Source of the DNA: Escherichia coli
GTDB lineage: Bacteria; Pseudomonadota; Gammaproteobacteria; Enterobacterales; Enterobacteriaceae
Assembly (NCBI RefSeq): GCF_003334785.1
Contig: NZ_QOWV01000015.1
Strand: one strand, 5' to 3'
DNA length: 64,000 nucleotides
The position numbers and the translations under genes are program-made. How positions within the stretch are numbered: the stretch's first letter is position 1; the number at the start of each line of letters is the position of its first letter. Below are positions 1 to 64,000 of this stretch, one piece after another. A model generated the notes under the pieces. It saw nothing but the letters and a program-made list of their open reading frames with translations, had not been told where the DNA came from and made no database searches.

Positions 1-15899: not shown

Positions 15900-16685
15900 T
15901 TAGCTGGCCTGCTTTTTCATCATACTGAGAATAAATAACAGTGCCGCACATAGCACCACCGACGGACCCGCCGGCGTATCGTAAACCGCGGAAAAGGTTA
16001 AACCGCCAGTCACTGCCACCATCCCCACCAAAACAGCGACACCAGCCATCTGTTCCGGCGTGCGGGCAAAGCGACGCGCAGTAGCAGCAGGAATAATCAG
16101 CAACGAAGTAATAATCAACGCACCGACAAATTTCATCGCTACACCAATCGTCAATGCCGTCACCAGCATCAACAACAATTTCACTCGCTGTAATTTCACA
16201 CCATCAACAAACGCCAGATCCGGGCTTATCGTCATTGACAGCAAATTGCGCCATTGCCAGAACAAAATAGCCACCACGATGACCACGCCAATCGCAATAG
16301 AGATGAGATCTTCTGGCGTCACTGCCAGCAAATCACCGAACAGGTAAGCCATCAAATCAACACGAATATTAGACATCAGACTCACGACCACCAGGCCCAG
16401 CGACAGGGCACTGTGCGCCATAATCCCTAATAACGTGTCGATCGCCAGCTGTGGACGCTTCTCCAGCCATACCAGACCGCCCGCCAGCAGCAGCGTAACG
16501 GCAATCACCGCATAGAATGGATTCACGTCCAGCAACAAACCAAACGCGACGCCAAGTAATGAGGCATGAGCCAGCGTATCACCGAAATAAGACATACGAC
16601 GCCAGACTACAAACGAACCCAGCGGACCCGCGGCACAGGCGAGCATGATCCCGGCTAACCAACCGGGAAATAATAATTCAATCAT
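15900..16685 (-). CDS. znuB: zinc ABC transporter permease ZnuB
   Basis: 261-aa hydrophobic ORF; 4-bp overlap with znuC. Confidence 0.9.
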
Positions 16686-17437
16686 GAGCGATCATTTCCC
16701 CGACGCAAAACAATTCGTCCCTGTAAATCGTGACGATGGTTATGATGATGGCGATAGATACCCAGTTGTTCAGCACCACGAGGACCAAACATTGAAATAA
16801 ACTCCGGATGCAGGGAAACAACTTCCGGTGTGCCGGAACAACAAATGTGGTGATTCAGGCACAGCACTTCATCGGTTTTTGCCATCACCAGATGCAGATC
16901 GTGAGAAACCATTAAAACGCCACAATCCAGTTCACGACGCAGTTGGTCAATAAGGTCATATAACGCCACCTGGCCATTTACATCCACGCCTTGAGTGGGT
17001 TCATCCAGCACTAATAATTGCGGGCGATTTAACAATGCTCGCGCTAATAGTACACGCTGCGTTTCGCCACCAGAGAGCTTTTGCATCGGTGCGTTAATCA
17101 GGTGCCCGGCCTGGACACGTTTCAGTGCAGGCAAAATATCTTCTTTATGTGTACCAGGGCGTAAGCGTAAAAAACGGTTTACGGTCAGTGGCAACGTGGT
17201 GTCGAGATACAGCTTCTGCGGTACATAGCCGATGCGCAGTTTTCCGTTGCGCTTGATAACCCCTTCATCGGGTGTTACCAGCCCGAGCACTATCCGTACC
17301 AGTGTCGACTTACCTGCGCCATTTGGCCCAAGTAAAGTCAAAATTTTTCCAGGTTTAAGTTCCAGCGACACATCAGAGAGGACGCGGCGTTGGCCAAAAG
17401 AAACCGAGACATTTTCCAGGGAAACCAGACTTGTCAT
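16682..17437 (-). CDS. znuC: zinc ABC transporter ATP-binding protein ZnuC
   Basis: 251-aa ORF with Walker [10 protein letters not shown] and ABC signature LSGGETQR. Confidence 0.9.
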
Positions 17438-17462
17438 GTTAATTTTAGTCTTGCAGTAGTCA

Positions 17463-17486
17463 TGAAATGTTATAATATCACACTTC
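17463..17486. promoter_or_regulatory. Zur operator in divergent znuA/znuCB promoter region
   Basis: tgaaatgttataatatcacacttc, AT-rich near-palindrome centred in the 78-bp divergent intergenic region. Confidence 0.65.
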
Positions 17487-17515
17487 TCATATTCATTACG
17501 ATGATTGGTCGCATT

Positions 17516-18448
17516 ATGTTACATAAAAAAACGCTTCTTTTCGCAGCATTATCCGCCGCTCTCTGGGGAGGTGCAACACAGGCCGCAGATGCCGCCGTTG
17601 TCGCTTCGCTTAAACCCGTTGGGTTCATCGCTTCTGCCATTGCTGATGGTGTAACAGAAACGGAGGTTTTACTGCCTGACGGCGCTTCTGAACATGATTA
17701 TTCACTGCGTCCATCGGATGTAAAACGCTTACAGAACGCGGACTTAGTCGTTTGGGTTGGCCCGGAGATGGAAGCGTTTATGCAAAAACCGGTAAGCAAA
17801 TTACCAGAAGCGAAGCAGGTAACGATTGCGCAGCTTGAAGATGTGAAACCGCTACTGATGAAAAGTATTCACGGCGATGATGATGATCACGACCACGCGG
17901 AAAAAAGTGACGAAGATCACCATCACGGCGATTTCAACATGCATCTTTGGCTTTCCCCAGAGATAGCGCGGGCTACAGCGGTTGCAATCCATGGAAAATT
18001 AGTGGAACTTATGCCGCAAAGTCGAGCCAAACTTGACGCCAACCTGAAGGATTTTGAGGCACAATTAGCCTCAACCGAAACGCAGGTTGGTAACGAGCTC
18101 GCGCCGCTCAAGGGGAAAGGTTATTTCGTTTTTCACGATGCTTACGGCTATTTCGAAAAACAGTTTGGACTGACACCGCTTGGTCATTTTACCGTTAACC
18201 CTGAGATTCAACCTGGCGCGCAGCGTTTACATGAAATAAGAACACAGTTGGTTGAGCAAAAAGCAACCTGCGTTTTTGCTGAGCCACAGTTCAGGCCAGC
18301 GGTCGTTGAGAGCGTCGCACGAGGGACATCCGTTCGTATGGGAACGTTGGATCCCCTGGGGACGAATATCAAACTGGGTAAAACAAGCTATTCAGAATTC
18401 CTGAGTCAATTAGCCAACCAGTATGCGAGCTGCCTGAAAGGAGATTAA
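17516..18448 (+). CDS. znuA: zinc ABC transporter periplasmic binding protein ZnuA
   Basis: Trimmed to [23 protein letters not shown] (signal peptide); His/Asp-rich loop [21 protein letters not shown]; 310 aa. Confidence 0.9.
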
Positions 18449-18463
18449 TGAGGAAGTGATTAC

Positions 18464-19786
18464 GTGCAACAGATAGCCCGCTCTGTCGCCCTGGCGTTTA
18501 ATAATTTACCGCGACCACACCGCGTTATGTTGGGGTCGCTCACCGTTCTTACTCTGGCCGTCGCTGTCTGGCGGCCTTATGTTTATCACCGTGATGCCAC
18601 GCCAATTGTCAAAACCATTGAGCTGGAACAGAACGAAATTCGTTCGCTCTTACCTGAAGCCAGTGAGCCGATTGATCAAGCTGCACAAGAAGATGAAGCC
18701 ATTCCCCAGGACGAACTGGATGACAAAATCGCCGGTGAAGCGGGCGTGCATGAATATGTTGTTTCCACTGGCGATACGCTAAGCAGCATTCTCAATCAGT
18801 ATGGTATTGATATGGGTGATATCACCCAACTGGCTGCGGCCGACAAAGAATTGCGTAACCTGAAAATCGGTCAACAACTCTCCTGGACATTAACCGCGGA
18901 CGGCGAACTGCAGCGCCTCACCTGGGAAGTGTCTCGTCGTGAAACCCGAACCTATGACCGTACTGCCGCTAACGGTTTTAAAATGACCAGCGAAATGCAG
19001 CAAGGAGAGTGGGTTAACAATCTGCTGAAAGGTACCGTCGGGGGAAGCTTTGTTGCCAGCGCCAGAAACGCCGGTTTAACCAGCGCCGAAGTGAGCGCAG
19101 TGATTAAAGCCATGCAGTGGCAAATGGATTTCCGCAAACTGAAAAAAGGCGATGAATTTGCGGTGTTAATGTCTCGAGAAATGCTTGATGGTAAACGTGA
19201 GCAAAGCCAGCTGCTGGGCGTACGTTTGCGTTCAGAAGGTAAAGATTATTACGCTATCCGCGCTGAAGATGGCAAATTCTACGATCGTAACGGTACTGGT
19301 CTGGCGAAAGGATTCTTGCGATTCCCGACGGCGAAACAGTTCCGTATCTCGTCTAACTTTAACCCGCGTCGTACTAATCCGGTGACCGGTCGCGTTGCAC
19401 CACACAGAGGTGTTGATTTCGCCATGCCGCAGGGTACGCCAGTGCTTTCAGTGGGTGACGGTGAAGTGGTGGTTGCCAAACGCAGTGGCGCAGCAGGTTA
19501 TTATGTGGCTATTCGTCATGGTCGCAGCTACACCACGCGTTATATGCACTTGCGCAAGATTCTGGTGAAACCGGGACAGAAGGTGAAACGTGGCGACCGT
19601 ATCGCGCTTTCCGGTAATACCGGACGTTCAACCGGGCCGCATCTGCACTATGAAGTATGGATAAACCAGCAGGCCGTAAACCCGCTGACGGCAAAACTGC
19701 CGCGTACCGAAGGGCTGACCGGCTCCGATCGTCGCGAATTCCTGGCGCAGGCCAAAGAGATTGTGCCGCAGCTACGGTTTGATTAA
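18464..19786 (+). CDS. mepM: murein DD-endopeptidase MepM (LysM + M23 peptidase)
   Basis: 440-aa ORF (GTG start); M23 motifs HRGVDFA and [15 protein letters not shown]. Confidence 0.9.
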
Positions 19787-19803
19787 TTAACATCCATTCG
19801 CAG

Positions 19804-19833
19804 CCGGTACGCAGTCAGTACCGGCTTTTTTTA
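19804..19833 (+). terminator. intrinsic terminator after mepM
   Basis: ccggtacgcagtcagtaccgg hairpin plus T-run. Confidence 0.7.
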
Positions 19834-19905
19834 TTTGGTGCGGGGCAAGTTGCGCCGCTACACTATCACCAGATTGATTTTTGCCTTATCCGAAACTGGA
19901 AAAGC

Positions 19906-20877
19906 ATGGAAACGAAAAAAAATAATAGCGAATACATTCCTGAGTTTGATAAATCCTTTCGCCACCCGCGCTACTGGGGAGCATGGCTGGGCGTAGCAGC
20001 GATGGCGGGTATCGCTTTAACGCCGCCAAAGTTCCGTGATCCCATTCTGGCACGGCTGGGACGTTTTGCCGGACGACTGGGAAAAAGCTCACGCCGTCGT
20101 GCGTTAATCAATCTGTCGCTCTGCTTTCCAGAACGTAGTGAAGCTGAACGCGAAGCGATTGTTGATGAGATGTTTGCCACCGCGCCGCAAGCGATGGCAA
20201 TGATGGCTGAGTTGGCAATACGCGGGCCGGAGAAAATTCAGCCGCGCGTTGACTGGCAAGGGCTGGAGATCATCGAAGAGATGCGGCGTAATAACGAGAA
20301 AGTTATCTTTCTGGTGCCGCACGGTTGGGCCGTCGATATTCCTGCCATGCTGATGGCCTCGCAAGGGCAGAAAATGGCAGCGATGTTCCATAATCAGGGC
20401 AACCCGGTTTTTGATTATGTCTGGAACACGGTGCGTCGTCGCTTTGGCGGTCGTCTGCATGCGAGAAATGACGGTATTAAACCATTCATCCAGTCGGTAC
20501 GTCAGGGGTACTGGGGATATTATTTACCCGATCAGGATCATGGCCCAGAGCACAGCGAATTTGTGGATTTCTTTGCCACCTATAAAGCGACGTTGCCCGC
20601 GATTGGTCGTTTGATGAAAGTGTGCCGTGCGCGCGTTGTACCGCTGTTTCCGATTTATGATGGCAAGACGCATCGTCTGACGATTCAGGTGCGCCCACCG
20701 ATGGATGATCTGTTAGAGGCGGATGATCATACGATTGCGCGGCGGATGAATGAAGAAGTCGAGATTTTTGTTGGTCCGCGACCAGAACAATACACCTGGA
20801 TACTAAAATTGCTGAAAACTCGCAAACCGGGCGAAATCCAGCCGTATAAGCGCAAAGATCTTTATCCCATCAAATAA
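19906..20877 (+). CDS. lpxM: lipid A myristoyltransferase LpxM (MsbB)
   Basis: 323-aa [30 protein letters not shown]... Confidence 0.9.
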
Positions 20878-20903
20878 AAAAGCCTCTCGCGAGGAGAGGC
20901 CTT
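20875..20903 (-). terminator. hairpin terminator between lpxM and pykA (T-run on minus strand, so pykA)
   Basis: aaaaaagcctctcgcgaggagaggc: A-run on plus strand = T-run after hairpin on minus. Confidence 0.5.
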
Positions 20904-20958
20904 CGCCTGATGATAAGTTCAAGTTTGCTTCAGAATATTCGAAATCTGTTGAACTATC

Positions 20959-20995
20959 ATTGAACTGTAGGCCGGATGTGGCGTTTTCGCCGCAT
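20959..20995. repeat. REP element
   Basis: gtaggccggatgtggcgttttcgccgcatccggcaacg. Confidence 0.7.
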
Positions 20996-21007
20996 CCGGC
21001 AACGTAC

Positions 21008-22450
21008 TTACTCTACCGTTAAAATACGCGTGGTATTAGTAGAACCCACGGTACTCATCACGTCGCCCTGGGTGACAATCACCAGGTCACCAGACATCAA
21101 GTAACCTTTATCGCGCAGCAGATTAACCGCTTCGCTGGCAGCTGCTACGCCGTCATTAGCGCTATCAAAGTGCACCGGCGTAACGCCACGATAGAGAGCA
21201 GTCAGGTTCAGCGTACGTTCATGGCGCGACATGGCGAAAATTGGCAGACCAGAGCTGATACGGGAGGTCATCAGCGCGGTACGACCCGATTCGGTCATGG
21301 TGATGATCGCCGTAACGCCTTTCAGGTGGTTAGCTGCGTACATTGCTGACATGGCAATAGCTTCTTCCACATTGTCGAACTGAACGTCCAGACGGTGTTT
21401 AGAAACGTTGATGCTCGGGATTTTTTCCGCACCCAGGCAAACGCGCGCCATGGCTGCAACGGTTTCTGACGGATACTGCCCAGCGGCAGTTTCTGCAGAC
21501 AGCATCACAGCGTCAGTACCATCCAGAACGGCGTTTGCTACGTCCATGACTTCTGCACGCGTCGGCATCGGGTTAGTAATCATTGACTCCATCATCTGGG
21601 TCGCCGTGATTACCGCTCGGTTTAGCTGACGCGCACGACGGATCAACGCTTTCTGAATGCCGACCAGTTCCGGGTCGCCAATTTCCACACCGAGGTCGCC
21701 ACGTGCAACCATTACCACGTCAGAGGCGAGGATGATGTCATCCATTGCATCCTGGCTGCAAACGGCTTCCGCACGTTCAACCTTGGCAACAATTTTCGCA
21801 TCACATCCTGCATCGCGTGCCAGGCGACGGGCATAGTTCAGATCTTCGCCACAGCGTGGGAAGGAGACAGCCAGGTAATCTACGCCAATCAACGCCGCAG
21901 TCTTAATGTCTGCTTTGTCTTTTTCGGTCAGCGCTTCAGCCGACAAACCGCCGCCAAGTTTGTTGATACCTTTATTGTTGGAGAGGGGACCACCGACGGT
22001 GACTTCGGTGAACACTTTCATGCCCTGAACTTCCAGTACTTTTAACTGGACGCGACCATCGTCCAGCAGCAGGATGTCACCAGGCACGACGTCAGCAGGC
22101 AGGCCTTTGTAGTCGATACCGACTTTTTCTTTGTCGCCTTCACCTTTACCCAGGTTGGCGTCGAGCAGGAATTTATCCCCAATATTGAGGAAAACTTTGC
22201 CTTCTTTAAAGGTGGATACACGGATTTTGGGCCCCTGGAGGTCACCCAGAATAGCCACATGACGCCCCAGTTTTGCGGCAATCTCACGAACTTTATCCGC
22301 GCGCATTTTGTGATCTTCAGGCGAGCCGTGAGAAAAGTTCATACGTACAACGTTGGCACCCGCCGCGATAACTTTTTCAAGATTATTATCGCGATCTGTT
22401 GCTGGGCCTAACGTGGTAACGATTTTTGTTCTGCGAAGCCTTCTGGACAT
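21008..22450 (-). CDS. pykA: pyruvate kinase II
   Basis: Track ORF 21008-22591 is an upstream extension; true start [19 protein letters not shown] gives 480 aa. Confidence 0.95.
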
Positions 22451-22577
22451 GTAATACTCCGTTGACTGAAACAACCAGGTGTTGCTTGAACATGAAATCC
22501 GAATGAAATAACGCCGCGATGGCGATAAATTAATCTCATTCGGATGTCGTATAAGATTAGGACAGTGACAGTCGTTT

Positions 22578-23447
22578 TTAGCGATCGTCACTTAAATTAA
22601 GTAACTGCTTATCAAAACGCGATTCCTTCAGCGCTTCCTTGACCCGCTTCAAGTTATCTCTGAATTTTGCACCGCGTCGCAAAGTAAATCCTGTCGCCAG
22701 CACATCTATCACGGTCAGCTGTGCAAGTCGAGAAACCATGGGCATATAAATGTCAGTATCTTCCGGTACGTCGAGGGTAATTGCCAGCGTTGCTTCCCGG
22801 GCGAGCGGGGTACCCGCAGAGGTGAGGGCAATCACCATTGCGTCGTTTTCGCGAGCCAGCTGCGCCAGCTCGACCAGATTTTTTGTTCTTCCAGTGTGAG
22901 AAATCAGCACCACCACGTCTCCGTCGCTACAATTCATACAACTCATGCGTTGCAGCACAATATCATCGGAGTACACCACCGGAACATTAAAACGAAAGAA
23001 CTTATTCATCGCATCGTGGGCAACGGCGGCTGAAGAGCCTAATCCGAAAAAGGCGATTTTTTTTGCCTGAGTGAGCAAGTCGACGGCGCGGTTGATGGCA
23101 GATTTATCCAGTGAATGACGGACATGATCGAGCGTTGCCATTGCGGACTCAAATATTTTCCCTGTGTATGATTCAACGCTGTCATCTTCATTGACGTTGC
23201 GATTAACATAGGGAGTGCCATTCGCCAGACTCTGTGCCAGATGAAGTTTAAAATCAGGAAAACCGCGCGTGTCCATGCTGCGACAGAAACGATTCACCGT
23301 CGGTTCGCTAACATTGGCTTCCAGTGCCATAGCAGCAATACTCGAATGGATCGCGTTATCGGGCGAAGCCAGAATGACCTCGGCAACTTTGCGCTCTGAT
23401 TTGCTCAAATGTTCCAGCTGAGACTGGATTTTTTCCAGCATATTCAT
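22578..23447 (-). CDS. hexR: HexR, RpiR-family regulator of central carbon metabolism (HTH + SIS domain)
   Basis: 289-aa [29 protein letters not shown]...; divergent from zwf. Confidence 0.9.
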
Positions 23448-23784
23448 GATGTAAAGAGACTCACGGGTAATGACGATTTCCGCACTGAAAGAAATCGAAA
23501 TGCAGTTTTGTCAGATATTACGCCTGTGTGCCGTGTTAATGACAAAAGCAGATAAAAAAGTTGTTATTTTTTTTCATAACATGATCAGTGTCAGATTTTT
23601 ACCGAATGGAAAACGATGATTTTTTTATCAGTTTTGCCGCACTTTGCGCGCTTTTCCCGTAATCGCACGGGTGGATAAGCGTTTACAGTTTTCGCAAGCT
23701 CGTAAAAGCAGTACAGTGCACCGTAAGAAAATTACAAGTATACCCTGGCTTAAGTACCGGGTTAGTTAACTTAAGGAGAATGAC

Positions 23785-25260
23785 ATGGCGGTAACGCAAA
23801 CAGCCCAGGCCTGTGACCTGGTCATTTTCGGCGCGAAAGGCGACCTTGCGCGTCGTAAATTGCTGCCTTCCCTGTATCAACTGGAAAAAGCCGGTCAGCT
23901 CAACCCGGACACCCGGATTATCGGCGTAGGGCGTGCTGACTGGGATAAAGCGGCGTATACCAAAGTTGTCCGCGAGGCGCTCGAAACTTTCATGAAAGAA
24001 ACCATTGATGAAGGTTTATGGGACACCCTGAGTGCACGTCTGGATTTTTGTAATCTCGATGTCAATGACACTGCTGCATTCAACCGTCTCGGCGCGATGC
24101 TGGATCAAAAAAATCGTATCACCATTAACTACTTTGCCATGCCGCCCAGTACTTTTGGCGCAATTTGCAAAGGGCTTGGCGAGGCAAAACTGAATGCTAA
24201 ACCGGCACGCGTAGTCATGGAGAAACCGCTGGGGACGTCGCTGGCGACCTCGCAGGAAATCAATGATCAGGTTGGCGAATACTTCGAGGAGTGCCAGGTT
24301 TACCGTATCGACCACTATCTTGGTAAAGAAACGGTGCTGAACCTGTTGGCGCTGCGTTTTGCTAACTCCCTGTTTGTGAATAACTGGGACAATCGCACCA
24401 TTGATCATGTTGAGATTACCGTGGCAGAAGAAGTGGGGATCGAAGGGCGCTGGGGCTATTTTGATAAAGCCGGTCAGATGCGCGATATGATCCAAAACCA
24501 CCTGCTGCAAATTCTCTGCATGATTGCGATGTCTCCGCCATCTGACCTGAGCGCAGACAGCATCCGCGATGAAAAAGTGAAAGTACTGAAGTCCCTGCGC
24601 CGCATCGACCGCTCCAACGTACGCGAAAAAACCGTACGTGGGCAATATACTGCGGGCTTCGCCCAGGGCAAAAAAGTGCCGGGATATCTGGAAGAAGAGG
24701 GCGCGAACAAGAGCAGCAATACAGAAACCTTCGTGGCGATCCGCGTCGACATTGATAACTGGCGCTGGGCCGGTGTGCCATTCTACCTGCGTACTGGTAA
24801 ACGTCTGCCGACCAAATGTTCTGAAGTCGTGGTCTATTTCAAAACACCTGAACTGAATCTGTTTAAAGAGTCGTGGCAGGATCTGCCGCAGAATAAACTG
24901 ACTATCCGTCTGCAACCTGATGAAGGCGTGGATATCCAGGTACTGAATAAAGTTCCTGGCCTTGACCACAAACATAACCTGCAAATCACCAAGCTGGATC
25001 TGAGCTATTCAGAAACCTTTAATCAGACGCATCTGGCGGATGCCTATGAACGTCTGCTGCTGGAAACCATGCGTGGTATTCAGGCACTGTTTGTACGTCG
25101 TGATGAAGTGGAAGAAGCCTGGAAATGGGTAGACTCCATTACTGAGGCGTGGGCGATGGACAATGATGCGCCGAAACCGTATCAGGCCGGAACCTGGGGA
25201 CCCGTTGCCTCGGTGGCGATGATTACCCGTGATGGTCGTTCCTGGAATGAGTTTGAGTAA
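23785..25260 (+). CDS. zwf: glucose-6-phosphate 1-dehydrogenase
   Basis: 491-aa ORF with G6PD signature DHYLGKE. Confidence 0.95.
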
Positions 25261-25338
25261 TATCTGCGCTTATCCTTTATGGTTATTTTACCGGTAACAT
25301 GATCTTGCGCAGATTGTAGAACAATTTTTACACTTTCA

Positions 25339-25372
25339 GGCCTCGTGCGGATTCACCCACGAGGCTTTTTTT
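25339..25372 (+). terminator. intrinsic terminator after zwf
   Basis: ggcctcgtgcggattcacccacgaggc hairpin plus T7 run. Confidence 0.7.
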
Positions 25373-25494
25373 ATTACACTGACTGAAACGTTTTTGCCCT
25401 ATGAGCTCCGGTTACAGGCGTTTCACTCATAAATCCTCTGAATGAAACGCGTTGTGAATCATCCTGCTCTGACAACTCAATTTCAGGAGCCTTT

Positions 25495-27306
25495 ATGAAT
25501 CCACAATTGTTACGCGTAACAAATCGAATCATTGAACGTTCTCGCGAGACTCGCTCTGCTTATCTCGGCCGGATAGAACAAGCGAAAACGTCGACCGTTC
25601 ATCGTTCGCAGTTGGCATGCGGTAACCTGGCACACGGTTTCGCTGCCTGCCAGCCAGAAGACAAAGCCTCTTTGAAAAGCATGTTGCGTAACAATATCGC
25701 CATCATCACCTCCTATAACGACATGCTCTCCGCGCACCAGCCTTATGAACACTATCCAGAAATCATTCGTAAAGCCCTGCATGAAGCGAATGCGGTTGGT
25801 CAGGTTGCGGGTGGTGTTCCGGCGATGTGTGATGGTGTCACCCAGGGGCAGGATGGAATGGAATTGTCGCTGTTAAGCCGAGAAGTGATTGCGATGTCTG
25901 CGGCGGTGGGGCTGTCCCATAACATGTTTGATGGTGCTCTGTTCCTCGGTGTATGCGACAAGATTGTCCCAGGTCTGACGATGGCAGCCCTGTCGTTTGG
26001 TCATTTGCCTGCGGTGTTTGTGCCGTCTGGACCGATGGCAAGCGGTTTGCCAAATAAAGAAAAAGTGCGTATTCGCCAGCTTTATGCCGAAGGTAAAGTG
26101 GACCGCATGGCCTTACTGGAGTCAGAGGCCGCGTCTTACCATGCGCCGGGAACATGTACTTTCTACGGTACTGCCAACACCAACCAGATGGTGGTGGAGT
26201 TTATGGGGATGCAGTTGCCAGGCTCTTCTTTTGTTCATCCGGATTCTCCGCTGCGCGATGCTTTGACCGCTGCCGCTGCGCGTCAGGTTACACGCATGAC
26301 CGGTAATGGTAATGAATGGATGCCGATCGGTAAGATGATCGATGAGAAAGTGGTGGTGAACGGTATCGTTGCACTGCTGGCGACCGGTGGTTCCACTAAC
26401 CACACCATGCACCTGGTGGCGATGGCGCGCGCGGCCGGTATTCAGATTAACTGGGATGACTTCTCTGACCTTTCTGATGTTGTACCGCTGATGGCACGTC
26501 TCTACCCGAACGGTCCGGCCGATATTAACCACTTCCAGGCGGCAGGTGGCGTACCGGTTCTGGTGCGTGAACTGCTCAAAGCAGGCCTGCTGCATGAAGA
26601 TGTCAATACGGTGGCAGGCTTTGGTCTGTCTCGTTATACCCTTGAACCATGGCTGAATAATGGTGAACTGGACTGGCGGGAAGGGGCGGAAAAATCACTC
26701 GACAGCAATGTGATCGCTTCCTTCGAACAACCTTTCTCTCATCATGGTGGGACAAAAGTGTTAAGCGGTAACCTGGGCCGTGCGGTTATGAAAACCTCTG
26801 CCGTGCCGGTTGAGAACCAGGTGATTGAAGCGCCAGCGGTTGTTTTTGAAAGCCAGCATGACGTTATGCCGGCCTTTGAAGCGGGTTTGCTGGACCGCGA
26901 TTGTGTCGTTGTTGTCCGTCATCAGGGGCCAAAAGCGAACGGAATGCCAGAATTACATAAACTCATGCCGCCACTTGGTGTATTATTGGACCGGTGTTTC
27001 AAAATTGCGTTAGTTACCGATGGACGACTCTCCGGCGCTTCAGGTAAAGTGCCGTCAGCTATCCACGTAACACCAGAAGCCTACGATGGCGGGCTGCTGG
27101 CAAAAGTGCGCGACGGGGACATCATTCGTGTGAATGGACAGACAGGCGAACTGACGCTGCTGGTAGACGAAGCGGAACTGGCTGCTCGCGAACCGCACAT
27201 TCCTGACCTGAGCGCGTCACGCGTGGGGACAGGACGTGAATTATTCAGCGCCTTGCGTGAAAAACTGTCCGGTGCCGAACAGGGCGCAACCTGTATCACT
27301 TTTTAA
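25495..27306 (+). CDS. edd: phosphogluconate dehydratase (Entner-Doudoroff)
   Basis: 603-aa ILVD/EDD-family ORF. Confidence 0.95.
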
Positions 27307-27342
27307 GACGACAAATTTGTAATCAGGCGAGAGAAAACTCTG

Positions 27343-27984
27343 ATGAAAAACTGGAAAACAAGTGCAGAATCAATCCTGACCACCGGCCCGGTTGTACCGG
27401 TTATCGTGGTAAAAAAACTGGAACACGCAGTGCCGATGGCAAAAGCGTTGGTTGCTGGTGGGGTGCGCGTTCTGGAAGTGACTCTGCGTACCGAGTGTGC
27501 AGTTGATGCTATCCGTGCTATCGCCAAAGAAGTGCCTGAAGCGATTGTGGGTGCCGGTACGGTGCTGAATCCACAGCAGCTGGCAGAAGTCACTGAAGTG
27601 GGTGCACAGTTCGCAATTAGCCCGGGTCTGACCGAGCCGCTGCTGAAAGCTGCTACCGAAGGGACTATTCCTCTGATTCCGGGGATCAGCACTGTTTCCG
27701 AACTGATGCTGGGTATGGACTACGGTTTGAAAGAGTTCAAATTCTTCCCGGCTGAAGCTAACGGCGGCGTGAAAGCCCTGCAGGCGATCGCGGGTCCGTT
27801 CTCCCAGGTCCGTTTCTGCCCGACGGGTGGTATTTCTCCGGCTAACTACCGTGACTACCTGGCGCTGAAAAGCGTGCTGTGCATCGGTGGTTCCTGGCTG
27901 GTTCCGGCAGATGCGCTGGAAGCGGGCGATTACGACCGCATTACTAAGCTGGCGCGTGAAGCTGTAGAAGGCGCTAAGCTGTAA
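27343..27984 (+). CDS. eda: KDPG/KHG aldolase
   Basis: 213-aa [26 protein letters not shown]... Confidence 0.95.
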
Positions 27985-27989
27985 AAGTC

Positions 27990-28019
27990 AAAATGCCCGA
28001 TCGAGGATCGGGCATTTTT
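27990..28019. terminator. bidirectional terminator between convergent eda and purT
   Basis: aaaatgcccgatcgaggatcgggcattttt, hairpin flanked by A-run and T-run. Confidence 0.75.
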
Positions 28020-28039
28020 GTAGCGTTTTTTTGCCGGGT

Positions 28040-29218
28040 TTAACCCTGTACTTTTACCTGTCCGGCGGCGTGCTTCGCGCGCTCAATGGCGTCAACAACA
28101 CTCTCAGCGGTCGCCAGCGCAACACCCAGACGACGGTTGCCATCAATTTCCGGCTTACCAAATAAACGAATCTGCAAATCTGCGCCTACGGCATTCTGCA
28201 CATTATCAAACGTGACATTCTGACTGGTCAGTTGTGGCAGAATAACGGCAGAAGCTGCAGGACCATACTGACGGATCCCGCCAACCGGAAGTCCGAGGAA
28301 GGCACGTACATGCAGGGCAAACTCTGAGAGATCTTGAGAAATTAACGTCACCATCCCGGTATCATGTGGACGAGGGGAGACCTCACTGAAAATCACCTCA
28401 TCACCACAGACAAACAGCTCGACACCAAACAGACCATAACCGCCCAGTGCCAGCACCACTTTACGGGCAATCTCCTGCGCACGTTCAAGGGCAAGCGGGC
28501 TCATTTGCTGTGGTTGCCAGGATTCACGGTAGTCGCCATCTTCCTGGCGATGACCTACCGGTGCACAGAAATGGACGCCATCCACCGCGCTGACGGTTAG
28601 CAAGGTAATTTCGAAGTCAAACTTAACGACGCCTTCAACAATTACGCGGCCCGCTCCGGCGCGACCGCCTTGCTGAGCGTACTTCCATGCCTGAGCAAGT
28701 TGCTCTGCAGAACGAATAAACGTCTGCCCCTTGCCGGAAGAGCTCATCACCGGTTTTACAATGCAGGGATAGCCAATGTCAGCAACCGCCTCGCGGAAAA
28801 GGCTTTCGCTATCGGCAAAACGATAAGTGGAAGTGGGCAGCTGCAGCTCTTCTGCCGCCAGGCGACGGATACCCTCGCGATTCATCGTTAATTTCGTTGC
28901 GCGAGCGCAGGGGACAACATTCAGTCCTTCCTCTTCAAGTTGGATCAGCATATCGGTGGCAATAGCTTCGATCTCCGGCACGATATAATGTGGTTTTTCC
29001 AGTTCAACCACACGGCGTAATGCATCACCATCAAGCATATTAATGATATGGGAGCGATGCGCGACATGCATGGCTGGTGCGTCGGCATAGCGATCGACAG
29101 CAATCACCTCTACGCCGAGACGCTGACACTCGATTGCCACTTCTTTACCCAGTTCACCGGAGCCTAATAACATCACGCGAGTTGCTGCCGGACGCAGCGC
29201 AGTGCCTAATAACGTCAT
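28040..29218 (-). CDS. purT: formate-dependent phosphoribosylglycinamide formyltransferase (GAR transformylase 2)
   Basis: 392-aa ATP-grasp [30 protein letters not shown]... Confidence 0.95.
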
Positions 29219-29314
29219 AACGAATATCCCCTGATTAATTCCGCGCGCAGTATAAACGAAAACGTTTGCGCGTGTCTTTATTGCTGATGTTGATTTCTCA
29301 ACCGAAAAGAAATA

Positions 29315-29334
29315 TACTGTATAAAATCACAGTT
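29315..29334 (+). promoter_or_regulatory. LexA (SOS) box upstream of yebG
   Basis: TACTGTATAAAATCACAGTT matches CTGT-N8-ACAG consensus about 20 bp upstream of yebG. Confidence 0.8.
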
Positions 29335-29351
29335 ATTATGAGAGGCTGCAA

Positions 29352-29642
29352 ATGGCGGTTGAAGTTAAATACGTAGTCATTCGTGAGGGCGAAGAGAAAA
29401 TGTCGTTTACCAGCAAAAAGGAAGCCGATGCTTATGATAAAATGCTTGATACGGCGGATCTGCTTGACACCTGGCTGACAAATTCTCCAGTGCAAATGGA
29501 AGACGAGCAACGTGAAGCCCTTTCGCTATGGCTGGCAGAACAAAAAGATGTGCTGAGCACCATTCTGAAAACCGGCAAATTACCGTCCCCACAGGTCGTC
29601 GGTGCTGAATCCGAAGAGGAAGATGCCTCACACGCGGCCTGA
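29352..29642 (+). CDS. yebG: YebG, SOS-inducible protein
   Basis: 96-aa ORF MAVEVKYVVIREGEEKMSFTSKKEADAY...; LexA box upstream. Confidence 0.85.
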   Translation: MAVEVKYVVIREGEEKMSFTSKKEADAYDKMLDTADLLDTWLTNSPVQMEDEQREALSLWLAEQKDVLSTILKTGKLPSPQVVGAESEEEDASHAA

Positions 29643-29660
29643 AGCAACTTGCGCTCCTGA

Positions 29661-30065
<405 letters not shown>

Positions 30066-30092
30066 TGGCTTCTGATAATTCGATTGACCGTT

Positions 30093-30185
30093 GGCGGATG
30101 CGGCGCGAGTGCCTTGTCCGCCCCAGAACGCACCACAATCGTAGGCCTGAGAAGACGCAACAGCGTCGCATCGGGCAATCAGCAT
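30093..30185. repeat. pair of REP-like palindromic elements between yebF and yebE
   Basis: ggcggatgcggcgcgagtgccttgtccgcc and gtaggcctgagaagacgcaacagcgtcgcatc resemble REP consensus. Confidence 0.5.
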
Positions 30186-30391
30186 CAAACAATGCCACTC
30201 AAAACGACAAACTACTTTCACCTAAAATACCCTTATCACCTGATATACAGTAAATACCTTACCTGGCGCGAATTTCTTTGAATAACGGCCTACCGCCCCG
30301 CTTATTTGCGCATCTTTTGTCTCGATATACATTTTCTGACATCCTCATCCGCTATGCTACAGGCACTAAAAATGGTTATTGAGGAGCAAAT

Positions 30392-31051
30392 ATGGCTAAC
30401 TGGTTAAATCAACTGCAATCCCTGCTTGGGCAAAGCAGTTCTTCTACCTCCTCGTCTGCGGATCAGGGATTGGGCAAACTGTTAGTACCAGGCGCATTAG
30501 GCGGACTGGCTGGGCTGCTGGTCGCAAATAAATCAGCACGTAAACTTCTTACGAAATATGGCACCAACGCGTTACTGGTTGGCGGCGGAGCGGTAGCGGG
30601 TACGGTGCTGTGGAATAAATACAAAGATAAAATTCGCGCGGCGCATCAGGACGAACCGCAGTTTGGCGCGCAAAGTACGCCGCTGGATGAGCGTACAGAA
30701 CGTTTGATCCTTGCGCTGGTCTTTGCCGCTAAAAGTGATGGTCATATTGATGCCAAAGAACGTGCGGCAATCGACCAGCAATTGCGTGAAGCCGGCGTGG
30801 AAGAGCAGGGGCGTGTACTCATTGAGCAGGCAATCGAACAACCGCTGGATCCACAACGCCTGGCTACCGGGGTCCGCAATGAAGAAGAGGCGCTGGAAAT
30901 CTATTTCCTGAGTTGCGCGGCTATTGATATTGACCATTTTATGGAACGCAGTTACCTGAATGCACTGGGTGACGCGCTGAAAATCCCCCAGGATGTTCGT
31001 GACGGCATTGAACGCGATCTCGAACAGCAAAAACGCACTTTGGCGGAATAA
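30392..31051 (+). CDS. yebE: YebE, DUF533 inner-membrane protein
   Basis: 219-aa [31 protein letters not shown]... Confidence 0.85.
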
Positions 31052-31232
31052 TTCCGCTCTCTGGATAGCCTGAAGTTGACTATTTCGGGCTATCCAGAAC
31101 CGCACAGCCATTTGAACAGGTTGATTTTCTCTGTCTGCATAACATTCGATATCCGCGCCATTACCTGTCATCATCTAAGCAATGACGACCCTGTTTCGCT
31201 TGCATCCCCGGTGAGTTTTGCCACCCTTATAA

Positions 31233-33979
<2,747 letters not shown>

Positions 33980-34002
33980 GGCATGCTCCAGGCCGAAAAA
34001 GC

Positions 34003-34659
34003 CTAGCGTAATGGAATGATATCGCCTTGCCAACCCTGTGATGAACGCTGACCGACTAACAATAATGAACCATGATCGGCGCGAACGATGAGACGACCAT
34101 ATTCATCCCATAGTGCACTGTTACCACGGGCATTTGCCATCAGCACAGCAATCGAGTACTGATGTGAAAAAAATTGTAAGCGACGGGCCGACGCCAGCAG
34201 GTCGGGTTCTCCCAGACATTGCCCTGTCGTAAACAGTGAACAGGTCGGGTCCATATCCATACCTTGCGGTTGTTCATCTACCACCGTGATGGTTCTGGAA
34301 CGACGGCCCAGACATGCACCATGACTCTGATGGTAGATCCCCGGCGTTTTTCGCCACGGTGCGAACACCGCAATTCCACGAATAAAGCGATCGTTATATT
34401 CAACGGGAAGGCCGGCAATGATGGTCATTCGCCAGGTCGTTGCGGCATAACAAAGCGGGTCTAACAGTGAGAGATCGGGTGGGGCAGGAAGGGCACGTCG
34501 CGAATAATCACACCCCAGTAAAGAAAGCGATGGAAAAACTAACAGCTGACATTGTTGCCTGGCGGCGGCCCTCACAAACTCCAGATGATGAGCTACCTGT
34601 TCGGTGAGTGAGGTTTTACGAGGCTCATATTGCGCTGCTGCAACTTTCCAGAACGACAT
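34003..34659 (-). CDS. yobB: YobB, carbon-nitrogen hydrolase (nitrilase) superfamily protein, uncharacterised
   Basis: 218-aa ORF MSFWKVAAAQYEPRKTSLTEQVAHHLEF...; immediately upstream of exoX. Confidence 0.8.
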   Translation of the reverse strand: MSFWKVAAAQYEPRKTSLTEQVAHHLEFVRAAARQQCQLLVFPSLSLLGCDYSRRALPAPPDLSLLDPLCYAATTWRMTIIAGLPVEYNDRFIRGIAVFAPWRKTPGIYHQSHGACLGRRSRTITVVDEQPQGMDMDPTCSLFTTGQCLGEPDLLASARRLQFFSHQYSIAVLMANARGNSALWDEYGRLIVRADHGSLLLVGQRSSQGWQGDIIPLR

Positions 34660-34760
34660 AATGACTTCCTTTTCAAAATGACTGCAAATTATGGGTGCGG
34701 TTTAGAAAATACTCATAATTTAGCAGGCGTTATGTAAGAAAGTGTAACTCTGTATAAGTT

Positions 34761-34991
34761 TTATTTAAGTTTGGGCTCGTAAGGTAAACGTGACAGATTG
34801 ACCGAAGCCAAACGGTGGGCAATAAGCCGCTCGCGAAACCAGCTGCGCAAATGTTCAGGCTGTTCACGTTCAACCGCTTCAGCGATCACCGGCATATTGT
34901 AGCGTTCTTTAAATGCCACCCCGGCCGCCGCCAAATCGACATTCACTTTATCCATTTCTGTTTGATCCAGTTTAGCCAGATTCTTCAGCAT
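34761..34991 (-). CDS. holE: DNA polymerase III theta subunit
   Basis: Trimmed to [35 protein letters not shown]..., 76 aa. Confidence 0.85.
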
Positions 34992-35129
34992 TCTTAATCT
35001 CCTCATCATTCGCGGGCAAAAGTTACTAAGAGTGAGCCTGGATGGCAAGCCGGAATTGATGATCCTCGACTCAGACATTAGACAAGGTTATGCTCTGTAA
35101 AAAAGTTATTACAAAAAGGAATAGATAAT

Positions 35130-35504
35130 ATGGCTTCAACTGCACGCTCCCTTCGCTACGCGCTGGCAATCCTGACCACTTCGTTGGTGACACCTTCCGT
35201 CTGGGCACATGCGCATTTAATGCATCAGTATCCTGCGGCAAACGCGCAAGTGACAGCATCTCCGCAGGCAATCACTTTAAACTTCTCGGAAGGCGTTGAA
35301 ACAGGATTCAGTGGTGCAAAAATCACGGGGCCAAAAAACGAAAATATTAAAACATTACCGGCGAAGCGAAATGAGCAGGACCAAAAGCAACTGATTGTTC
35401 CACTGGCCGATTCGCTGAAACCCGGAACCTACACCGTTGACTGGCATGTTGTTTCGGTGGACGGGCATAAAACGAAAGGACACTACACCTTTAGCGTGAA
35501 ATAA
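35130..35504 (+). CDS. yobA: YobA, CopC-family periplasmic copper-binding protein
   Basis: 124-aa ORF with signal peptide; CopC-like. Confidence 0.85.
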   Translation: MASTARSLRYALAILTTSLVTPSVWAHAHLMHQYPAANAQVTASPQAITLNFSEGVETGFSGAKITGPKNENIKTLPAKRNEQDQKQLIVPLADSLKPGTYTVDWHVVSVDGHKTKGHYTFSVK

Positions 35505-35507
35505 ACC

Positions 35508-36380
35508 ATGCTGGCGTTTACCTGGATCGCGCTGCGATTTATCCATTTCACCTCGCTGATGCTGGTTTTTGGCTTCGCAATGTACGGTGCCTGGCTGGCC
35601 CCCTTAACGATTCGTCGTTTGCTGGCGAAGCGTTTTCTGCGTTTACAACAGCACGCTGCCGTCTGGAGTTTGATCAGTGCCACTGCAATGCTCGCCGTTC
35701 AGGGCGGGTTGATGGGAACGGGATGGAAAGATGTATTTTCGCCAAACATTTGGCAGGCTGTTTTGCAAACGCAGTTTGGTGGCGTCTGGTTATGGCAAAT
35801 TGTTCTCGCCCTCGTAACGTTGATCGTCGCCCTTATGCAACCGCGGAATATGCCACGTTTGCTGTTTATGCTCACTACCGCGCAATTTATTCTGCTGGCG
35901 GGAGTGGGGCATGCGACGCTGAATGAAGGGGTAACGGCGAAAATCCATCAGACTAATCACGCGATTCACCTGATTTGTGCGGCGGCGTGGTTTGGGGGAT
36001 TACTGCCGGTGCTCTGGTGTATGCAACTCATCAAAGGCCGTTGGCGACACCAGGCTATTCAGGCGCTGATGCGTTTTTCCTGGTGCGGGCATTTTGCGGT
36101 GATCGGCGTACTGGCAAGCGGCGTGCTTAATGCATTGTTGATTACCGGATTTCCCCCCACGATTACGACTTACTGGGGCCAACTCTTATTGCTCAAAGCC
36201 ATCCTGGTGATGATTATGGTGGTCATTGCGCTGGCTAATCGTTATGTTCTTGTACCGCGCATGAGGCAGGATGAAGATCGTGCGGCTCCCTGGTTTGTGT
36301 GGATGACTAAACTCGAATGGGCGATAGGTGCGGTAGTGCTGGTGATCATCAGCCTGCTTGCGACTCTCGAACCTTTTTGA
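35508..36380 (+). CDS. yebZ: YebZ, CopD-family inner membrane protein
   Basis: 290-aa polytopic ORF; 3-bp gap from yobA. Confidence 0.85.
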   Translation: MLAFTWIALRFIHFTSLMLVFGFAMYGAWLAPLTIRRLLAKRFLRLQQHAAVWSLISATAMLAVQGGLMGTGWKDVFSPNIWQAVLQTQFGGVWLWQIVLALVTLIVALMQPRNMPRLLFMLTTAQFILLAGVGHATLNEGVTAKIHQTNHAIHLICAAAWFGGLLPVLWCMQLIKGRWRHQAIQALMRFSWCGHFAVIGVLASGVLNALLITGFPPTITTYWGQLLLLKAILVMIMVVIALANRYVLVPRMRQDEDRAAPWFVWMTKLEWAIGAVVLVIISLLATLEPF

Positions 36381-36392
36381 TGGATTACGAAA

Positions 36393-36734
36393 ATGATGAA
36401 AAAAAGTATTCTGGCGTTTCTGTTACTCACCAGTTCTGCAGCGGCGCTGGCTGCACCGCAGGTGATTACCGTCAGCCGTTTTGAAGTGGGTAAAGACAAA
36501 TGGGCGTTTAATCGCGAAGAGGTGATGCTGACTTGCAGACCGGGTAATGCTTTGTATGTCATTAACCCAAGTACCCTCGTGCAGTATCCTTTAAACGATA
36601 TCGCACAGAAGGAAGTTGCCAGTGGGAAGACTAAAGCCCAACCCATTTCGGTGATTCAGATTGATGATCCCAACAATCCCGGCGAAAAAATGAGTCTGGC
36701 ACCGTTTATAGAACGAGCTGAAAAACTCTGTTAA
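36393..36734 (+). CDS. yebY: YebY, DUF2511 periplasmic protein
   Basis: 113-aa ORF with signal peptide [20 protein letters not shown]. Confidence 0.8.
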
Positions 36735-36761
36735 TTACCTAAAATAGCCTTTTGATTTCCA

Positions 36762-36805
36762 ATAAAAAAACCGCCTCAGTTCTTTCACCAGAACGGGCGG
36801 TTTTT
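36762..36805. terminator. bidirectional terminator (yebY on plus, RyeA on minus)
   Basis: aaaaaaaccgcctcagttctttcaccagaacgggcggttttt. Confidence 0.7.
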
Positions 36806-37040
36806 AACATTTAAGCTGATGACCACCGCGCTTTTTATTGACCATTTTGCACGCAAACTGGAAAACCTGGCGTCGTCATCTATTCTTAAAGGGCAAGGCA
36901 ACTAAGCCTGCATTAATGCCAACTTTTAGCGCACGGCTCTCTCCCAAGAGCCATTTCCCTGGACCGAATACAGGAATCGTGTTCGGTCTCTTTTTATCTG
37001 TTAAAAGCCAGAAGCATTTCCTTCGCTGACTTTATAGTCA
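36766..37040 (-). ncRNA. ryeA: RyeA (SraC) antisense sRNA overlapping SdsR
   Basis: Known sense/antisense pair at this locus between yebY and pphA; boundaries approximate. Confidence 0.4.
36896..36995 (+). ncRNA. sdsR: SdsR (RyeB) sigma-S-dependent Hfq-binding sRNA
   Basis: Recalled sequence gcaaggcaactaagcctgcattaatgcc...ccatttccctggaccgaatacaggaatcgtgttcggtctcttttt with 3' terminator hairpin plus T-run on plus strand; 5' end approximate. Confidence 0.6.
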
Positions 37041-37129
37041 ACCATAACACACACTCTACTGTCTGAGTCCAGCATTTTTTAACATTCTTGTTAAGATTAT
37101 GTGATCTTTAGCGCGGGAGGAAAATATTG

Positions 37130-37786
37130 ATGAAACAGCCTGCGCCCGTTTATCAGAGAATTGCGGGTCATCAATGGCGACATATCTGGCTTTCTGGCGA
37201 TATACACGGTTGTCTTGAGCAGTTGCGCCGCAAATTATGGCATTGTCGTTTTGATCCGTGGCGAGATTTACTTATCTCAGTGGGAGACGTTATCGATCGT
37301 GGGCCGCAAAGTTTACGTTGTCTGCAGTTACTGGAACAACATTGGGTTCGTGCGGTAAGAGGCAATCATGAACAGATGGCGATGGATGCGCTGGCATCCC
37401 AGCAGATGTCTTTATGGTTGATGAATGGCGGCGACTGGTTTATTGCGCTGGCAGATAATCAACAGAAACAAGCGAAAACGGCGCTGGGGAAATGTCAGCA
37501 TTTGCCCTTTATTCTTGAAGTACACAGTCGCACCGGCAAGCATGTTATTGCTCATGCCGATTATCCAGATGATGTTTATGAATGGCAAAAGGACGTCGAT
37601 TTGCATCAGGTCTTGTGGAGCCGCTCGCGATTAAGTGAACGCCAAAAAGTGCAGGGAATTACAGGTGCTGATCATTTCTGGTTTGGTCATACACCGTTGC
37701 GACATCGCGTGGATATTGGCAACCTGCATTATATTGATACCGGTGCTGTCTTTGGGGGCGAACTGACTCTTGTGCAATTGCAATAA
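37130..37786 (+). CDS. pphA: serine/threonine protein phosphatase 1 (PPP family)
   Basis: MKQPAPVYQRIAGHQWRHIWLSGDIHGC... metallophosphatase motifs GDxHG, GDxxDRG, GNHE. Confidence 0.85.
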   Translation: MKQPAPVYQRIAGHQWRHIWLSGDIHGCLEQLRRKLWHCRFDPWRDLLISVGDVIDRGPQSLRCLQLLEQHWVRAVRGNHEQMAMDALASQQMSLWLMNGGDWFIALADNQQKQAKTALGKCQHLPFILEVHSRTGKHVIAHADYPDDVYEWQKDVDLHQVLWSRSRLSERQKVQGITGADHFWFGHTPLRHRVDIGNLHYIDTGAVFGGELTLVQLQ

Positions 37787-37978
37787 TTAAAAATCACCGT
37801 ACTCCTGTGCAGGTCGCCAGAAACCATCTATAAAATCCTCAATCGGAAAACAACCGCCATGGCGGATCCGTTGATCGCTCATAGAATGAAGACACTGCTG
37901 TTCCGTGTTGTAGACATCCACAACAATATCTTCACAACCGCCATCCAGGTAGCAAACAAAAAGTACCAGCGCGAACAT
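37787..37978 (-). CDS. yebW: YebW, small uncharacterised protein
   Basis: Track ORF 37787-38062 trimmed to internal Met MFALVLFVCYLDGG... (63 aa); identity from synteny and recall. Confidence 0.55.
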   Translation of the reverse strand: MFALVLFVCYLDGGCEDIVVDVYNTEQQCLHSMSDQRIRHGGCFPIEDFIDGFWRPAQEYGDF

Positions 37979-38082
37979 TTCATCCCCGAAGTGTGGTGCC
38001 GTACCGTTAAGTTTAGGAGAGATTTTACAACGGGGGAATAACCAGGACAAATAACCCGCCATGCCGACGGGTTCTTTTTGGA

Positions 38083-38319
38083 TCAGGCAAGACGCATAAT
38101 CCAGGCATCAGATTGTTGATCGTAACGGGTACGGTAAAGGACAGAGTGTTCGCCATTTAGCAGGGCAGGGATACTGGTTTCAGCATCCCAGGCATCCAGT
38201 TGCATACATAAATCGGGGTCAGATTTACAAGGAATGGTTAACGTTCGATCACCCGGCGATTCACCGTGTAATTCGCCGTCGTCGATTTCAAAAGCGCCTA
38301 TGCGCACACTGGTTTTCAT
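38083..38319 (-). CDS. yebV: YebV, small uncharacterised protein
   Basis: Trimmed to MKTSVRIGAFEIDDGELHGE..., 78 aa. Confidence 0.7.
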   Translation of the reverse strand: MKTSVRIGAFEIDDGELHGESPGDRTLTIPCKSDPDLCMQLDAWDAETSIPALLNGEHSVLYRTRYDQQSDAWIMRLA

Positions 38320-38436
38320 CTTCGTGCTCTCCATTTAGCTGCCGATTGTGGTACGACCAGTCCGATCGCACCATTTTTCAGCCTAGTTGAGGCCGCCGAA
38401 TGTGCCAGTCAAAAAGTGCGCTTTTTTTGTGCGCTG

Positions 38437-39876
38437 TCAGGCGTTACCGGTAAAAAGTTTCCCATCGCGCACCAGTTCACGCGGATAGCTGTTTTTCAAT
38501 CGCGAACCAATCCGTTTGGCTAAACCAATCGGTTGATGCTGGAAAGTAACCAATACATCATCCGCCACTGGCGCGGCTTGCGGGTAAACATCGCGCCCGC
38601 GATACCACTCCTCCGCTTCCTGCGGTGTCAGCTCGAATGCATTCATATTATCGGGTGAGGCAAGAGCAATAACCGCTTCATGCTGCCAGCGATAACCTTT
38701 GTTGTGCGTCTCGGCAAGTTTAATCCCCAACCGAGAAAATCGGACTTTACCGATCAGGGCTTCAATGCCCACCGGGAACAACCACAGTTCTTTGTCACGC
38801 TGCCAGAGGCGCAGGTTTTCATCCCAGTTTAAGCCAACACCTGCAGCCGCCTGCCGAATTTGTCCAGCTTCGCGATCTTTCACCGGGCTGAACGGAAAAT
38901 TGCCCACTTTGTATGTTGGGGTGGGTAAGGCGGGAATGGCCTGAGTTTTACGCAGACGAGCAACGAAGAAGCCTTCGCAGTCGTAAATTTGTGGGAAAAC
39001 ATGCAAAAAGCCTTCTTCGGTCAGCGCTTTGTTTGCAGCAGGGAAGAGCTCGCCAAGTGGTAAAAACTCTACTGCGTCAGGGTAAGTCTCTTTCAGCCAC
39101 ATGCAAACGGCTTCGTTTTCTTCCCTGTTTAAGGTACAGGTCGAGTAAACCAGCGTACCACCAGGACGTAATGCATGAAAGGCGCTGTCGATAAGCTCCC
39201 GTTGTGTAGCTGCGATTTCCTGATTGCTTTCTGGTGACCAGTTTTTTAGCGCATCGGGATCTTTACGCACCACGCCTTCGCCAGAGCAGGGAGCGTCCAG
39301 CAAAATGGCATCGAACATTTCTGGCACTGCCACACCAAACACGCGGCCATCAAAATGTGTGAGCGCAACATTACTGATGCCACAGCGGCTGATATTGGCA
39401 TGTAACACTTTTACCCGACTGGCGGAAAACTCATTGGCAAGGATTGCCCCTTCGTTATTCATCCGTGCGGCAATTTGCGTCGTTTTGGAGCCTGGCGCAG
39501 CAGCGACATCCATCACCCGCTGTGGTGCATTACCGTCAGCAAACAAGGCGGCGACGGGCAACATTGAACTGGCTTCCTGAATATAAAACAGGCCGCTTAA
39601 ATGCTCGGCGGTACTACCCAATGGCAATGCATCTTCATTGTCGCGTTCAATCCAGAAACCTTCTTCACACCACGGAATTGGCGTAAGCGTCCAGCCATAA
39701 GGAGCGGTTAATTGCAGGAAATCAGCAACGGAGATTTTCAGCGTATTAACGCGAATGCTGCGGCGCAACGGGCGCTGACAGGCGGCAAGAAAATCATCAA
39801 AAGAGAGCGTCGAAGGCATCGCTTCGCGCATTTGCGTCAGAAAGGCGTCCGGGAAATAAACGGTGTGTTGGGCCAC
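38437..39876 (-). CDS. rsmF: 16S rRNA m5C1407 methyltransferase
   Basis: SAM-dependent RsmB/F family ORF; GTG start for 479 aa. Confidence 0.9.
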
Positions 39877-39955
39877 GAGCATATACCACTGGCAAAAAAA
39901 CAGGCGCGCAGTTTAGCATAAACGCTCCGGCGCAGGCACGCCGGAGCAGTGGGCA

Positions 39956-42589
39956 TTATTTGGGAAGCGCAGTACCCCATTCACGCCACTCTTTCGGTTC
40001 ACTTTCCTGCAACAGGAAGTGCTTGCCTTCCTGGGCTTTCGGTGCCAGTGGCGTCCCCGGAGGCGTGGCGAAGGCGATGCCGCCACGGATAAACTGGTTA
40101 AAGGTGCCGGTTTTCACTACGCCGCCCGTCAGACCAAAGTCCAGACTGTAACCCGATGCCAACCAGAAGACGGAATTGTTACGCACCAGGTGTTGATAGC
40201 GTTTACTGATGCGCATCGCAATCATCACGCGATCTGACAATGTCCCCAGCGTCATTCCTGTAACCGTACCGACTTCCAGACCACGGAACAGCACAGGCGT
40301 ACCGATGCCTAACGAACCGGCTTCCGGCGCTTCAACAATAATGCTTAAGCCATCCAGGTAACGCGAATCAGTAATGGTGGCCTCTTGTAATTCAAAGTCG
40401 CGGCGAGGATTGCCCCGGCCTGGTTCGACGTTGATATACGGCTGGAGGATAGTATCAAGATGCTCAACGCCAGCTGCCGAAATTTGCGGTGTGACCAGTG
40501 AGAAGCGCGTACCACCGCGAGCAAAGGTCTGGACATATTCCGGATAGAGCACCGCCTTTGCCTGTACTTCATTGCGCGCGGTAATCAGATCCAGCGTCTG
40601 GATTTGCCCGATATCAATACCGAGATAGCGAATTGGCATCCCGACCGCCAGTTTTCCGGCATCGAAAGCGTGAAGCGTAATCTGCCCGCCAACCGCACGG
40701 GCCGCTGTTTCGGAAGCATACAGAATTCGTTTGTCGCCTTTACGCTGACTGGCGCTGGCACCGCTGAGGTTATCGAAGCTAATGGCTCCCTTTAATGCTC
40801 TGGAGAGCGGGGATGCCTGTACGGTCAGGCCACTACCATTCAGCTGAACTTTCGCCCCGCCTTCTGCCCAGAACACGCTATTGCTGGTCAGAAGGTTGCG
40901 ATACTCCGGCTTAATATGCAGATCGATATCAAACGCGTTAGCTCGCGGACGGACGGTAATAACTTCACCAACTTCAAATTTACGGTAGAGCACTACCGAT
41001 CCTGCCTGCACATCCGGCAGCGTCTCTGCACTCAAACTCACGGTTGTGGTGGGTAAATCGCTAAGGCTGTTCTCCAGCGCTTTTTCCAGATTGGCATACA
41101 GTGGATAGCTGGCTTTCATCTCGCCTTTATCGCCCGGCAGAATACGTATCCCGCCGTTAATCCATTCTGAGGCGCTGGCACCGAGAAACTCAACGCCATC
41201 CAGCCCCACCTTCACGTCGACACGGCTGTTGACGACAAATTTGCTATCGCCTTTTACCAGTTCTCGATGCTGAGGCTCGATGGCGACGGTAAAGGTGACG
41301 CCTTTGCTGGTGAGTTTACGATCGATAACCAGGCCTACCTGCACGCCGTGAAGAATGAGCGGCTGACCCGCATCAATACCGTAACTTTCCGGTGCGGTCA
41401 GGGTCAGCGTCAGAACATCAGGTTCATGCAGCAGTGCTTTTTCGCCTGGCACAACAACGAACTCTTTGCGTGGCTCGCCATCGCCGGGTACCAACTCGAA
41501 GGTTTTGCCAGTCAGCAGGGCGCTGAGATTGGCATCGCTAAGGGATAATTTCGGGTTGCGTAATTCGATGCGGGTATTTTCCCGTAACAGCGTAACGACG
41601 CTGGGATCAACGGTCATTTCTCCGGTGACTTTACCACCAGGATTTAAATCCAGTTTAGTCAGCTGTCCGACTTCCAGCCCCTGATACATTAACGGCGTCG
41701 AGTCGGCGGTTAATCCTGCCCCACTCGGCAGTTCCAGTTTTATTATTACGCCACGCTGGCTGTGGGCCAGATCTTCATACAGACCAAAGGTATCTTCCGC
41801 CTCGGCAGGTTTCGACTCTTCTGGTGAATCGAAGGCAATCGCACCGTTAACCAGTGCCGCCAGACTTTCCAGTTTCACCTTCGCGCCACTGATACTGACG
41901 TTGGCATCAACGCCGGAAACGTTCCAGAAACGGCTACCTTTTTTCACCAGGTCGGTAAAACGCCGCTCGATCAGGACATCAATCACCACGCCTTGCTTGT
42001 TGGGATTGATGGCATAGTCGTAGACTTTTCCCACCGGGATCTTGCGGAAATAGACCAATGAACCGCTGTTCAGCGAACCGAGATCGGGGGCTTGCAGGTG
42101 GATCATCAGATCGCCATTGTCCAGCCGATATTTCGGTTGGGTATCGAGTGCGACAAAGTGATCCTGCTCTTTACCTTTACCCGGCATCATGCCGATATAG
42201 TTACCACCGACGAGGGCGTCCAGCCCGGAGACACCTGCCAACGATGCTTTTGGCGTCACCAGCCAGAACTGAGTCTCTTCGCGCAGCGCATCTTTCATAT
42301 CGGACTTGATGCTGACCTTGACTTCAATCTTACGAAGATCGTCGCTGAGGCTGATATCCTGCACTGTTCCGACTTCAACGCCCTGATAACGAACAGGCGT
42401 ACGGCCCGGAACAATACCATCCGCCGACATAAAGTCGATGGTGACGGTATTACCCCGGTCCTGATAACTGTCCCAAATCAGCCAACCGGCAATCATTAGC
42501 GCGATGAAAGGCAGCAGCCAGAAAGGTGAGATACGGCGTTTATTTTTAATCTGCGCTTCAGTCGTCGAAGCGGGCGTTTCCTGACTCAT
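39956..42589 (-). CDS. letB: LetB (YebT), multi-MCE-domain lipophilic envelope-spanning tunnel protein
   Basis: Trimmed to [31 protein letters not shown]... (877 aa); N-terminal TM then repeated MCE domains. Confidence 0.9.
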
Positions 42590-43841
42590 GTGCATCCCAA
42601 AGTAAGCGGCTGTCCAGCCATTCCACAGCAAGAATAGTCAAAATTACCGCTGCGCCGAAATAAAACGCAGCCGGTCCCATAGTAAAAGCGAGGATCTGAT
42701 CGCGATTAATCAGCGACATGGTTAAAGATATGACAAACAGGTCGAGCATCGACCAGCGACCAATCCAGGTCACCATCCGCAGTAACAGAATGCGTGTGCG
42801 TAAACCTTGCTGGCATTTAAAATGAATGCTCAACAGTAAAGTGAACATGACGATCACTTTAGTAAACGGTACCAGAATACTGGCGATAAACACGATTCCC
42901 GCAACCGCAATGTTGCTACTTGCCAGCGACATAATTCCGGAAAGAATTGTATCTTCCTGCCGTCCTCCGTTCAGATAAATGATAGAAATAGGCAACAGGT
43001 TGGCAGGTAACAACAAAACGATTGACGCTAACAGCGCCGCCCAGCATTTTTGCAAACTATGACGGCGACGCACGCGTAGCGGGATATGGCAACGCGGGCA
43101 GCGACCACGCTGATCAGGATAGCCGGTAAAATGGCACCCAAGACAGACACGGAGTTTCTCGTCCCTACGCGTAGCGGGGCGCTGCGGATAAAATCGCTCC
43201 CACAGCTCCTCGACATTAAGATGTGACAACGTCACCGTCGTTAAAATCACCAACGCCACAAAAGAGAACAAGCCCACACCCGCCTGGATATGGGCATAAT
43301 CCTGTACCTTTATAGAAGCAACGCCAATGCCGACCAGGTAGATATCCAGCATTACCCACTCTTTAAGTCGCTCAAGCATCAGCAGTACCGGGCGTAGATT
43401 CATTCCCAGTCGGTTACCAAACCATAAATAAACTATGGAGGTCACCAGAATGAGGGGGGCACCGATAACGCAGAAAAAGACCATCGACCCCGTTATCGCA
43501 TCGCCCTGTTTGGTCATTTGCCAGATGCCTTGCATAACGTTGGCGTCAATACGAATGCCTAACAGCCAGATATGCAACAGCGGTTCGCCCCAGGCAAACG
43601 GCATCAGCAACAGCATGGTGAAAGCCATTGCCGCCAGGCGCGTTAGCGACCAGTCGCGCCCGTCGCGAATTTTTGCCTGACAGCGCGGACAATAGGCACT
43701 CTGATGAGAATTTATCTCGGGCAGGCTAAACAGCATGTCACATTGCGGGCAACGTTGGTAATCACCACGCGGCAGTTCCTCGCCGATTGACCTCACTGTT
43801 ATCTTTTTTGTCGGCGTAATTTGTGGTGTGTTAAGAGCCAT
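42558..43841 (-). CDS. letA: LetA (YebS), PqiA-family inner membrane protein
   Basis: 427-aa polytopic ORF with Cys-rich zinc-ribbon-like motifs (CPQC...CPRC, CLGC...CPRC); 32-bp overlap with letB start. Confidence 0.9.
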
Positions 43842-43970
43842 GACGTGCCAAATGTAATAAGAATTAACATTAATATTAACCCATGATTGGAATGATCTTG
43901 AGCATTAACGCATTTAATGCTTATTTTAATAGGCTGGCAGTTCCAGGTAAGACAACCAAGTGATTATATA

Positions 43971-44468
43971 ATGAACAAAACAGAATTTTACGCGGATTTA
44001 AATCGCGACTTTAACGCGCTGATGGCGGGAGAAACCAGTTTTCTGGCAACGCTTGCGAACACCAGTGCGTTGTTATACGAGCGTCTCACTGACGTAAACT
44101 GGGCAGGTTTTTATTTGCTTGAGGACGATACACTGGTACTCGGACCATTTCAGGGCAAAATTGCCTGTGTCCGGATACCCGTCGGGCGCGGGGTGTGCGG
44201 CACTGCGGTTGCCCGCAATCAAGTGCAGCGTATCGAGGATGTTCACGCGTTTGACGGGCATATTGCCTGTGATGCGGCGAGTAATTCTGAAATTGTTCTG
44301 CCGCTGGTGGTGAAAAATCAGATTATTGGTGTTCTTGACATCGATAGTACCGTCTTCGGTCGCTTTACAGACGAGGACGAGCAAGGCTTACGTCAGCTTG
44401 TGGCACAGCTTGAAAAAGTGCTTGCAACGACGGATTACAAAAAATTCTTTGCGAGCGTCGCAGGATAA
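43971..44468 (+). CDS. msrC: free methionine-(R)-sulfoxide reductase (GAF domain)
   Basis: Trimmed to MNKTEFYADLNRDFNALMAGE..., 165 aa. Confidence 0.85.
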   Translation: MNKTEFYADLNRDFNALMAGETSFLATLANTSALLYERLTDVNWAGFYLLEDDTLVLGPFQGKIACVRIPVGRGVCGTAVARNQVQRIEDVHAFDGHIACDAASNSEIVLPLVVKNQIIGVLDIDSTVFGRFTDEDEQGLRQLVAQLEKVLATTDYKKFFASVAG

Positions 44469-44564
44469 TCAACGGATAACGTAGCATTTACTGGTAGCGT
44501 CATTATAATGACGCCTGTTCATGCCTGCGCTTGTTGGCTACGTCCGTTGTAATCAGGAAATTTC

Positions 44565-45263
44565 ATGGAAAATCAACCTAAGTTGAATAGCAGTAAAGAA
44601 GTAATCGCGTTTCTGGCCGAACGTTTTCCCCACTGTTTCAGTGCGGAAGGTGAAGCGCGTCCGCTGAAAATCGGTATTTTTCAGGATTTGGTCGATCGTG
44701 TTGCTGGGGAAATGAACCTGAGCAAAACGCAATTGCGATCCGCTTTACGTCTCTACACTTCGAGCTGGCGTTATCTTTACGGTGTTAAACCCGGCGCAAC
44801 GCGTGTCGATCTTGACGGCAACCCATGCGGTGAGCTGGACGAGCAACATGTAGAGCATGCTCGCAAGCAGCTTGAAGAAGCGAAAGCGCGTGTTCAGGCA
44901 CAGCGTGCTGAACAGCAAGCGAAAAAACGCGAAGCTGCCGCAACTGCTGGTGAGAAAGAAGACGCACCGCGCCGCGAACGCAAGCCACGTCCGACTACGC
45001 CACGCCGCAAAGAAGGCGCTGAACGTAAACCTCGTGCGCAAAAGCCGGTAGAGAAAGCGCCAAAAACAGTAAAAGCACCTCGCGAAGAACAGCACACCCC
45101 GGTTTCTGACATTTCAGCTCTGACTGTCGGACAAGCCCTGAAGGTGAAAGCGGGTCAAAACGCGATGGATGCCACCGTATTAGAAATCACCAAAGACGGC
45201 GTCCGCGTCCAGCTGAATTCGGGTATGTCTTTGATTGTGCGCGCAGAACACCTGGTGTTCTGA
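44565..45263 (+). CDS. proQ: RNA chaperone ProQ
   Basis: 232-aa [28 protein letters not shown]... with basic linker and C-terminal Tudor-like region. Confidence 0.9.
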
Positions 45264-45282
45264 AACGGAGGCCGGGCCAGGC

Positions 45283-47331
45283 ATGAACATGTTTTTTAGG
45301 CTTACCGCGTTAGCTGGCCTGCTTGCAATAGCAGGCCAGACCTTCGCTGTAGAAGATATCACGCGTGCTGATCAAATTCCGGTATTAAAGGAAGAGACGC
45401 AGCATGCGACGGTAAGTGAGCGCGTAACGTCGCGCTTCACCCGTTCTCATTATCGCCAGTTCGACCTCGATCAGGCATTTTCGGCCAAAATCTTTGACCG
45501 CTACCTGAATCTGCTCGATTACAGCCACAACGTGCTGCTGGCAAGCGATGTTGAACAGTTCGCGAAAAAGAAAACCGAGTTAGGCGATGAACTGCGTTCA
45601 GGCAAACTCGACGTTTTCTACGATCTCTACAATCTGGCGCAAAAGCGCCGTTTTGAGCGTTACCAGTACGCTTTGTCGGTACTGGAAAAGCCGATGGATT
45701 TCACCGGCAACGACACTTATAACCTTGACCGCAGCAAAGCGCCCTGGCCGAAAAACGAGGCTGAGTTGAACGCGCTGTGGGACAGTAAAGTCAAATTCGA
45801 CGAGTTAAGCCTGAAGCTGACAGGAAAAACGGATAAAGAAATTCGTGAAACCCTGACTCGCCGCTACAAATTTGCCATTCGTCGTCTGGCGCAAACCAAC
45901 AGCGAAGATGTTTTCTCGCTGGCAATGACGGCGTTTGCGCGTGAAATCGACCCGCATACCAACTATCTTTCCCCGCGTAATACCGAACAGTTCAACACTG
46001 AAATGAGTTTGTCGCTGGAAGGTATTGGCGCAGTGCTGCAAATGGATGATGACTACACCGTTATCAATTCGATGGTGGCAGGTGGTCCGGCAGCGAAGAG
46101 TAAAGCTATCAGCGTTGGTGACAAAATTGTCGGTGTTGGTCAAACAGGCAAGCCGATGGTTGACGTGATTGGCTGGCGTCTTGATGATGTGGTTGCCTTA
46201 ATTAAAGGGCCGAAGGGCAGTAAAGTTCGTCTGGAAATTTTACCTGCTGGTAAAGGGACCAAGACCCGCACTGTAACATTGACCCGTGAACGTATTCGTC
46301 TCGAAGACCGCGCGGTTAAAATGTCGGTGAAGACCGTCGGTAAAGAGAAAGTCGGCGTGCTGGATATTCCGGGCTTCTATGTGGGTTTGACAGACGATGT
46401 CAAAGTTCAACTGCAGAAACTGGAAAAACAGAATGTCAGCAGTGTGATCATCGACCTGCGTAGCAATGGCGGTGGGGCGTTGACCGAAGCGGTATCGCTC
46501 TCAGGTCTGTTTATTCCTGCGGGTCCCATTGTTCAGGTCCGCGATAACAACGGCAAGGTTCGTGAAGACAGCGATACCGACGGGCAGGTGTTCTATAAAG
46601 GCCCGCTGGTGGTACTGGTTGACCGTTTCAGTGCTTCGGCTTCAGAAATCTTTGCCGCGGCAATGCAGGATTACGGTCGTGCGCTGGTTGTGGGTGAACC
46701 GACGTTTGGTAAAGGCACCGTTCAGCAATACCGTTCATTGAACCGTATTTACGATCAGATGTTACGTCCTGAATGGCCAGCGCTGGGTTCTGTGCAGTAC
46801 ACGATCCAGAAATTCTATCGCGTTAACGGCGGCAGTACGCAACGTAAAGGCGTAACGCCAGACATCATCATGCCGACGGGTAATGAAGAAACGGAAACGG
46901 GTGAGAAATTCGAAGATAACGCGCTGCCGTGGGATAGCATCGATGCCGCGACTTATGTGAAATCAGGAGATTTAACTGCCTTTGAACCGGAGCTGCTGAA
47001 GGAACATAATGCGCGTATCGCGAAAGATCCTGAGTTCCAGAACATCATGAAGGATATCGCGCGCTTCAACGCTATGAAGGACAAGCGCAATATCGTTTCT
47101 CTGAACTACGCTGTGCGTGAGAAAGAGAATAATGAAGATGATGCGACGCGTCTGGCGCGTTTGAACGAACGCTTTAAACGCGAAGGTAAACCGGAGTTGA
47201 AGAAGCTGGATGATCTACCGAAAGATTACCAGGAGCCGGATCCTTATCTGGATGAGACGGTGAATATCGCACTCGATCTGGCGAAGCTTGAAAAAGCCAG
47301 ACCCGCGGAACAACCCGCTCCCGTCAAGTAA
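45283..47331 (+). CDS. prc: tail-specific protease Prc (Tsp)
   Basis: Trimmed to MNMFFRLTALAGLLAIAGQTFA (signal peptide); S41 peptidase with PDZ domain; 682 aa. Confidence 0.9.
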   Translation: MNMFFRLTALAGLLAIAGQTFAVEDITRADQIPVLKEETQHATVSERVTSRFTRSHYRQFDLDQAFSAKIFDRYLNLLDYSHNVLLASDVEQFAKKKTELGDELRSGKLDVFYDLYNLAQKRRFERYQYALSVLEKPMDFTGNDTYNLDRSKAPWPKNEAELNALWDSKVKFDELSLKLTGKTDKEIRETLTRRYKFAIRRLAQTNSEDVFSLAMTAFAREIDPHTNYLSPRNTEQFNTEMSLSLEGIGAVLQMDDDYTVINSMVAGGPAAKSKAISVGDKIVGVGQTGKPMVDVIGWRLDDVVALIKGPKGSKVRLEILPAGKGTKTRTVTLTRERIRLEDRAVKMSVKTVGKEKVGVLDIPGFYVGLTDDVKVQLQKLEKQNVSSVIIDLRSNGGGALTEAVSLSGLFIPAGPIVQVRDNNGKVREDSDTDGQVFYKGPLVVLVDRFSASASEIFAAAMQDYGRALVVGEPTFGKGTVQQYRSLNRIYDQMLRPEWPALGSVQYTIQKFYRVNGGSTQRKGVTPDIIMPTGNEETETGEKFEDNALPWDSIDAATYVKSGDLTAFEPELLKEHNARIAKDPEFQNIMKDIARFNAMKDKRNIVSLNYAVREKENNEDDATRLARLNERFKREGKPELKKLDDLPKDYQEPDPYLDETVNIALDLAKLEKARPAEQPAPVK

Positions 47332-47338
47332 TATCAAT

Positions 47339-47367
47339 CAGGCACAAGAAATTGTGCCTGATTTTTT
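47339..47367 (+). terminator. intrinsic terminator after prc
   Basis: caggcacaagaaattgtgcctg hairpin plus T-run. Confidence 0.75.
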
Positions 47368-47522
47368 AACAGCGGCAAGATGCCGTAAATCAGATGCTAC
47401 AAAATGTAAAGTTGTGTCTTTCTGGTGACTTACGCACTATCCAGACTTGAAAATAGTCGCGTAACCCATACGATGTGGGTATCGCATATTGCGTTTTGTT
47501 AAACTGAGGTAAAAAGAAAATT

Positions 47523-48404
47523 ATGATGCGAATCGCGCTCTTCCTGCTAACGAACCTGGCCGTAATGGTCGTTTTCGGGCTGGTACTGAGCCTGACAGGG
47601 ATACAGTCGAGCAGCGTTCAGGGGCTGATGATCATGGCCTTGCTGTTCGGTTTTGGTGGTTCCTTCGTTTCGCTTCTGATGTCCAAATGGATGGCATTAC
47701 GATCTGTTGGCGGGGAAGTGATCGAGCAACCGCGTAACGAAAGGGAACGTTGGCTGGTCAATACTGTAGCAACCCAGGCTCGTCAGGCGGGGATCGCTAT
47801 GCCGCAAGTGGCTATCTACCATGCGCCGGACATCAACGCTTTTGCAACCGGTGCGCGCCGTGATGCCTCTCTGGTTGCTGTCAGCACCGGTTTGCTGCAG
47901 AACATGAGCCCGGATGAAGCCGAGGCGGTAATTGCTCACGAAATCAGCCACATCGCCAATGGTGATATGGTTACCATGACGCTGATTCAGGGCGTGGTGA
48001 ACACCTTCGTTATCTTTATTTCCCGTATTCTGGCGCAGCTTGCCGCGGGTTTTATGGGCGGAAATCGTGATGAAGGTGAAGAGAGCAACGGCAACCCGCT
48101 GATCTACTTTGCGGTTGCAACGGTTCTGGAACTGGTGTTTGGTATTCTGGCGAGCATTATCACCATGTGGTTCTCGCGTCATCGTGAATTCCATGCTGAT
48201 GCCGGTTCGGCAAAACTGGTTGGTCGCGAGAAAATGATTGCCGCGCTGCAGCGCCTGAAAACCAGCTATGAACCGCAAGAAGCAACCAGCATGATGGCTC
48301 TCTGCATTAACGGTAAGTCGAAATCGCTCAGTGAGTTGTTCATGACCCACCCGCCGCTGGATAAACGAATTGAAGCTCTGCGTACGGGTGAATACCTGAA
48401 GTAA
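47523..48404 (+). CDS. htpX: membrane zinc metalloprotease HtpX
   Basis: 293-aa ORF with HEISH zinc motif ([10 protein letters not shown]) and TM segments. Confidence 0.9.
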
Positions 48405-48420
48405 TATGAAGTAAATACTA

Positions 48421-48451
48421 AAAAGCGCGTCCTGATCGACGCGCTTTTTTT
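48421..48451. terminator. bidirectional terminator between htpX and yebQ
   Basis: aaaagcgcgtcctgatcgacgcgcttttttt. Confidence 0.75.
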
Positions 48452-49823
48452 ATGCCCTGGATCGTGGCTGAGTGATACGTAAACCACTGACACAGGCAGC
48501 AATCACTGCCAGAATAGCCGCAGCCATCAGCGAGACGTGTGTACCATTATCTCCAAACTGATTTAGCATCAGCGCCACCAGCGCCGCGCCGCTACTCTGA
48601 CCCAGTAGACGAGCCGTTCCTAACATGCCACTGGCTCCACCGCTACGTTCGCGAGGCGCGGAGGTAATAATGGTGTGGTTATTGGGTGACTGGAATAAGC
48701 CAAATCCAGCACCACATAAGATCATCGGCCAGATAATATTGATATCCGCAGGTGACGCGGGCAGCAGAACCAGGGAAAAAAGCCCCGCAGCCATGATGAA
48801 CAACCCTAAAGCCCCCAGCAATCCTGCATGTACGCGTTCAATCAAATAGCCTGCCAGCGGAGCCATCACCATCGTTGCTAACGGCCACGGTGTCAGAAGT
48901 AAACCTGTTTCGACTTCACTACGCCCGAGCACGGTTTGCAGGTAAAAGGGCAGGGAAACCATTGCCAGCATTTGTGCGCAGAAAGAGCAAACAGATGTGC
49001 AAATAGAAAGTGAAAACAGCGGGATACGCAGTAAATCCACCGGTAGCAGCGGTACGGGAAGAGAAAGCTGGCGGCGAATAAAGAAAATACCAACAACAAC
49101 CATTACCACCAGTTCCGCAGCAATTAACGTCAGCGATTGCCCCTGAGCGAAACCACTCAACGCAGTGATAAGCAGGCCGAAGGTTAACGCGTTCATCACG
49201 GCGCTGGGCAGGTCGAAACGGGGTTTACTGGCGCGAGAACCATTGGGTGGCAGAAAACGCATCGCCAGAAGCAGGGCGATAATACCTAACGGTACGTTGA
49301 TTAAAAATAACCATTTCCAGGATGCGATGGAGAGGATTGCTGCAGCAATTGTCGGCCCGGCAGCAGAAGAGACGGCAACAATAAACGAGTTTATGCCCAT
49401 CCCTCTACCCAGAAAACGTTGTGGATAGATCAGGCGGATAAGTGCGGTATTAACGCTCATCAACGCTGCACCGCCGAAACCTTGTATGACACGCGCAAGG
49501 GTGAGCATTTGCAGCGAATCAGAAAGGGCGCAGAACAGTGAAGACAACAGAAAAACGACCAGACCGCATTTATAAATACGTCGATAGCCAAACATATCGC
49601 CCAGAAACGAAAACGAGAGCAGGGAGATGACAATGGCGATTTGATAGGCGTTCACTACCCAGATGGAACTGGCTGGCGTGGCATGAAGGTCCGTGGCGAT
49701 TGTTGGCAGGGCGACGTTGGCGATTGCGCCGTCAAGGACGGCCATCGAAATACCAATCACAATGGTTAATATCGCACCGTATCGCTGGGGCAATGGCAGG
49801 CCGTCGGCCTGAACTTTTGGCAT
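48450..49823 (-). CDS. yebQ: YebQ, MFS-family transporter
   Basis: Track ORF trimmed to MPKVQADGLPLPQRYGAILTIVIG... (457 aa); 14-TM MFS-like. Confidence 0.85.
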   Translation of the reverse strand: MPKVQADGLPLPQRYGAILTIVIGISMAVLDGAIANVALPTIATDLHATPASSIWVVNAYQIAIVISLLSFSFLGDMFGYRRIYKCGLVVFLLSSLFCALSDSLQMLTLARVIQGFGGAALMSVNTALIRLIYPQRFLGRGMGINSFIVAVSSAAGPTIAAAILSIASWKWLFLINVPLGIIALLLAMRFLPPNGSRASKPRFDLPSAVMNALTFGLLITALSGFAQGQSLTLIAAELVVMVVVGIFFIRRQLSLPVPLLPVDLLRIPLFSLSICTSVCSFCAQMLAMVSLPFYLQTVLGRSEVETGLLLTPWPLATMVMAPLAGYLIERVHAGLLGALGLFIMAAGLFSLVLLPASPADINIIWPMILCGAGFGLFQSPNNHTIITSAPRERSGGASGMLGTARLLGQSSGAALVALMLNQFGDNGTHVSLMAAAILAVIAACVSGLRITQPRSRA

Positions 49824-49999
49824 AGGAATTTTATATCTTTGGTGAATAATCAACAGGGGTATGATTCTAGCACTGATATTCACGGTGGATGTCGCAGAAT
49901 TGTAACTAACCGGCAAAAGATGGATTGCGACCACCCTGGTGCGAAATTATAATAAAAAACAGTTCTGATTTTTATAAAACACTCGCAATGAGGTGATAA

Positions 50000-50791
50000 A
50001 TGGCTAACGCAGATCTGGATAAACAGCCTGATTCTGTATCTTCCGTGCTAAAAGTTTTTGGCATTTTGCAGGCGCTGGGTGAAGAGCGCGAAATAGGGAT
50101 AACCGAGCTGTCGCAGCGCGTCATGATGTCAAAAAGCACCGTTTATCGCTTTTTACAGACCATGAAAACCTTAGGTTATGTGGCGCAGGAAGGGGAGTCG
50201 GAGAAATATTCCCTGACCCTGAAATTGTTTGAACTGGGCGCTCGCGCGTTACAAAACGTCGATTTAATTCGTAGCGCAGATATCCAGATGCGTGAGCTCT
50301 CCCGCCTGACCAAAGAAACTATCCACCTCGGCGCACTGGACGAAGACAGTATTGTTTACATTCACAAAATTGACTCTATGTACAATTTGCGCATGTATTC
50401 ACGGATTGGGCGTCGTAATCCGCTGTACAGCACCGCGATTGGTAAGGTACTGCTGGCATGGCGCGATCGCGATGAAGTGAAGCAAATTCTTGAGGGCGTG
50501 GAGTATAAACGCAGTACCGAGCGGACCATCACCAGTACAGAAGCGTTATTACCCGTTCTGGACCAGGTGCGCGAGCAGGGGTATGGCGAAGATAATGAAG
50601 AGCAGGAAGAAGGGCTGCGATGCATTGCGGTACCGGTATTTGATCGCTTTGGCGTGGTCATTGCCGGTTTGAGCATCTCCTTCCCGACGTTGCGTTTCTC
50701 TGAAGAGCGTTTACAGGAATATGTCGCAATGTTGCATACCGCAGCGCGCAAAATTTCTGCCCAAATGGGTTATCACGACTATCCGTTCTGA
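50000..50791 (+). CDS. kdgR: KdgR, IclR-family transcriptional repressor
   Basis: 263-aa ORF with IclR HTH ITELSQRVMMSKSTVYRFLQTM. Confidence 0.9.
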   Translation: MANADLDKQPDSVSSVLKVFGILQALGEEREIGITELSQRVMMSKSTVYRFLQTMKTLGYVAQEGESEKYSLTLKLFELGARALQNVDLIRSADIQMRELSRLTKETIHLGALDEDSIVYIHKIDSMYNLRMYSRIGRRNPLYSTAIGKVLLAWRDRDEVKQILEGVEYKRSTERTITSTEALLPVLDQVREQGYGEDNEEQEEGLRCIAVPVFDRFGVVIAGLSISFPTLRFSEERLQEYVAMLHTAARKISAQMGYHDYPF

Positions 50792-50800
50792 TGAGAGTAA

Positions 50801-50838
50801 GAACCTGTCGGAATATCAAACAGACAGGTTCTTTATTT
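50801..50838 (+). terminator. intrinsic terminator after kdgR
   Basis: gaacctgtcggaatatcaaacagacaggttc plus T-rich tail. Confidence 0.7.
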
Positions 50839-50934
50839 AGCATGAGAAAAATAAAGTTGAAGGTGGCGTTATATTAAACGCGCTTGCTATAAGAGTATTT
50901 TACTCAGGAGTGAGAATCTGGTTATTTATTGCCC

Positions 50935-51174
50935 TTAACCATTATCGACCACGATATTGCTTTTGCGTAACAGCGGGCAATCTGTTATCCCCAAAAAACC
51001 ACTTTTAGTGTGCAAGTATTGTACCGTGCTGGTGCCTCTGGCAGTCAGATAGGTACATTGCAAACCTAATCCTGCGGCATTCTCTTTGCTTCCAATCAAA
51101 ACGCCATATCCGCTGAGTAATAATCCTATCCAGACCAGTGCTATCAGCATAACTGTGCGAATGATGAATCGCAT
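50935..51174 (-). CDS. yobH: YobH, small secreted/membrane protein
   Basis: 79-aa ORF MRFIIRTVMLIALVWIGLLLSGYGV... with hydrophobic N-terminus. Confidence 0.7.
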   Translation of the reverse strand: MRFIIRTVMLIALVWIGLLLSGYGVLIGSKENAAGLGLQCTYLTARGTSTVQYLHTKSGFLGITDCPLLRKSNIVVDNG

Positions 51175-51276
51175 TACAACCTCTTCTCTTTTTATGTTCG
51201 CTTAATCGTAGCGGCAATATGCGCTGAAGCAAGCGACTCATTCCGAAAAAGCACGAATATCGACATAGTTAGGCGC

Positions 51277-51303
51277 TGTTTAACTAACGCATGCTAGTTT
51301 AAT
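51277..51303 (+). promoter_or_regulatory. putative PhoP box and -10 element of mgrB promoter
   Basis: TGTTTA-actaa-cgcatg (half-site 2 degenerate) then TTTAAT about 30 bp upstream of the mgrB start; recall-based. Confidence 0.35.
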
Positions 51304-51332
51304 GACATAAGGTAGGTGAAACGGAGATTGGA

Positions 51333-51476
51333 GTGAAAAAGTTTCGATGGGTCGTTCTGGTTGTCGTGGTGTTGGCTTGCTTGCTGCTTTGGGCGCAGGT
51401 ATTCAACATGATGTGCGATCAGGATGTACAATTTTTCAGCGGAATTTGTGCCATTAACCAGTTTATCCCGTGGTGA
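51333..51476 (+). CDS. mgrB: MgrB, 47-aa membrane peptide, negative feedback regulator of PhoQ
   Basis: GTG-start [50 protein letters not shown] read by eye; below the track's 60-aa cutoff (track shows only a spurious minus-strand ORF). Confidence 0.8.
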
Positions 51477-51550
51477 TATCATTTTTTCAGCACTAGATTT
51501 TCTTCCTCTCCAGCAGTGGTAGAATAGCGCCTCTACTCAGAGGTGGTGAA

Positions 51551-51838
51551 ATGAACGAAGTTGTAAATTCAGGCGTGATGAACATTGCGTCTTTGGTTGT
51601 ATCGGTGGTGGTTCTTCTTATCGGGCTCATCTTGTGGTTTTTTATCAATCGTGCCAGTTCACGGACTAACGAACAGATTGAACTGCTTGAGGCGTTGCTG
51701 GATCAGCAAAAACGTCAAAATGCACTGTTACGTCGTTTGTGCGAAGCAAACGAACCAGAGAAAGCAGATAAAAAGACCGTTGAGAGTCAAAAATCGGTTG
51801 AAGACGAAGATATTATTCGTCTGGTCGCCGAACGATAA
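51551..51838 (+). CDS. yebO: YebO, small membrane protein
   Basis: 95-aa ORF MNEVVNSGVMNIASLVVSVVVLLIGLILWFF... Confidence 0.7.
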   Translation: MNEVVNSGVMNIASLVVSVVVLLIGLILWFFINRASSRTNEQIELLEALLDQQKRQNALLRRLCEANEPEKADKKTVESQKSVEDEDIIRLVAER

Positions 51839-52507
51839 TCCTTCCTCAATCTTGAGTAACCCCGTCGTTGAAGGGTTACTCAATTCATCCTGATTATACG
51901 CACTGTCATGGTGCAACTGCTTCAAATTAAAACTCTGGTCTGACTTCAAATAATTATCATATTATTTATTTGCGTAACGGGATATCAGAAAAAGATATTT
52001 ACCCCATTAATTTATTAGGATGTTTACATCGGATTTGTGATTAAGCGTGGTATTATTTATTAGCGAAACGTTTCTCTCTTGATTTTTTTGCTCATTCATC
52101 AATTTTTCTTATTTTAAATTTACAATCCCTTTGGGGATTGACTTCTCTTTAGGGTAATTAATAGCCGTTAACTGACTGTTTTATGAGAAAAAGTGATATA
52201 ACTTTTTATTCATTGCATAGCAAAAAATGTGATATTGCACGCACTATGTAATAACTTCTCCCACTGGCCTGGAACAACTGAACTTATTGAACTATGTTAG
52301 AAAATACGCCAGTTTAAGTATCTGCCTGAACTGGCAAGGTTAAGCACAATGATATATCGGCGCGTATTCCGTTGCATAAGTGTGCAAAAAAAGTGGAAGA
52401 CGTATCGAGATTTGTGCGTCTGATCGAGACATGTTTAAAAATGGCTTGCCATAATTAACGTTGTATGTGATAACAGATTTCGGGTTAAACGAGGTACAGT
52501 TCTGTTT

Positions 52508-52651
52508 ATGTGTGGCATTTTCAGTAAAGAAGTCCTGAGTAAACACGTTGACGTTGAATACCGCTTCTCTGCCGAGCCTTATATTGGTGCCTCATGCAGT
52601 AATGTGTCAGTTTTATCTATGTTATGCCTGCGGGCGAAGAAAACAATCTAA
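52508..52651 (+). CDS. yobF: YobF, 47-aa small stress-induced protein
   Basis: [53 protein letters not shown] read by eye; 12 bp upstream of cspC; below track cutoff. Confidence 0.7.
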
Positions 52652-52663
52652 GGAATTTTTCAA

Positions 52664-52873
52664 ATGGCAAAGATTAAAGGTCAGGTTAAGTGGTTCAACG
52701 AGTCTAAAGGTTTTGGCTTCATTACTCCGGCTGATGGCAGCAAAGATGTGTTCGTACACTTCTCCGCTATCCAGGGTAATGGCTTCAAAACTCTGGCTGA
52801 AGGTCAGAACGTTGAGTTCGAAATTCAGGACGGCCAGAAAGGTCCGGCAGCTGTTAACGTAACAGCTATCTGA
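52664..52873 (+). CDS. cspC: cold-shock-domain protein CspC
   Basis: 69-aa [40 protein letters not shown]... with RNP1 motif. Confidence 0.95.
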
Positions 52874-52919
52874 TCGAATCCACTGATCTGAAGTGTGAAT
52901 ACGCTTCAATCTCGCTATA

Positions 52920-52947
52920 AAGCCTCGTCGAATGCGAGGCTTTTTAC
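52920..52947 (+). terminator. intrinsic terminator after cspC
   Basis: aagcctcgtcgaatgcgaggcttttt. Confidence 0.8.
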
Positions 52948-53038
52948 TATGCTTTATCTTCGCTCCTGGCGTTCGGATATTTGCCCGCCGCGTGATTCGC
53001 GTTACACTTGCGGCCTTTAGTATCCTGCCGGAGTTGTC

Positions 53039-64000: not shown

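Follow-up and report, generated by a model that had tools for sequence, protein, structure and literature searches.

Why does a gene that annotation pipelines label a carbon-nitrogen hydrolase lie between holE and exoX, the genes for a DNA polymerase III subunit and an exonuclease? The three genes fall within a 64,000-nucleotide stretch of Escherichia coli DNA, hereafter the window, and the original prediction, made from its letters, treated the arrangement as an unexplained association of a predicted amidase with replication and repair. Two questions follow: whether YobB can be an amidase at all, and whether its position says anything about its role.

The window is E. coli chromosome. Several complete genomes carry its 1.8-kb region 33300-35100 at 100% identity, a match is present in 5426 of 5426 complete E. 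coli genomes, and RefSeq names the genes across it ptrB, exoX, yobB and holE. The identities first proposed for the two flanking genes hold: HolE scores 163 bits against the NCBIfam theta model NF008207 (cutoff 97) and ExoX 463 bits against the exodeoxyribonuclease X model NF005937 (cutoff 202), and RefSeq agrees. YobB reached none of the curated NCBIfam models. The tight packing on one strand is likewise borne out by the ORF list and the sequence, as all three genes run on the minus strand with gaps of 101 and 23 bp. The larger gap separates the holE stop from the yobB ATG; the smaller, from the yobB stop to the exoX ATG, is exactly 23 nt (GCTTTTTCGGCCTGGAGCATGCC) and includes a GGAG Shine-Dalgarno sequence. 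The span 34003-34991, to which the association had been assigned, comprises yobB and holE, with exoX outside it (Table 1). At the other end of exoX, the convergent ptrB (plus strand) and exoX (minus strand) genes overlap by 4 nt at 33317-33320, where the palindrome TTAA supplies the TAA stop for both.

Table 1. Features of the holE-yobB-exoX region; positions are numbered from the first letter of the window.
Feature	Position	Strand	Description	Basis
exoX	33317-33979	-	DnaQ-like 3'-5' exodeoxyribonuclease X, 220 aa	ORF, NCBIfam NF005937, RefSeq
yobB-exoX spacer	33980-34002	-	23 nt, GGAG ribosome-binding site	
yobB	34003-34659	-	218 aa, nitrilase-superfamily protein without catalytic triad	
yobB codons 106-139	34243-34344	-	divergent 34-residue segment replacing about 53 profile positions	HMM, hhalign, MAFFT
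yobB codon 44	34528-34530	-	TCG, Ser, at the position of the FPE catalytic Glu	phmmer, profile and intact-relative alignments
Reported sigma-70 promoter for yobB-exoX	34729-34756	-	motif located in window	PMC3946193
holE	34761-34991	-	DNA polymerase III theta subunit, 76 aa	ORF, NCBIfam NF008207, RefSeq

A genomic SELEX study reported an RNA polymerase-RpoD peak and a constitutive RpoD promoter in the holE-yobB interval and gave the operon as yobB-exoX, its table entry reading 'holE > yobB, operon yobB-exoX, TATACA-16-CATAAC' (PMC3946193). We found this motif within the 101-bp spacer of the window, with TATACA at 34756-34751 and CATAAC at 34734-34729, separated by 16 nt; it scores under the threshold of a generic promoter scan. 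The same generic scan for promoters and terminators between holE, yobB and exoX returned no sites, with counts under shuffle expectation, and no promoter-like or terminator-like site lies on the coding strand of the yobB-exoX spacer. An Rfam scan of 33000-35400 gave chance-level matches to eukaryotic and archaeal families and nothing else. The spacing between yobB and exoX is 23-40 nt in most genera and rises to about 70 nt in a small number of others, Pluralibacter among them. On one strand, a short distance apart, with a ribosome-binding site in the spacer and neither a terminator nor a promoter signal to divide them, yobB and exoX probably form one operon, of which yobB would be the first gene, driven by the constitutive sigma-70 promoter in the holE-yobB spacer. 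Since no terminator-like site separates the genes, read-through from holE is possible.

The fold of YobB is that of the nitrilase superfamily. The protein matches the Pfam CN_hydrolase model PF00795 in two pieces, residues 5-113 on model positions 1-112 (E 2.2e-19) and residues 116-208 on positions 149-249 (E 1.6e-6), leaving about 36 central model positions (113-148) unmatched. Of the features that define the superfamily, we found the significant PF00795 match and the four-layer alpha-beta-beta-alpha fold; the catalytic Glu of the FPE motif, the Lys with its following structural Glu, and the nucleophilic Cys are missing. The position of the Glu is fixed by phmmer and profile alignments, in which 'LLVFPSLSLLG' of YobB pairs with 'LIIFPELSVIG' of the glutaminase domain 5kha, so that Ser44 occupies the catalytic Glu column. 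A PDB search with YobB and with its family profile aligned the N-terminal 100 residues only, and the Lys and Cys columns were instead mapped through intact relatives, drawn from a search of 1.84 billion representative proteins (216 hits at E < 0.001). The hits include relatives of about 250 aa with canonical FPELSLTGY, Y-x-K-x-H-L...E and LAICAD motifs. When YobB was aligned to a profile HMM built from 24 intact relatives, the match was confined to residues 1-105 and 140-217. The roughly 53 profile positions that residues 106-139 replace hold the Lys, the second Glu and the Cys in the intact relatives, and conservation across the family is lowest in this central segment.

The alignment methods agree on the outcome in this region. 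In both hhalign and MAFFT a deletion lies over the Y-x-K-x-x-L motif and the CAD position carries no Cys, the nucleophile column being occupied by Val127 in hhalign and by Gly118 in MAFFT. MAFFT, hhalign (probability 100%) and the HMM differ in detail over the middle of YobB, and none of them puts Lys or Cys at the catalytic columns. In the first structure model of YobB the central 34 residues had a pLDDT of 46-60, and the segment could not be aligned with confidence, so that a rewired site there is structurally conceivable. We also considered whether the nucleophile might have relocated. Cys37, the only invariant Cys of the family, lies outside the active-site motifs, at the far end of the strand preceding the F-P-x loop, and was rejected. 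Cys116 was set aside too: it is common and not invariant, being Ser in Enterobacter and Ser or Tyr in several genera. Salmonella YobB carries a Lys at position 111. Judged from sequence alone, YobB has probably lost catalysis. The check for a Glu-Lys-Cys triad that accompanied the original prediction thus came out negative, since Ser44 stands in for the Glu and the Enterobacteriaceae orthologs all lack the Lys and Cys motifs, and the label of predicted amidase is probably wrong for E. coli YobB.

How a protein without the triad came to occupy this slot can be read, at least in outline, from its relatives. Close relatives of YobB are limited to Enterobacteriaceae, from which we recovered 80 species loci with yobB. 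A motif scan run on all 80 found neither Y-x-K-x-x-L nor x-C-A-D (as x-C-[AWY]-[DE]) in any of them; the same scan finds the Lys and Cys motifs in Erwinia, Pantoea and the related loci L087 and L090-L094. The residue after FP is Glu in Enterobacter, Kluyvera, Leclercia, Lelliottia, Trabulsiella and similar genera, and Ser or Ala in 29 species loci, as well as in the window, which belong to Escherichia, Citrobacter, Salmonella and Intestinirhabdus. Between holE and exoX, Erwinia tracheiphila (P0285) encodes an intact hydrolase of 253 aa and Pantoea sp. B65 (P0276) one of 247 aa. Other species, including Mangrovibacter sp. MFB070, have at this locus a protein of 234-245 aa that is near full length yet lacks the Lys and the Cys, and one full-length intermediate carries Ser at the Cys column.

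The simplest reading is that an ancestral amidase, already in the holE-exoX slot before Enterobacteriaceae and Erwiniaceae split, degenerated stepwise. In their common ancestor, an amidase of about 250 aa with the full Glu-Lys-Cys triad would have been encoded immediately 3' of holE and 5' of exoX. In Enterobacteriaceae, the loss of the Lys and Cys motifs would have come first and the deletion of about 30 residues of the old active-site region after it, with the catalytic Glu changing to Ser or Ala in the Escherichia, Citrobacter and Salmonella group; this order follows from a few intermediate forms and not from a full phylogeny. The intact clade meets no NCBIfam equivalog at its cutoff, and the closest solved structure by sequence is that of the glutaminase domain of NadE (5kha). 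The NadE of E. coli itself is of the ammonia-dependent type, which has no glutaminase domain. Homologs outside Enterobacterales have unrelated neighbors, and a search among these for shared genes that might point to the ancestral substrate gave none, the neighbors being a GNAT acetyltransferase and uvrY-uvrC in Pseudomonas and CbiX in Pseudoduganella. In two Pseudomonas sp. loci (L095/L096:5001-6202) the intact homolog overlaps the downstream GNAT acetyltransferase gene by 4 nt, followed by a uvrY-like regulator, uvrC and pgsA; this arrangement may hint at what the ancestral enzyme acted on, for instance an N-acyl or amide compound.

Taken together, these observations make it likely, in our judgment, that YobB is a degenerate pseudo-amidase of the nitrilase superfamily and that its position is inherited. 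The shortened protein keeps the alpha-beta-beta-alpha core and is held by purifying selection. Because such selection persists without the catalytic residues, a binding or structural role can be inferred, and YobB most likely acts in one of these ways rather than by hydrolysis. One observation sits awkwardly here, as the complete loss of yobB in Klebsiella and Kosakonia fits poorly with a dN/dS of 0.08 elsewhere.

The inherited position has to be weighed against the possibility that the gene order is functional, with YobB serving as a non-catalytic partner or regulator of ExoX or of theta/epsilon and its place reflecting a role with the exonuclease. We regard this as improbable. The order holE-yobB-exoX is found in all 80 Enterobacteriaceae loci with yobB and in Erwinia and Pantoea, and this retention of the linkage from Erwiniaceae to Escherichia, together with the reported operon with exoX (PMC3946193), a spacing of 23-30 nt conserved across genera and the binding role suggested by purifying selection without catalytic residues, would suit such a partnership. 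Against it, the genes have been lost separately: a Klebsiella sp. assembly and Kosakonia arachidis have no yobB, and exoX there comes directly after holE, at 78 and 11 bp respectively, whereas in Mangrovibacter and two metagenomic loci (L090/L091) the order is holE-hydrolase-ptrB and exoX is absent. Moreover, the rate of evolution of YobB is 3-4 times that of ExoX and HolE. We also predicted a YobB-(GGGGS)6-ExoX fusion with AlphaFold2 from 23 paired orthologs; its pTM of 0.52, as expected for two independent domains, is a weak negative from a crude test run without PAE or a control.

These independent losses of yobB and exoX indicate an inherited block rather than an obligate functional module. 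The surrounding block yebY-copD-yobA / holE-yobB-exoX / ptrB is conserved, and the whole of yebY to ptrB is kept equally well, so that the linkage of the three genes does not go beyond vertical inheritance of a gene block. The conserved order anticipated by the original prediction is thus real in the loci that have yobB and extends to Erwinia and Pantoea, but either gene can be lost from it, and we found no evidence that ties YobB to replication or repair. The position of yobB looks like inherited gene order, not evidence of a role in DNA metabolism.

The edges and gaps of the block vary in several lineages. In loci L054, L057 (Silvania), L086 and L088 (Mangrovibacter), the interval from yebY to holE lacks the copper genes yobA (copC) and copD, so that gene loss from the block is seen on this side of holE too. 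Phage-type integrase genes with excisionase or other prophage genes lie just past yebY in L082:474-1556, L083, L088:1622-2701 and L094:790-1506, which suggests a recurrent prophage integration site at the block edge. A small ORF of 43 or 36 aa without a Pfam match stands between holE and the intact hydrolase gene in L090:3693-3886 and L091:1015-1125. Within the block, an E. coli protein record of 218 aa (P0058), annotated exodeoxyribonuclease X, is a chimera in which YobB residues 1-108 run into the C-terminal half of ExoX at a shared Pro-Gly-Ile; it corresponds to about 33650-34659 of the window. It has the appearance of an in-frame deletion, bounded by short homologies, in which the ExoX nuclease domain was lost.

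In the literature that we searched, yobB appears in lists and nowhere else. The search turned up no study of YobB function, no comment on its missing triad, no report of amide, nitrile or carbamoyl hydrolase activity for it, and no paper on a dead nitrilase-superfamily protein. The gene belongs to the CpxR iModulon (PMC7657598), it is repressed by OmpR and its overexpression has no effect on growth (PMC5438342), and it is up-regulated in a persister transcriptome. YobB was crosslinked to AceF in a crosslinking mass spectrometry study. None of these entries points to replication or repair. An ASKA screen for H2O2 resistance (PMC8228696) has both yobB and exoX in its long list of clones with raised resistance, which could be counted in favor of a partnership with ExoX; the reported regulation, however, concerns the envelope and osmotic stress rather than DNA damage, and the AceF crosslink is the only one reported. 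On a more elaborate reading, the retained pseudoenzyme could use its old amide-binding pocket or its dimer surface to sense a small molecule or bind a protein. It could in this way adjust how much of the co-expressed ExoX is present or how active it is, or connect the CpxR and OmpR signaling of envelope and osmotic stress to DNA-end processing. We offer this as a speculation to which we give little weight.

A protein without catalytic residues might also be a decaying remnant, with no function of its own and an ORF that persists because its transcription or translation carries the expression of exoX. The stepwise loss of catalytic motifs and length, the whole-gene deletion in some genera and the rank of yobB as the fastest-evolving cytoplasmic gene of the block would all suit such decay. 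The substitution pattern opposes it. In pairwise Nei-Gojobori (NG86) comparisons of 13 within-Enterobacteriaceae species pairs, the dN/dS of yobB is 0.05-0.14, about 0.08, and the distant Erwinia-Pantoea pair gives 0.22 for the gene in the yobB slot. These values are 3-4 times those of exoX, holE and ptrB (0.01-0.06, with exoX and holE at 0.02-0.03), similar to those of yobA and copD, and far below 1. Pooled over 12 pairs, every quarter of the gene gives 0.04-0.09, the degenerate center included, which is far from neutral. In 79 of 80 species the reading frame is unbroken, although the amino-acid sequences diverge by 50%, and the C-terminal third is strongly conserved (SALWD..G.LIVRAD.G.LL..G.....GW.G.IIPL). 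YobB has moreover been detected as a protein, in the crosslinking study. By these measures yobB is not a dead gene; its product is constrained in the absence of the catalytic residues, the signature of a pseudoenzyme, and we consider decay very unlikely.

Two sets of broken copies deserve mention in this context, and both could be cited for decay. The sole disrupted copy among the 80 loci is that of Escherichia sp. MOD1-EC7003 (L031:6001-6456), which has an internal deletion of about 225 bp in yobB; the holE, exoX and ptrB genes of this strain are 98-100% identical to those of E. coli. Public protein sets hold many truncated or frameshifted YobB entries, among them clusters P0006 (736 members), P0059 and P0037, which come from metagenome- and SRA-derived sets and break at or near a homopolymer at 34167-34173 (A7 on the plus strand, T7 in yobB codons 162-164). 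Frequent frameshifting at this run was rejected as an explanation, since exact matching found neither the A6 nor the A8 allele in about 4740 complete E. coli genomes, which also counts against decay. The clusters may stem from rare, Shigella-like lineages or from assembly errors.

Least probable of all is that YobB is an active carbon-nitrogen hydrolase with modified catalytic residues: the nitrilase fold with its significant Pfam match, the purifying selection, the FPE Glu kept in most non-Escherichia orthologs, the Cys116 of many orthologs, which Pfam aligns right after the gap, and the Ser at the Cys column of one full-length intermediate are outweighed by the Ser or Ala in place of the Glu in Escherichia, Citrobacter and Salmonella, by the canonical Lys and second Glu in 0 of 80 species, by a central segment without any family-wide conserved Cys, His or other candidate nucleophile, and by a catalytic-pocket segment that is about 19 residues shorter and unalignable.

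If YobB is indeed a pseudo-amidase, the result corrects the annotation of an uncharacterized E. coli y-gene. Should YobB be unable to act as a canonical amidase, hunting for its substrate would be misdirected, and the carbon-nitrogen hydrolase label may mislead metabolic reconstructions. For replication and repair the message is negative, as there is no support for a role of YobB with theta or ExoX, and the result opens no new mechanism. The locus does present a compact natural series, running from an intact enzyme through loss of the triad and shortening to loss of the last residue or deletion of the whole gene, and this series, for which the intact Erwinia and Pantoea orthologs offer positive controls, could serve as a small model of how an enzyme becomes a pseudoenzyme under selection. 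Were the regulatory reading true, YobB would be the first case described in bacteria of a dead nitrilase-superfamily protein with a regulatory role.

We compared YobB with small stand-alone amidases of the nitrilase superfamily, namely mouse Nit2/omega-amidase (2w1v), Pyrococcus PH0642 (1j31/6ypa) and an amidase from Nesterenkonia (3hkx), and with the glutaminase domain of glutamine-dependent NAD+ synthetase (5kha). YobB is about 30-45 residues shorter than these, shares 11-17% identity with them, and is without their catalytic Glu, Lys and Cys. The hydrolases of Erwiniaceae stand closer: those of E. tracheiphila, E. mallotivora (P0270) and Pantoea sp. B65 share with YobB the slot yebY-copD-copC / holE-X-exoX / ptrB, belong to the same family (hhalign probability 100% between the alignments) and are 27-31% identical to the E. 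coli protein. Unlike YobB, however, they have 247-253 aa and keep FPELSLTGY, Y-[GA]-K-R-x-L and LAVCAD intact. In its general features YobB resembles pseudoenzymes at large, in which the fold is kept, the catalytic residues are gone and purifying selection continues.

Follow-up and report, generated by a model that had tools for sequence, protein, structure and literature searches.

The yobA-yebZ-yebY locus of Escherichia coli is probably a copper-acquisition operon under FnrS control

What do a CopC-like and a CopD-like protein do in a chromosome where no copper oxidase or copper regulator stands beside their genes? The question is raised by yobA-yebZ-yebY, a locus in the 64,000-nt stretch of E. 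coli DNA analyzed here (the window), for which a preliminary description had called both the physiological metal and the regulator unclear. Our reading, to which we give a probability of about 0.82, is that the locus is AZY, the chromosomal operon through which E. coli acquires copper, with import by YobA and YebZ and control by FnrS. The identity of AZY, its copper function, and its regulation by FnrS are already known from the literature. What is added here comes from sequence comparison: a nine-genus promoter footprint, the finding that matches to CueR, CusR, Zur, and Fur motifs upstream of yobA do not exceed chance, and a case against the published copper boxes.

Pfam and NCBIfam matches agree with the earlier assignment of the three genes to a CopC-like, a CopD-like, and a DUF2511 protein (Table 1). 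The open reading frame (ORF) list and the sequence also confirm the exact spacing (3 bp between yobA and yebZ, 12 bp between yebZ and yebY) and with it the one-operon reading. The gene order is of the AZY type (copC-copD-DUF2511), the genes are tightly spaced, and there is one conserved promoter upstream and one terminator downstream; as read from this anatomy, yobA-yebZ-yebY is a single transcription unit. The 2.5-kb locus is found, identically annotated and with at least 95% identity, in 5426/5426 complete E. coli genomes. Seven further enterobacterial genera keep the gene order, with a yobA-yebZ gap of 1-5 bp in all seven and a yebZ-yebY gap of 14-26 bp in all but one; the exception is the Salmonella locus, where yebZ and the yebY ORF as called have 47 bp in common.

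Table 1. Features of the yobA-yebZ-yebY locus (positions in the window)
Feature	Coordinates	Strand	Description	Source
Predicted sigma-70 promoter of yobA	35066..35094	+	-35 TCGACT 35066..35071, 17-nt spacer, -10 TATGCT 35089..35094	
"Copper boxes" of the literature	35096..35113	+	TGTAA 35096..35100, 8 nt, TTACA 35109..35113	
Putative FnrS sRNA pairing site	35113..35133	+	spans yobA Shine-Dalgarno (AAGGAA) and AUG; predicted 20 bp	
yobA	35130..35504	+	124 aa; periplasmic CopC-family Cu(II)-binding protein	ORF list, Pfam, NCBIfam
yebZ	35508..36380	+	290 aa; CopD-family inner-membrane copper importer	ORF list, Pfam, NCBIfam
yebY	36393..36734	+	113 aa; periplasmic DUF2511 protein	ORF list, Pfam, PDB 7N0J
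Intrinsic terminator closing the operon	36766..36805	.	fold -19.8 kcal/mol, z = -4.3	

The AZY locus of K-12 (b1841-b1839) is the same locus, with order, spacing, and functional residues in agreement (PMC8689200, PMC11923076). Both have holE upstream and SdsR/RyeA and pphA downstream, and their promoter regions show a single difference in 138 bp. Six conservative amino acid differences separate the proteins (YobA T31M and A44S; YebZ T74K, I93V, and L219I; YebY N81K), none of them at metal or disulfide residues.

The reported lack of an adjacent copper oxidase or regulator holds for the entire window: In the annotation of collinear genomes we found no multicopper oxidase, no CopB/PcoB, and no CopRS, CusRS, or CueR across the 64 kb, and the sole other copper-named gene is cutC, ~34 kb off. 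CopC and CopD do stand alone here, as had been described, but this is not unusual, since ~17% of proteobacterial copD operons are of the DUF2511 type (PMC11923076).

YobA matches the Pfam CopC family (PF04234) at 4.3e-27, the NCBIfam equivalog NF007636 with 263 bits (cut-off 129), and NF033814 CopC with 140 bits (cut-off 95). Its predicted signal peptide ends in PSVWA, followed by HAHL, and cleavage after VWA would expose His27 as the first mature residue; in an alignment with the solved CopC chains 6tpb, 1m42, and 5icu, His27 falls on their first residue. The Cu(II)-site residues that were to be looked for in a CopC protein are all there: His27, Asp111, and His113 (D-x-H) align with VSVDTHK of CopC 6NFQ and are invariant across eight genera. 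The Met-rich Cu(I) site of the two-site PcoC/CopC subclass is absent from mature YobA, whose single Met and lack of Cys place it in the Cu(II)-only class ("C0-2" in PMC8689200). The K-12 protein, 98% identical to YobA here, binds Cu(II) with a KD of ~3 nM by isothermal titration calorimetry, has 100-1000 times weaker affinity for Zn, Ni, Co, and Hg, does not bind Cu(I), and shows undetectable binding of Fe(II) and Mn(II) (PMC8689200).

YebZ matches Pfam CopD (PF05425) at 1.7e-26 and NF033808 CopD with 299 bits (cut-off 195; residues 4-290 covered). As in the CopD family, where copC is adjacent or fused, the copC-family gene yobA ends directly upstream. A Kyte-Doolittle scan picked out seven distinct hydrophobic segments, of which the first is broad, and missed a helix expected at about residues 50-70; the literature gives eight transmembrane helices. 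A structure search found no solved CopD-family structure for YebZ, of which an AlphaFold analysis has been published. YebZ has both His135 and His154, and neither varies in eight genera, even where identity falls to 44%. When YebZ is overexpressed, the Cu content of the cell goes up, but that of Zn, Fe, or Co does not; the H135A substitution lowers uptake and H154A abolishes it (PMC11923076). In the same work, YobA raised copper uptake and YebY dampened it (PMC11923076). This evidence for uptake consists of overexpression and reporter assays, not of purified reconstituted transport.

The metal that the preliminary description left unclear is copper, as the YobA affinities (PMC8689200) and YebZ overexpression (PMC11923076) show. 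These published specificity data refute a role in handling some other metal (zinc or iron, for example) with Zur or Fur as the regulator, a reading to which we give virtually no credence. znuACB does lie within the window, ~15 kb from the operon, and a lone GATAAT hexamer occurs at 35125..35130; however, the hexamer is not conserved in the nine-genus alignment, and the best Zur match (11/23 mismatches) and the best Fur match (8/19) are both at chance level.

YebY matches Pfam DUF2511 (PF10709) at 5.8e-45 and PDB 7N0J "YebY" at 2.9e-58, the 7N0J chain beginning at residue 21. Cys48 and Cys113, which form a disulfide in the crystal structure (7N0J; PMC8689200), are both present and invariant across the genera compared. 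YebY shows the highest conservation of the three, with 76-88% identity in the cross-genus comparison, and its homologues come without copC or copD in about half of cases. According to Hadley 2021 (PMC8689200), YebY has its family and fold in common with MlbQ of Microbispora, a DUF2511 protein of lantibiotic self-resistance. MlbQ, however, is a lipoprotein in an actinomycete ABC-transporter resistance cluster, whereas YebY is soluble in the periplasm and its gene is coupled to copC and copD.

The role of AZY is copper uptake and delivery, not resistance, and either uptake or delivery may be its main physiological part. Hadley 2021 concluded "not import" (PMC8689200), and Palmer 2025 revised this (PMC11923076). 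In the AZY deletion, copA-lux induction is 3-4-fold lower, mar-lux is down 80-90%, and sensitivity to quinolones and ampicillin is up (PMC11923076). NDH-2 activity drops in yobA and yebY deletions but not in a yebZ deletion (PMC8689200), and since YebZ is dispensable for this phenotype, import and periplasmic delivery may be separable. AZY might thus chiefly metallate periplasmic or membrane enzymes (NDH-2, possibly the haem-copper oxidase cytochrome bo3), with cytoplasmic entry through YebZ secondary. We consider this unlikely, yet worth weighing: Besides the NDH-2 pattern, FnrS is reported to turn the operon off anaerobically alongside genes of the aerobic lifestyle, and the component that is most conserved, and about half of whose homologues come without copC or copD, is YebY. 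Against it, cell copper rises on YebZ overexpression in a manner dependent on His135 and His154, and the triple deletion lowers both CueR-reported cytoplasmic copper and mar activation. Delivery to enzymes and import are also not mutually exclusive.

In the copper-acquisition reading, periplasmic YobA, with its signal peptide removed, would capture Cu(II) through the amine and imidazole of His27, Asp111, and His113. Copper would pass from YobA to YebZ, a CopD-family protein of the inner membrane with reportedly eight helices, which would move it into the cytoplasm along a path that needs His135 and His154, with disulfide-bonded periplasmic YebY restraining import. YobA and YebY would also support the copper supply of the membrane enzyme NDH-2, and imported copper would help to derepress the mar regulon. 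Translational coupling within the operon, like the energy source of transport, is something that we infer. Cu(II) binding, uptake, histidine dependence, the YobA and YebY roles, and the NDH-2 and mar phenotypes are published; the sequence itself yielded the gene anatomy and key residues, the terminator, and the stretch where FnrS would pair, and it showed no metal-regulator boxes.

A comparable use of CopC and CopD domains is found in Bacillus subtilis ycnKJI, where a CopC domain and a CopD membrane domain likewise serve copper acquisition; the CopC domain of YcnJ (PDB 9C14) matches YobA at 5e-10. There, however, the two domains are fused in YcnJ, whereas YobA and YebZ are separate, and the accessory protein is YcnI (DUF1775) instead of the DUF2511 protein YebY. 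Judging by reference titles in Hadley 2021, ycnKJI encodes, or is acted on by, a dedicated copper-responsive repressor (YcnK, plus CsoR), whereas AZY is without an adjacent regulator or detectable metal operator.

How, then, is AZY regulated? A search with YebZ gave four Escherichia loci, which are too close for footprinting; other genera were reached through YobA homologues and exact-protein contig look-ups. In the resulting alignment of nine genera TCGAC and TTATnCT never vary, whereas the spacer and flanks do, and we predict a conserved sigma-70 promoter of yobA here, with a start site probably near 35101. It was found by this conservation after a simple promoter scan had missed it; the promoter matches 8/12 consensus positions and so falls below the threshold of such a scan. 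At the other end of the operon, none of 200 shuffles was as stable as the terminator fold. The stem has an A-run before it and a U-run after it, so the terminator should be usable from both strands, and RyeA, a convergent RNA, ends there in its long form, as mapped from K-12 coordinates. This terminator also escaped a simple scan, its loop and bulge being larger than that scan allows.

A consensus scan upstream of yobA for CueR, CusR, Zur, and Fur, the motifs proposed for checking in the preliminary description, yielded no site above chance, and HprR/CusR, FNR, CpxR, and MarA/SoxS/Rob matches were at chance level too. Of the consensus strings used, that of the copper box was checked against real sequence (cusC, pcoA, and pcoE).

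Hadley 2021 cites copper boxes at -34 and -22 (PMC8689200), positions that agree with the TGTAA and TTACA half-sites of Table 1. Real copper boxes read ATTACA-N4-TGTAAT at pcoA and TGACAA-NN-TTGTCA at pcoE and cusC. The yobA half-sites are instead everted, with 8 nt between them, and lie on the downstream side of the -10 element. Citrobacter, Salmonella, Buttiauxella, and others have lost the left half-site, and the boxes are not conserved beyond Escherichia. The best match to the copper-box consensus has 5/14 mismatches, which 24% of random segments equal. We therefore doubt that a CusR/PcoR operator lies at this site, given its wrong orientation, spacing, and position and its lack of conservation.

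This bears on the view of AZY as a remnant module for copper resistance or sequestration, induced by copper via CusR/PcoR-type boxes upstream of yobA. Its proteins are indeed homologous to PcoC/PcoD and CopC/CopD: Plasmid pco (pcoABCDRSE) and pseudomonad cop (copABCDRS) also contain adjoining CopC-fold and CopD-fold proteins, YobA is 40% identical to PcoC, and solved PcoC and CopC structures match YobA at 1e-11 to 1e-17. One transcriptome GO class groups yobA with cus, copA, and cueO, and the boxes have been stated in print. However, unlike pco and cop, AZY is without a multicopper oxidase, CopB, or a two-component regulator and has yebY instead; YobA has no Met-rich Cu(I) site, and there is no copper box and no resistance phenotype. 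The AZY deletion grows like the wild type at 0-2 mM Cu with unchanged copper tolerance, and overexpression does not rescue a copA deletion (PMC8689200). The tolerance data, the missing partners, and the chance-level boxes largely refute a resistance module, and we regard it as very improbable.

The regulator assigned in the literature is the sRNA FnrS. One published list has yobA-yebZY among operons that are FNR-repressed but have no ChIP peak, and gives its regulation through FnrS as known (PMC3688515); another, of FnrS-mRNA interactions used for comparing target-prediction tools, also includes it. We find a putative matching site at the yobA ribosome-binding site: With FnrS nt 36-62 as the input, a 20-bp duplex with its single-stranded CCAUAUUGUCUUACUUCCUUUUU stretch is predicted at -21.8 kcal/mol, compared with -7.7 +/- 2.3 for shuffles, none of which (0/300) did as well. 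The core of the site, AAAAAGGAA, is invariant in nine genera. Duplex prediction with full-length FnrS was uninformative, since long loops inflate the energies, and ranked the yobA site 20th of 12,788 windows. Under anaerobiosis, FNR would induce FnrS, which would pair over the Shine-Dalgarno sequence and AUG of yobA and shut the operon down. Other FnrS targets (sodB, folE, gpmA, cydDC, and others) are likewise FNR-repressed without an FNR ChIP peak, an effect attributed to FnrS. No other operon in the category-6 list (PMC3688515) is concerned with metal trafficking, and Hadley 2021 notes yobA-yebZY as the only sRNA-regulated copper gene cluster (PMC8689200).

With FnrS assigned and a matching motif at the ribosome-binding site, the earlier statement that the regulator is unclear largely falls; what stands of it is that no DNA-binding regulator motif exceeds chance. 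The sequence argues against the copper-box idea and points to a constitutive promoter with sRNA control. It is conceivable, and we put this forward tentatively, that AZY has no copper-sensing transcription factor at all and uses a plain conserved sigma-70 promoter tuned only by respiratory state through FnrS, perhaps also by pH via YdcI, a LysR regulator with a reported ChIP-exo peak at the yobA promoter (Gao 2018).

If so, the published "copper boxes" would have no operator function, which is a small correction and not a discovery. AZY has been published as one of few specific routes of copper entry into the bacterial cytoplasm and as a link between copper and mar-dependent multidrug resistance. 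Under the tentative regulatory scheme above, enterobacterial copper uptake would follow oxygen and cuproenzyme demand, not copper supply.

The window is chromosomal E. coli DNA, and the locus is the AZY operon (yobA-yebZ-yebY), which has been characterized in two papers (Hadley et al. 2021, PMC8689200; Palmer et al. 2025, PMC11923076), and it belongs to the CopC, CopD, and DUF2511 families and to the AZY operon type. The preliminary description gave three genes spaced 3 bp (yobA-yebZ) and 12 bp (yebZ-yebY) apart, with no copper oxidase or cop regulator nearby. The ORF list, sequence, and family matches agree on every coordinate, with both gaps exact, and by the annotation of collinear genomes the whole 64-kb window contains no multicopper oxidase, CopB/PcoB, or CopRS/CusRS/CueR; the observation is therefore fully confirmed. 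The surrounding 2.5 kb are 100% identical to several sequenced strains and are present at ≥95% identity in all 5426 of 5426 complete E. coli genomes, annotated as holE / yobA / copD / yebY / pphA. Since DUF2511 occurs in about 17% of proteobacterial copD operons (PMC11923076), this "stand-alone" arrangement is a common type.

Features of the AZY locus and of other parts of the window
Feature	Position	Strand	Details
yobA	35130..35504	+	124 aa; Pfam CopC 4.3e-27; NCBIfam NF007636, 263 bits (cut-off 129)
yebZ	35508..36380	+	290 aa; Pfam CopD 1.7e-26; NCBIfam NF033808, 299 bits (cut-off 195)
yebY	36393..36734	+	113 aa; Pfam DUF2511 5.8e-45; NCBIfam none
Predicted yobA sigma-70 promoter	TCGACT 35066..35071, 17 nt, TATGCT 35089..35094	+	Nine-genus conservation
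Predicted holE promoter	TTGCCA (complement of 35043..35048), 17 nt, TAACTT (complement of 35020..35025)	-	Nine-genus conservation
Putative yobA copper-box half-sites	TGTAA 35096..35100; ATTACA 35108..35113		Position per Hadley 2021
Shine-Dalgarno/FnrS block	35113..35133 (predicted FnrS pairing)		Third conserved spacer feature, nine-genus alignment
Terminator hairpin	36766..36805		After yebY; fold -19.8 kcal/mol, z = -4.3
SdsR/RyeB sRNA	36896..36995	+	114 bits
SraC/RyeA sRNA	36855..36999	-	175 bits; overlaps SdsR/RyeB antisense
cutC	639..1385	+	Annotated copper homeostasis protein
MicL sRNA	1157..1464	+	Rfam RF02654, 370 bits; inside cutC
torZ	2898..5327	+	In-frame stop at codon 199, about 3492..3494
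ES036/CssrF match	5400..5442		
Repeat between ruvB and znuB	15554..15881		231-bp segment repeated at 91% identity, 97-bp offset
naRNA4/CssrE match	15753..15828		Overlaps the 231-bp repeat
cspA-type thermoregulator 5' UTR match	52488..52948		Upstream of gene annotated cspE in KL53

The window's proteins differ from those of K-12 at two (YobA), three (YebZ), and one (YebY) residues, and the functional residues are all intact. YobA, for which an inspection of the CopC Cu(II)-site His/Asp residues had been proposed, has His27, Asp111, and His113, with a single Met in the mature chain; YebZ has His135 and His154, and YebY has Cys48 and Cys113. Citrobacter, Salmonella, two Enterobacter-like taxa, Intestinirhabdus, Buttiauxella, and Dryocola all keep these residues unchanged. 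In alignments, His27 falls on the first residue of the solved CopC chains 6tpb, 1m42, and 5icu, and the D-x-H motif on its counterpart in CopC 6NFQ. A structure search with YebZ found no solved CopD-family structure; YebY recovered PDB 7N0J, the 1.8 Å structure of this periplasmic protein, which has a Cys-Cys disulfide and is MlbQ-like (PMC8689200). Less is understood about YebY than about the other two proteins, yet its conservation across eight genera is by far the highest (76%-88% identity; YobA, 62%-75%; YebZ, 44%-70%).

The physiological metal, previously described as unclear, is copper according to published binding and uptake data. YobA binds one Cu(II) (KD about 3 nM) but not Cu(I); its affinities for Zn, Ni, Co, and Hg are 100-1000 times weaker, and its ligands are predicted to be His27 together with the N-terminal amine, Asp111, and His113 (PMC8689200). 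Overexpression of YebZ raises cellular Cu, not Zn, Fe, or Co, and this rise requires an energy source; uptake is reduced by H135A, abolished by H154A, raised by YobA, and decreased by YebY (PMC11923076). Deletion of AZY lowers CueR-reported cytoplasmic copper 3-4-fold and mar-operator activity by 80%-90%, with a copper-dependent gain in sensitivity to norfloxacin, ciprofloxacin, and ampicillin (PMC11923076).

We consider AZY to be, with a probability of about 0.8, a copper-acquisition system with YobA capture, YebZ import, a YebY brake, and anaerobic shut-off by the sRNA FnrS. Periplasmic YobA would capture Cu(II) and hand it to YebZ, which would import copper via His135 and His154, with YebY restraining import; YobA and YebY may also supply membrane cuproenzymes. 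AZY deletion lowers NDH-2 activity, an effect that needs yobA and yebY but not yebZ (PMC8689200). A tentative alternative, which we think rather unlikely, is that AZY serves mainly in periplasmic or membrane metallation; this reading overlaps with copper acquisition and does not exclude it. The closest system in its working is YcnJ-based uptake in B. subtilis, but AZY uses separate proteins, has another accessory protein, and lacks a dedicated repressor.

Classical copper resistance under copper-box control would fit the "copper boxes" mentioned at -34 and -22 of yobA (Hadley et al. 2021, PMC8689200), and one transcriptome GO class co-lists yobA with cus, copA, and cueO. Copper and oxidant tolerance are, however, unchanged on AZY deletion (PMC8689200). 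We compared the yobA half-sites with genuine boxes read from sequence: AAAATGACAATTTTGTCATTTT between cusR and cusC, ATTACAcgatTGTAAT upstream of pcoA, and TGACAAAATTGTCA upstream of pcoE. The yobA half-sites are everted, in the order opposite to that of genuine boxes; they are spaced 8 nt apart rather than 4 (or 2 in the TGACAA type), and they lie downstream of the predicted -10, whereas genuine boxes lie over the -35. The left half-site is missing beyond Escherichia and Intestinirhabdus. A CusR/PcoR operator here is therefore unlikely, and the resistance reading, contradicted by the phenotypes as well as by the box comparisons and motif scans, is very improbable. Lacking the oxidase, CopB, regulator, and operator of the cop/pco resistance systems, AZY falls outside that group.

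In the holE-yobA spacer, aligned from nine genera, the divergent arrangement is kept throughout. The predicted promoters stand back-to-back (34992..35065, minus strand for holE), their -35 elements 17 bp apart, and we read a probable yobA transcription start near 35101. No operator-like footprint is visible in this alignment, because the promoter spacer and flanks are unconserved. The proposed promoter scan for CueR, CusR, Zur, and Fur, run also with HprR/CusR, FNR, CpxR, and MarA-type consensuses, gave best matches no better than random window segments. Another metal under Zur or Fur, which runs against these scans and the published metal specificity, is the least probable reading. A YdcI (LysR) ChIP-exo peak has been reported at the yobA promoter (PMC6237786) and, for sigma-E, a weak SELEX peak within the spacer (PMC5493296).

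The regulator had likewise been left unclear; the literature assigns FnrS (Hadley et al. 2021, PMC8689200). The operon is among FNR-repressed operons without an FNR ChIP peak known to be FnrS-regulated (Myers 2013, PMC3688515), and yobA appears in an FnrS-mRNA interaction list for comparing target-prediction tools. Taking FnrS from the K-12 annotation, we predict 20 base pairs between its single-stranded stretch CCAUAUUGUCUUACUUCCUUUUU and a site that includes the yobA Shine-Dalgarno AAGGAA and AUG. The pairing energy is -21.8 kcal/mol (shuffled targets, -7.7 ± 2.3; 0 of 300 as good). The core AAAAAGGAA is invariant in nine genera and the remaining pairing mostly kept; thus, the operon has an assigned regulator, and the motif to match it is present. 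Expression would start from a constitutive-looking promoter and be turned off anaerobically by FnrS. MazF cleavage is reported at ACA 35111..35113, which precedes the yobA AUG by 19 nt, and 23 nt upstream of yebZ (PMC5001579); after the former cut, the FnrS site would sit in a very short leader.

The hairpin after yebY has an A-run before its stem and a U-run after it. Projecting K-12 coordinates onto the window places the end of the long RyeA form at this terminator, so AZY and RyeA converge on one bidirectional hairpin.

Elsewhere in the window, cutC lies about 34 kb from AZY, and its position gives no functional link. The copper phenotype first assigned to cutC was later credited to MicL. 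Given its in-frame stop, torZ is a pseudogene in this strain; an "internal stop" is annotated in the 100%-identical genome FDAARGOS_1248. In strain KL53, whose AZY locus is 100% identical, a prophage tail region replaces 1..8411 and yecE is truncated at the boundary; this boundary, about 8412 by yecD/yecE, appears to mark where a prophage inserted in a strain-specific way.

Everything central about AZY is already published. The useful remainder is a testable correction: Copper may have no control over AZY transcription at all.

Follow-up and report, generated by a model that had tools for sequence, protein, structure and literature searches.

The sdsR/ryeA sense–antisense RNA locus in the yebY–pphA spacer of an Escherichia coli genome

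The SdsR/RyeA pair described here is already known and belongs to the textbook biology of E. coli. For SdsR (RyeB), σS dependence, Hfq association and repression of ompD have been established (PMC3333887), and tolC, mutS, yhcB and ompD are known as its trans targets from work on K-12 and Salmonella (PMC6610125, PMC3333887). Through it, RpoS is connected with mismatch repair (mutS) as well as with efflux and the composition of the envelope (tolC, ompD); the locus additionally controls the phosphatase gene pphA and serves prophage integration. In vitro, EσS alone yields only SdsR, and Eσ70 alone yields almost only RyeA (SraC), with SdsR at ~10% of the RyeA level (PMC6610125). Mutual degradation of both RNAs, transcriptional interference and read-through from the sdsR promoter into pphA have been described for K-12 (PMC6610125, Choi et al. 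2019), and ryeA–ryeB forms the top stationary-phase RNase III double-stranded RNA cluster in p19-capture data (PMC7373196). The pair is also listed as a type VIII toxin–antitoxin (TA) system (PMC10767807). This cataloguing goes back to the toxicity of overexpressed SdsR, which acts through repression of yhcB and from which RyeA rescues the cell—a result of Choi 2018 that we take in the form in which it is cited elsewhere.

Here, we describe this locus in a further E. coli genome and compare it with the K-12 system. The window is the whole analysed stretch of 64,000 nucleotides from contig NZ_QOWV01000015.1, and all positions refer to it. The main relevance is one of annotation, as two well-characterised regulatory RNAs reside in an apparently empty gap of 395 bp; at the same time, the case illustrates that a known sRNA locus is recognisable from raw sequence alone.

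Identity and boundaries of the two RNAs

In both the ORF list and RefSeq, the last base of yebY is 36734 and the first of pphA 37130, which leaves a spacer of 395 bp. An earlier note on this DNA had described a gap of 390 bp without any ORF: it was right in that no coding sequence is annotated there, whereas the length has to be corrected and three short ORFs are listed within the spacer. The elements of the locus are as follows.

36393–36734, plus strand: yebY coding sequence, an ORF of 113 aa (RefSeq: YebY family protein) and the upstream synteny anchor of sdsR.
36762–37033, minus strand: RyeA (SraC) antisense sRNA, 272 nt in K-12 coordinates, enclosing the whole sdsR gene and its promoter.
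36764–36805, both strands: bidirectional intrinsic terminator hairpin (A7, GC-rich stem, T5), ending yebY on the plus and RyeA on the minus strand.
36859–36886, plus strand: σS-type promoter of sdsR as read from the sequence, with −35 TGGAAA (36859–36864), a 16-bp spacer and −10 TATTCT (36881–36886).
36893–36995, plus strand: SdsR (RyeB) sRNA of ~102–104 nt, matched by RF00111 and 100% identical to MG1655 b4433.
36961–36995, plus strand: Rho-independent terminator of SdsR, with an 11-bp stem (36961–36989), a 7-nt loop and a CUUUUU tail; leaky.
36973–36995, both strands: final 23 bp of sdsR, the core of a prophage attachment site that is unoccupied in the window and found as a 23-mer at both prophage ends in strain PV0838.
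36996–37129, plus strand: sdsR–pphA spacer, leader of the read-through sdsR–pphA transcript (PMC6610125), whose opposite strand holds the promoter and 5′ end of RyeA.
37041–37049, minus strand: σ70 promoter of ryeA with the extended −10 TGtTATGGT (TG at 37049–37048, TATGGT from 37046 to 37041).
37130–37786, plus strand: pphA (PrpA), Ser/Thr phosphoprotein phosphatase with an ATG start, given in RefSeq and matching NCBIfam NF008516 with 438 bits against a cutoff of 326.

The identity of the spacer follows two lines of comparison. Aligned to E. coli K-12 MG1655, it is identical at 392 of 395 positions, the differences lying at 36813, 36828 and 37074. MG1655 annotates both sdsR (b4433, 104 nt) and ryeA (b4432, 272 nt) within its yebY–pphA spacer, and carried over to the window this annotation places sdsR at 36892–36995 on the plus strand and ryeA from 37033 to 36762 on the minus strand. 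sdsR is identical over 104/104 nt and ryeA over 270/272 nt, with the substitutions at 36813 and 36828 falling into its 3′ third. The second line is the Rfam scan of 34–40 kb, which was run at a permissive threshold and gave only noise besides two strong matches: SdsR_RyeB (RF00111) at 36896–36995 on the plus strand (114.4 bits against a gathering score of 38, model positions 1–100 of 100, E = 1.7e-22 for the 6-kb scan), and SraC_RyeA (RF00101) from 36999 to 36855 on the minus strand (175.1 bits against 37, model positions 1–145 of 145, E = 2.7e-41 for the same scan). When the whole window was scanned at gathering thresholds, E-values of 1.8e-21 for SdsR and 2.9e-40 for RyeA were obtained.

The earlier note had placed SdsR on the plus strand and RyeA on the opposite strand of the same DNA, and had proposed an Rfam scan of both strands and an alignment to E. 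coli sdsR and ryeA as checks. Both checks bear out the assignment, with either family matched over its full length at 3–5 times the gathering score. We consider it close to certain that the spacer is the E. coli sdsR/ryeA locus in a K-12-like arrangement with its prophage site unoccupied; nothing in the sequence speaks against the sdsR/ryeA identity.

The same scans returned a number of matches outside this locus or below threshold. Sub-threshold matches nearby (rliE, mir-216 and snoRNA families, E = 0.3–0.8) are attributed to chance, and the one to rliE merely overlaps the yebY terminator hairpin. Further gathering-level matches in the window are the MicL sRNA at 1157–1464 on the plus strand (370 bits), a cspA-type thermoregulator 5′ UTR at 52488–52948 on the plus strand (135 bits), naRNA4/CssrE at 15753–15828 on the plus strand (61 bits, barely above threshold) and ES036/CssrF at 5400–5442 on the minus strand (45 bits).

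Each of the 5426 complete E. coli genomes searched contains the spacer, and many match the window with 100% identity. On the identical stretch of strain ECONIH4, RefSeq lists yobA, copD, yebY, pphA, yebW, yebV and rsmF and leaves the gap empty; likewise, no ncRNA stands between yebY and pphA in the RefSeq/PGAP records of window-identical DNA (e.g., NZ_CP026399.1). This agrees with the remark of the earlier note that an ORF track is blind to the sRNA pair. As sdsR and ryeA are annotated only in the curated MG1655 record and are missing from the PGAP records, both sRNAs appear to be systematically absent from routine E. coli annotation. The missing ncRNA in RefSeq/PGAP is an annotation gap and no counter-evidence.

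The boundaries of SdsR can be placed with the help of the K-12 data. There, its transcription start site lies 1 nt downstream of the older annotation, which corresponds to 36893 in the window; the RNA retains its 5′ triphosphate, and its 3′ ends at +100 to +102 correspond to 36992–36994 (PMC6610125). In the window, the SdsR start follows the yebY stop codon by 159 nt on the same strand. The RNA consists of a 5′ hairpin, a single-stranded conserved core, an internal GGCUCU/AGAGCC hairpin and a terminator hairpin with U-tail, and folds with −34.8 kcal/mol (z = −4.05). The terminator by itself reaches −15.8 kcal/mol (z = −3.7), a value matched by 0 of 200 shuffled sequences. The earlier note had put this terminator at about 36962–36995; the stem occupies 36961–36989 and is followed by CTTTTT up to 36995, and in general the sequence features named there are all found either in place or a few bases off.

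Both promoters were located by reading the sequence together with the primers of published promoter mutants. Hallmarks of σS promoters are a C at −13, T/G at −14, a C at −8, an A/T-rich discriminator and a 16-bp spacer (PMC3333887, Frohlich et al. 2012). The sdsR promoter in the window shows these σS-selective features, with C(−13) at 36880 and an A/T-rich TAA discriminator that carries the element through 36889. The published −10 mutant of sdsR (primers PM_SdsRF/R) swaps TATTCT for CTCGAG, and that of ryeA (primer PM_RyeAF) swaps ACCATA, as read on the plus strand, for CTCGAG (PMC6610125). Since exactly these hexamers are replaced, they represent the experimentally defined −10 boxes; TATTCT of sdsR and TATGGT of ryeA are both unaltered in the window. 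A generic σ70 consensus scan, which required at least 9/12 positions overall and at least 4/6 per hexamer, missed the promoters of both sdsR and ryeA. This is a matter of its thresholds, as sdsR reaches 8/12 positions and ryeA combines an extended −10 with a poor −35.

For RyeA, three adjacent start sites are known in K-12, the most downstream of which corresponds to 37033, and its 3′ ends at +261 to +270 correspond to 36773–36764, in the U-tract of the bidirectional hairpin (PMC6610125). In the window, the −10 box sits 7 nt before +1 at 37033, and the RNA starts 38 nt past the SdsR 3′ end. The Rfam model spans just 145 of the 272 nt; the fold of RyeA has a z-score of −3.1. The RyeA unit hence brackets sdsR entirely, with its promoter beyond the SdsR 3′ end and its terminator upstream of the sdsR promoter. 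This terminator is the hairpin at 36766–36805, for which the earlier note had given 36766–36803 and a bidirectional character. Flanked by A7 (36764–36770) and T5 (36801–36805), it is stable on both strands: the plus strand gives −19.8 kcal/mol (z = −6.3), and the minus strand, where it carries a U7 tail, −20.6 kcal/mol (z = −4.5); on either strand, 0 of 200 shuffles folded as well. As RyeA ends here, the hairpin serves as its terminator as well as that of yebY.

Variation at the locus within E. coli

One variation of the locus is the insertion of a prophage at the 3′ end of sdsR. The spacer is split in two in 237 of 5426 E. coli genomes. In E. coli PV0838, the match to the window stops at 36996, at the end of sdsR. 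Genes for a tyrosine integrase and an excisionase come next (6001–6400 of the extracted locus), as part of a complete lambdoid prophage (~49.4 kb) with recET and nleG7. The prophage lies between sdsR and pphA and is bordered by copies of the 23-mer at 97–119 and 49463–49485 of the extracted stretch. The copy beside pphA is identical to the window sequence, and the one completing sdsR bears two substitutions (GTATT...TTTTTTT) and is evidently phage-borne. The incoming phage brings a replacement 3′ end along, so that SdsR stays intact. A 161-nt probe for the SdsR–prophage junction was at least 80% covered in 228 of the 5426 genomes, among which are STEC of serogroups O26 and O103. In such PV0838-type lysogens, the ryeA promoter and pphA come to lie ~49 kb from sdsR. 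A corresponding site has been reported for the Salmonella phage PhiW104, whose attachment site lies in the last 23 bp of ryeB, an insertion hot spot (Balbontin 2008, as summarised in PMC7380047); in the PhiW104 case, ryeA levels fall and ryeB levels rise.

Two other genomes show deviations of their own around sdsR. In the type strain of Escherichia albertii (NBRC 107761), the sequence behind SdsR is unrelated to the E. coli pphA leader and phage-like, resembling the attL side of PV0838 (…ctccccgaaat…ttctgtattc(c)ggtcttttttggttatatcac…), and no pphA homologue was found in the 11.9-kb locus. Strain FDAARGOS_944 (NZ_CP065613.1) carries an IS1A in the yebY–pphA spacer, at 5249–6229 of the extracted locus; the match resumes at window position 36902, which puts IS1A within or at the 5′ end of sdsR, and copD is truncated too. 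The window itself bears neither the prophage nor the IS1A insertion at sdsR.

On the level of single nucleotides, position 37074 varies. It is A in the window (T on the RyeA strand) and G in K-12, and lies 41 nt upstream of the RyeA start; A is the minority allele, present in 176 of 5426 complete E. coli genomes versus 5209. It turns AAAAAC into a −10-like AAAAAT (37079 to 37074), ~33 nt upstream of the K-12 ryeA −10 box and adjoining a TGtTAAAAA motif that is common to both alleles. Shigella and Salmonella have a −10 box ~35 nt upstream of that of K-12, and their SraC is ~35 nt longer (PMC3333887). With A37074, transcription of RyeA might begin at a point further upstream than in K-12, or be initiated more strongly. 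If true, this would shift the antisense balance over SdsR and pphA; we consider such an effect on the ryeA start improbable, and the allele is unlikely to matter.

Conservation and the role of the antisense RNA

A DNA-pattern scan with the invariant SdsR core was performed on one genome per GTDB species and gave at least 120 loci, with Salmonella not among them. The matches listed come from Escherichia, Citrobacter, Enterobacter, Klebsiella, Kluyvera, Serratia, Yersinia, Rahnella, Dickeya, Brenneria, Hafnia and others, and within this set the sequence of SdsR is almost unchanged across more than 100 species of enterobacteria. Of the 104 listed loci with at least 600 nt of flank, 101 have a yebY homologue upstream in the same orientation, 133–213 nt before the SdsR start.

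From the matches listed (at least 120 loci), 77 distinct enterobacterial sequences were aligned. Covariation was assessed in the 5′ and the terminator stem, the two stems that are not fixed by the search pattern. Among these 77 sequences, 99.2% of the cells are standard pairs—100% of the cells are paired in the terminator stem—and six pairs show double changes, three of them in each of the two stems. The covariation score was reached by 0 of 500 column shuffles, and pairing falls to 21–43% if the 3′ partners are slid along the alignment. The internal GGCUCU/AGAGCC stem is invariant but uninformative, as it is part of the search pattern. The single-stranded stretch AUGCCAACUUUUAGCGCAC is nearly invariant in the 77 sequences among the matches listed; it lies partly inside the search pattern, and its AAUGCCAACUUU part lies outside. 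In the same 77 homologues, the sdsR promoter is invariant at −35 TGG, C(−13), T(−12), A(−11) and T(−7).

The downstream side behaves differently. In most genera listed, the sequence diverges at once past the SdsR terminator; among the matches listed, pphA follows directly in no genera but Escherichia, Silvania, Pseudenterobacter and, in a few cases, Citrobacter. In the Citrobacter and Silvania loci with pphA directly downstream, the ryeA −10 box TATGGT is retained, and elsewhere the downstream sequence is unrelated. Earlier work found sraC in only about half of the species examined and with a varying promoter position (PMC3333887). The present data accord with the view of Frohlich et al. that sdsR and not sraC is the broadly selected gene (PMC3333887). 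A further short block in the pphA leader, outside the ryeA −10 box, is common to E. coli, Citrobacter and Silvania (37060–37100 in the window; gtccag(c/g)Nttttt(t)…ttg(t/c)taa(a/g)att) and could be the upstream promoter region of ryeA or an element of the pphA leader.

These data bear on how the antisense RNA should be understood. With the same identities, SdsR may be the selected, functional regulator and RyeA no true antitoxin: either an antisense modulator restricted to some lineages, or a transcript that arises as by-product from a promoter within the leader of pphA; the label "type VIII toxin–antitoxin" would then over-read an overexpression phenotype. The patchy occurrence of sraC and its variable promoter position speak for this, as does the immediate divergence past the terminator in most genera—even in the E. 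albertii type strain—and the adjacency of pphA in few genera among the matches listed. Moreover, deletion of the sraC promoter lifts SdsR just ~1.5-fold (PMC3333887), and a prophage parts the ryeA promoter from sdsR in 228 of 5426 E. coli genomes, although these strains are viable. However, TATGGT is kept in those Citrobacter and Silvania loci that keep pphA downstream, reciprocal control and transcriptional interference are clear in K-12 (PMC6610125), and yhcB-mediated toxicity of SdsR with its rescue by RyeA is reported (Choi 2018, as cited elsewhere). On balance, we regard the modulator or by-product role as possible, albeit rather doubtful.

A different proposal is that the plus-strand element acts mainly in cis as leader or attenuator of pphA, the ~100-nt RNA being a functionless terminated leader. 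The sdsR promoter does drive pphA by read-through of the terminator (PMC6610125). However, SdsR is near-identical in more than 100 species listed and pphA directly downstream in a handful of them; moreover, trans targets of SdsR have been validated, and the RNA is found in association with Hfq. As SdsR is conserved where pphA is absent, a pure leader function fails and is highly improbable. Even less probable, and rejected for the lack of a family match and the RNA-type conservation, is an unannotated small protein with the RNA features as secondary traits: mechanical ORFs of 28, 38 (36785–36901, minus strand) and 63 aa (36838–37029, plus strand, TTG start) are present in the ORF list, but the 63-aa ORF begins upstream of the sdsR start site and crosses the terminator, the variation in the 77 homologues listed is RNA-like with compensatory stem changes and invariant single-stranded segments, conservation ends at the SdsR terminator, and the three spacer ORFs have no NCBIfam family match and are annotated neither in MG1655 nor in RefSeq. 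The preferred reading is hence the K-12-like sdsR/ryeA locus, with SdsR as sRNA and RyeA as its antisense partner.

Mechanism and comparison with known systems

In the window itself, the identity of both RNAs, their boundaries, the promoter and terminator elements, structure and conservation are established. Expression, sigma dependence, Hfq binding, targets, co-degradation by RNase III, interference and read-through are taken from the literature and would apply here by analogy, with a locus that is identical at 392 of 395 positions and an identical SdsR. On these grounds, the σS-type promoter (TGGAAA, 16-bp spacer, cTATTCT) is expected to start SdsR at 36893, and most transcripts would halt at the intrinsic terminator at 36961–36995 to give an sRNA of ~102 nt. 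According to the literature, this RNA reaches hundreds of copies per cell in stationary phase and is recovered in Hfq pull-downs; here, too, it would repress mRNAs in trans by base pairing. A fraction of the transcripts would pass the terminator and yield pphA mRNA. The terminator is leaky by design, given that pphA transcripts originate at the sdsR promoter and arise by read-through (PMC6610125).

In growing cells, the extended −10 element TGtTATGGT would allow σ70 to start RyeA at 37033; the transcript is predicted to traverse the sdsR gene and its promoter and to halt at the hairpin behind yebY (~36764). RyeA would then restrain SdsR in growing cells by two routes. On the one hand, the full complementarity over ~100 nt would lead to a duplex that is cut by RNase III. 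On the other hand, convergent transcription would interfere with the sdsR promoter and, hence, with pphA.

Compared with SdsR of K-12 (RF00111, b4433), the window has the same 104-nt sequence, position after yebY, C(−13) promoter, three hairpins and terminator, and there is no difference within the RNA. In the 3′ arm of the terminator stem, window and K-12 SdsR share a G that is an A in most other Enterobacterales, and a U–G pair thus takes the place of U–A. RyeA shares with its K-12 counterpart (RF00101, b4432) the antisense arrangement, the −10 box, the context of the start site and the terminator at 270/272 identity; it differs by the substitutions at 36813 and 36828, with 37074 lying upstream of the start.

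Among attachment sites in sRNA and tRNA genes—ssrA, tRNA genes, and ryeB with PhiW104 in Salmonella DT104—sdsR finds its place with the last 23 bp as core of the site, which, unlike in those examples, is empty in the window. With RNase III-processed cis-antisense pairs such as the spf locus, ArcZ and its antisense, and type I TA antisense RNAs like RdlD/ldrD, the locus shares the convergent overlap and a long duplex that is cleaved (PMC7373196). In contrast to these, both partners of SdsR/RyeA are non-coding sRNAs, one of which also acts in trans via Hfq.

The last comparison concerns TA systems. For type VIII, which comprises SdsR/RyeA and creTA, TADB 3.0 asks for a distance of <0 bp between opposite-strand RNAs (PMC10767807), and in the window SdsR (36893–36995) lies wholly within RyeA (36762–37033). 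The locus is that of the founding SdsR/RyeA example, with opposite and overlapping strands. Unlike classic TA modules, sdsR/ryeA is a syntenic locus of the core genome and no mobile addiction module, and its "toxin" is a conserved global regulator. We regard the "toxin–antitoxin" label as a debatable description of an sRNA/antisense mechanism that is itself secure.

Follow-up and report, generated by a model that had tools for sequence, protein, structure and literature searches.

The letAB (yebST) operon of Escherichia coli: a conserved letB start codon inside letA and the probable mode of its initiation

The window examined here, a stretch of 64,000 nucleotides of Escherichia coli DNA, contains the lipid-transport operon letAB (yebST), which is an already characterised system (Table 1). 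The identity of the locus is based on matches to Pfam and NCBIfam models, matches to chains A and B of PDB 9N8W, only three amino acid differences in each protein from K-12, and presence across E. coli; the locus was found in 5425 of the 5426 complete E. coli genomes. In K-12, the same locus encodes YebS/YebT (b1833/b1834), with DNA identity of 98.4% over both genes, and the sequence of the junction, the 32-bp overlap between the genes and the neighbours (rsmF, msrC, proQ, and prc) are identical to those in the window. ProQ is encoded two genes from letAB. The differences from K-12 are strain-level polymorphisms only, namely, A18S, A137V, and L257V in LetA and S35G, Q420L, and V698L in LetB. 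The boundaries of both genes and their 32-bp overlap are also the same in the RefSeq/PGAP annotation of a genome with 100% identity and in that of K-12 MG1655 (letA, 1916258..1917541; letB, 1917510..1920143).

Table 1. Features of the letAB locus, in coordinates of the window
Feature	Position	Strand	Remarks
letA (yebS) CDS	42558..43841	-	427 aa + TGA stop (42560-42558); same coordinates in ORF list and RefSeq
LetA N-terminal tetracysteine zinc-ribbon motif, CPQC-x16-CPRC	43680..43751	-	residues 31-54; from motif positions
LetA second tetracysteine zinc-ribbon motif, CLGC-x11-CPRC	43089..43145	-	residues 233-251; from motif positions
Zone of suppressed synonymous variation	42539..42644	-	letA codons 400-427 and letB codons 1-17
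TTG opening the longest ORF (891 aa)	42629..42631	-	not the real start; TTT in loci L014, L029, and L032; no Shine-Dalgarno sequence
Weak Shine-Dalgarno-like GGGA	42595..42598	-	5 nt upstream of letB ATG; from letA codons W415 and D416
Alternative in-frame ATG	42593..42595	-	two codons upstream of annotated start; probably not a start; reads MHMSQ...
letA/letB dual-coding overlap	42558..42589	-	32 nt; LetA residues 418-427 + stop, LetB residues 1-11
letB (yebT) CDS	39956..42589	-	877 aa + TAA stop; ATG 42589-42587; same start in RefSeq and K-12
GC-rich stem-loop, terminator-like or 3'-end stabiliser	39923..39948	-	8 nt past letB stop, before rsmF; from terminator scan

A sequence-only reading of this DNA had described LetA as a polytopic protein of 427 residues with CxxC pairs and LetB as a protein of 877 residues with tandem MCE domains, together the lipophilic envelope-spanning tunnel system; the searches for PqiA and MCE domains that it had proposed support this identity. 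LetA is a polytopic inner-membrane protein with two LetA/PqiA modules; two PF04403 (PqiA) domains are arranged in tandem (residues 66-217, E 1.4e-38; residues 263-418, E 8.4e-43), the score against the PqiA/YebS model TIGR00155 is 705 bits with the cut-off at 260, and chain A of PDB 9N8W (9n8w_A) is matched with E 4.9e-290. Four CxxC motifs begin at residues 31, 51, 233, and 248. In the LetA family, a zinc ribbon is defined as CXXC-Xn-CXXC (n = 11-18) before each transmembrane module, and the downstream neighbour is a LetB-type gene with six to eight MCE domains but not PqiB with three (PMC13017536). Indeed, such tetracysteine motifs precede both modules (C31/C34...C51/C54, n = 16; C233/C236...C248/C251, n = 11), and letA is located directly upstream of a LetB-type gene with seven MlaD domains. 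These seven PF02470 (MlaD/MCE) domains span residues 45-808 of LetB and are preceded by an N-terminal membrane anchor, a hydrophobic stretch of 17 residues (residues 23-39); the ORF ends at 39956, and residues 1-877 align over the full length with 9n8w_B. Structures are available for LetAB (PDB 9N8W/9N8X) and for LetB (6V0C), and by analogy with those of a protein different at three residues, LetB in this strain would form a hexameric tunnel for phospholipid transport, which would cross the periplasm and be bound by a single LetA. Furthermore, 46 sequences retain a stem-loop downstream of letB in which 4 of the 11 pairs show compensatory changes, and the T-run following it is weak.

In terms of known relatives, the layout is paralogous to that of PqiABC, in which the gene of a two-module PqiA-family membrane protein is likewise situated just upstream of a multi-MCE gene; indeed, TIGR00155 is a model common to LetA and PqiA. 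PqiB, however, has three MCE domains in contrast to seven in LetB, and the Pqi system has a third gene for a lipoprotein, pqiC, whereas letB is followed by rsmF. Also, pqiA and pqiB do not overlap but are separated by a 4-nt gap, and pqiB and pqiC overlap by 4 nt as compared with 32 nt in letA and letB. Assignment of the locus to PqiAB(C) was hence rejected: the scores of LetA (215 bits against NF011683, cut-off 562) and LetB (470 against NF008070, cut-off 525) fall below the thresholds, and rsmF was found where pqiC is expected. LetB also shares the MCE fold with MlaD (PF02470) of MlaFEDB, and the Mla MCE fold forms hexameric rings for phospholipid trafficking (PMC5561183). Mla has, nonetheless, only one MCE domain and is powered by the ABC transporter MlaFE, while LetAB has neither ABC ATPase nor permease and uses LetA instead (PMC13017536). 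The sequence-only reading was right to regard the system as already described and not novel, given that the structure of LetAB has been solved (PDB 9N8W) and the 32-bp overlap is published (PMC13017536).

The Methods of the Nature paper on the LetAB structure (PMC13017536) mention the overlap, and the coordinates of the latter as first read, with the start of letB at 42589 inside the end of letA at 42558, agree with the sequence, RefSeq, and K-12. We noticed that the overlap is kept in all of the 80 loci from Enterobacteriaceae species (one of them, L060, read by eye); its length is 32 nt in 76 loci and 44 nt in the other 4. In LetA homologues with 44-50% identity, the ATG of letB is placed in the same column of LetA (W-x-x-[H/Y]-[E/D]), and the overlap is 38 or 56 nt. 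The start codon itself is made from the codons of H418 and E419 in LetA (cAT Gag). Within the overlap, the variation is 8 synonymous and 7 non-synonymous in the letB frame and 2 and 13, respectively, in the letA frame. The segment encodes solely the disordered tails of LetA and LetB, which cryo-EM left unresolved (LetA 419-427 and LetB 1-13; PMC13017536). A refactored plasmid in which the two ORFs do not overlap served as the wild-type backbone for functional mutational selection of LetA (PMC13017536).

The comparison supports the view that letB starts at the ATG at 42589 and that the 891-aa ORF is no more than an extended version of it. This ATG is present in 81 of the 81 sequences compared (from 80 Enterobacteriaceae species), and at this codon the coding constraint passes from the reading frame of letA to that of letB. 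Upstream of it, the variation is mostly synonymous in letA and amino acid-changing in the letB frame, supporting the start at 42589; between 42631 and 42589, the variants are 3 synonymous and 14 non-synonymous in the letB frame and 11 and 6 in the letA frame. The longest ORF in the letB frame begins at 42631 and encodes 891 residues, 14 codons more than the 877-aa form. The sequence-only reading correctly took it as an upstream extension, as the loss of the codon and the frame-specific constraint indicate, but called its first codon an ATG, while the codon is TTG. Initiation at this TTG, giving the 891-aa product, is hardly credible. No other possible start codon lies between an in-frame stop and this TTG, which is kept in 77 of the 80 species, a retention explained by its position in the conserved letA codons L404 and A405; it reads TTT in the other three and has no Shine-Dalgarno sequence, and the radical changes seen in the 14 additional codons (L>Q, W>L/S, T>I, and M>T) are all silent in letA. 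Moreover, the 877-aa form is that in PDB 9N8W and in the refactored plasmid of the functional LetA scan (PMC13017536). Another in-frame ATG, at 42595, does not appear in the sequence-only reading. Lying merely 6 nt upstream of 42589, this ATG is found in the window, in K-12, and in 61 of the 81 sequences, and letB might begin there (879 aa, MHMSQ...), alone or alongside 42589, in the strains with both codons. Such a start is nonetheless highly improbable: in the other 20 sequences, one of which is the GTDB E. coli representative (L002, another E. coli lineage), the codon has become ACG or ATA through changes that in LetA are either silent or conservative, and the GGG directly abuts it, leaving no correctly spaced Shine-Dalgarno sequence. 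The TRAINSPOTTER N-terminomics supplements had no entry for yebT, letB, or P76272. A mini-ORF in the third frame, with its ATG at -32 and its TGA overlapping the letB ATG as ATGA, was also considered and rejected, since CAG is changed to TAG at -23 in 21 loci. At -34, the codon in one locus (L078) is TTA, with two sites changed from TGG, and is not a stop.

The constraint around the letB start is not confined to the overlap. In one zone, and nowhere else in the operon, synonymous diversity in windows of 10 codons drops below 0.2, the mean of the operon being about 0.48. Suppression of synonymous changes reaches about 54 nt upstream and about 50 nt downstream of the letB ATG (a zone of about 100 nt), and the bases from -9 to -6, which form the Shine-Dalgarno-like site, are invariant across the 80 species. 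The duplex of GGGA with the 3' end of 16S rRNA is calculated at -4.0 kcal/mol with correct spacing, a score reached by 28% of background windows. The pattern of synonymous constraint suggests that translation initiation of letB would involve an extended region, namely, this zone. Variation in the zone was too low for a covariation test; RNAalifold gave small hairpins only at the junction, and the predicted accessibility of the letB initiation site varied with the context folded.

How ribosomes arrive at this site is then the question on which the possible explanations differ. The identity of the genes, their boundaries, the conserved start, and the distribution of selective constraint are observations. 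As the best explanation, we infer that letB, starting at 42589 in the letAB operon, is very probably translated mainly by de novo internal initiation; 30S subunits would bind at the site inside letA, and ribosomes arriving from termination at the letA stop would not be the main source. The sequence-only reading had taken the overlap to suggest translational coupling, which is not established, and its classical form, in which ribosomes ending at the letA stop drift back 32 nt and reinitiate so that letB depends on the translation of letA, is unlikely. The overlap of the two genes on one strand, the weakness of the Shine-Dalgarno-like site, and the preservation of the arrangement in 80 of the 80 species would fit such coupling, and coupled junctions of the ATGA/TAATG type likewise have the downstream start inside the upstream gene on the same strand of one operon. 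Typical coupled overlaps are, however, 1 or 4 nt long, and the stop-to-start distance of letA-letB is d = -32, not the few nucleotides expected of a termination-reinitiation pair. In reporter operons, reinitiation decreases linearly once the overlap passes d = -10, the extrapolated zero point being near d = -28, and overlaps of at least 25 nt are recommended for abolishing it; as the reporters are synthetic and were measured from d = -25 to +25, a reinitiation of about zero at d = -32 is an extrapolation. Reinitiation would also supply at most one LetB per LetA, while the complex needs six (1 LetA : 6 LetB; PMC13017536), provided that synthesis is proportional to the composition of the complex. 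Because the distance is past the measurable range and the complex is 1:6, classical reinitiation is unlikely and letB is more likely initiated de novo at the GGGA site. Furthermore, the length of the overlap varies (32, 38, 44, and 56 nt) with the position of the ATG fixed, so that what is conserved is not the distance from stop to start, and the paralogous pqiA-pqiB junction has no overlap at all. Any coupling between letA and letB would then be indirect, with ribosomes translating letA keeping the letB site unfolded; a search for RNA structure at the junction that would suit this unfolding type of coupling gave none of significance (fold z = -0.45).

Alternatively, the zone might go beyond a ribosome-binding site and serve specifically to regulate the amount of LetB relative to LetA, for example by binding an sRNA or an RNA chaperone, as a site of RNase action, or through an internal promoter that yields transcripts of letB only; we consider this quite unlikely. 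The upstream constraint of about 54 nt exceeds a typical 30S footprint, a TTGACT hexamer at -52 to -47 is inside the invariant part of the zone, and a sigma-28 peak within yebS has been reported in a published SELEX study, the only paper retrieved by a literature search on transcription start sites of yebT. No Rfam match, nonetheless, was obtained at E <= 1 over 39500-44600, the zone has no significant fold, a sigma-70 scan detected no promoter-like site in it and left TTGACT without a usable -10 box, and the sigma-28 consensus is found nowhere in letA. The narrower form of this idea, that the zone, in which the nucleotide sequence is almost fully conserved and which extends to three times the dual-coding overlap, is a dedicated cis-regulatory RNA element setting LetB:LetA at 6:1 from one mRNA, is very unlikely; such an element could, for instance, act as a standby or entry site with a defined structure, or be targeted by an sRNA or by ProQ.

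For annotation, the 877-aa start is the right one, and the 891-aa product of the ORF track is an artefact of choosing the longest ORF. Also, a long overlap should not be taken as evidence for coupling of the reinitiation type, especially where the subunits assemble at 1:6. While the system, its structure, and the 32-bp overlap are all in the literature already, the zone of suppressed synonymous variation at the letB start is a small addition. The extreme conservation of the C-terminal tail of LetA in Enterobacteriaceae is, in its best reading, a by-product of hosting the start of letB and not a sign of LetA function, which bears on conservation analyses and on the design of letA mutations at the native locus.

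We located letA (yebS) and letB (yebT) in the minus-strand ORF list of the window and read their junction directly. In the letB frame it reads, from the TTG at 42631 on, TTG CTG TGG AAT GGC TGG ACA GCC GCT TAC TTT GGG ATG CAC ATG AGT CAG, and the letA frame ends in GAT GCA CAT GAG TCA GGA AAC GCC CGC TTC GAC GAC TGA; the 877-aa letB product begins with MSQETPAS from the ATG at 42589. Given this ATG and the letA stop codon, the two genes overlap by 32 nt, exactly as the sequence-only reading had claimed. RefSeq annotates yebS and yebT with exactly the same boundaries and the same 32-bp overlap, and so does the annotation of K-12 MG1655 (letA 1916258..1917541, letB 1917510..1920143). The upstream codon at 42631, which had been called ATG, is in fact TTG, and an extra in-frame ATG (MHMSQ) at 42595 had been passed over.

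Coordinates of letAB, its junction and neighboring features in the window
Feature	Position	Strand	Remark
letA ORF	43841..42558	-	427 aa, ATG-initiated
letA stop codon	42560-42558	-	TGA
Long ORF containing letB	42631..39956	-	891 aa, opens with TTG
letA/letB overlap	42558..42589	-	32 nt
Zone of suppressed synonymous variation	42539-42644	-	~100 nt, about three times overlap length
GC-rich stem-loop	39948..39923	-	11 bp, begins 8 nt past letB stop
rsmF longest ORF	start 39882	-	ATG, 481 aa; RefSeq GTG 39876, 479 aa
msrC longest ORF	start 43917	+	183 aa; RefSeq start 43971, 165 aa

The identity of the two proteins agrees with what had been read from the sequence, namely a letA with CxxC pairs and a letB with tandem MCE domains. 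Indeed, domain search found two PqiA (PF04403) modules in LetA and seven MlaD/MCE domains in LetB, and the four CxxC motifs of LetA constitute two tetracysteine zinc-ribbon signatures. In model comparison, LetA passes the TIGR00155 PqiA/YebS model and stays below the PqiA equivalog cut-off, and LetB is below the PqiB equivalog cut-off. Both proteins match chains A and B of PDB 9N8W, with three residue differences from K-12 in each; the LetB chain in this structure is the 877-aa form, which covers residues 15-891 of the long ORF in the alignment. Several complete E. coli genomes carry the 4.2-kb stretch at 100% identity, and it is present in 5425 of 5426 genomes of the species. As had been stated, therefore, the system is one already described, with the same annotation in RefSeq and K-12 and a known structure; the letAB observation is correct and already published.

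At the 3' end of the operon, the stem-loop past letB is conserved in 46 sequences of Enterobacteriaceae, four of its 11 pairs showing compensatory changes, and probably marks the end of the letAB transcript or attenuates read-through into rsmF. Because the T-run following it is weak, we describe this stem-loop as terminator-like or as a 3'-end stabilizer upstream of rsmF. No sigma-70 consensus promoter could be identified in the 129 bp between the divergent letA and msrC. By genomic SELEX, sigma-28 holoenzyme was reported to bind within yebS, the peak being given the K-12 map position 1914836 (PMC5493296); a sigma-28 consensus was not found on the letA coding strand.

Which codon starts letB was examined in 80 Enterobacteriaceae loci (76-97% LetA identity), retrieved with LetA in a single scan of a collection of species-representative genomes. 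All 80 loci, like the window, keep the ATG corresponding to 42589; in L060, the draft genome of Kluyvera ascorbata ATCC 33433 with letB frameshifted further downstream, it was verified by eye. At 42595, ACG or ATA stands in place of ATG in 20 of the 81 sequences, among them another E. coli lineage, Salmonella enterica subsp. arizonae, Enterobacter cloacae and Kluyvera, and the TTG at 42631 is replaced by TTT in three Citrobacter-like genomes. Each junction variant was furthermore scored in both frames. In the segment -42 to -1 relative to the letB ATG, 11 variants are synonymous and six non-synonymous in the letA frame, as against three and 14 in the letB frame, where L>Q, W>L/S, T>I and M>T are common; within the overlap (0 to +31), the corresponding numbers are two and 13 for letA and eight and seven for letB. 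Coding constraint therefore passes from letA to letB at 42589, and the 891-aa ORF is, as proposed, an upstream extension, its TTG being lost in three genomes. An anti-Shine-Dalgarno duplex scan found a weak, correctly spaced GGGA for 42589 (-4.0 kcal/mol, 4-5 nt spacing), a score equaled in 28% of background windows; neither 42595 nor 42631 has a match at the right spacing. The letA start codon (43841) is itself essentially without Shine-Dalgarno complementarity (-1.5 kcal/mol). The longest ORFs of rsmF and msrC also overshoot their annotated starts, like that of letB.

Several comparison genomes were anomalous. The frameshift in L060 is located at a C-run (L060:4928-4945), and letB of Citrobacter koseri NCTC10786 (L017) terminates prematurely at codon 539; each case is either an assembly error or a pseudogene. 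A genome titled "Chryseobacterium sp. 18061" (L064, CACSKA010000003.1) contains a typical Enterobacteriaceae letAB locus with 79% LetA identity, which suggests a contaminated or mislabeled assembly in the species-representative set.

Four more distant LetA homologues were located on contigs. In those at 50% and 44% LetA identity, the letB ATG falls in the same LetA column, within the pattern W-x-x-[H/Y]-[E/D] encoded xAT GAx, and TGG GAx or TGG AAA gives GG(G)A; as the LetA tails are of different length, the overlap measures 56 nt in the former and 38 nt in the latter. Likewise, a 44-nt overlap in four Enterobacteriaceae species arose because the letA TGA became GGA. What is conserved is therefore the start position and not the stop-to-start distance. 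Of the two homologues at 39% identity, one has an 8-nt overlap and the other a short gap. The letB start is fixed in the LetA motif in homologues down to ~44% identity, which is modestly new. The dual-coding stretch corresponds to LetA 418-427 and LetB 1-11, and LetA 419-427 and LetB 1-13 were not resolved in the cryo-EM structure of LetAB (PMC13017536); the overlap thus encodes disordered tails of both proteins, where overlapping frames cost least. Amino-acid changes inside the overlap fall on LetA, as seen by variant scoring in both frames.

Synonymous codon diversity, calculated in 10-codon windows from 77 loci for letA and 68 for letB, is ~0.48 throughout the operon apart from a single zone comprising letA codons 400-427 plus letB codons 1-17, with values of 0.04-0.17; only here within the 3.9-kb operon do windows fall below 0.2. 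Dual coding as the cause of the upstream part of this zone fails on the two-frame variant scoring, and a mini-ORF in the third frame is broken in 21 loci. Within the zone, the predicted fold is not significant (z = -0.45), no Rfam family matched, and a promoter scan gave no promoter-like site. The simplest reading is that the zone represents an extended translation-initiation region of letB, and the placement of the letB start within the single strongly constrained ~100-nt zone of the operon is again modestly new.

The sequence-only reading is thus confirmed in its observation and supported in its interpretation save for the remark on translational coupling, which is probably over-simple. In classical termination-reinitiation, letB would be translated by reinitiation after letA termination, and two points argue against it. 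In bicistronic reporters, reinitiation declines linearly once the intergenic distance becomes more negative than -10, and overlaps of at least 25 nt were advised by the authors to abolish it (PMC4538824); the distance in letAB is -32 by the same definition, an extrapolation past the measured range of -25 to +25. Also, termination-reinitiation yields at most one LetB per LetA, whereas the complex contains one LetA per LetB hexamer (PMC13017536). In the paralogous pqiABC of K-12 (L082, 1012001-1015459), by contrast, pqiA and pqiB are separated by a 4-nt gap and pqiB and pqiC overlap by 4 nt, which makes the long overlap a peculiarity of letAB and not a requirement of the family. A refactored plasmid with non-overlapping ORFs, furthermore, was the wild-type backbone of a functional selection (PMC13017536), so plasmid-borne letAB can function without the overlap. 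We therefore favor de novo internal initiation of letB over termination-reinitiation. Initiation at this internal site would be weakly Shine-Dalgarno-assisted, and letA-translating ribosomes in passage may help to keep the letB site open.

Follow-up and report, generated by a model that had tools for sequence, protein, structure and literature searches.

The five small genes yobH, mgrB, yebO, yobF and cspC, located within about 2 kb of the 64,000-nt stretch of Escherichia coli DNA analysed here (the window), are real but form an already annotated E. coli cluster, of which mgrB and cspC are well studied. The interval is very probably organized as kdgR/yobH/mgrB-yebO/yobF-cspC/rlmA, comprising three independent transcription units and no further conserved protein-coding ORF. 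The first-pass annotation had described five small ORFs of 47-95 aa within about 2 kb, and the ORF listing bore out their positions and lengths; the gene names given there are also right, as they match the MG1655 RefSeq genes and the family models. The genes and their left flank are as follows:

50000-50791, plus strand: kdgR (b1827), 263 aa, left flank, taken from the ORF listing
50935-51174, minus strand: yobH (b4536 in MG1655), 79 aa
51333-51476, plus strand: mgrB (b1826), 47 aa, GTG start
51551-51838, plus strand: yebO (b1825), 95 aa
52508-52651, plus strand: yobF (b1824), 47 aa in E. coli
52664-52873, plus strand: cspC (b1823), 69 aa

Two of them, mgrB and yobF with 47 aa each, do escape detection with a 60-aa ORF cutoff, and the membrane or signal character proposed for several products is visible in the translations as an N-terminal hydrophobic segment in YobH, MgrB and YebO. 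The equivalent MG1655 interval (NC_000913.3 1,907,226-1,909,164) has identical genes, order, lengths and start codons, and all seven proteins encoded from kdgR to rlmA are identical (100%), except for the GTG start of mgrB, which the six-frame translation reads as Val, producing an apparent mismatch. MG1655 numbering runs opposite to the orientation of the window; otherwise there is no substantive difference. A 2.4-kb stretch covering the locus was found in all 5426 of 5426 complete E. coli genomes, many of them being 100% identical to the window over its length.

In regard to the density of small genes, 11 of the approximately 68 CDS annotated in the 64-kb window are of 100 aa or less, and five of these 11 are in the cluster. 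By our own rough estimate, 0.1-0.3 runs of five small genes are expected per genome if about 0.1-0.16 of all genes are small and each is placed independently of the others, an assumption that does not hold for real small genes. Finding two proteins of at most 50 aa in the same 2 kb is not unusual, as about five such 2-kb bins arise by chance if the approximately 150 genes of this size (PMC11429745) are distributed over 4.64 Mb. Stronger evidence than these density statistics is provided by conserved gene order. The order kdgR-yobH-mgrB-yebO-(gap)-yobF-cspC is retained wherever the retrieved DNA reaches in 80 Enterobacteriaceae loci, with kdgR amino-acid identity of 92-99% in nearly all of them and 83% in Cedecea davisae. 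Because every far-reaching locus has the same order, the arrangement is inherited rather than a local fluctuation and, judging from this comparison, is at least as old as the common ancestor of the Enterobacteriaceae sampled.

Most relatives carry two further genes which the window lacks: an MBL-fold hydrolase gene (331 aa) between yebO and yobF, present in 33 retrieved loci, one of them in Serratia, and a PBP3 paralogue (589 aa) between cspC and rlmA, present in 54. Their absence partly accounts for the high density in E. coli, where the five genes fit into 2 kb. Remnants of either gene were sought in the E. coli yebO-yobF gap, and nothing meaningful was found. Co-transcription of all five genes is at odds with the position of yobH on the opposite strand and with the 669-bp spacer, containing a promoter-like site, in front of yobF, and relatives with a 1-kb gene inserted between yebO and yobF also speak against a single operon.

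A coding-type signature, that is, variation at third codon positions, few non-synonymous changes and a stable length, was found for yobH, mgrB, yebO and cspC, and not for yobF. The first unit would consist of yobH alone, on the minus strand, with its product carrying an N-terminal signal or anchor segment. YobH matches Pfam PF13996 (E=3e-44), its conservation at the three codon positions (0.74/0.91/0.41) follows a coding pattern, and its ORF has 77-80 codons in 79/80 loci. Between the convergent kdgR and yobH, the following element was read from the sequence:

50800-50832, no strand assigned: hairpin AGAACCTGTC...GACAGGTTCT followed by TTTATTT

This hairpin is probably a terminator; its stem columns are partly conserved, and the remainder of the 143-bp kdgR-yobH spacer is E. 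coli-specific.

The second unit would be mgrB-yebO, transcribed from a PhoP-dependent promoter. MgrB scores 89.9 bits with the NF007635 equivalog model (cut-off 40), residues 1-47 covering model positions 1-47, that is, the full length. Its codon-position conservation is of the coding type (0.77/0.95/0.60), and the ORF has 47-48 codons in 79/80 loci and a GTG start in 79/80. The sequence elements of the unit are listed below:

51266-51282, plus strand: PhoP-box-like direct repeat TAGTTA-GGCGC-TGTTTA upstream of mgrB, in highly conserved columns
51517-51525, plus strand: extended -10-like sequence TGGTAGAAT, a conserved block in the 74-bp mgrB-yebO spacer
51540-51547, plus strand: yebO ribosome-binding region GAGGTGGT, in near-invariant columns

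We take the repeat at 51266-51282 to be a putative PhoP box, the consensus of which is (T/G)GTTTA-N5-(T/G)GTTTA. MgrB is a membrane peptide that binds and inhibits the PhoQ kinase in a feedback, and mgrB is activated by PhoP (PMC11429745). With its NF007635 match, PhoP-box-like repeat and 47 aa, mgrB of the window is a canonical member of this MgrB-PhoQ feedback system, which belongs with small membrane regulators such as MgtS and PmrR; the likeness holds for only one of the five genes.

Genes mgrB and yebO reportedly share one transcript (PMC5861431), and TGGTAGAAT is a possible internal yebO promoter. YebO has 918 homologous clusters, those listed carrying PF13974, an assignment precomputed on clusters 99-100% identical to YebO. 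The protein is single-pass, with a membrane helix at the N-terminus and a charged helical tail behind it, and the gene shows coding-type codon-position conservation (0.76/0.88/0.46) and 92-99 codons in 80/80 loci. YebO was also considered as a GspM homologue and rejected, the match reaching only 16 bits against a cut-off of 60. Furthermore, sequence comparison revealed that the yebO ribosome-binding region GAGGTGGT is complementary to ACCACCUC of the small RNA CyaR, from which we infer that CyaR may pair at this site. In a CyaR pull-down, mgrB was enriched 339-fold and yebO 93-fold, and yobF was recovered as well (PMC5861431), while a yebO-CyaR chimera was reported by RIL-seq (PMC7815308). Duplex prediction between full-length CyaR and the translation-initiation regions was uninformative, giving loosely paired long duplexes whose z-scores mostly stayed in the noise range, and what supports the proposed pairing is confined to the 7-8-nt complementarities seen in the sequences and to the published pull-downs.

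The yebO-yobF spacer separates this unit from the third one and has the following features:

51839-52409, no strand assigned: AT-rich, fast-evolving spacer without a conserved ORF and with a few conserved blocks
52060-52078 (contains GAAACGTTTC), 52096-52115, 52210-52232, 52270-52305 and 52372-52387: conserved blocks of the spacer

Even inside Escherichia, the spacer is only 76-80% identical. A gSELEX peak of RpoN/NtrC has been reported in it (PMC8743547), and an Rfam search of the spacer returned no sRNA at E <= 1.

It was also proposed in the first-pass annotation that unannotated micro-ORFs may hide in such a cluster, and the conservation analysis, a check suggested there, gave none. We consider it unlikely that further translated micro-ORFs are present, the candidate places being the 669-bp AT-rich spacer, alternative frames of the yobF leader (52461/52467-52538, 23-25 codons) and an antisense frame (52435-52518). 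Many short ORFs do exist in the interval, and initiation at short ORFs is reported to be pervasive across the E. coli genome (Table S1 of 10.1101/2021.07.02.450978). In our analysis, 38 E. coli ORFs of at least 8 codons in the 669-bp yebO-yobF gap were followed through 45 aligned loci, by a test which cannot detect young or strain-specific translated ORFs. ORFs lying beyond the invariant block 52410-52540 are each intact in at most 7/45 aligned loci, and most of them are broken even in three other Escherichia species. A few gap ORFs are "intact" in 30-44/45 loci, which would favour additional genes, but the DNA that holds them all is invariant whichever frame or strand is read, which makes their intactness uninformative. 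In Serratia, Rouxiella and Brenneria, the frames in the invariant block are disrupted by a 1-nt indel or early stops. The candidates 52461-52538 (plus strand), 52414-52458 (plus strand) and 52435-52518 (minus strand) were rejected on both of these grounds. Elsewhere between the genes, conservation is limited to short blocks interpretable as promoters, ribosome-binding sites and terminators, and no additional gene is annotated in the interval in the MG1655 RefSeq record, which does include the later-added small genes yoaL (b4751) and yobI (b4677) in the same window. The 21-aa yobI was considered for the yebO-yobF gap and dismissed, as it is actually located at 1,946,115, between ruvA and yebB.

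The third unit would be yobF-cspC, in which a leader of about 200 nt holding the yobF ORF precedes the gene of the abundant RNA chaperone CspC. An operon of these two genes has been described (PMC10965054, PMC13162491). Its elements in the window are the following:

52410-52663, plus strand: near-invariant promoter and leader of yobF-cspC, with nearly all columns above 90% identity in 75 loci
52426-52455, plus strand: promoter-like GAGACA-18-CATAAT, inside the near-invariant block
52625-52636, plus strand: small hairpin (U/C)GCC-loop-GGCG within the 3' portion of yobF and just ahead of the cspC ribosome-binding site
52920-52948, plus strand: cspC intrinsic terminator AAGCCTCG-loop-CGAGGCTT followed by a T run, conserved and matched by the RF01766 3' terminal hairpin

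CspC, a soluble cold-shock-domain protein and RNA chaperone, scores 170.2 bits with NF008190 (cut-off 137), compared to 145 with the CspE model and 117 with the CspA model. The gene has 69 codons in 75/75 loci, an amino-acid identity of 100% in all but one locus (99%) and codon-position conservation of 1.0/1.0/0.84. It is known to be expressed constitutively rather than upon cold induction. The near-invariance of the DNA in front of it extends further than the family, since approximately 52440-52600 is still nearly invariant in Serratia, Rouxiella and Brenneria, where no yobH, mgrB or yebO was called within 1.5 kb upstream of yobF-cspC.

The yobF-cspC transcript matches Rfam RF01766, the cspA thermoregulator, over the whole model (positions 1-428) with 135.5 bits, the gathering threshold being 78. 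What the two have in common is the coding part and the terminator, along with a small GCC...GGC hairpin that lies before the ribosome-binding site; in the alignment, the window hairpin at 52625-52636 falls on the GCCgaaaGGC element of the model. Both cspA and cspC also have a long conserved leader ahead of a cold-shock-domain gene. On the other hand, over the cspC 5' leader the posterior probability of the alignment is low and many of its pairs are non-canonical, and because of this poor alignment the score comes mainly from cspA/cspC coding similarity. Moreover, what RF01766 aligns as a structured 5' leader corresponds in cspC to a leader that harbours the translated yobF ORF. The leader of the paralogous cspE is neither homologous to that of cspC nor does it have a yobF-like ORF, and the leader is thus not a general feature of cspC/cspE.

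The small gene within this leader is the one for which the nature of selection is in question. YobF matches DUF2527 (PF10736, E=2e-30), a model of only 38 positions. Conservation at its three codon positions (0.92/0.94/0.93) is devoid of periodicity. The ATG is retained in 75/75 loci and the N-terminal 24 residues are nearly constant, yet the length of the ORF ranges from 15 to 56 codons, with 47 codons in just 27/75 loci, and in many genera nonsense and frameshift variants occur after codons 14, 24, 31, 38 and 43, while the adjoining small genes keep their length. Synonymous and non-synonymous variants number 5:23, or 5:19 without indel-bearing sequences (ratio 1.03); these small counts (24-28 variants) fit neutrality, and an omega of 0.3 is rejected with p = 0.001-0.007 (p = 0.007 for 5:19). 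The hairpin at 52625-52636 keeps its stem in 27 genera, with variable loop sequence and length, and indels at the hairpin and just upstream of it shift the yobF frame. The ORF lies in the leader of the cspC transcript directly upstream of the main gene, as an upstream ORF does, with a gap of 12 nt, and its stop codon and the cspC Shine-Dalgarno sequence overlap (TAAGGA, 52649-52654).

From the lack of periodicity, the nearly neutral 5:19, the length range of 15-56 codons and the Pfam model stopping at residue 38, together with the near-invariance in other Enterobacterales families and the Salmonella trans result described below, we infer that yobF conservation could reflect selection on the nucleic acid, namely the promoter and the cspC leader RNA, and not on the YobF peptide. 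We therefore tentatively give a nearly even chance to the reading that yobF, a textbook case of a validated E. coli small protein, is conserved as part of an approximately 250-nt cspC promoter/leader shared across Enterobacterales and not as a protein, the peptide function in E. coli being a lineage-specific addition. According to this leader model, yobF would be translated as a leader ORF, but its peptide would evolve neutrally, and indels around the small hairpin would let the 3' end of the ORF drift. The selected object would be the leader RNA, with a predicted Shine-Dalgarno-sequestering helix (52491-97/52587-93) and sRNA pairing sites, and Csp autoregulation could perhaps also act through it. 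Against the model, structure prediction gave no unusual stability for the leader fold (MFE z = +0.2), and the leader alignment gave no covariation support.

Alternatively, yobF could be an ordinary conserved small-protein gene, where overlapping RNA signals and normal protein selection together give uniform conservation; we regard this as a serious possibility, with somewhat less than an even chance of being correct. YobF is translated and the tagged protein is membrane-associated, and an E. coli yobF deletion causes a low-Mg2+ growth defect that a plasmid complements only if the start codon is intact (PMC11429745). The invariant ATG, the existence of a Pfam family and the near-constant N-terminal 24 residues also agree with a protein gene. 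However, selection on a protein predicts that non-synonymous changes are rarer than synonymous ones, which is not what the 5:19 count and the ratio of about 1 indicate, and stops and frameshifts accumulate in many genera next to neighbours of stable length. In Salmonella, yobF supplied in trans fails to correct the defect of a yobF deletion in ugtL expression, and the deletion is polar on cspC (PMC8599858), a polarity from which effects of translation and of the RNA cannot be told apart. The leader reading, for its part, has to face the start-codon-dependent complementation, the membrane association, the small counts and the scattered distribution of the 47-aa form over Escherichia, Salmonella, Citrobacter, Cedecea and Buttiauxella, a form which may be ancestral and functional.

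As a leader ORF, yobF would be comparable to mgtL, located before mgtA, and STM14_1939, located in the ugtL leader, which are likewise short ORFs in a 5' leader directly upstream of the main gene. Its peptide sequence is without detectable selection and its stop overlaps the cspC Shine-Dalgarno. In contrast to those two, yobF has no obvious sensor codons, control of cspC by its translation is only hypothetical, its termination site relative to cspC is not conserved, and the E. coli peptide reportedly functions in trans (PMC11429745).

Several regulatory links connect the units to each other. [quoted passage not shown] The units share some post-transcriptional inputs, CyaR acting on mgrB-yebO and yobF and OxyS on yobF, and have a loose common theme of Mg2+/PhoPQ and stress without co-transcription of the whole block. 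The fact that CyaR targets two of the units, together with the PhoPQ/Mg2+ links, gives a hint of functional coherence. A stronger version, in which the five genes constitute a functional island devoted to envelope and Mg2+/PhoPQ stress and kept together by selection for co-regulation, appears rather doubtful. It would accommodate PhoP-activated mgrB inhibiting PhoQ and the rise of YobF in low Mg2+ (PMC11429745), the promotion of PhoP activation by CspC in Salmonella (PMC8599858), the recovery of mgrB, yebO and yobF with CyaR (PMC5861431) and the same gene order throughout the 80 loci. Nevertheless, gene order is generally stable at such phylogenetic depth without any selection, the promoters are separate and the strands opposite, and relatives tolerate an unrelated 1-kb gene between yebO and yobF. 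Furthermore, yobH, mgrB and yebO were not called close upstream of yobF-cspC (within 1.5 kb) in Serratia, Rouxiella and Brenneria, and YobH and YebO have no assigned function or partner.

The cluster itself adds nothing new, every gene being already annotated. It represents a clean negative control for the notion that small-gene clusters hide more small genes, since no additional one was indicated by conservation among 80 related loci. At the same time, yobF suggests how conservation-based discovery of small ORFs can mislead, its near-invariance across a bacterial order arising, as it seems, from a constrained leader RNA; checks of codon-position conservation, synonymous versus non-synonymous changes and ORF length expose ORF conservation driven by a leader. 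If the leader reading of yobF is true, this RNA would be the target for understanding the control of cspC, which matters for the stress response, for PhoP activation in Salmonella and for the recurrent loss-of-function mutations in ageing cultures.

The interval from kdgR to rlmA holds five small-protein genes, whose names, lengths and coordinates in the first-pass annotation proved exact against the ORF listing, the annotation of MG1655 (the E. coli K-12 reference; b numbers are its gene identifiers) and family searches. Two of them, mgrB and yobF at 47 aa each, do fall under a 60-aa ORF cut-off. The seven genes occupy 50.0-53.9 kb, with orientation reversed relative to MG1655:

50000-50791, plus strand: kdgR (b1827)
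50935-51174, minus strand: yobH, 79 aa (b4536; YobH family search agrees)
51333-51476, plus strand: mgrB, 47 aa, GTG start (b1826; MgrB family search agrees)
51551-51838, plus strand: yebO, 95 aa (b1825; YebO/PF13974)
52508-52651, plus strand: yobF, 47 aa (b1824; YobF/DUF2527)
52664-52873, plus strand: cspC, 69 aa (b1823; CspC family search agrees)
53039-53848, plus strand: rlmA (b1822)

Many E. coli chromosomes match the 2.4-kb stretch at 100% identity, and all 5,426 complete genomes contain it. As stated, the five-gene cluster is already known, being made of annotated genes of which two are well studied, and the K-12 annotation is its nearest known description. In the listed RefSeq E. coli genomes PGAP names cspC 'cspE', a naming inconsistency; the product scores 170 bits with the NCBIfam model for CspC and 145 bits with that for CspE.

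Eleven of about 68 CDS annotated in the 64-kb window encode 100 aa or fewer, and five of the 11 are in this cluster. By a rough estimate that assumes independent placement, a run of five small genes is expected about 0.1-0.3 times per genome, and two proteins of at most 50 aa within 2 kb are not unusual, since the E. coli genome carries around 150 such genes (PMC11429745). Evolutionary conservation of gene order is better evidence for a non-random cluster than this chance estimate: 80 loci were collected across Enterobacteriaceae species by way of a YebO alignment, and all that reach far enough have their genes ordered kdgR-yobH-mgrB-yebO-(gap)-yobF-cspC. Part of the density is peculiar to E. 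coli, which lacks two larger genes of its relatives. A 331-aa MBL-fold gene lies between yebO and yobF in 33 fetched loci (32 of the 80 and a separately fetched Serratia; for example L014, 4309-5304), and a 589-aa PBP3 (FtsI) paralogue lies between cspC and rlmA in 54 (for example L057, 5518-7287). Neither is present in the window, and no remnant of either was found in the yebO-yobF gap. Among the database entries, the fetched record of 'Chryseobacterium sp. 18061' (L009) contains a full enterobacterial locus, and public protein records place YebO under Staphylococcus succinus and Vagococcus and YobF under Pseudomonas lundensis (P0015, P0100, P0166); records with such implausible organism names are probably contaminated or mislabelled.

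In regard to expression, the interval consists of three transcription units that have some of their regulators in common, and is neither an operon nor one system; co-transcription of all five members was tested and did not hold, so the cluster belongs to no multi-gene system. The conserved direct repeat TAGTTA-N5-TGTTTA (51266-51282), 5' of mgrB, resembles the PhoP-box pattern. mgrB is activated by PhoP, and its product inhibits PhoQ (PMC11429745). Its frame is truncated in one of the 80 loci, having only 35 codons in the type-strain assembly of Enterobacter mori LMG 25706 (L034, about 3783-3923), which may reflect a natural mgrB defect of this strain or a mistake in the assembly. mgrB and yebO reportedly share one transcript, and pull-down of the sRNA CyaR gave 339-fold for mgrB, 93-fold for yebO and 38-fold for yobF (PMC5861431; see also PMC7815308). 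Different stretches of CyaR are complementary to the ribosome-binding region of yebO, GAGGTGGT (51540-51547), and to GGTACAG of yobF (52493-52499), and may pair with these sites. OxyS represses the yobF-cspC operon, acting near the Shine-Dalgarno sequence of yobF (PMC10965054). Three promoters are reported for this operon, and ageing colonies are said to have a mutational hotspot there, with IS and point mutations (PMC13162491). In line with this hotspot, IS1, IS2, IS5 or IS10-like insertions occur in the 2.4-kb stretch in several assemblies of laboratory strains; the two that were checked are an IS1 that a W3110 assembly has at the 5' end of yobF (L083, 2093-2790; about 52500 in the window) and an IS5 between yobF and cspC in strain AS19-RrmA- (L084, 2221-3201; about 52655).

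The first-pass annotation, sound in its description of the genes, had also expected such a small-gene cluster to hide unannotated micro-ORFs, and this was not borne out by conservation in two scans. One collected the ORFs of at least 10 codons that lie between kdgR and cspC in each locus, to see which of those in E. coli turn up again elsewhere; the other took every ORF of at least 8 codons in the 669-bp yebO-yobF gap, nested starts included, and tested in 45 aligned loci whether start, frame and stop survive. Gap ORFs outside the block 52410-52540 are intact in 7 of the 45 loci at most, and the majority are lost even in the three other Escherichia species; within the genus the gap is only 76-80% identical. 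Inside it, the ORFs at 52461/52467-52538 and 52414-52458 (plus strand) and 52435-52518 (minus strand) were rejected, as each column of this DNA exceeds 90% identity, which makes every frame on both strands look conserved; in Serratia, Rouxiella and Brenneria all three are broken, by early stops or a 1-nt indel. yobF starts with AUGUG (52508-52512) and is among the listed AUGUG-start genes (PMC9841429); the GTG-started frame of 8 codons (52512-52538) is likewise invariant only because the DNA is. MG1655 RefSeq annotates nothing further in the interval, though the later-added yoaL (b4751) and yobI (b4677) are present in the window. Non-conserved translation events in the interval are possible.

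The other conserved intergenic blocks, all short, look like promoters, ribosome-binding sites and terminators. The block 52060-52078, conserved in the 46 loci with a short yebO-yobF gap, contains a perfect 10-bp palindrome, GAAACGTTTC (core 52065-52074), presumably a candidate LacI/GalR-type operator with a Cra- or PurR-like core. Upstream of the yobF promoter-like site, 75 loci show at least 90% conservation of TTGCATAAGTGTGCAA (52372-52387), which has the inverted repeat TTGCA/TGCAA. For the yebO-yobF spacer, a gSELEX peak of RpoN/NtrC is reported (PMC8743547). Further downstream, the region 5' of mntP (54542-54638, minus strand) matches RF00080, the Mn2+ riboswitch model, at 41.6 bits, just under its gathering score of 45.

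Codon-position conservation across loci gives a clear coding signature for yobH (0.74/0.91/0.41), mgrB (0.77/0.95/0.60) and yebO (0.76/0.88/0.46) and marks CspC as an extremely constrained protein (1.0/1.0/0.84), ORF length being stable in all four. In yobF, the three positions are equally conserved (0.92/0.94/0.93). All 75 loci have its ATG, but only 27 have the 47-codon ORF; elsewhere nonsense changes and frameshifts leave 15, 24, 32, 38, 43, 48, 55 or 56 codons, a spread also seen among annotated YobF family members, and the Pfam YobF model covers 38 residues only. Frame changes at the C-terminus cluster around a small hairpin, (U/C)GCC-loop-GGCG (52625-52636), whose stem is kept while the loop varies. 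Distinct variants in codons 1-36 number 5 synonymous and 23 non-synonymous (5:19 with indel-bearing sequences removed, a per-site ratio of 1.03); these counts fit neutrality, and omega = 0.3 is rejected (p = 0.001-0.007). Across 75 loci there is hardly any change in 52410-52663, which spans the promoter-like site, the 5' UTR and yobF; conservation here exceeds that of the synonymous sites in cspC, and much of the stretch is still invariant in Yersiniaceae and Pectobacteriaceae.

Selection may therefore act on the DNA and RNA of the cspC promoter and leader, with yobF as a translated ORF inside, a reading to which we give slightly less than an even chance. In Salmonella, the yobF deletion whose phenotype was examined is polar on cspC and yobF in trans brought no correction (PMC8599858), and yobF-cspC has been highlighted as an extreme example of genes in one operon differing in translation efficiency (10.1101/109264), both consistent with a leader ORF. 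The E. coli deletion argues against it, having a growth defect in low Mg2+ that yobF in trans complements only if its start codon is intact, as does tagged YobF, which fractionates with membranes (PMC11429745). In the leader RNA, RNAalifold predicts pairing of the yobF Shine-Dalgarno sequence GAGGUAC (52491-97) with GUGCCUC (52587-93); all columns of this helix are invariant and thus give no covariation evidence, and the fold of the single sequence is of ordinary stability (z = +0.2). The Rfam cspA-thermoregulator match (135.5 bits) comes mainly from the coding part and terminator, the leader part aligning poorly, and the cspE leader is unrelated to that of cspC. The long cspA leader and the near-invariant yobF-cspC leader are alike in principle, though homology is not demonstrable. 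None of the papers cited here for the locus describes yobF as a leader ORF; yobF as a translated ORF in a near-invariant Csp leader is possibly a refinement of the known picture.

Follow-up and report, generated by a model that had tools for sequence, protein, structure and literature searches.

The window analysed here, a stretch of 64,000 nucleotides (nt) of Escherichia coli DNA, carries the small gene mgrB between yobH, which lies on the opposite strand, and yebO. At the default cutoff of 60 amino acids (aa), a 62-aa minus-strand open reading frame (ORF) was the only one listed over positions 51270-51476. When the cutoff was lowered to 20 aa, the plus-strand ORF was listed too, with GTG 51333 as its first possible start after an in-frame stop. 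The two overlapping frames are the following:

51333-51476, plus strand: mgrB coding sequence, GTG start, 47 codons, TGA stop at 51474-51476
51294-51482, minus strand: spurious antisense ORF of 62 aa with an ATG start, in the same codon register as mgrB on the opposite strand

The preliminary description of this DNA had read the plus strand from GTG 51333 as the 47-aa MgrB and had attributed its absence from the ORF track to the 60-aa cutoff. The lowered cutoff bore out the second proposal, and the first was borne out by the translation itself, by identity to the K-12 annotation, by protein family models and by a comparison of 80 species. A 501-nt query around mgrB matched K-12 and many other strains with 100% identity; the stretch occurred in 5424 of the 5426 complete E. 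coli genomes and was annotated yobH / mgrB / yebO throughout. The mgrB coding sequence annotated in a K-12 record maps exactly onto positions 51333-51476. NC_000913.3 lists the gene as b1826, "PhoQ kinase inhibitor", on the complementary strand (1908623-1908766), the window being the reverse complement of this region. Furthermore, the plus-strand peptide matched the NCBIfam equivalog NF007635 over residues 1-47 of 47 with 89.9 bits (cutoff, 40) and Pfam family MgrB (PF13998) with an E value of 2.8e-18. We thus consider it practically certain that 51333-51476 (plus strand) is E. coli mgrB (formerly yobG, b1826), encoding a PhoP-driven, GTG-started 47-aa repressor of PhoQ, and that the minus-strand ORF is no gene. 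No observation spoke against this identification.

Across positions 49599-53599 (4001 nt), the sole difference from NC_000913.3 was found at position 51133, where the plus strand of the window has G and MG1655 has T. This change is synonymous and affects codon 14 (Val) of yobH. Since a single base differed in 4001 nt, the source of the window is a close relative of MG1655 and not an exact copy of it.

To decide which strand codes, we compared 80 loci taken from genome contigs of different enterobacterial species (Citrobacter, Klebsiella, Enterobacter, Kluyvera, Kosakonia, Buttiauxella, Cedecea, and others); counts are given below either for these 80 other species or for 81 sequences. The plus frame of mgrB was intact in all 80 species. 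The encoded protein was 47 aa long in 78 of them and 48 aa long in the remaining 2, and the plus-frame pN/pS ratio was 0.185 (about 0.19), indicating purifying selection. Column entropy at plus-frame codon positions 1, 2, and 3 was 0.51, 0.24, and 1.07, respectively; with its maximum at position 3, variation falls on the wobble position of the plus frame.

The same alignment bears on the reading in which the roles are reversed, with the minus-strand 62-aa ORF (51294-51482) as the true gene and the plus-strand 47-aa ORF as an incidental one. The antisense ORF does begin with ATG, and no other ORF over this DNA reaches 60 aa. However, internal stops interrupt it in 65 of 81 sequences, its ATG is kept in only 15 of 81, and its pN/pS ratio is 1.14. 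Codon boundaries coincide in the two frames, and the third position of each falls on the first position of the other; the variation of the antisense frame therefore peaks at its own first codon position, the plus-frame wobble position, and not at its third. In addition, the 62-aa peptide had no NCBIfam match, and the ORF was absent from the annotation of all records inspected. We give this reading virtually no probability, as the comparative data refute it. The two outcomes that the preliminary description had named as speaking against mgrB were both looked for: the plus frame turned out to be conserved among enterobacteria, and conservation did not favour the minus frame. Its judgment that the antisense ORF is spurious is in good agreement with the stop, ATG, and pN/pS data.

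A related possibility is that both strands code and that mgrB overlaps an antisense gene for a small protein specific to E. coli. Lineage-restricted overlapping genes exist, and 15 sequences besides E. coli have the antisense frame open. Nevertheless, this frame shows no selection signal beyond that imposed by mgrB, its start triplet is not kept even in close relatives, and one Escherichia sp. sequence of our set (L002) already has an internal stop in it. No minus-strand promoter-like site was detected within 51100-51900, which, like the missing family match, argues against this possibility, and we regard it as highly improbable. We conclude that the 62-aa minus-strand ORF is not a gene and merely comes with mgrB; it is open in E. 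coli only by chance, opposite a stretch kept for mgrB.

The start codon of mgrB was GTG in 79 of the 80 species, TTG in one, and ATG in none. This retention of GTG suggests that a weak initiation codon is selected for in mgrB, a feedback inhibitor. We also considered whether translation could start at another codon, be it one further upstream in frame or a GTG or ATG inside the gene, given that some database entries are N-terminally extended (58-64 aa) and that in-frame GTG codons occur at residues 12-13. Several observations speak against this: no possible start precedes GTG 51333 after the in-frame stop, the conserved GTG is preceded 6 nt upstream by a conserved GGAG, and the N-terminal KKxRW motif is under purifying selection, with K2 and K3 being functionally important. 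Moreover, a longer N terminus would have no room after the transcription start predicted at about 51306. The chance that mgrB translation begins at another codon is, in our view, very small, and we retain GTG 51333 as its start.

We next turned to the mgrB promoter and leader and aligned the 110 nt upstream of the mgrB start from 81 sequences, anchoring half-site counts on the 3' half-site. Four conserved islands stood out in otherwise variable DNA. They are given here together with two features deduced by comparison with the promoter of yobG, the Salmonella mgrB gene:

51240-51249: island 1, ATTCC(G/T)AAAA, about 90-100% conserved in the 81 sequences
51266-51282, plus strand: island 2, promoter-proximal PhoP box, a direct repeat TAGTTA-ggcgc-TGTTTA in the place of a -35 element
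51292-51300, plus strand: island 3, extended -10 element of the form TG-n-TAnnnT, with TG at 51292-51293, one base, and TAGTTT at 51295-51300
51323-51326, plus strand: island 4, Shine-Dalgarno sequence GGAG, 6 nt before the GTG, in columns about 90-100% conserved in the 81 sequences
51305-51307, plus strand: predicted transcription start, by analogy with Salmonella yobG, leaving a 5' untranslated region of about 26-28 nt
51233-51251, minus strand: probable second PhoP box in reverse orientation, CTTTTTCGGAATGAGTCGC, containing island 1

The PhoP box at 51266-51282 has two mismatches to KGTTTA-N5-KGTTTA. Among the 81 sequences, its consensus was (C/T)AGTTA-N5-(T/G)GTTTA: GTTTA of the 3' half was invariant (81/81), and the 5' half was nearly so, with G3 in 79, T4 in 81, T5 in 77, and A6 in 81 sequences. 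Of the 81 sequences, 80 had the TG of the extended -10 element. Within the hexamer, A2 and T6 were present in all 81 and T1 in 73, and in every one of the 81 sequences the hexamer started exactly 12 nt after the PhoP box. A direct PhoP box about 12 nt upstream of a -10 element, the arrangement that defines architectures I and II of PhoP-activated promoters, in which the box overlaps the -35 region (Zwir et al. 2012), is thus found here with the box at 51266-51282 and TAGTTT at 51295-51300.

The preliminary description had pointed to a TGTTTA half-site about 12 bp upstream of a TTTAAT -10 element and had seen in this a PhoP-activated promoter architecture. It was right about the kind of promoter, as shown by conservation and by the match to the Salmonella yobG promoter, and its details need correction. 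TGTTTA is present at 51277-51282 and is not a lone half-site, being the proximal half of a full PhoP box. TTTAAT likewise exists, at 51298-51303, at a spacing of 15 nt and with its last three columns poorly conserved; the -10 element is instead the conserved TAGTTT, which lies 3 nt upstream of it and exactly 12 nt from the box.

Motif scans alone did not single out this promoter. A search of the window for the PhoP-box consensus with at most two mismatches returned 28 matches including the mgrB site, with about 15 expected; given the 27 other matches, the PhoP-box motif by itself is no evidence. The preliminary description had also proposed a position weight matrix (PWM) scan of the promoter. 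With a PWM built from 10 published PhoP boxes, yobG and yoaE being left out, the real box reached only 4.9 bits. Among about 128,000 positions it ranked 288th, and three sites in the intergenic region scored higher, so that the proposed scan would not have been decisive. The top match in the yobH-mgrB intergenic region was CTTTTTATGTTCGCTTAAT at 51188-51206 (plus strand; 10.3 bits), which adjoins the yobH ribosome-binding site. Similarly, a generic sigma-70 consensus scan did not pick up the mgrB promoter because this promoter has no -35 element; the only two promoter-like sites it reported lie within the coding region (51403-51432 and 51454-51482). As the motif scores are weak, the promoter assignment rests on conservation and on the Salmonella experiments and not on motif strength. 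Overall, phylogenetic footprinting allowed a weak PhoP box to be placed with confidence where a motif scan alone fails.

Two further one-mismatch matches to the PhoP-box consensus were seen elsewhere in the window. The first, TGTTTAactccCGTTTA at 58318-58334 (plus strand), is located between manX and yoaE, with TATAGG following after 12 nt and the yoaE start (58514) after about 180 nt. Its sequence is the same as that of the PhoP box footprinted in front of Shigella flexneri yoaE (PMC5775216), and it is therefore a second, known PhoP target in the window. The other, TGTTTAgtgtaTTTTTA at 54801-54817 (minus strand), lies between yobD and the mntP leader, about 165-180 nt upstream of the start (54638) of a Mn2+ riboswitch match, and may be a chance match. 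The riboswitch itself (yybP-ykoY, RF00080; 54542-54638, minus strand) was found in the mntP leader with 41.6 bits and E = 7.6e-10; this is just under the Rfam gathering score of 45, and the element is therefore missing from a gathering-threshold scan of the window.

In Salmonella enterica, yobG (mgrB) has an "architecture II" PhoP-activated promoter (Zwir et al. 2012, PMC3335776). Its direct PhoP box, ACAGTTACTCCTGGTTTAA, has been footprinted 12 nt from the -10 element TAATTT, and its start has been mapped by S1 analysis 5 nt from the -10 element and 26 nt from the start codon; a second footprinted box, GTTTTTAGGAATGATTCAC, lies in reverse orientation (PMC3335776). The E. coli mgrB promoter shares with it a weak -10 element of the form TAnnnT, preceded at 12 nt by a direct PhoP box, and, by prediction, a short leader of about 26 nt; a probable counterpart of the reverse box lies further upstream. 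The two differ in the half-sites (TAGTTA/TGTTTA in E. coli and CAGTTA/GGTTTA in Salmonella) and in the -10 hexamer (TAGTTT and TAATTT, respectively). The probable upstream box of E. coli is more degenerate than that of Salmonella: on the minus strand, 51233-51251 shares 15 of 19 bases with the reverse box footprinted in Salmonella, and its half-sites TTTTTC and GAGTCG are poor as a motif. From this likeness we hypothesize that 51233-51251 is probably a second PhoP box in E. coli.

By the same comparison, we infer that E. coli mgrB is transcribed from about 51305-51307. The RegulonDB start of mgrB, which we take to be MG1655 position 1,908,792, corresponds to position 51307 of the window. Phosphorylated PhoP would bind the direct-repeat box at 51266-51282, standing in for a -35 element, and this box together with the extended -10 element TGcTAGTTT (51292-51300) would give a short-leader mRNA, which would be translated from GTG 51333 via the GGAG ribosome-binding site. 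For PhoP binding itself we rely on the literature, in which PmgrB has served as a PhoP reporter (PMC2789325) and as a positive control in electrophoretic mobility shift assays (EMSA) (PMC8355897).

The neighbourhood of mgrB was kept as well, with the order kdgR, yobH (opposite strand), mgrB, and yebO found in 79-80 of the 80 species: yebO lay downstream on the same strand in all 80 loci, and both yobH on the opposite strand and kdgR lay upstream in 79. The mgrB-yebO spacer (51477-51550, plus strand) measured 72-78 nt in 75 of 80 species. It contains a conserved extended -10 element, TGgTAGAAT (51517-51525), and a GAGGTGG ribosome-binding site for yebO, and the conserved -10 element implies that yebO has its own promoter. 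No canonical terminator was found after mgrB, either by a terminator scan or by RNA folding of 51465-51560 (z = -0.73). Because no intrinsic terminator separates the genes and their gap is held at 72-78 nt, mgrB transcripts could read through into yebO, so that YebO, an uncharacterised single-pass membrane protein, would be partly co-expressed under PhoP and could be a partner in PhoQ signalling. We consider this idea speculative and rather unlikely to be correct; if it were, read-through would add to transcription from the conserved extended -10 promoter of yebO.

Further downstream, the RefSeq K-12 annotation has no small gene (yobI) between yebO and yobF. An Rfam cspA-thermoregulator match (52488-52948, plus strand; 135.5 bits) spans yobF and the start of the adjacent cold-shock gene, which is called cspE in the PGAP record used, whereas RefSeq K-12 names it cspC. 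At gathering threshold, the window also contained the known small RNAs MicL (1157-1464, plus strand), naRNA4 (15753-15828, plus strand), and ES036 (5400-5442, minus strand), as well as SraC/RyeA with SdsR/RyeB on the opposite strand (36855-36999, both strands).

The protein encoded at 51333-51476 has the features of MgrB: a length of 47 aa, an N-terminal Lys-Lys, one hydrophobic transmembrane stretch with W20, and a tail with the conserved C28 and C39. An alignment of 11 diverse MgrB orthologues contained 20 invariant positions. The protein carries K2, K3, W20, F24, C28, D31, F34, G37, C39, and W47, which are all the residues found important by mutagenesis (PMC8404706), and it is identical to the K-12 MgrB used in the experiments of PMC2789325, PMC8404706, and PMC10576120. 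Its membrane topology and its inhibition of PhoQ are taken from the literature. PhoP induces MgrB, which in turn binds PhoQ and represses it, resulting in negative feedback (PMC2789325). It contacts PhoQ along the transmembrane helices and close to the interface of membrane and periplasm, and it is displaced by cationic antimicrobial peptides (PMC10576120); the feedback function is experimentally established (PMC2789325; PMC10576120). The 47-aa product of the window would likewise cross the inner membrane once, with its Lys-Lys N terminus in the cytoplasm, W20 in the helix, and C28 and C39 in the periplasmic tail, and by binding and repressing the PhoQ sensor kinase it would close the negative feedback loop on PhoQ/PhoP.

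Loss of mgrB leads to colistin resistance in Klebsiella and to trimethoprim tolerance in E. coli. Four E. coli database entries (P0051, P0053, P0055, and P0056) were frameshifted mgrB variants, in which the MgrB core is followed by another frame. They probably represent loss-of-function alleles, natural or selected, like those associated with resistance to colistin or trimethoprim.

The mgrB gene described here is an already known one and brings no new biology, and the value of the finding is that of a quality-control point only: real small genes of medical relevance, such as mgrB, are lost from view at a 60-aa ORF cutoff, which can show a meaningless antisense ORF in their place.

The closest known system is MgrB of E. 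coli K-12 (YobG, b1826; NP_416340.1 / WP_000714550.1), the PhoQ kinase inhibitor, to which the gene is identical in both DNA and protein. Its locus is likewise the same in coordinates, strand relationship, and neighbours (yobH, yebO, and kdgR), with no difference inside the gene. SafA, MzrA, and UgtS resemble MgrB in that they are short, cross the inner membrane once, and modulate a histidine kinase by contacting it directly, but they have no sequence relationship to MgrB. Inhibition of PhoQ by MgrB depends on the transmembrane helix of MgrB itself (W20). SafA, in contrast, is an activator of PhoQ, and in SafA and MzrA the transmembrane segment is mainly an anchor (PMC8404706).

Follow-up and report, generated by a model that had tools for sequence, protein, structure and literature searches.

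The analyzed window, a contiguous stretch of 64,000 nt (64 kb) from Escherichia coli, contains a spacer of 669 bp at positions 51839–52507, which extends from the end of yebO (51838) to the start of yobF (52508). When read on the opposite strand, the whole window was found to be 100% identical to the genome of E. coli K-12 MG1655, and positions were converted by subtracting the window position from 1,960,099, which yields the position in NC_000913.3. The spacer on the K-12 chromosome is thus NC_000913.3 1907592–1908260, and the curated K-12 record contains no annotation within the 669 bp. The features described below are located on the plus strand of the window, apart from the unconserved spacer segment and the operator-like palindrome, for which no strand is given. 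An initial annotation, made from the sequence alone, had described an AT-rich non-coding stretch between yebO and yobF-cspC with many A/T runs, without a plausible open reading frame, and with a length among the greatest of the non-coding stretches in the window. This description was confirmed, and the coordinates are exact. The upstream gene and the spacer point in the same direction, and no other annotated intergenic gap of the 64 kb is as long; the next is the yobD-mntP gap with 428 bp. It is also the most AT-rich 669-bp stretch in the window, with a GC content of 35.1% versus 50.3% window-wide; just 0.17% of the windows of this size are equally AT-rich, and the GC content of the core (51900–52299) is as low as 31.5%. 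A/T runs of at least four nucleotides occur at a density of 17.9 per kb in the spacer versus 10.3 per kb, and tandem repeats were not found in the spacer. The longest open reading frames wholly inside the spacer have 20–31 codons, and one minus-strand frame of 68 codons enters from yobF. The possibility of an insertion element in the spacer was considered and rejected, as the IS1 copies of three genomes reside inside yobF, after position 52537, with target duplications of 9–10 bp.

The left end of the spacer contains the end of the preceding transcript. The segment 51839–51887 comprises the yebO 3′-UTR with a perfect 11-bp inverted repeat (arms at 51852–51862 and 51873–51883), and a published Term-seq data set contains a “primary” yebO 3′ end at NC_000913.3 1908212/3, which corresponds to window positions 51886/7. 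The 3′ end of the mgrB-yebO transcript is located a few bases past the hairpin at 51852–51883, which is not followed by a U-tract. Among the adjacent minus-strand Term-seq rows listed, the next 3′ end after yebO lies inside yobF. The segment is conserved only within Escherichia, with an identity of 70% there and of 15% elsewhere. It is followed by an unconserved AT-rich spacer (51888–52039), which showed 23% identity to non-Escherichia loci in a heavily gapped alignment; in about 30 species the equivalent place is occupied by a gene for an MBL-fold hydrolase.

At the right end, two mapped transcription starts face yobF. The main promoter, P1, together with a near-invariant upstream block, extends from 52409 to 52482. 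It consists of the −35 element TTGCCA (52446–52451), the TG-extended −10 element GATAAC (52469–52474), and the start at 52482. A published table of transcription start sites (TSS) contains this start at 1905641 (old coordinates) with 249 reads and a leader of 26 nt, and in an independent tagRNA-seq study the yobF start was mapped to 1907615–8, which is about 52482. The best promoter reported in an RpoD genomic SELEX study, TTGCCA-17-GATAAC (52446–52474), is correctly placed for this start, and an RpoN SELEX peak has been reported near P1. The identity of 52409–52482 was 87–93% across the family and 87% to non-Escherichia loci. The part upstream of the −35 element (52409–52445) was nearly invariant, and it includes an A-tract (52437–52441) that, judged from its position, could be a subsite of an UP element. 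The distal promoter, P2 (52270–52306), has the −35 element TGGAAC (52270–52275) and, after a gap of 17 bp, the −10 element TATGTT (52293–52298), with the start at 52306. The same TSS table gives this start at 1905817 (old coordinates) with 107 reads and a leader of 202 nt. The conservation of P2 is 65–80%, with 65% identity of the segment 52266–52306 to non-Escherichia loci, and its consensus is CTGGAC..N..GAGCTATGGTAAAAAAG. Both promoters have the properties of sigma-70 promoters, i.e., mapped starts facing yobF and properly spaced, conserved hexamers. The read counts show that most transcription in growing E. coli begins at P1.

The TSS table contains no further entry between the two yobF starts and the yebO start, and the supplements of the Cappable-seq and SMRT-Cappable-seq studies contain no entry for the spacer coordinates or genes. 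A paper from 2026 names three promoters: yobFp1, yobFp2, and cspCp8. For Salmonella 4/74, the annotated TSS of the operon is at 1893683; according to our own calculation from the distances at the Salmonella locus, this is the equivalent of P2, with a leader of about 204 nt. Two Salmonella Tn5 insertions assigned to the 5′-UTR have been reported to mimic the loss of cspC, and we calculated that they are located 23–32 nt upstream of the ATG. Among the CRP-like sites of the spacer, the best one, AAATGTGATATTGCACGCACTA (52225–52246), agrees with the consensus at 12 of the 16 specified positions and is centered at −70.5 from the P2 start. Escherichia, Salmonella, and Citrobacter share the left half of this site, and yobF is among the targets predicted in a CRP genomic SELEX study. 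A potential class-I CRP site at −61.5 of P1 (TGTGC-N6-TCGAG) was rejected because a hand count yielded 9/16 mismatches; it is not among the sites obtained in the CRP scan, which includes sites with up to six mismatches.

For the comparison with other species, YebO was used to scan species-representative genomes. This yielded 80 loci, 75 of which have yebO and a complete yobF start, and together with E. coli K-12 these made up the 76 Enterobacteriaceae loci that were compared. Two length classes were found. The short class comprises 45 loci and E. coli K-12 and has spacers of 441–745 bp. The spacers of the 30 loci of the long class have a length of 1455–1581 bp and contain a gene for an MBL-fold metal-dependent hydrolase (331–347 aa) after yebO, and 411–535 bp of non-coding DNA remain before yobF. 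As non-coding DNA has been kept in both classes, the long, AT-shifted upstream region of yobF is ancestral and does not depend on yebO, and the length class and the AT bias of the spacer are ancestral as well. Sequence constraint is confined to three islands, namely P1 together with the block that precedes it, P2, and a distal module (52040–52125); outside these islands and the P1 leader, the identities to non-Escherichia loci were 15–43%.

The distal module is located about 380–470 bp upstream of yobF, and its identity to non-Escherichia loci was 52%, compared with 23–33% in the flanks. The consensus reads TTTTATTTTTA[G/T]CGAAACGTTTTT[A/C]TTGCC..GA[T/G]GCA.GTCAT.AAA.TTTCATTATTTTGGTGCA. No E. 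coli start has been mapped in the module according to the TSS table, and a search for paralogous copies in E. coli genomes yielded no match, which is uninformative given the short query and the very large database. The core decamer CGAAACGTTT is present in 69 of the 76 loci, in 68 of them at a distance of −382 to −477 from the yobF ATG and in one at −584; it is missing from the Klebsiella/Raoultella-like loci and from Intestinirhabdus. The module includes a palindrome, AGCGAAACGTTTCTCT (52062–52077), which resembles operators of the LacI family. It is identical to the rbsD operator of RbsR, AGCGAAACGTTTCGCT, at 15 of 16 positions, including a central CG in E. coli; the operator sequence was taken from the upstream region of rbsD in MG1655. 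Escherichia and Salmonella share the palindrome with 100% identity, and the identity to non-Escherichia loci was 83%. The left half of the palindrome, CGAAAC, is invariant in 69 of the 76 loci, and its right half varies (GTTTCTCT, GTTTTGCT, GTTTTTAT), so conservation of both half-sites, as for an operator of the RbsR type, was not observed in the orthologous loci. The palindrome does not match the PurR or Cra consensus within three mismatches (at least four each); elsewhere in the window, the same patterns find the PurR box of purT and a Cra-like site upstream of edd. In the multi-genus consensus, the palindrome is followed by a promoter-like hexamer pair, TTGATG-17-CATTAT, according to our own reading. 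The pair could represent a third promoter; E. coli has a poor equivalent of it, at which no start has been mapped. Downstream of the palindrome, E. coli has a degenerate counterpart of a GTCAT-N6-TTCAT direct repeat plus TTATTTTGGTGCA (52093–52124). The repeat resembles a Pho box: the Pho-box consensus CTGTCATAWAWCTGTCAY, which was checked against the phoA box, was found within four mismatches in 49 of the 76 loci versus 4% of shuffles, and the degenerate E. coli repeat agrees with it at 12 of 18 positions (hand count).

The initial annotation had also suggested that the stretch might contain curved DNA or binding sites for nucleoid proteins. The second suggestion gained support. In the RpoD genomic SELEX paper, as far as its table entries go, several RpoD peaks are assigned to a “670 bp spacer” at this locus, and this spacer is marked as H-NS-binding. 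The mark stems from in-vitro genomic SELEX in one laboratory, and it was taken from the marks in the table. The base composition given above, within the lowest 0.17% of windows, is that expected for an H-NS-bound region. The first suggestion did not find such support: the autocorrelation of AA/TT amounted to 0.03 for lag 10 and 0.01 for lag 11, and thus a phasing of 10–11 bp, as in helically phased A-tracts, is absent from the spacer. An intrinsic curvature based on phasing is therefore not directly supported by the sequence.

Taken together, these results strongly favor the view that the stretch controls the transcription of yobF-cspC, is joined to the 3′ end of mgrB-yebO, and has no gene of its own. 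The initial annotation had instead proposed a long yobF-cspC leader with a stress-responsive structure. That the stretch is such a long, structured leader responding to stress or temperature seems improbable to us, and one part of the proposal was borne out. A long leader does exist: the P2 leader (52306–52507) encloses all of P1, and its start corresponds to the annotated Salmonella TSS. The long transcript is predicted to pair UUGUGC (about 52412–52417) with the region just 3′ of the Shine-Dalgarno (SD) motif, and the folds of 50 orthologous 5′ segments lean slightly to the stable side (mean z = −0.96, 13 of 50 below −2). However, this leader is the minor isoform, and it covers merely the last 30% of the stretch, i.e., at most 202 of 669 bp. 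Transcribed leader is confined to 52306–52507 for P2 or 52482–52507 for P1, and 70% of the stretch is upstream of both. The minimum free energy of the E. coli P2 leader did not indicate an unusual stability compared with shuffles (z = −1.08). Its 5′ half is variable in sequence (29% identity), and no fold was shared among the variable 5′ halves. In a covariation analysis of 50 non-redundant leaders, none of the 24 consensus pairs was compensatory, which is uninformative as such because the paired columns are invariant. A small conserved palindrome, GCATAAGTGTGCA (52374–52386), is conserved to 56–68%, recurs as GCATAAnTGTGCA in most genera, and forms a hairpin of 4–6 bp, without covariation, in most single-sequence folds; it is possibly a hairpin or a protein site. 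Furthermore, the major start is only 26 nt upstream of yobF. The initial annotation had named a yobF-cspC start at a distance of up to about 50 nt, combined with a lack of conserved structure further upstream, as evidence against its interpretation, and for the main promoter this is the observed situation. The P1 5′-UTR (52483–52507) with its SD motif GAGG (52491–52494) is a target zone of small RNAs and is 97–100% identical in all loci (97% to non-Escherichia); OxyS has been reported to pair close to the yobF SD motif, and CyaR targets yobF. A search of the region 50500–53500 against Rfam with a permissive threshold (E ≤ 1) yielded a single match, the cspA thermoregulator (RF01766), with 135.5 bits (threshold 78). 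The match extends from 52488 through yobF to the cspC terminator, downstream of the AT-rich stretch. As it begins 6 nt after the P1 start, the P1 transcript is homologous to cspA-type mRNAs. If there is a leader structure of the cspA kind, it is part of the P1 transcript and lies downstream of the AT-rich stretch. The further suggestion of the initial annotation, an unannotated small RNA, was not supported, and we regard a small RNA or small protein gene hidden in the stretch as very improbable. Promoter-like hexamers at 51927–51954 and the sole terminator-like hairpin (52123–52140) could in principle delimit a transcript of roughly 190 nt, and in an in-vitro run-off array transcription from the spacer probe set was observed, with a preference for sigma-70. 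Nevertheless, the T-tail of the hairpin is weak, the hairpin is already absent from the close relative E. albertii, and the hexamers are likewise unconserved within Escherichia. Within 51888–52305, there is neither a start site in the TSS table nor a 3′ end among the adjacent minus-strand Term-seq rows listed. The folding of 52040–52305 was also unremarkable (z = −1.07). The hallmarks of a trans-acting small RNA, i.e., an own start and terminator or a match to an RNA family, were thus not found. A simple promoter and terminator scan gave counts equal to the shuffle expectation and was convincing for no promoter in the distal 470 bp, though it also missed the verified P1 and P2 and is thus insensitive, and it was not used. 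A small protein gene is opposed by the shortness of the internal reading frames (up to 31 aa), none of which is kept as a reading frame across genera in tblastn searches, and by the empty K-12 record. Two wide tblastn matches are overlapping frames on the invariant P1 DNA and thus reflect conservation of DNA and not of protein.

Two other readings concern parts of the stretch and can be weighed alongside the control region. The left part of the spacer may be an evolutionary scar, i.e., AT-rich filler that was left after the loss of the MBL-fold gene, or a place where that gene was never inserted; we consider this a possible reading, albeit not the probable one. It is consistent with the 30 of 76 loci that carry the MBL-fold gene directly after yebO and with the lack of conservation of 51839–52039 outside Escherichia. 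In addition, short-class loci of the Enterobacter cloacae complex, which do not have the gene, keep a relic of 20–26 aa of the hydrolase C-terminus (E = 8e-4 to 5e-3). In contrast, no relic was found in E. coli, Salmonella, or Citrobacter, and tblastn likewise did not reveal a remnant in E. coli. A scar would account for no more than about 200 bp and does not conflict with the main explanation. The other reading assigns a regulator to the distal module: RbsR or a close relative from the LacI family would bind at 52062–52077 and modulate yobF-cspC, e.g., through a third promoter that is weak or silenced by H-NS, or by acting against H-NS, and would thereby transmit the ribose or nucleotide status to CspC. 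This is rather doubtful. It would agree with the close match to the rbsD operator and the worse fit of the PurR and Cra consensus sequences, with the fixed distance of the core to yobF in 69 of 76 loci, with the perfect identity in Escherichia and Salmonella amid flanks that are just 23–53% identical to Salmonella and other genera, and with the promoter-like pair that follows the palindrome in most genera. Moreover, a single succinate screen in Salmonella yielded mutants in rbsR, cspC, and the yobF leader with the same phenotype. However, the authors of that study did not link rbsR to cspC and explained the rbsR phenotype via RpoS and the rbsD mRNA, and overexpression of RpoS suppresses the phenotype. 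In a literature search, no paper linking RbsR with yobF was found except this paper and its preprint. Genomic SELEX with RbsR reportedly yielded just 5 sites and 3–4 targets. In addition, only the left half-site of the palindrome is invariant, and the varied right half would weaken the binding of a dimer, the nearest mapped start is 246 bp away, and the site is missing in Klebsiella and Raoultella. The RbsR targets identified by SELEX are reportedly rbs, purHD, add, and udk, and not yobF. That the palindrome and the adjacent repeat together form a distal operator for RbsR or a sister protein of the LacI family that tunes yobF-cspC directly is, in our view, unlikely; such an operator might possibly act on an H-NS-silenced third promoter. 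If it existed, the CspC/RpoS stress network would receive an additional input from sugars or nucleotides, and there would be a direct reason for the succinate growth phenotype shared by rbsR and cspC loss-of-function mutants in Salmonella.

In this view, the control region of yobF-cspC is organized as follows. According to the published 3′ end, the yebO mRNA ends just after the hairpin, at 51886/7, and the next about 150 bp are unconserved AT-rich DNA. Then the distal module follows, the conservation of which was observed, and which might be a site for a protein of the LacI family and possibly also for a response regulator. After further AT-rich spacer DNA, P2 produces the leader of 202 nt, and the strong, near-invariant P1 produces the leader of 26 nt, at whose ribosome-binding region OxyS and CyaR act according to the literature. 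H-NS, which binds the AT-rich body in vitro as far as the published table marks indicate, would use this body as a platform that most likely sets the contribution of the upstream promoter and of the distal module and that would limit the activity of the upstream promoter.

The stretch is thus real but ordinary and largely known, being a documented control region with several promoters and an H-NS mark. It needs no new gene or RNA, and the unexplained part could be narrowed to a module of about 85 bp with a candidate regulator. The distal operator-like module, for which no description was found in the literature searched, is the only new detail and is a modest, testable lead. The RNA chaperone CspC influences RpoS, virulence regulation, the use of succinate, and the long-term fitness of colonies, and adaptive mutations repeatedly hit yobF-cspC. 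Sorting the functional parts of the long upstream region of yobF aids the reading of such mutations.

The comparison with known systems revealed similarities and differences. The cspC gene is not cold-induced. In the cspA promoter/5′-UTR family (RF01766), the segment that corresponds to the leader is represented here by the yobF reading frame and thus lies outside the AT-rich stretch. The distal module shares with the Pho box, the binding site of PhoB, two 7-mers containing TCAT at a distance of 11 bp in most genera, but its second repeat is always TTTCAT and not TGTCA. Pho promoters have a −10 element about 10 bp downstream of the Pho box, whereas the distal module is not followed by such an element. 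The rbsD operator of RbsR, a member of the LacI/GalR family, is nearly the same (15/16) as the yobF palindrome, which has a length of 16 bp and CG in its center. However, the rbs operator precedes the start codon of rbsD by 15–30 bp, whereas the yobF palindrome is 444 bp away from yobF, and the latter has only one half-site that is invariant across genera. Counterparts of the whole region are the long type-B spacers of E. coli, e.g., mngB-cydA with 847 bp; the RpoD genomic SELEX paper names the yobF spacer alongside cydA as an example with several RpoD holoenzyme peaks. In contrast to spacers of the mngB-cydA type, the yobF spacer has only two mapped starts, both in the proximal 200 bp, and no promoter has been assigned to its distal 470 bp; nevertheless, like those H-NS-marked spacers with multiple promoters, it combines several RpoD peaks with an H-NS mark, AT richness, and a co-directional arrangement.

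The cspA thermoregulator model of Rfam matched the window from 52488 to 52948 with 135.5 bits (threshold 78). The match begins 6 nt past the start site of the main yobF promoter and reaches the cspC terminator, and therefore, the yobF ORF sits where the 5′-UTR of a cspA-type gene would be. Published mapping data place further transcript boundaries within this ORF, namely, a strong Term-seq 3′ end at window position 52620 (1907479 in NC_000913.3), 44 nt upstream of cspC, and three minor start sites listed for cspC, with leaders of 112, 119, and 129 nt. In three E. coli genomes, one of them a W3110 derivative, yobF was interrupted after codon 10, at 52528–52537 in the window, by IS1 (1139–1905 in locus L084), with a target duplication of 9–10 bp. 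This fits the published observation that yobF-cspC is a hotspot for IS insertion in ageing colonies.

On the other side of the spacer, yebO is not only co-transcribed with mgrB; a separate start site for this gene has been mapped at 51531, 19 nt before the ATG. Several Term-seq 3′ ends were reported within the gene (51622, 51731), and the authors of that study cloned the yebO 5′-UTR and ORF for testing. Directly 3′ of yebO, about 30 species of Enterobacteriaceae carry a gene for an MBL-fold metal-dependent hydrolase of 331–347 aa, which separates yebO from the region upstream of yobF (3308–4303 in locus L009, 3310–4317 in L029, and 28 other loci). The carriers are Lelliottia, Kosakonia, Leclercia, Buttiauxella, Cedecea, Phytobacter, and some Enterobacter. 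Loci of the E. cloacae complex have retained a C-terminal relic of 20–26 aa, and the gene was found in none of the compared loci of Escherichia, Salmonella, Citrobacter, and Klebsiella.

As controls, the window was scanned with the PurR consensus and a Cra pattern. The former recovered the expected box upstream of purT (29256–29271, one mismatch), and the latter yielded ACTGAAACGTTTTTGC in the edd-zwf spacer (25382–25397, three mismatches). In E. coli, the top match to the Pho-box pattern was the minus strand of GTTAACTGACTGTTTTATG (52172–52189), with four mismatches; this element is conserved in 4/4 sequences of the Escherichia lineage and not outside it. One half of the operator-like palindrome (52062–52077) is duplicated, together with the sequence flanking it on the left, in a 20-nt direct repeat. 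The copies of this repeat, TATTATTTATTTGCGTAACG (51960–51979) and TATTATTTATTAGCGAAACG (52051–52070), are identical at 18 of 20 positions and lie 91 bp apart. The upstream copy is weakly conserved in E. albertii. The 91-bp spacing is reminiscent of the auxiliary operators of LacI-type systems, but the repeat may be a coincidence of AT-rich DNA.
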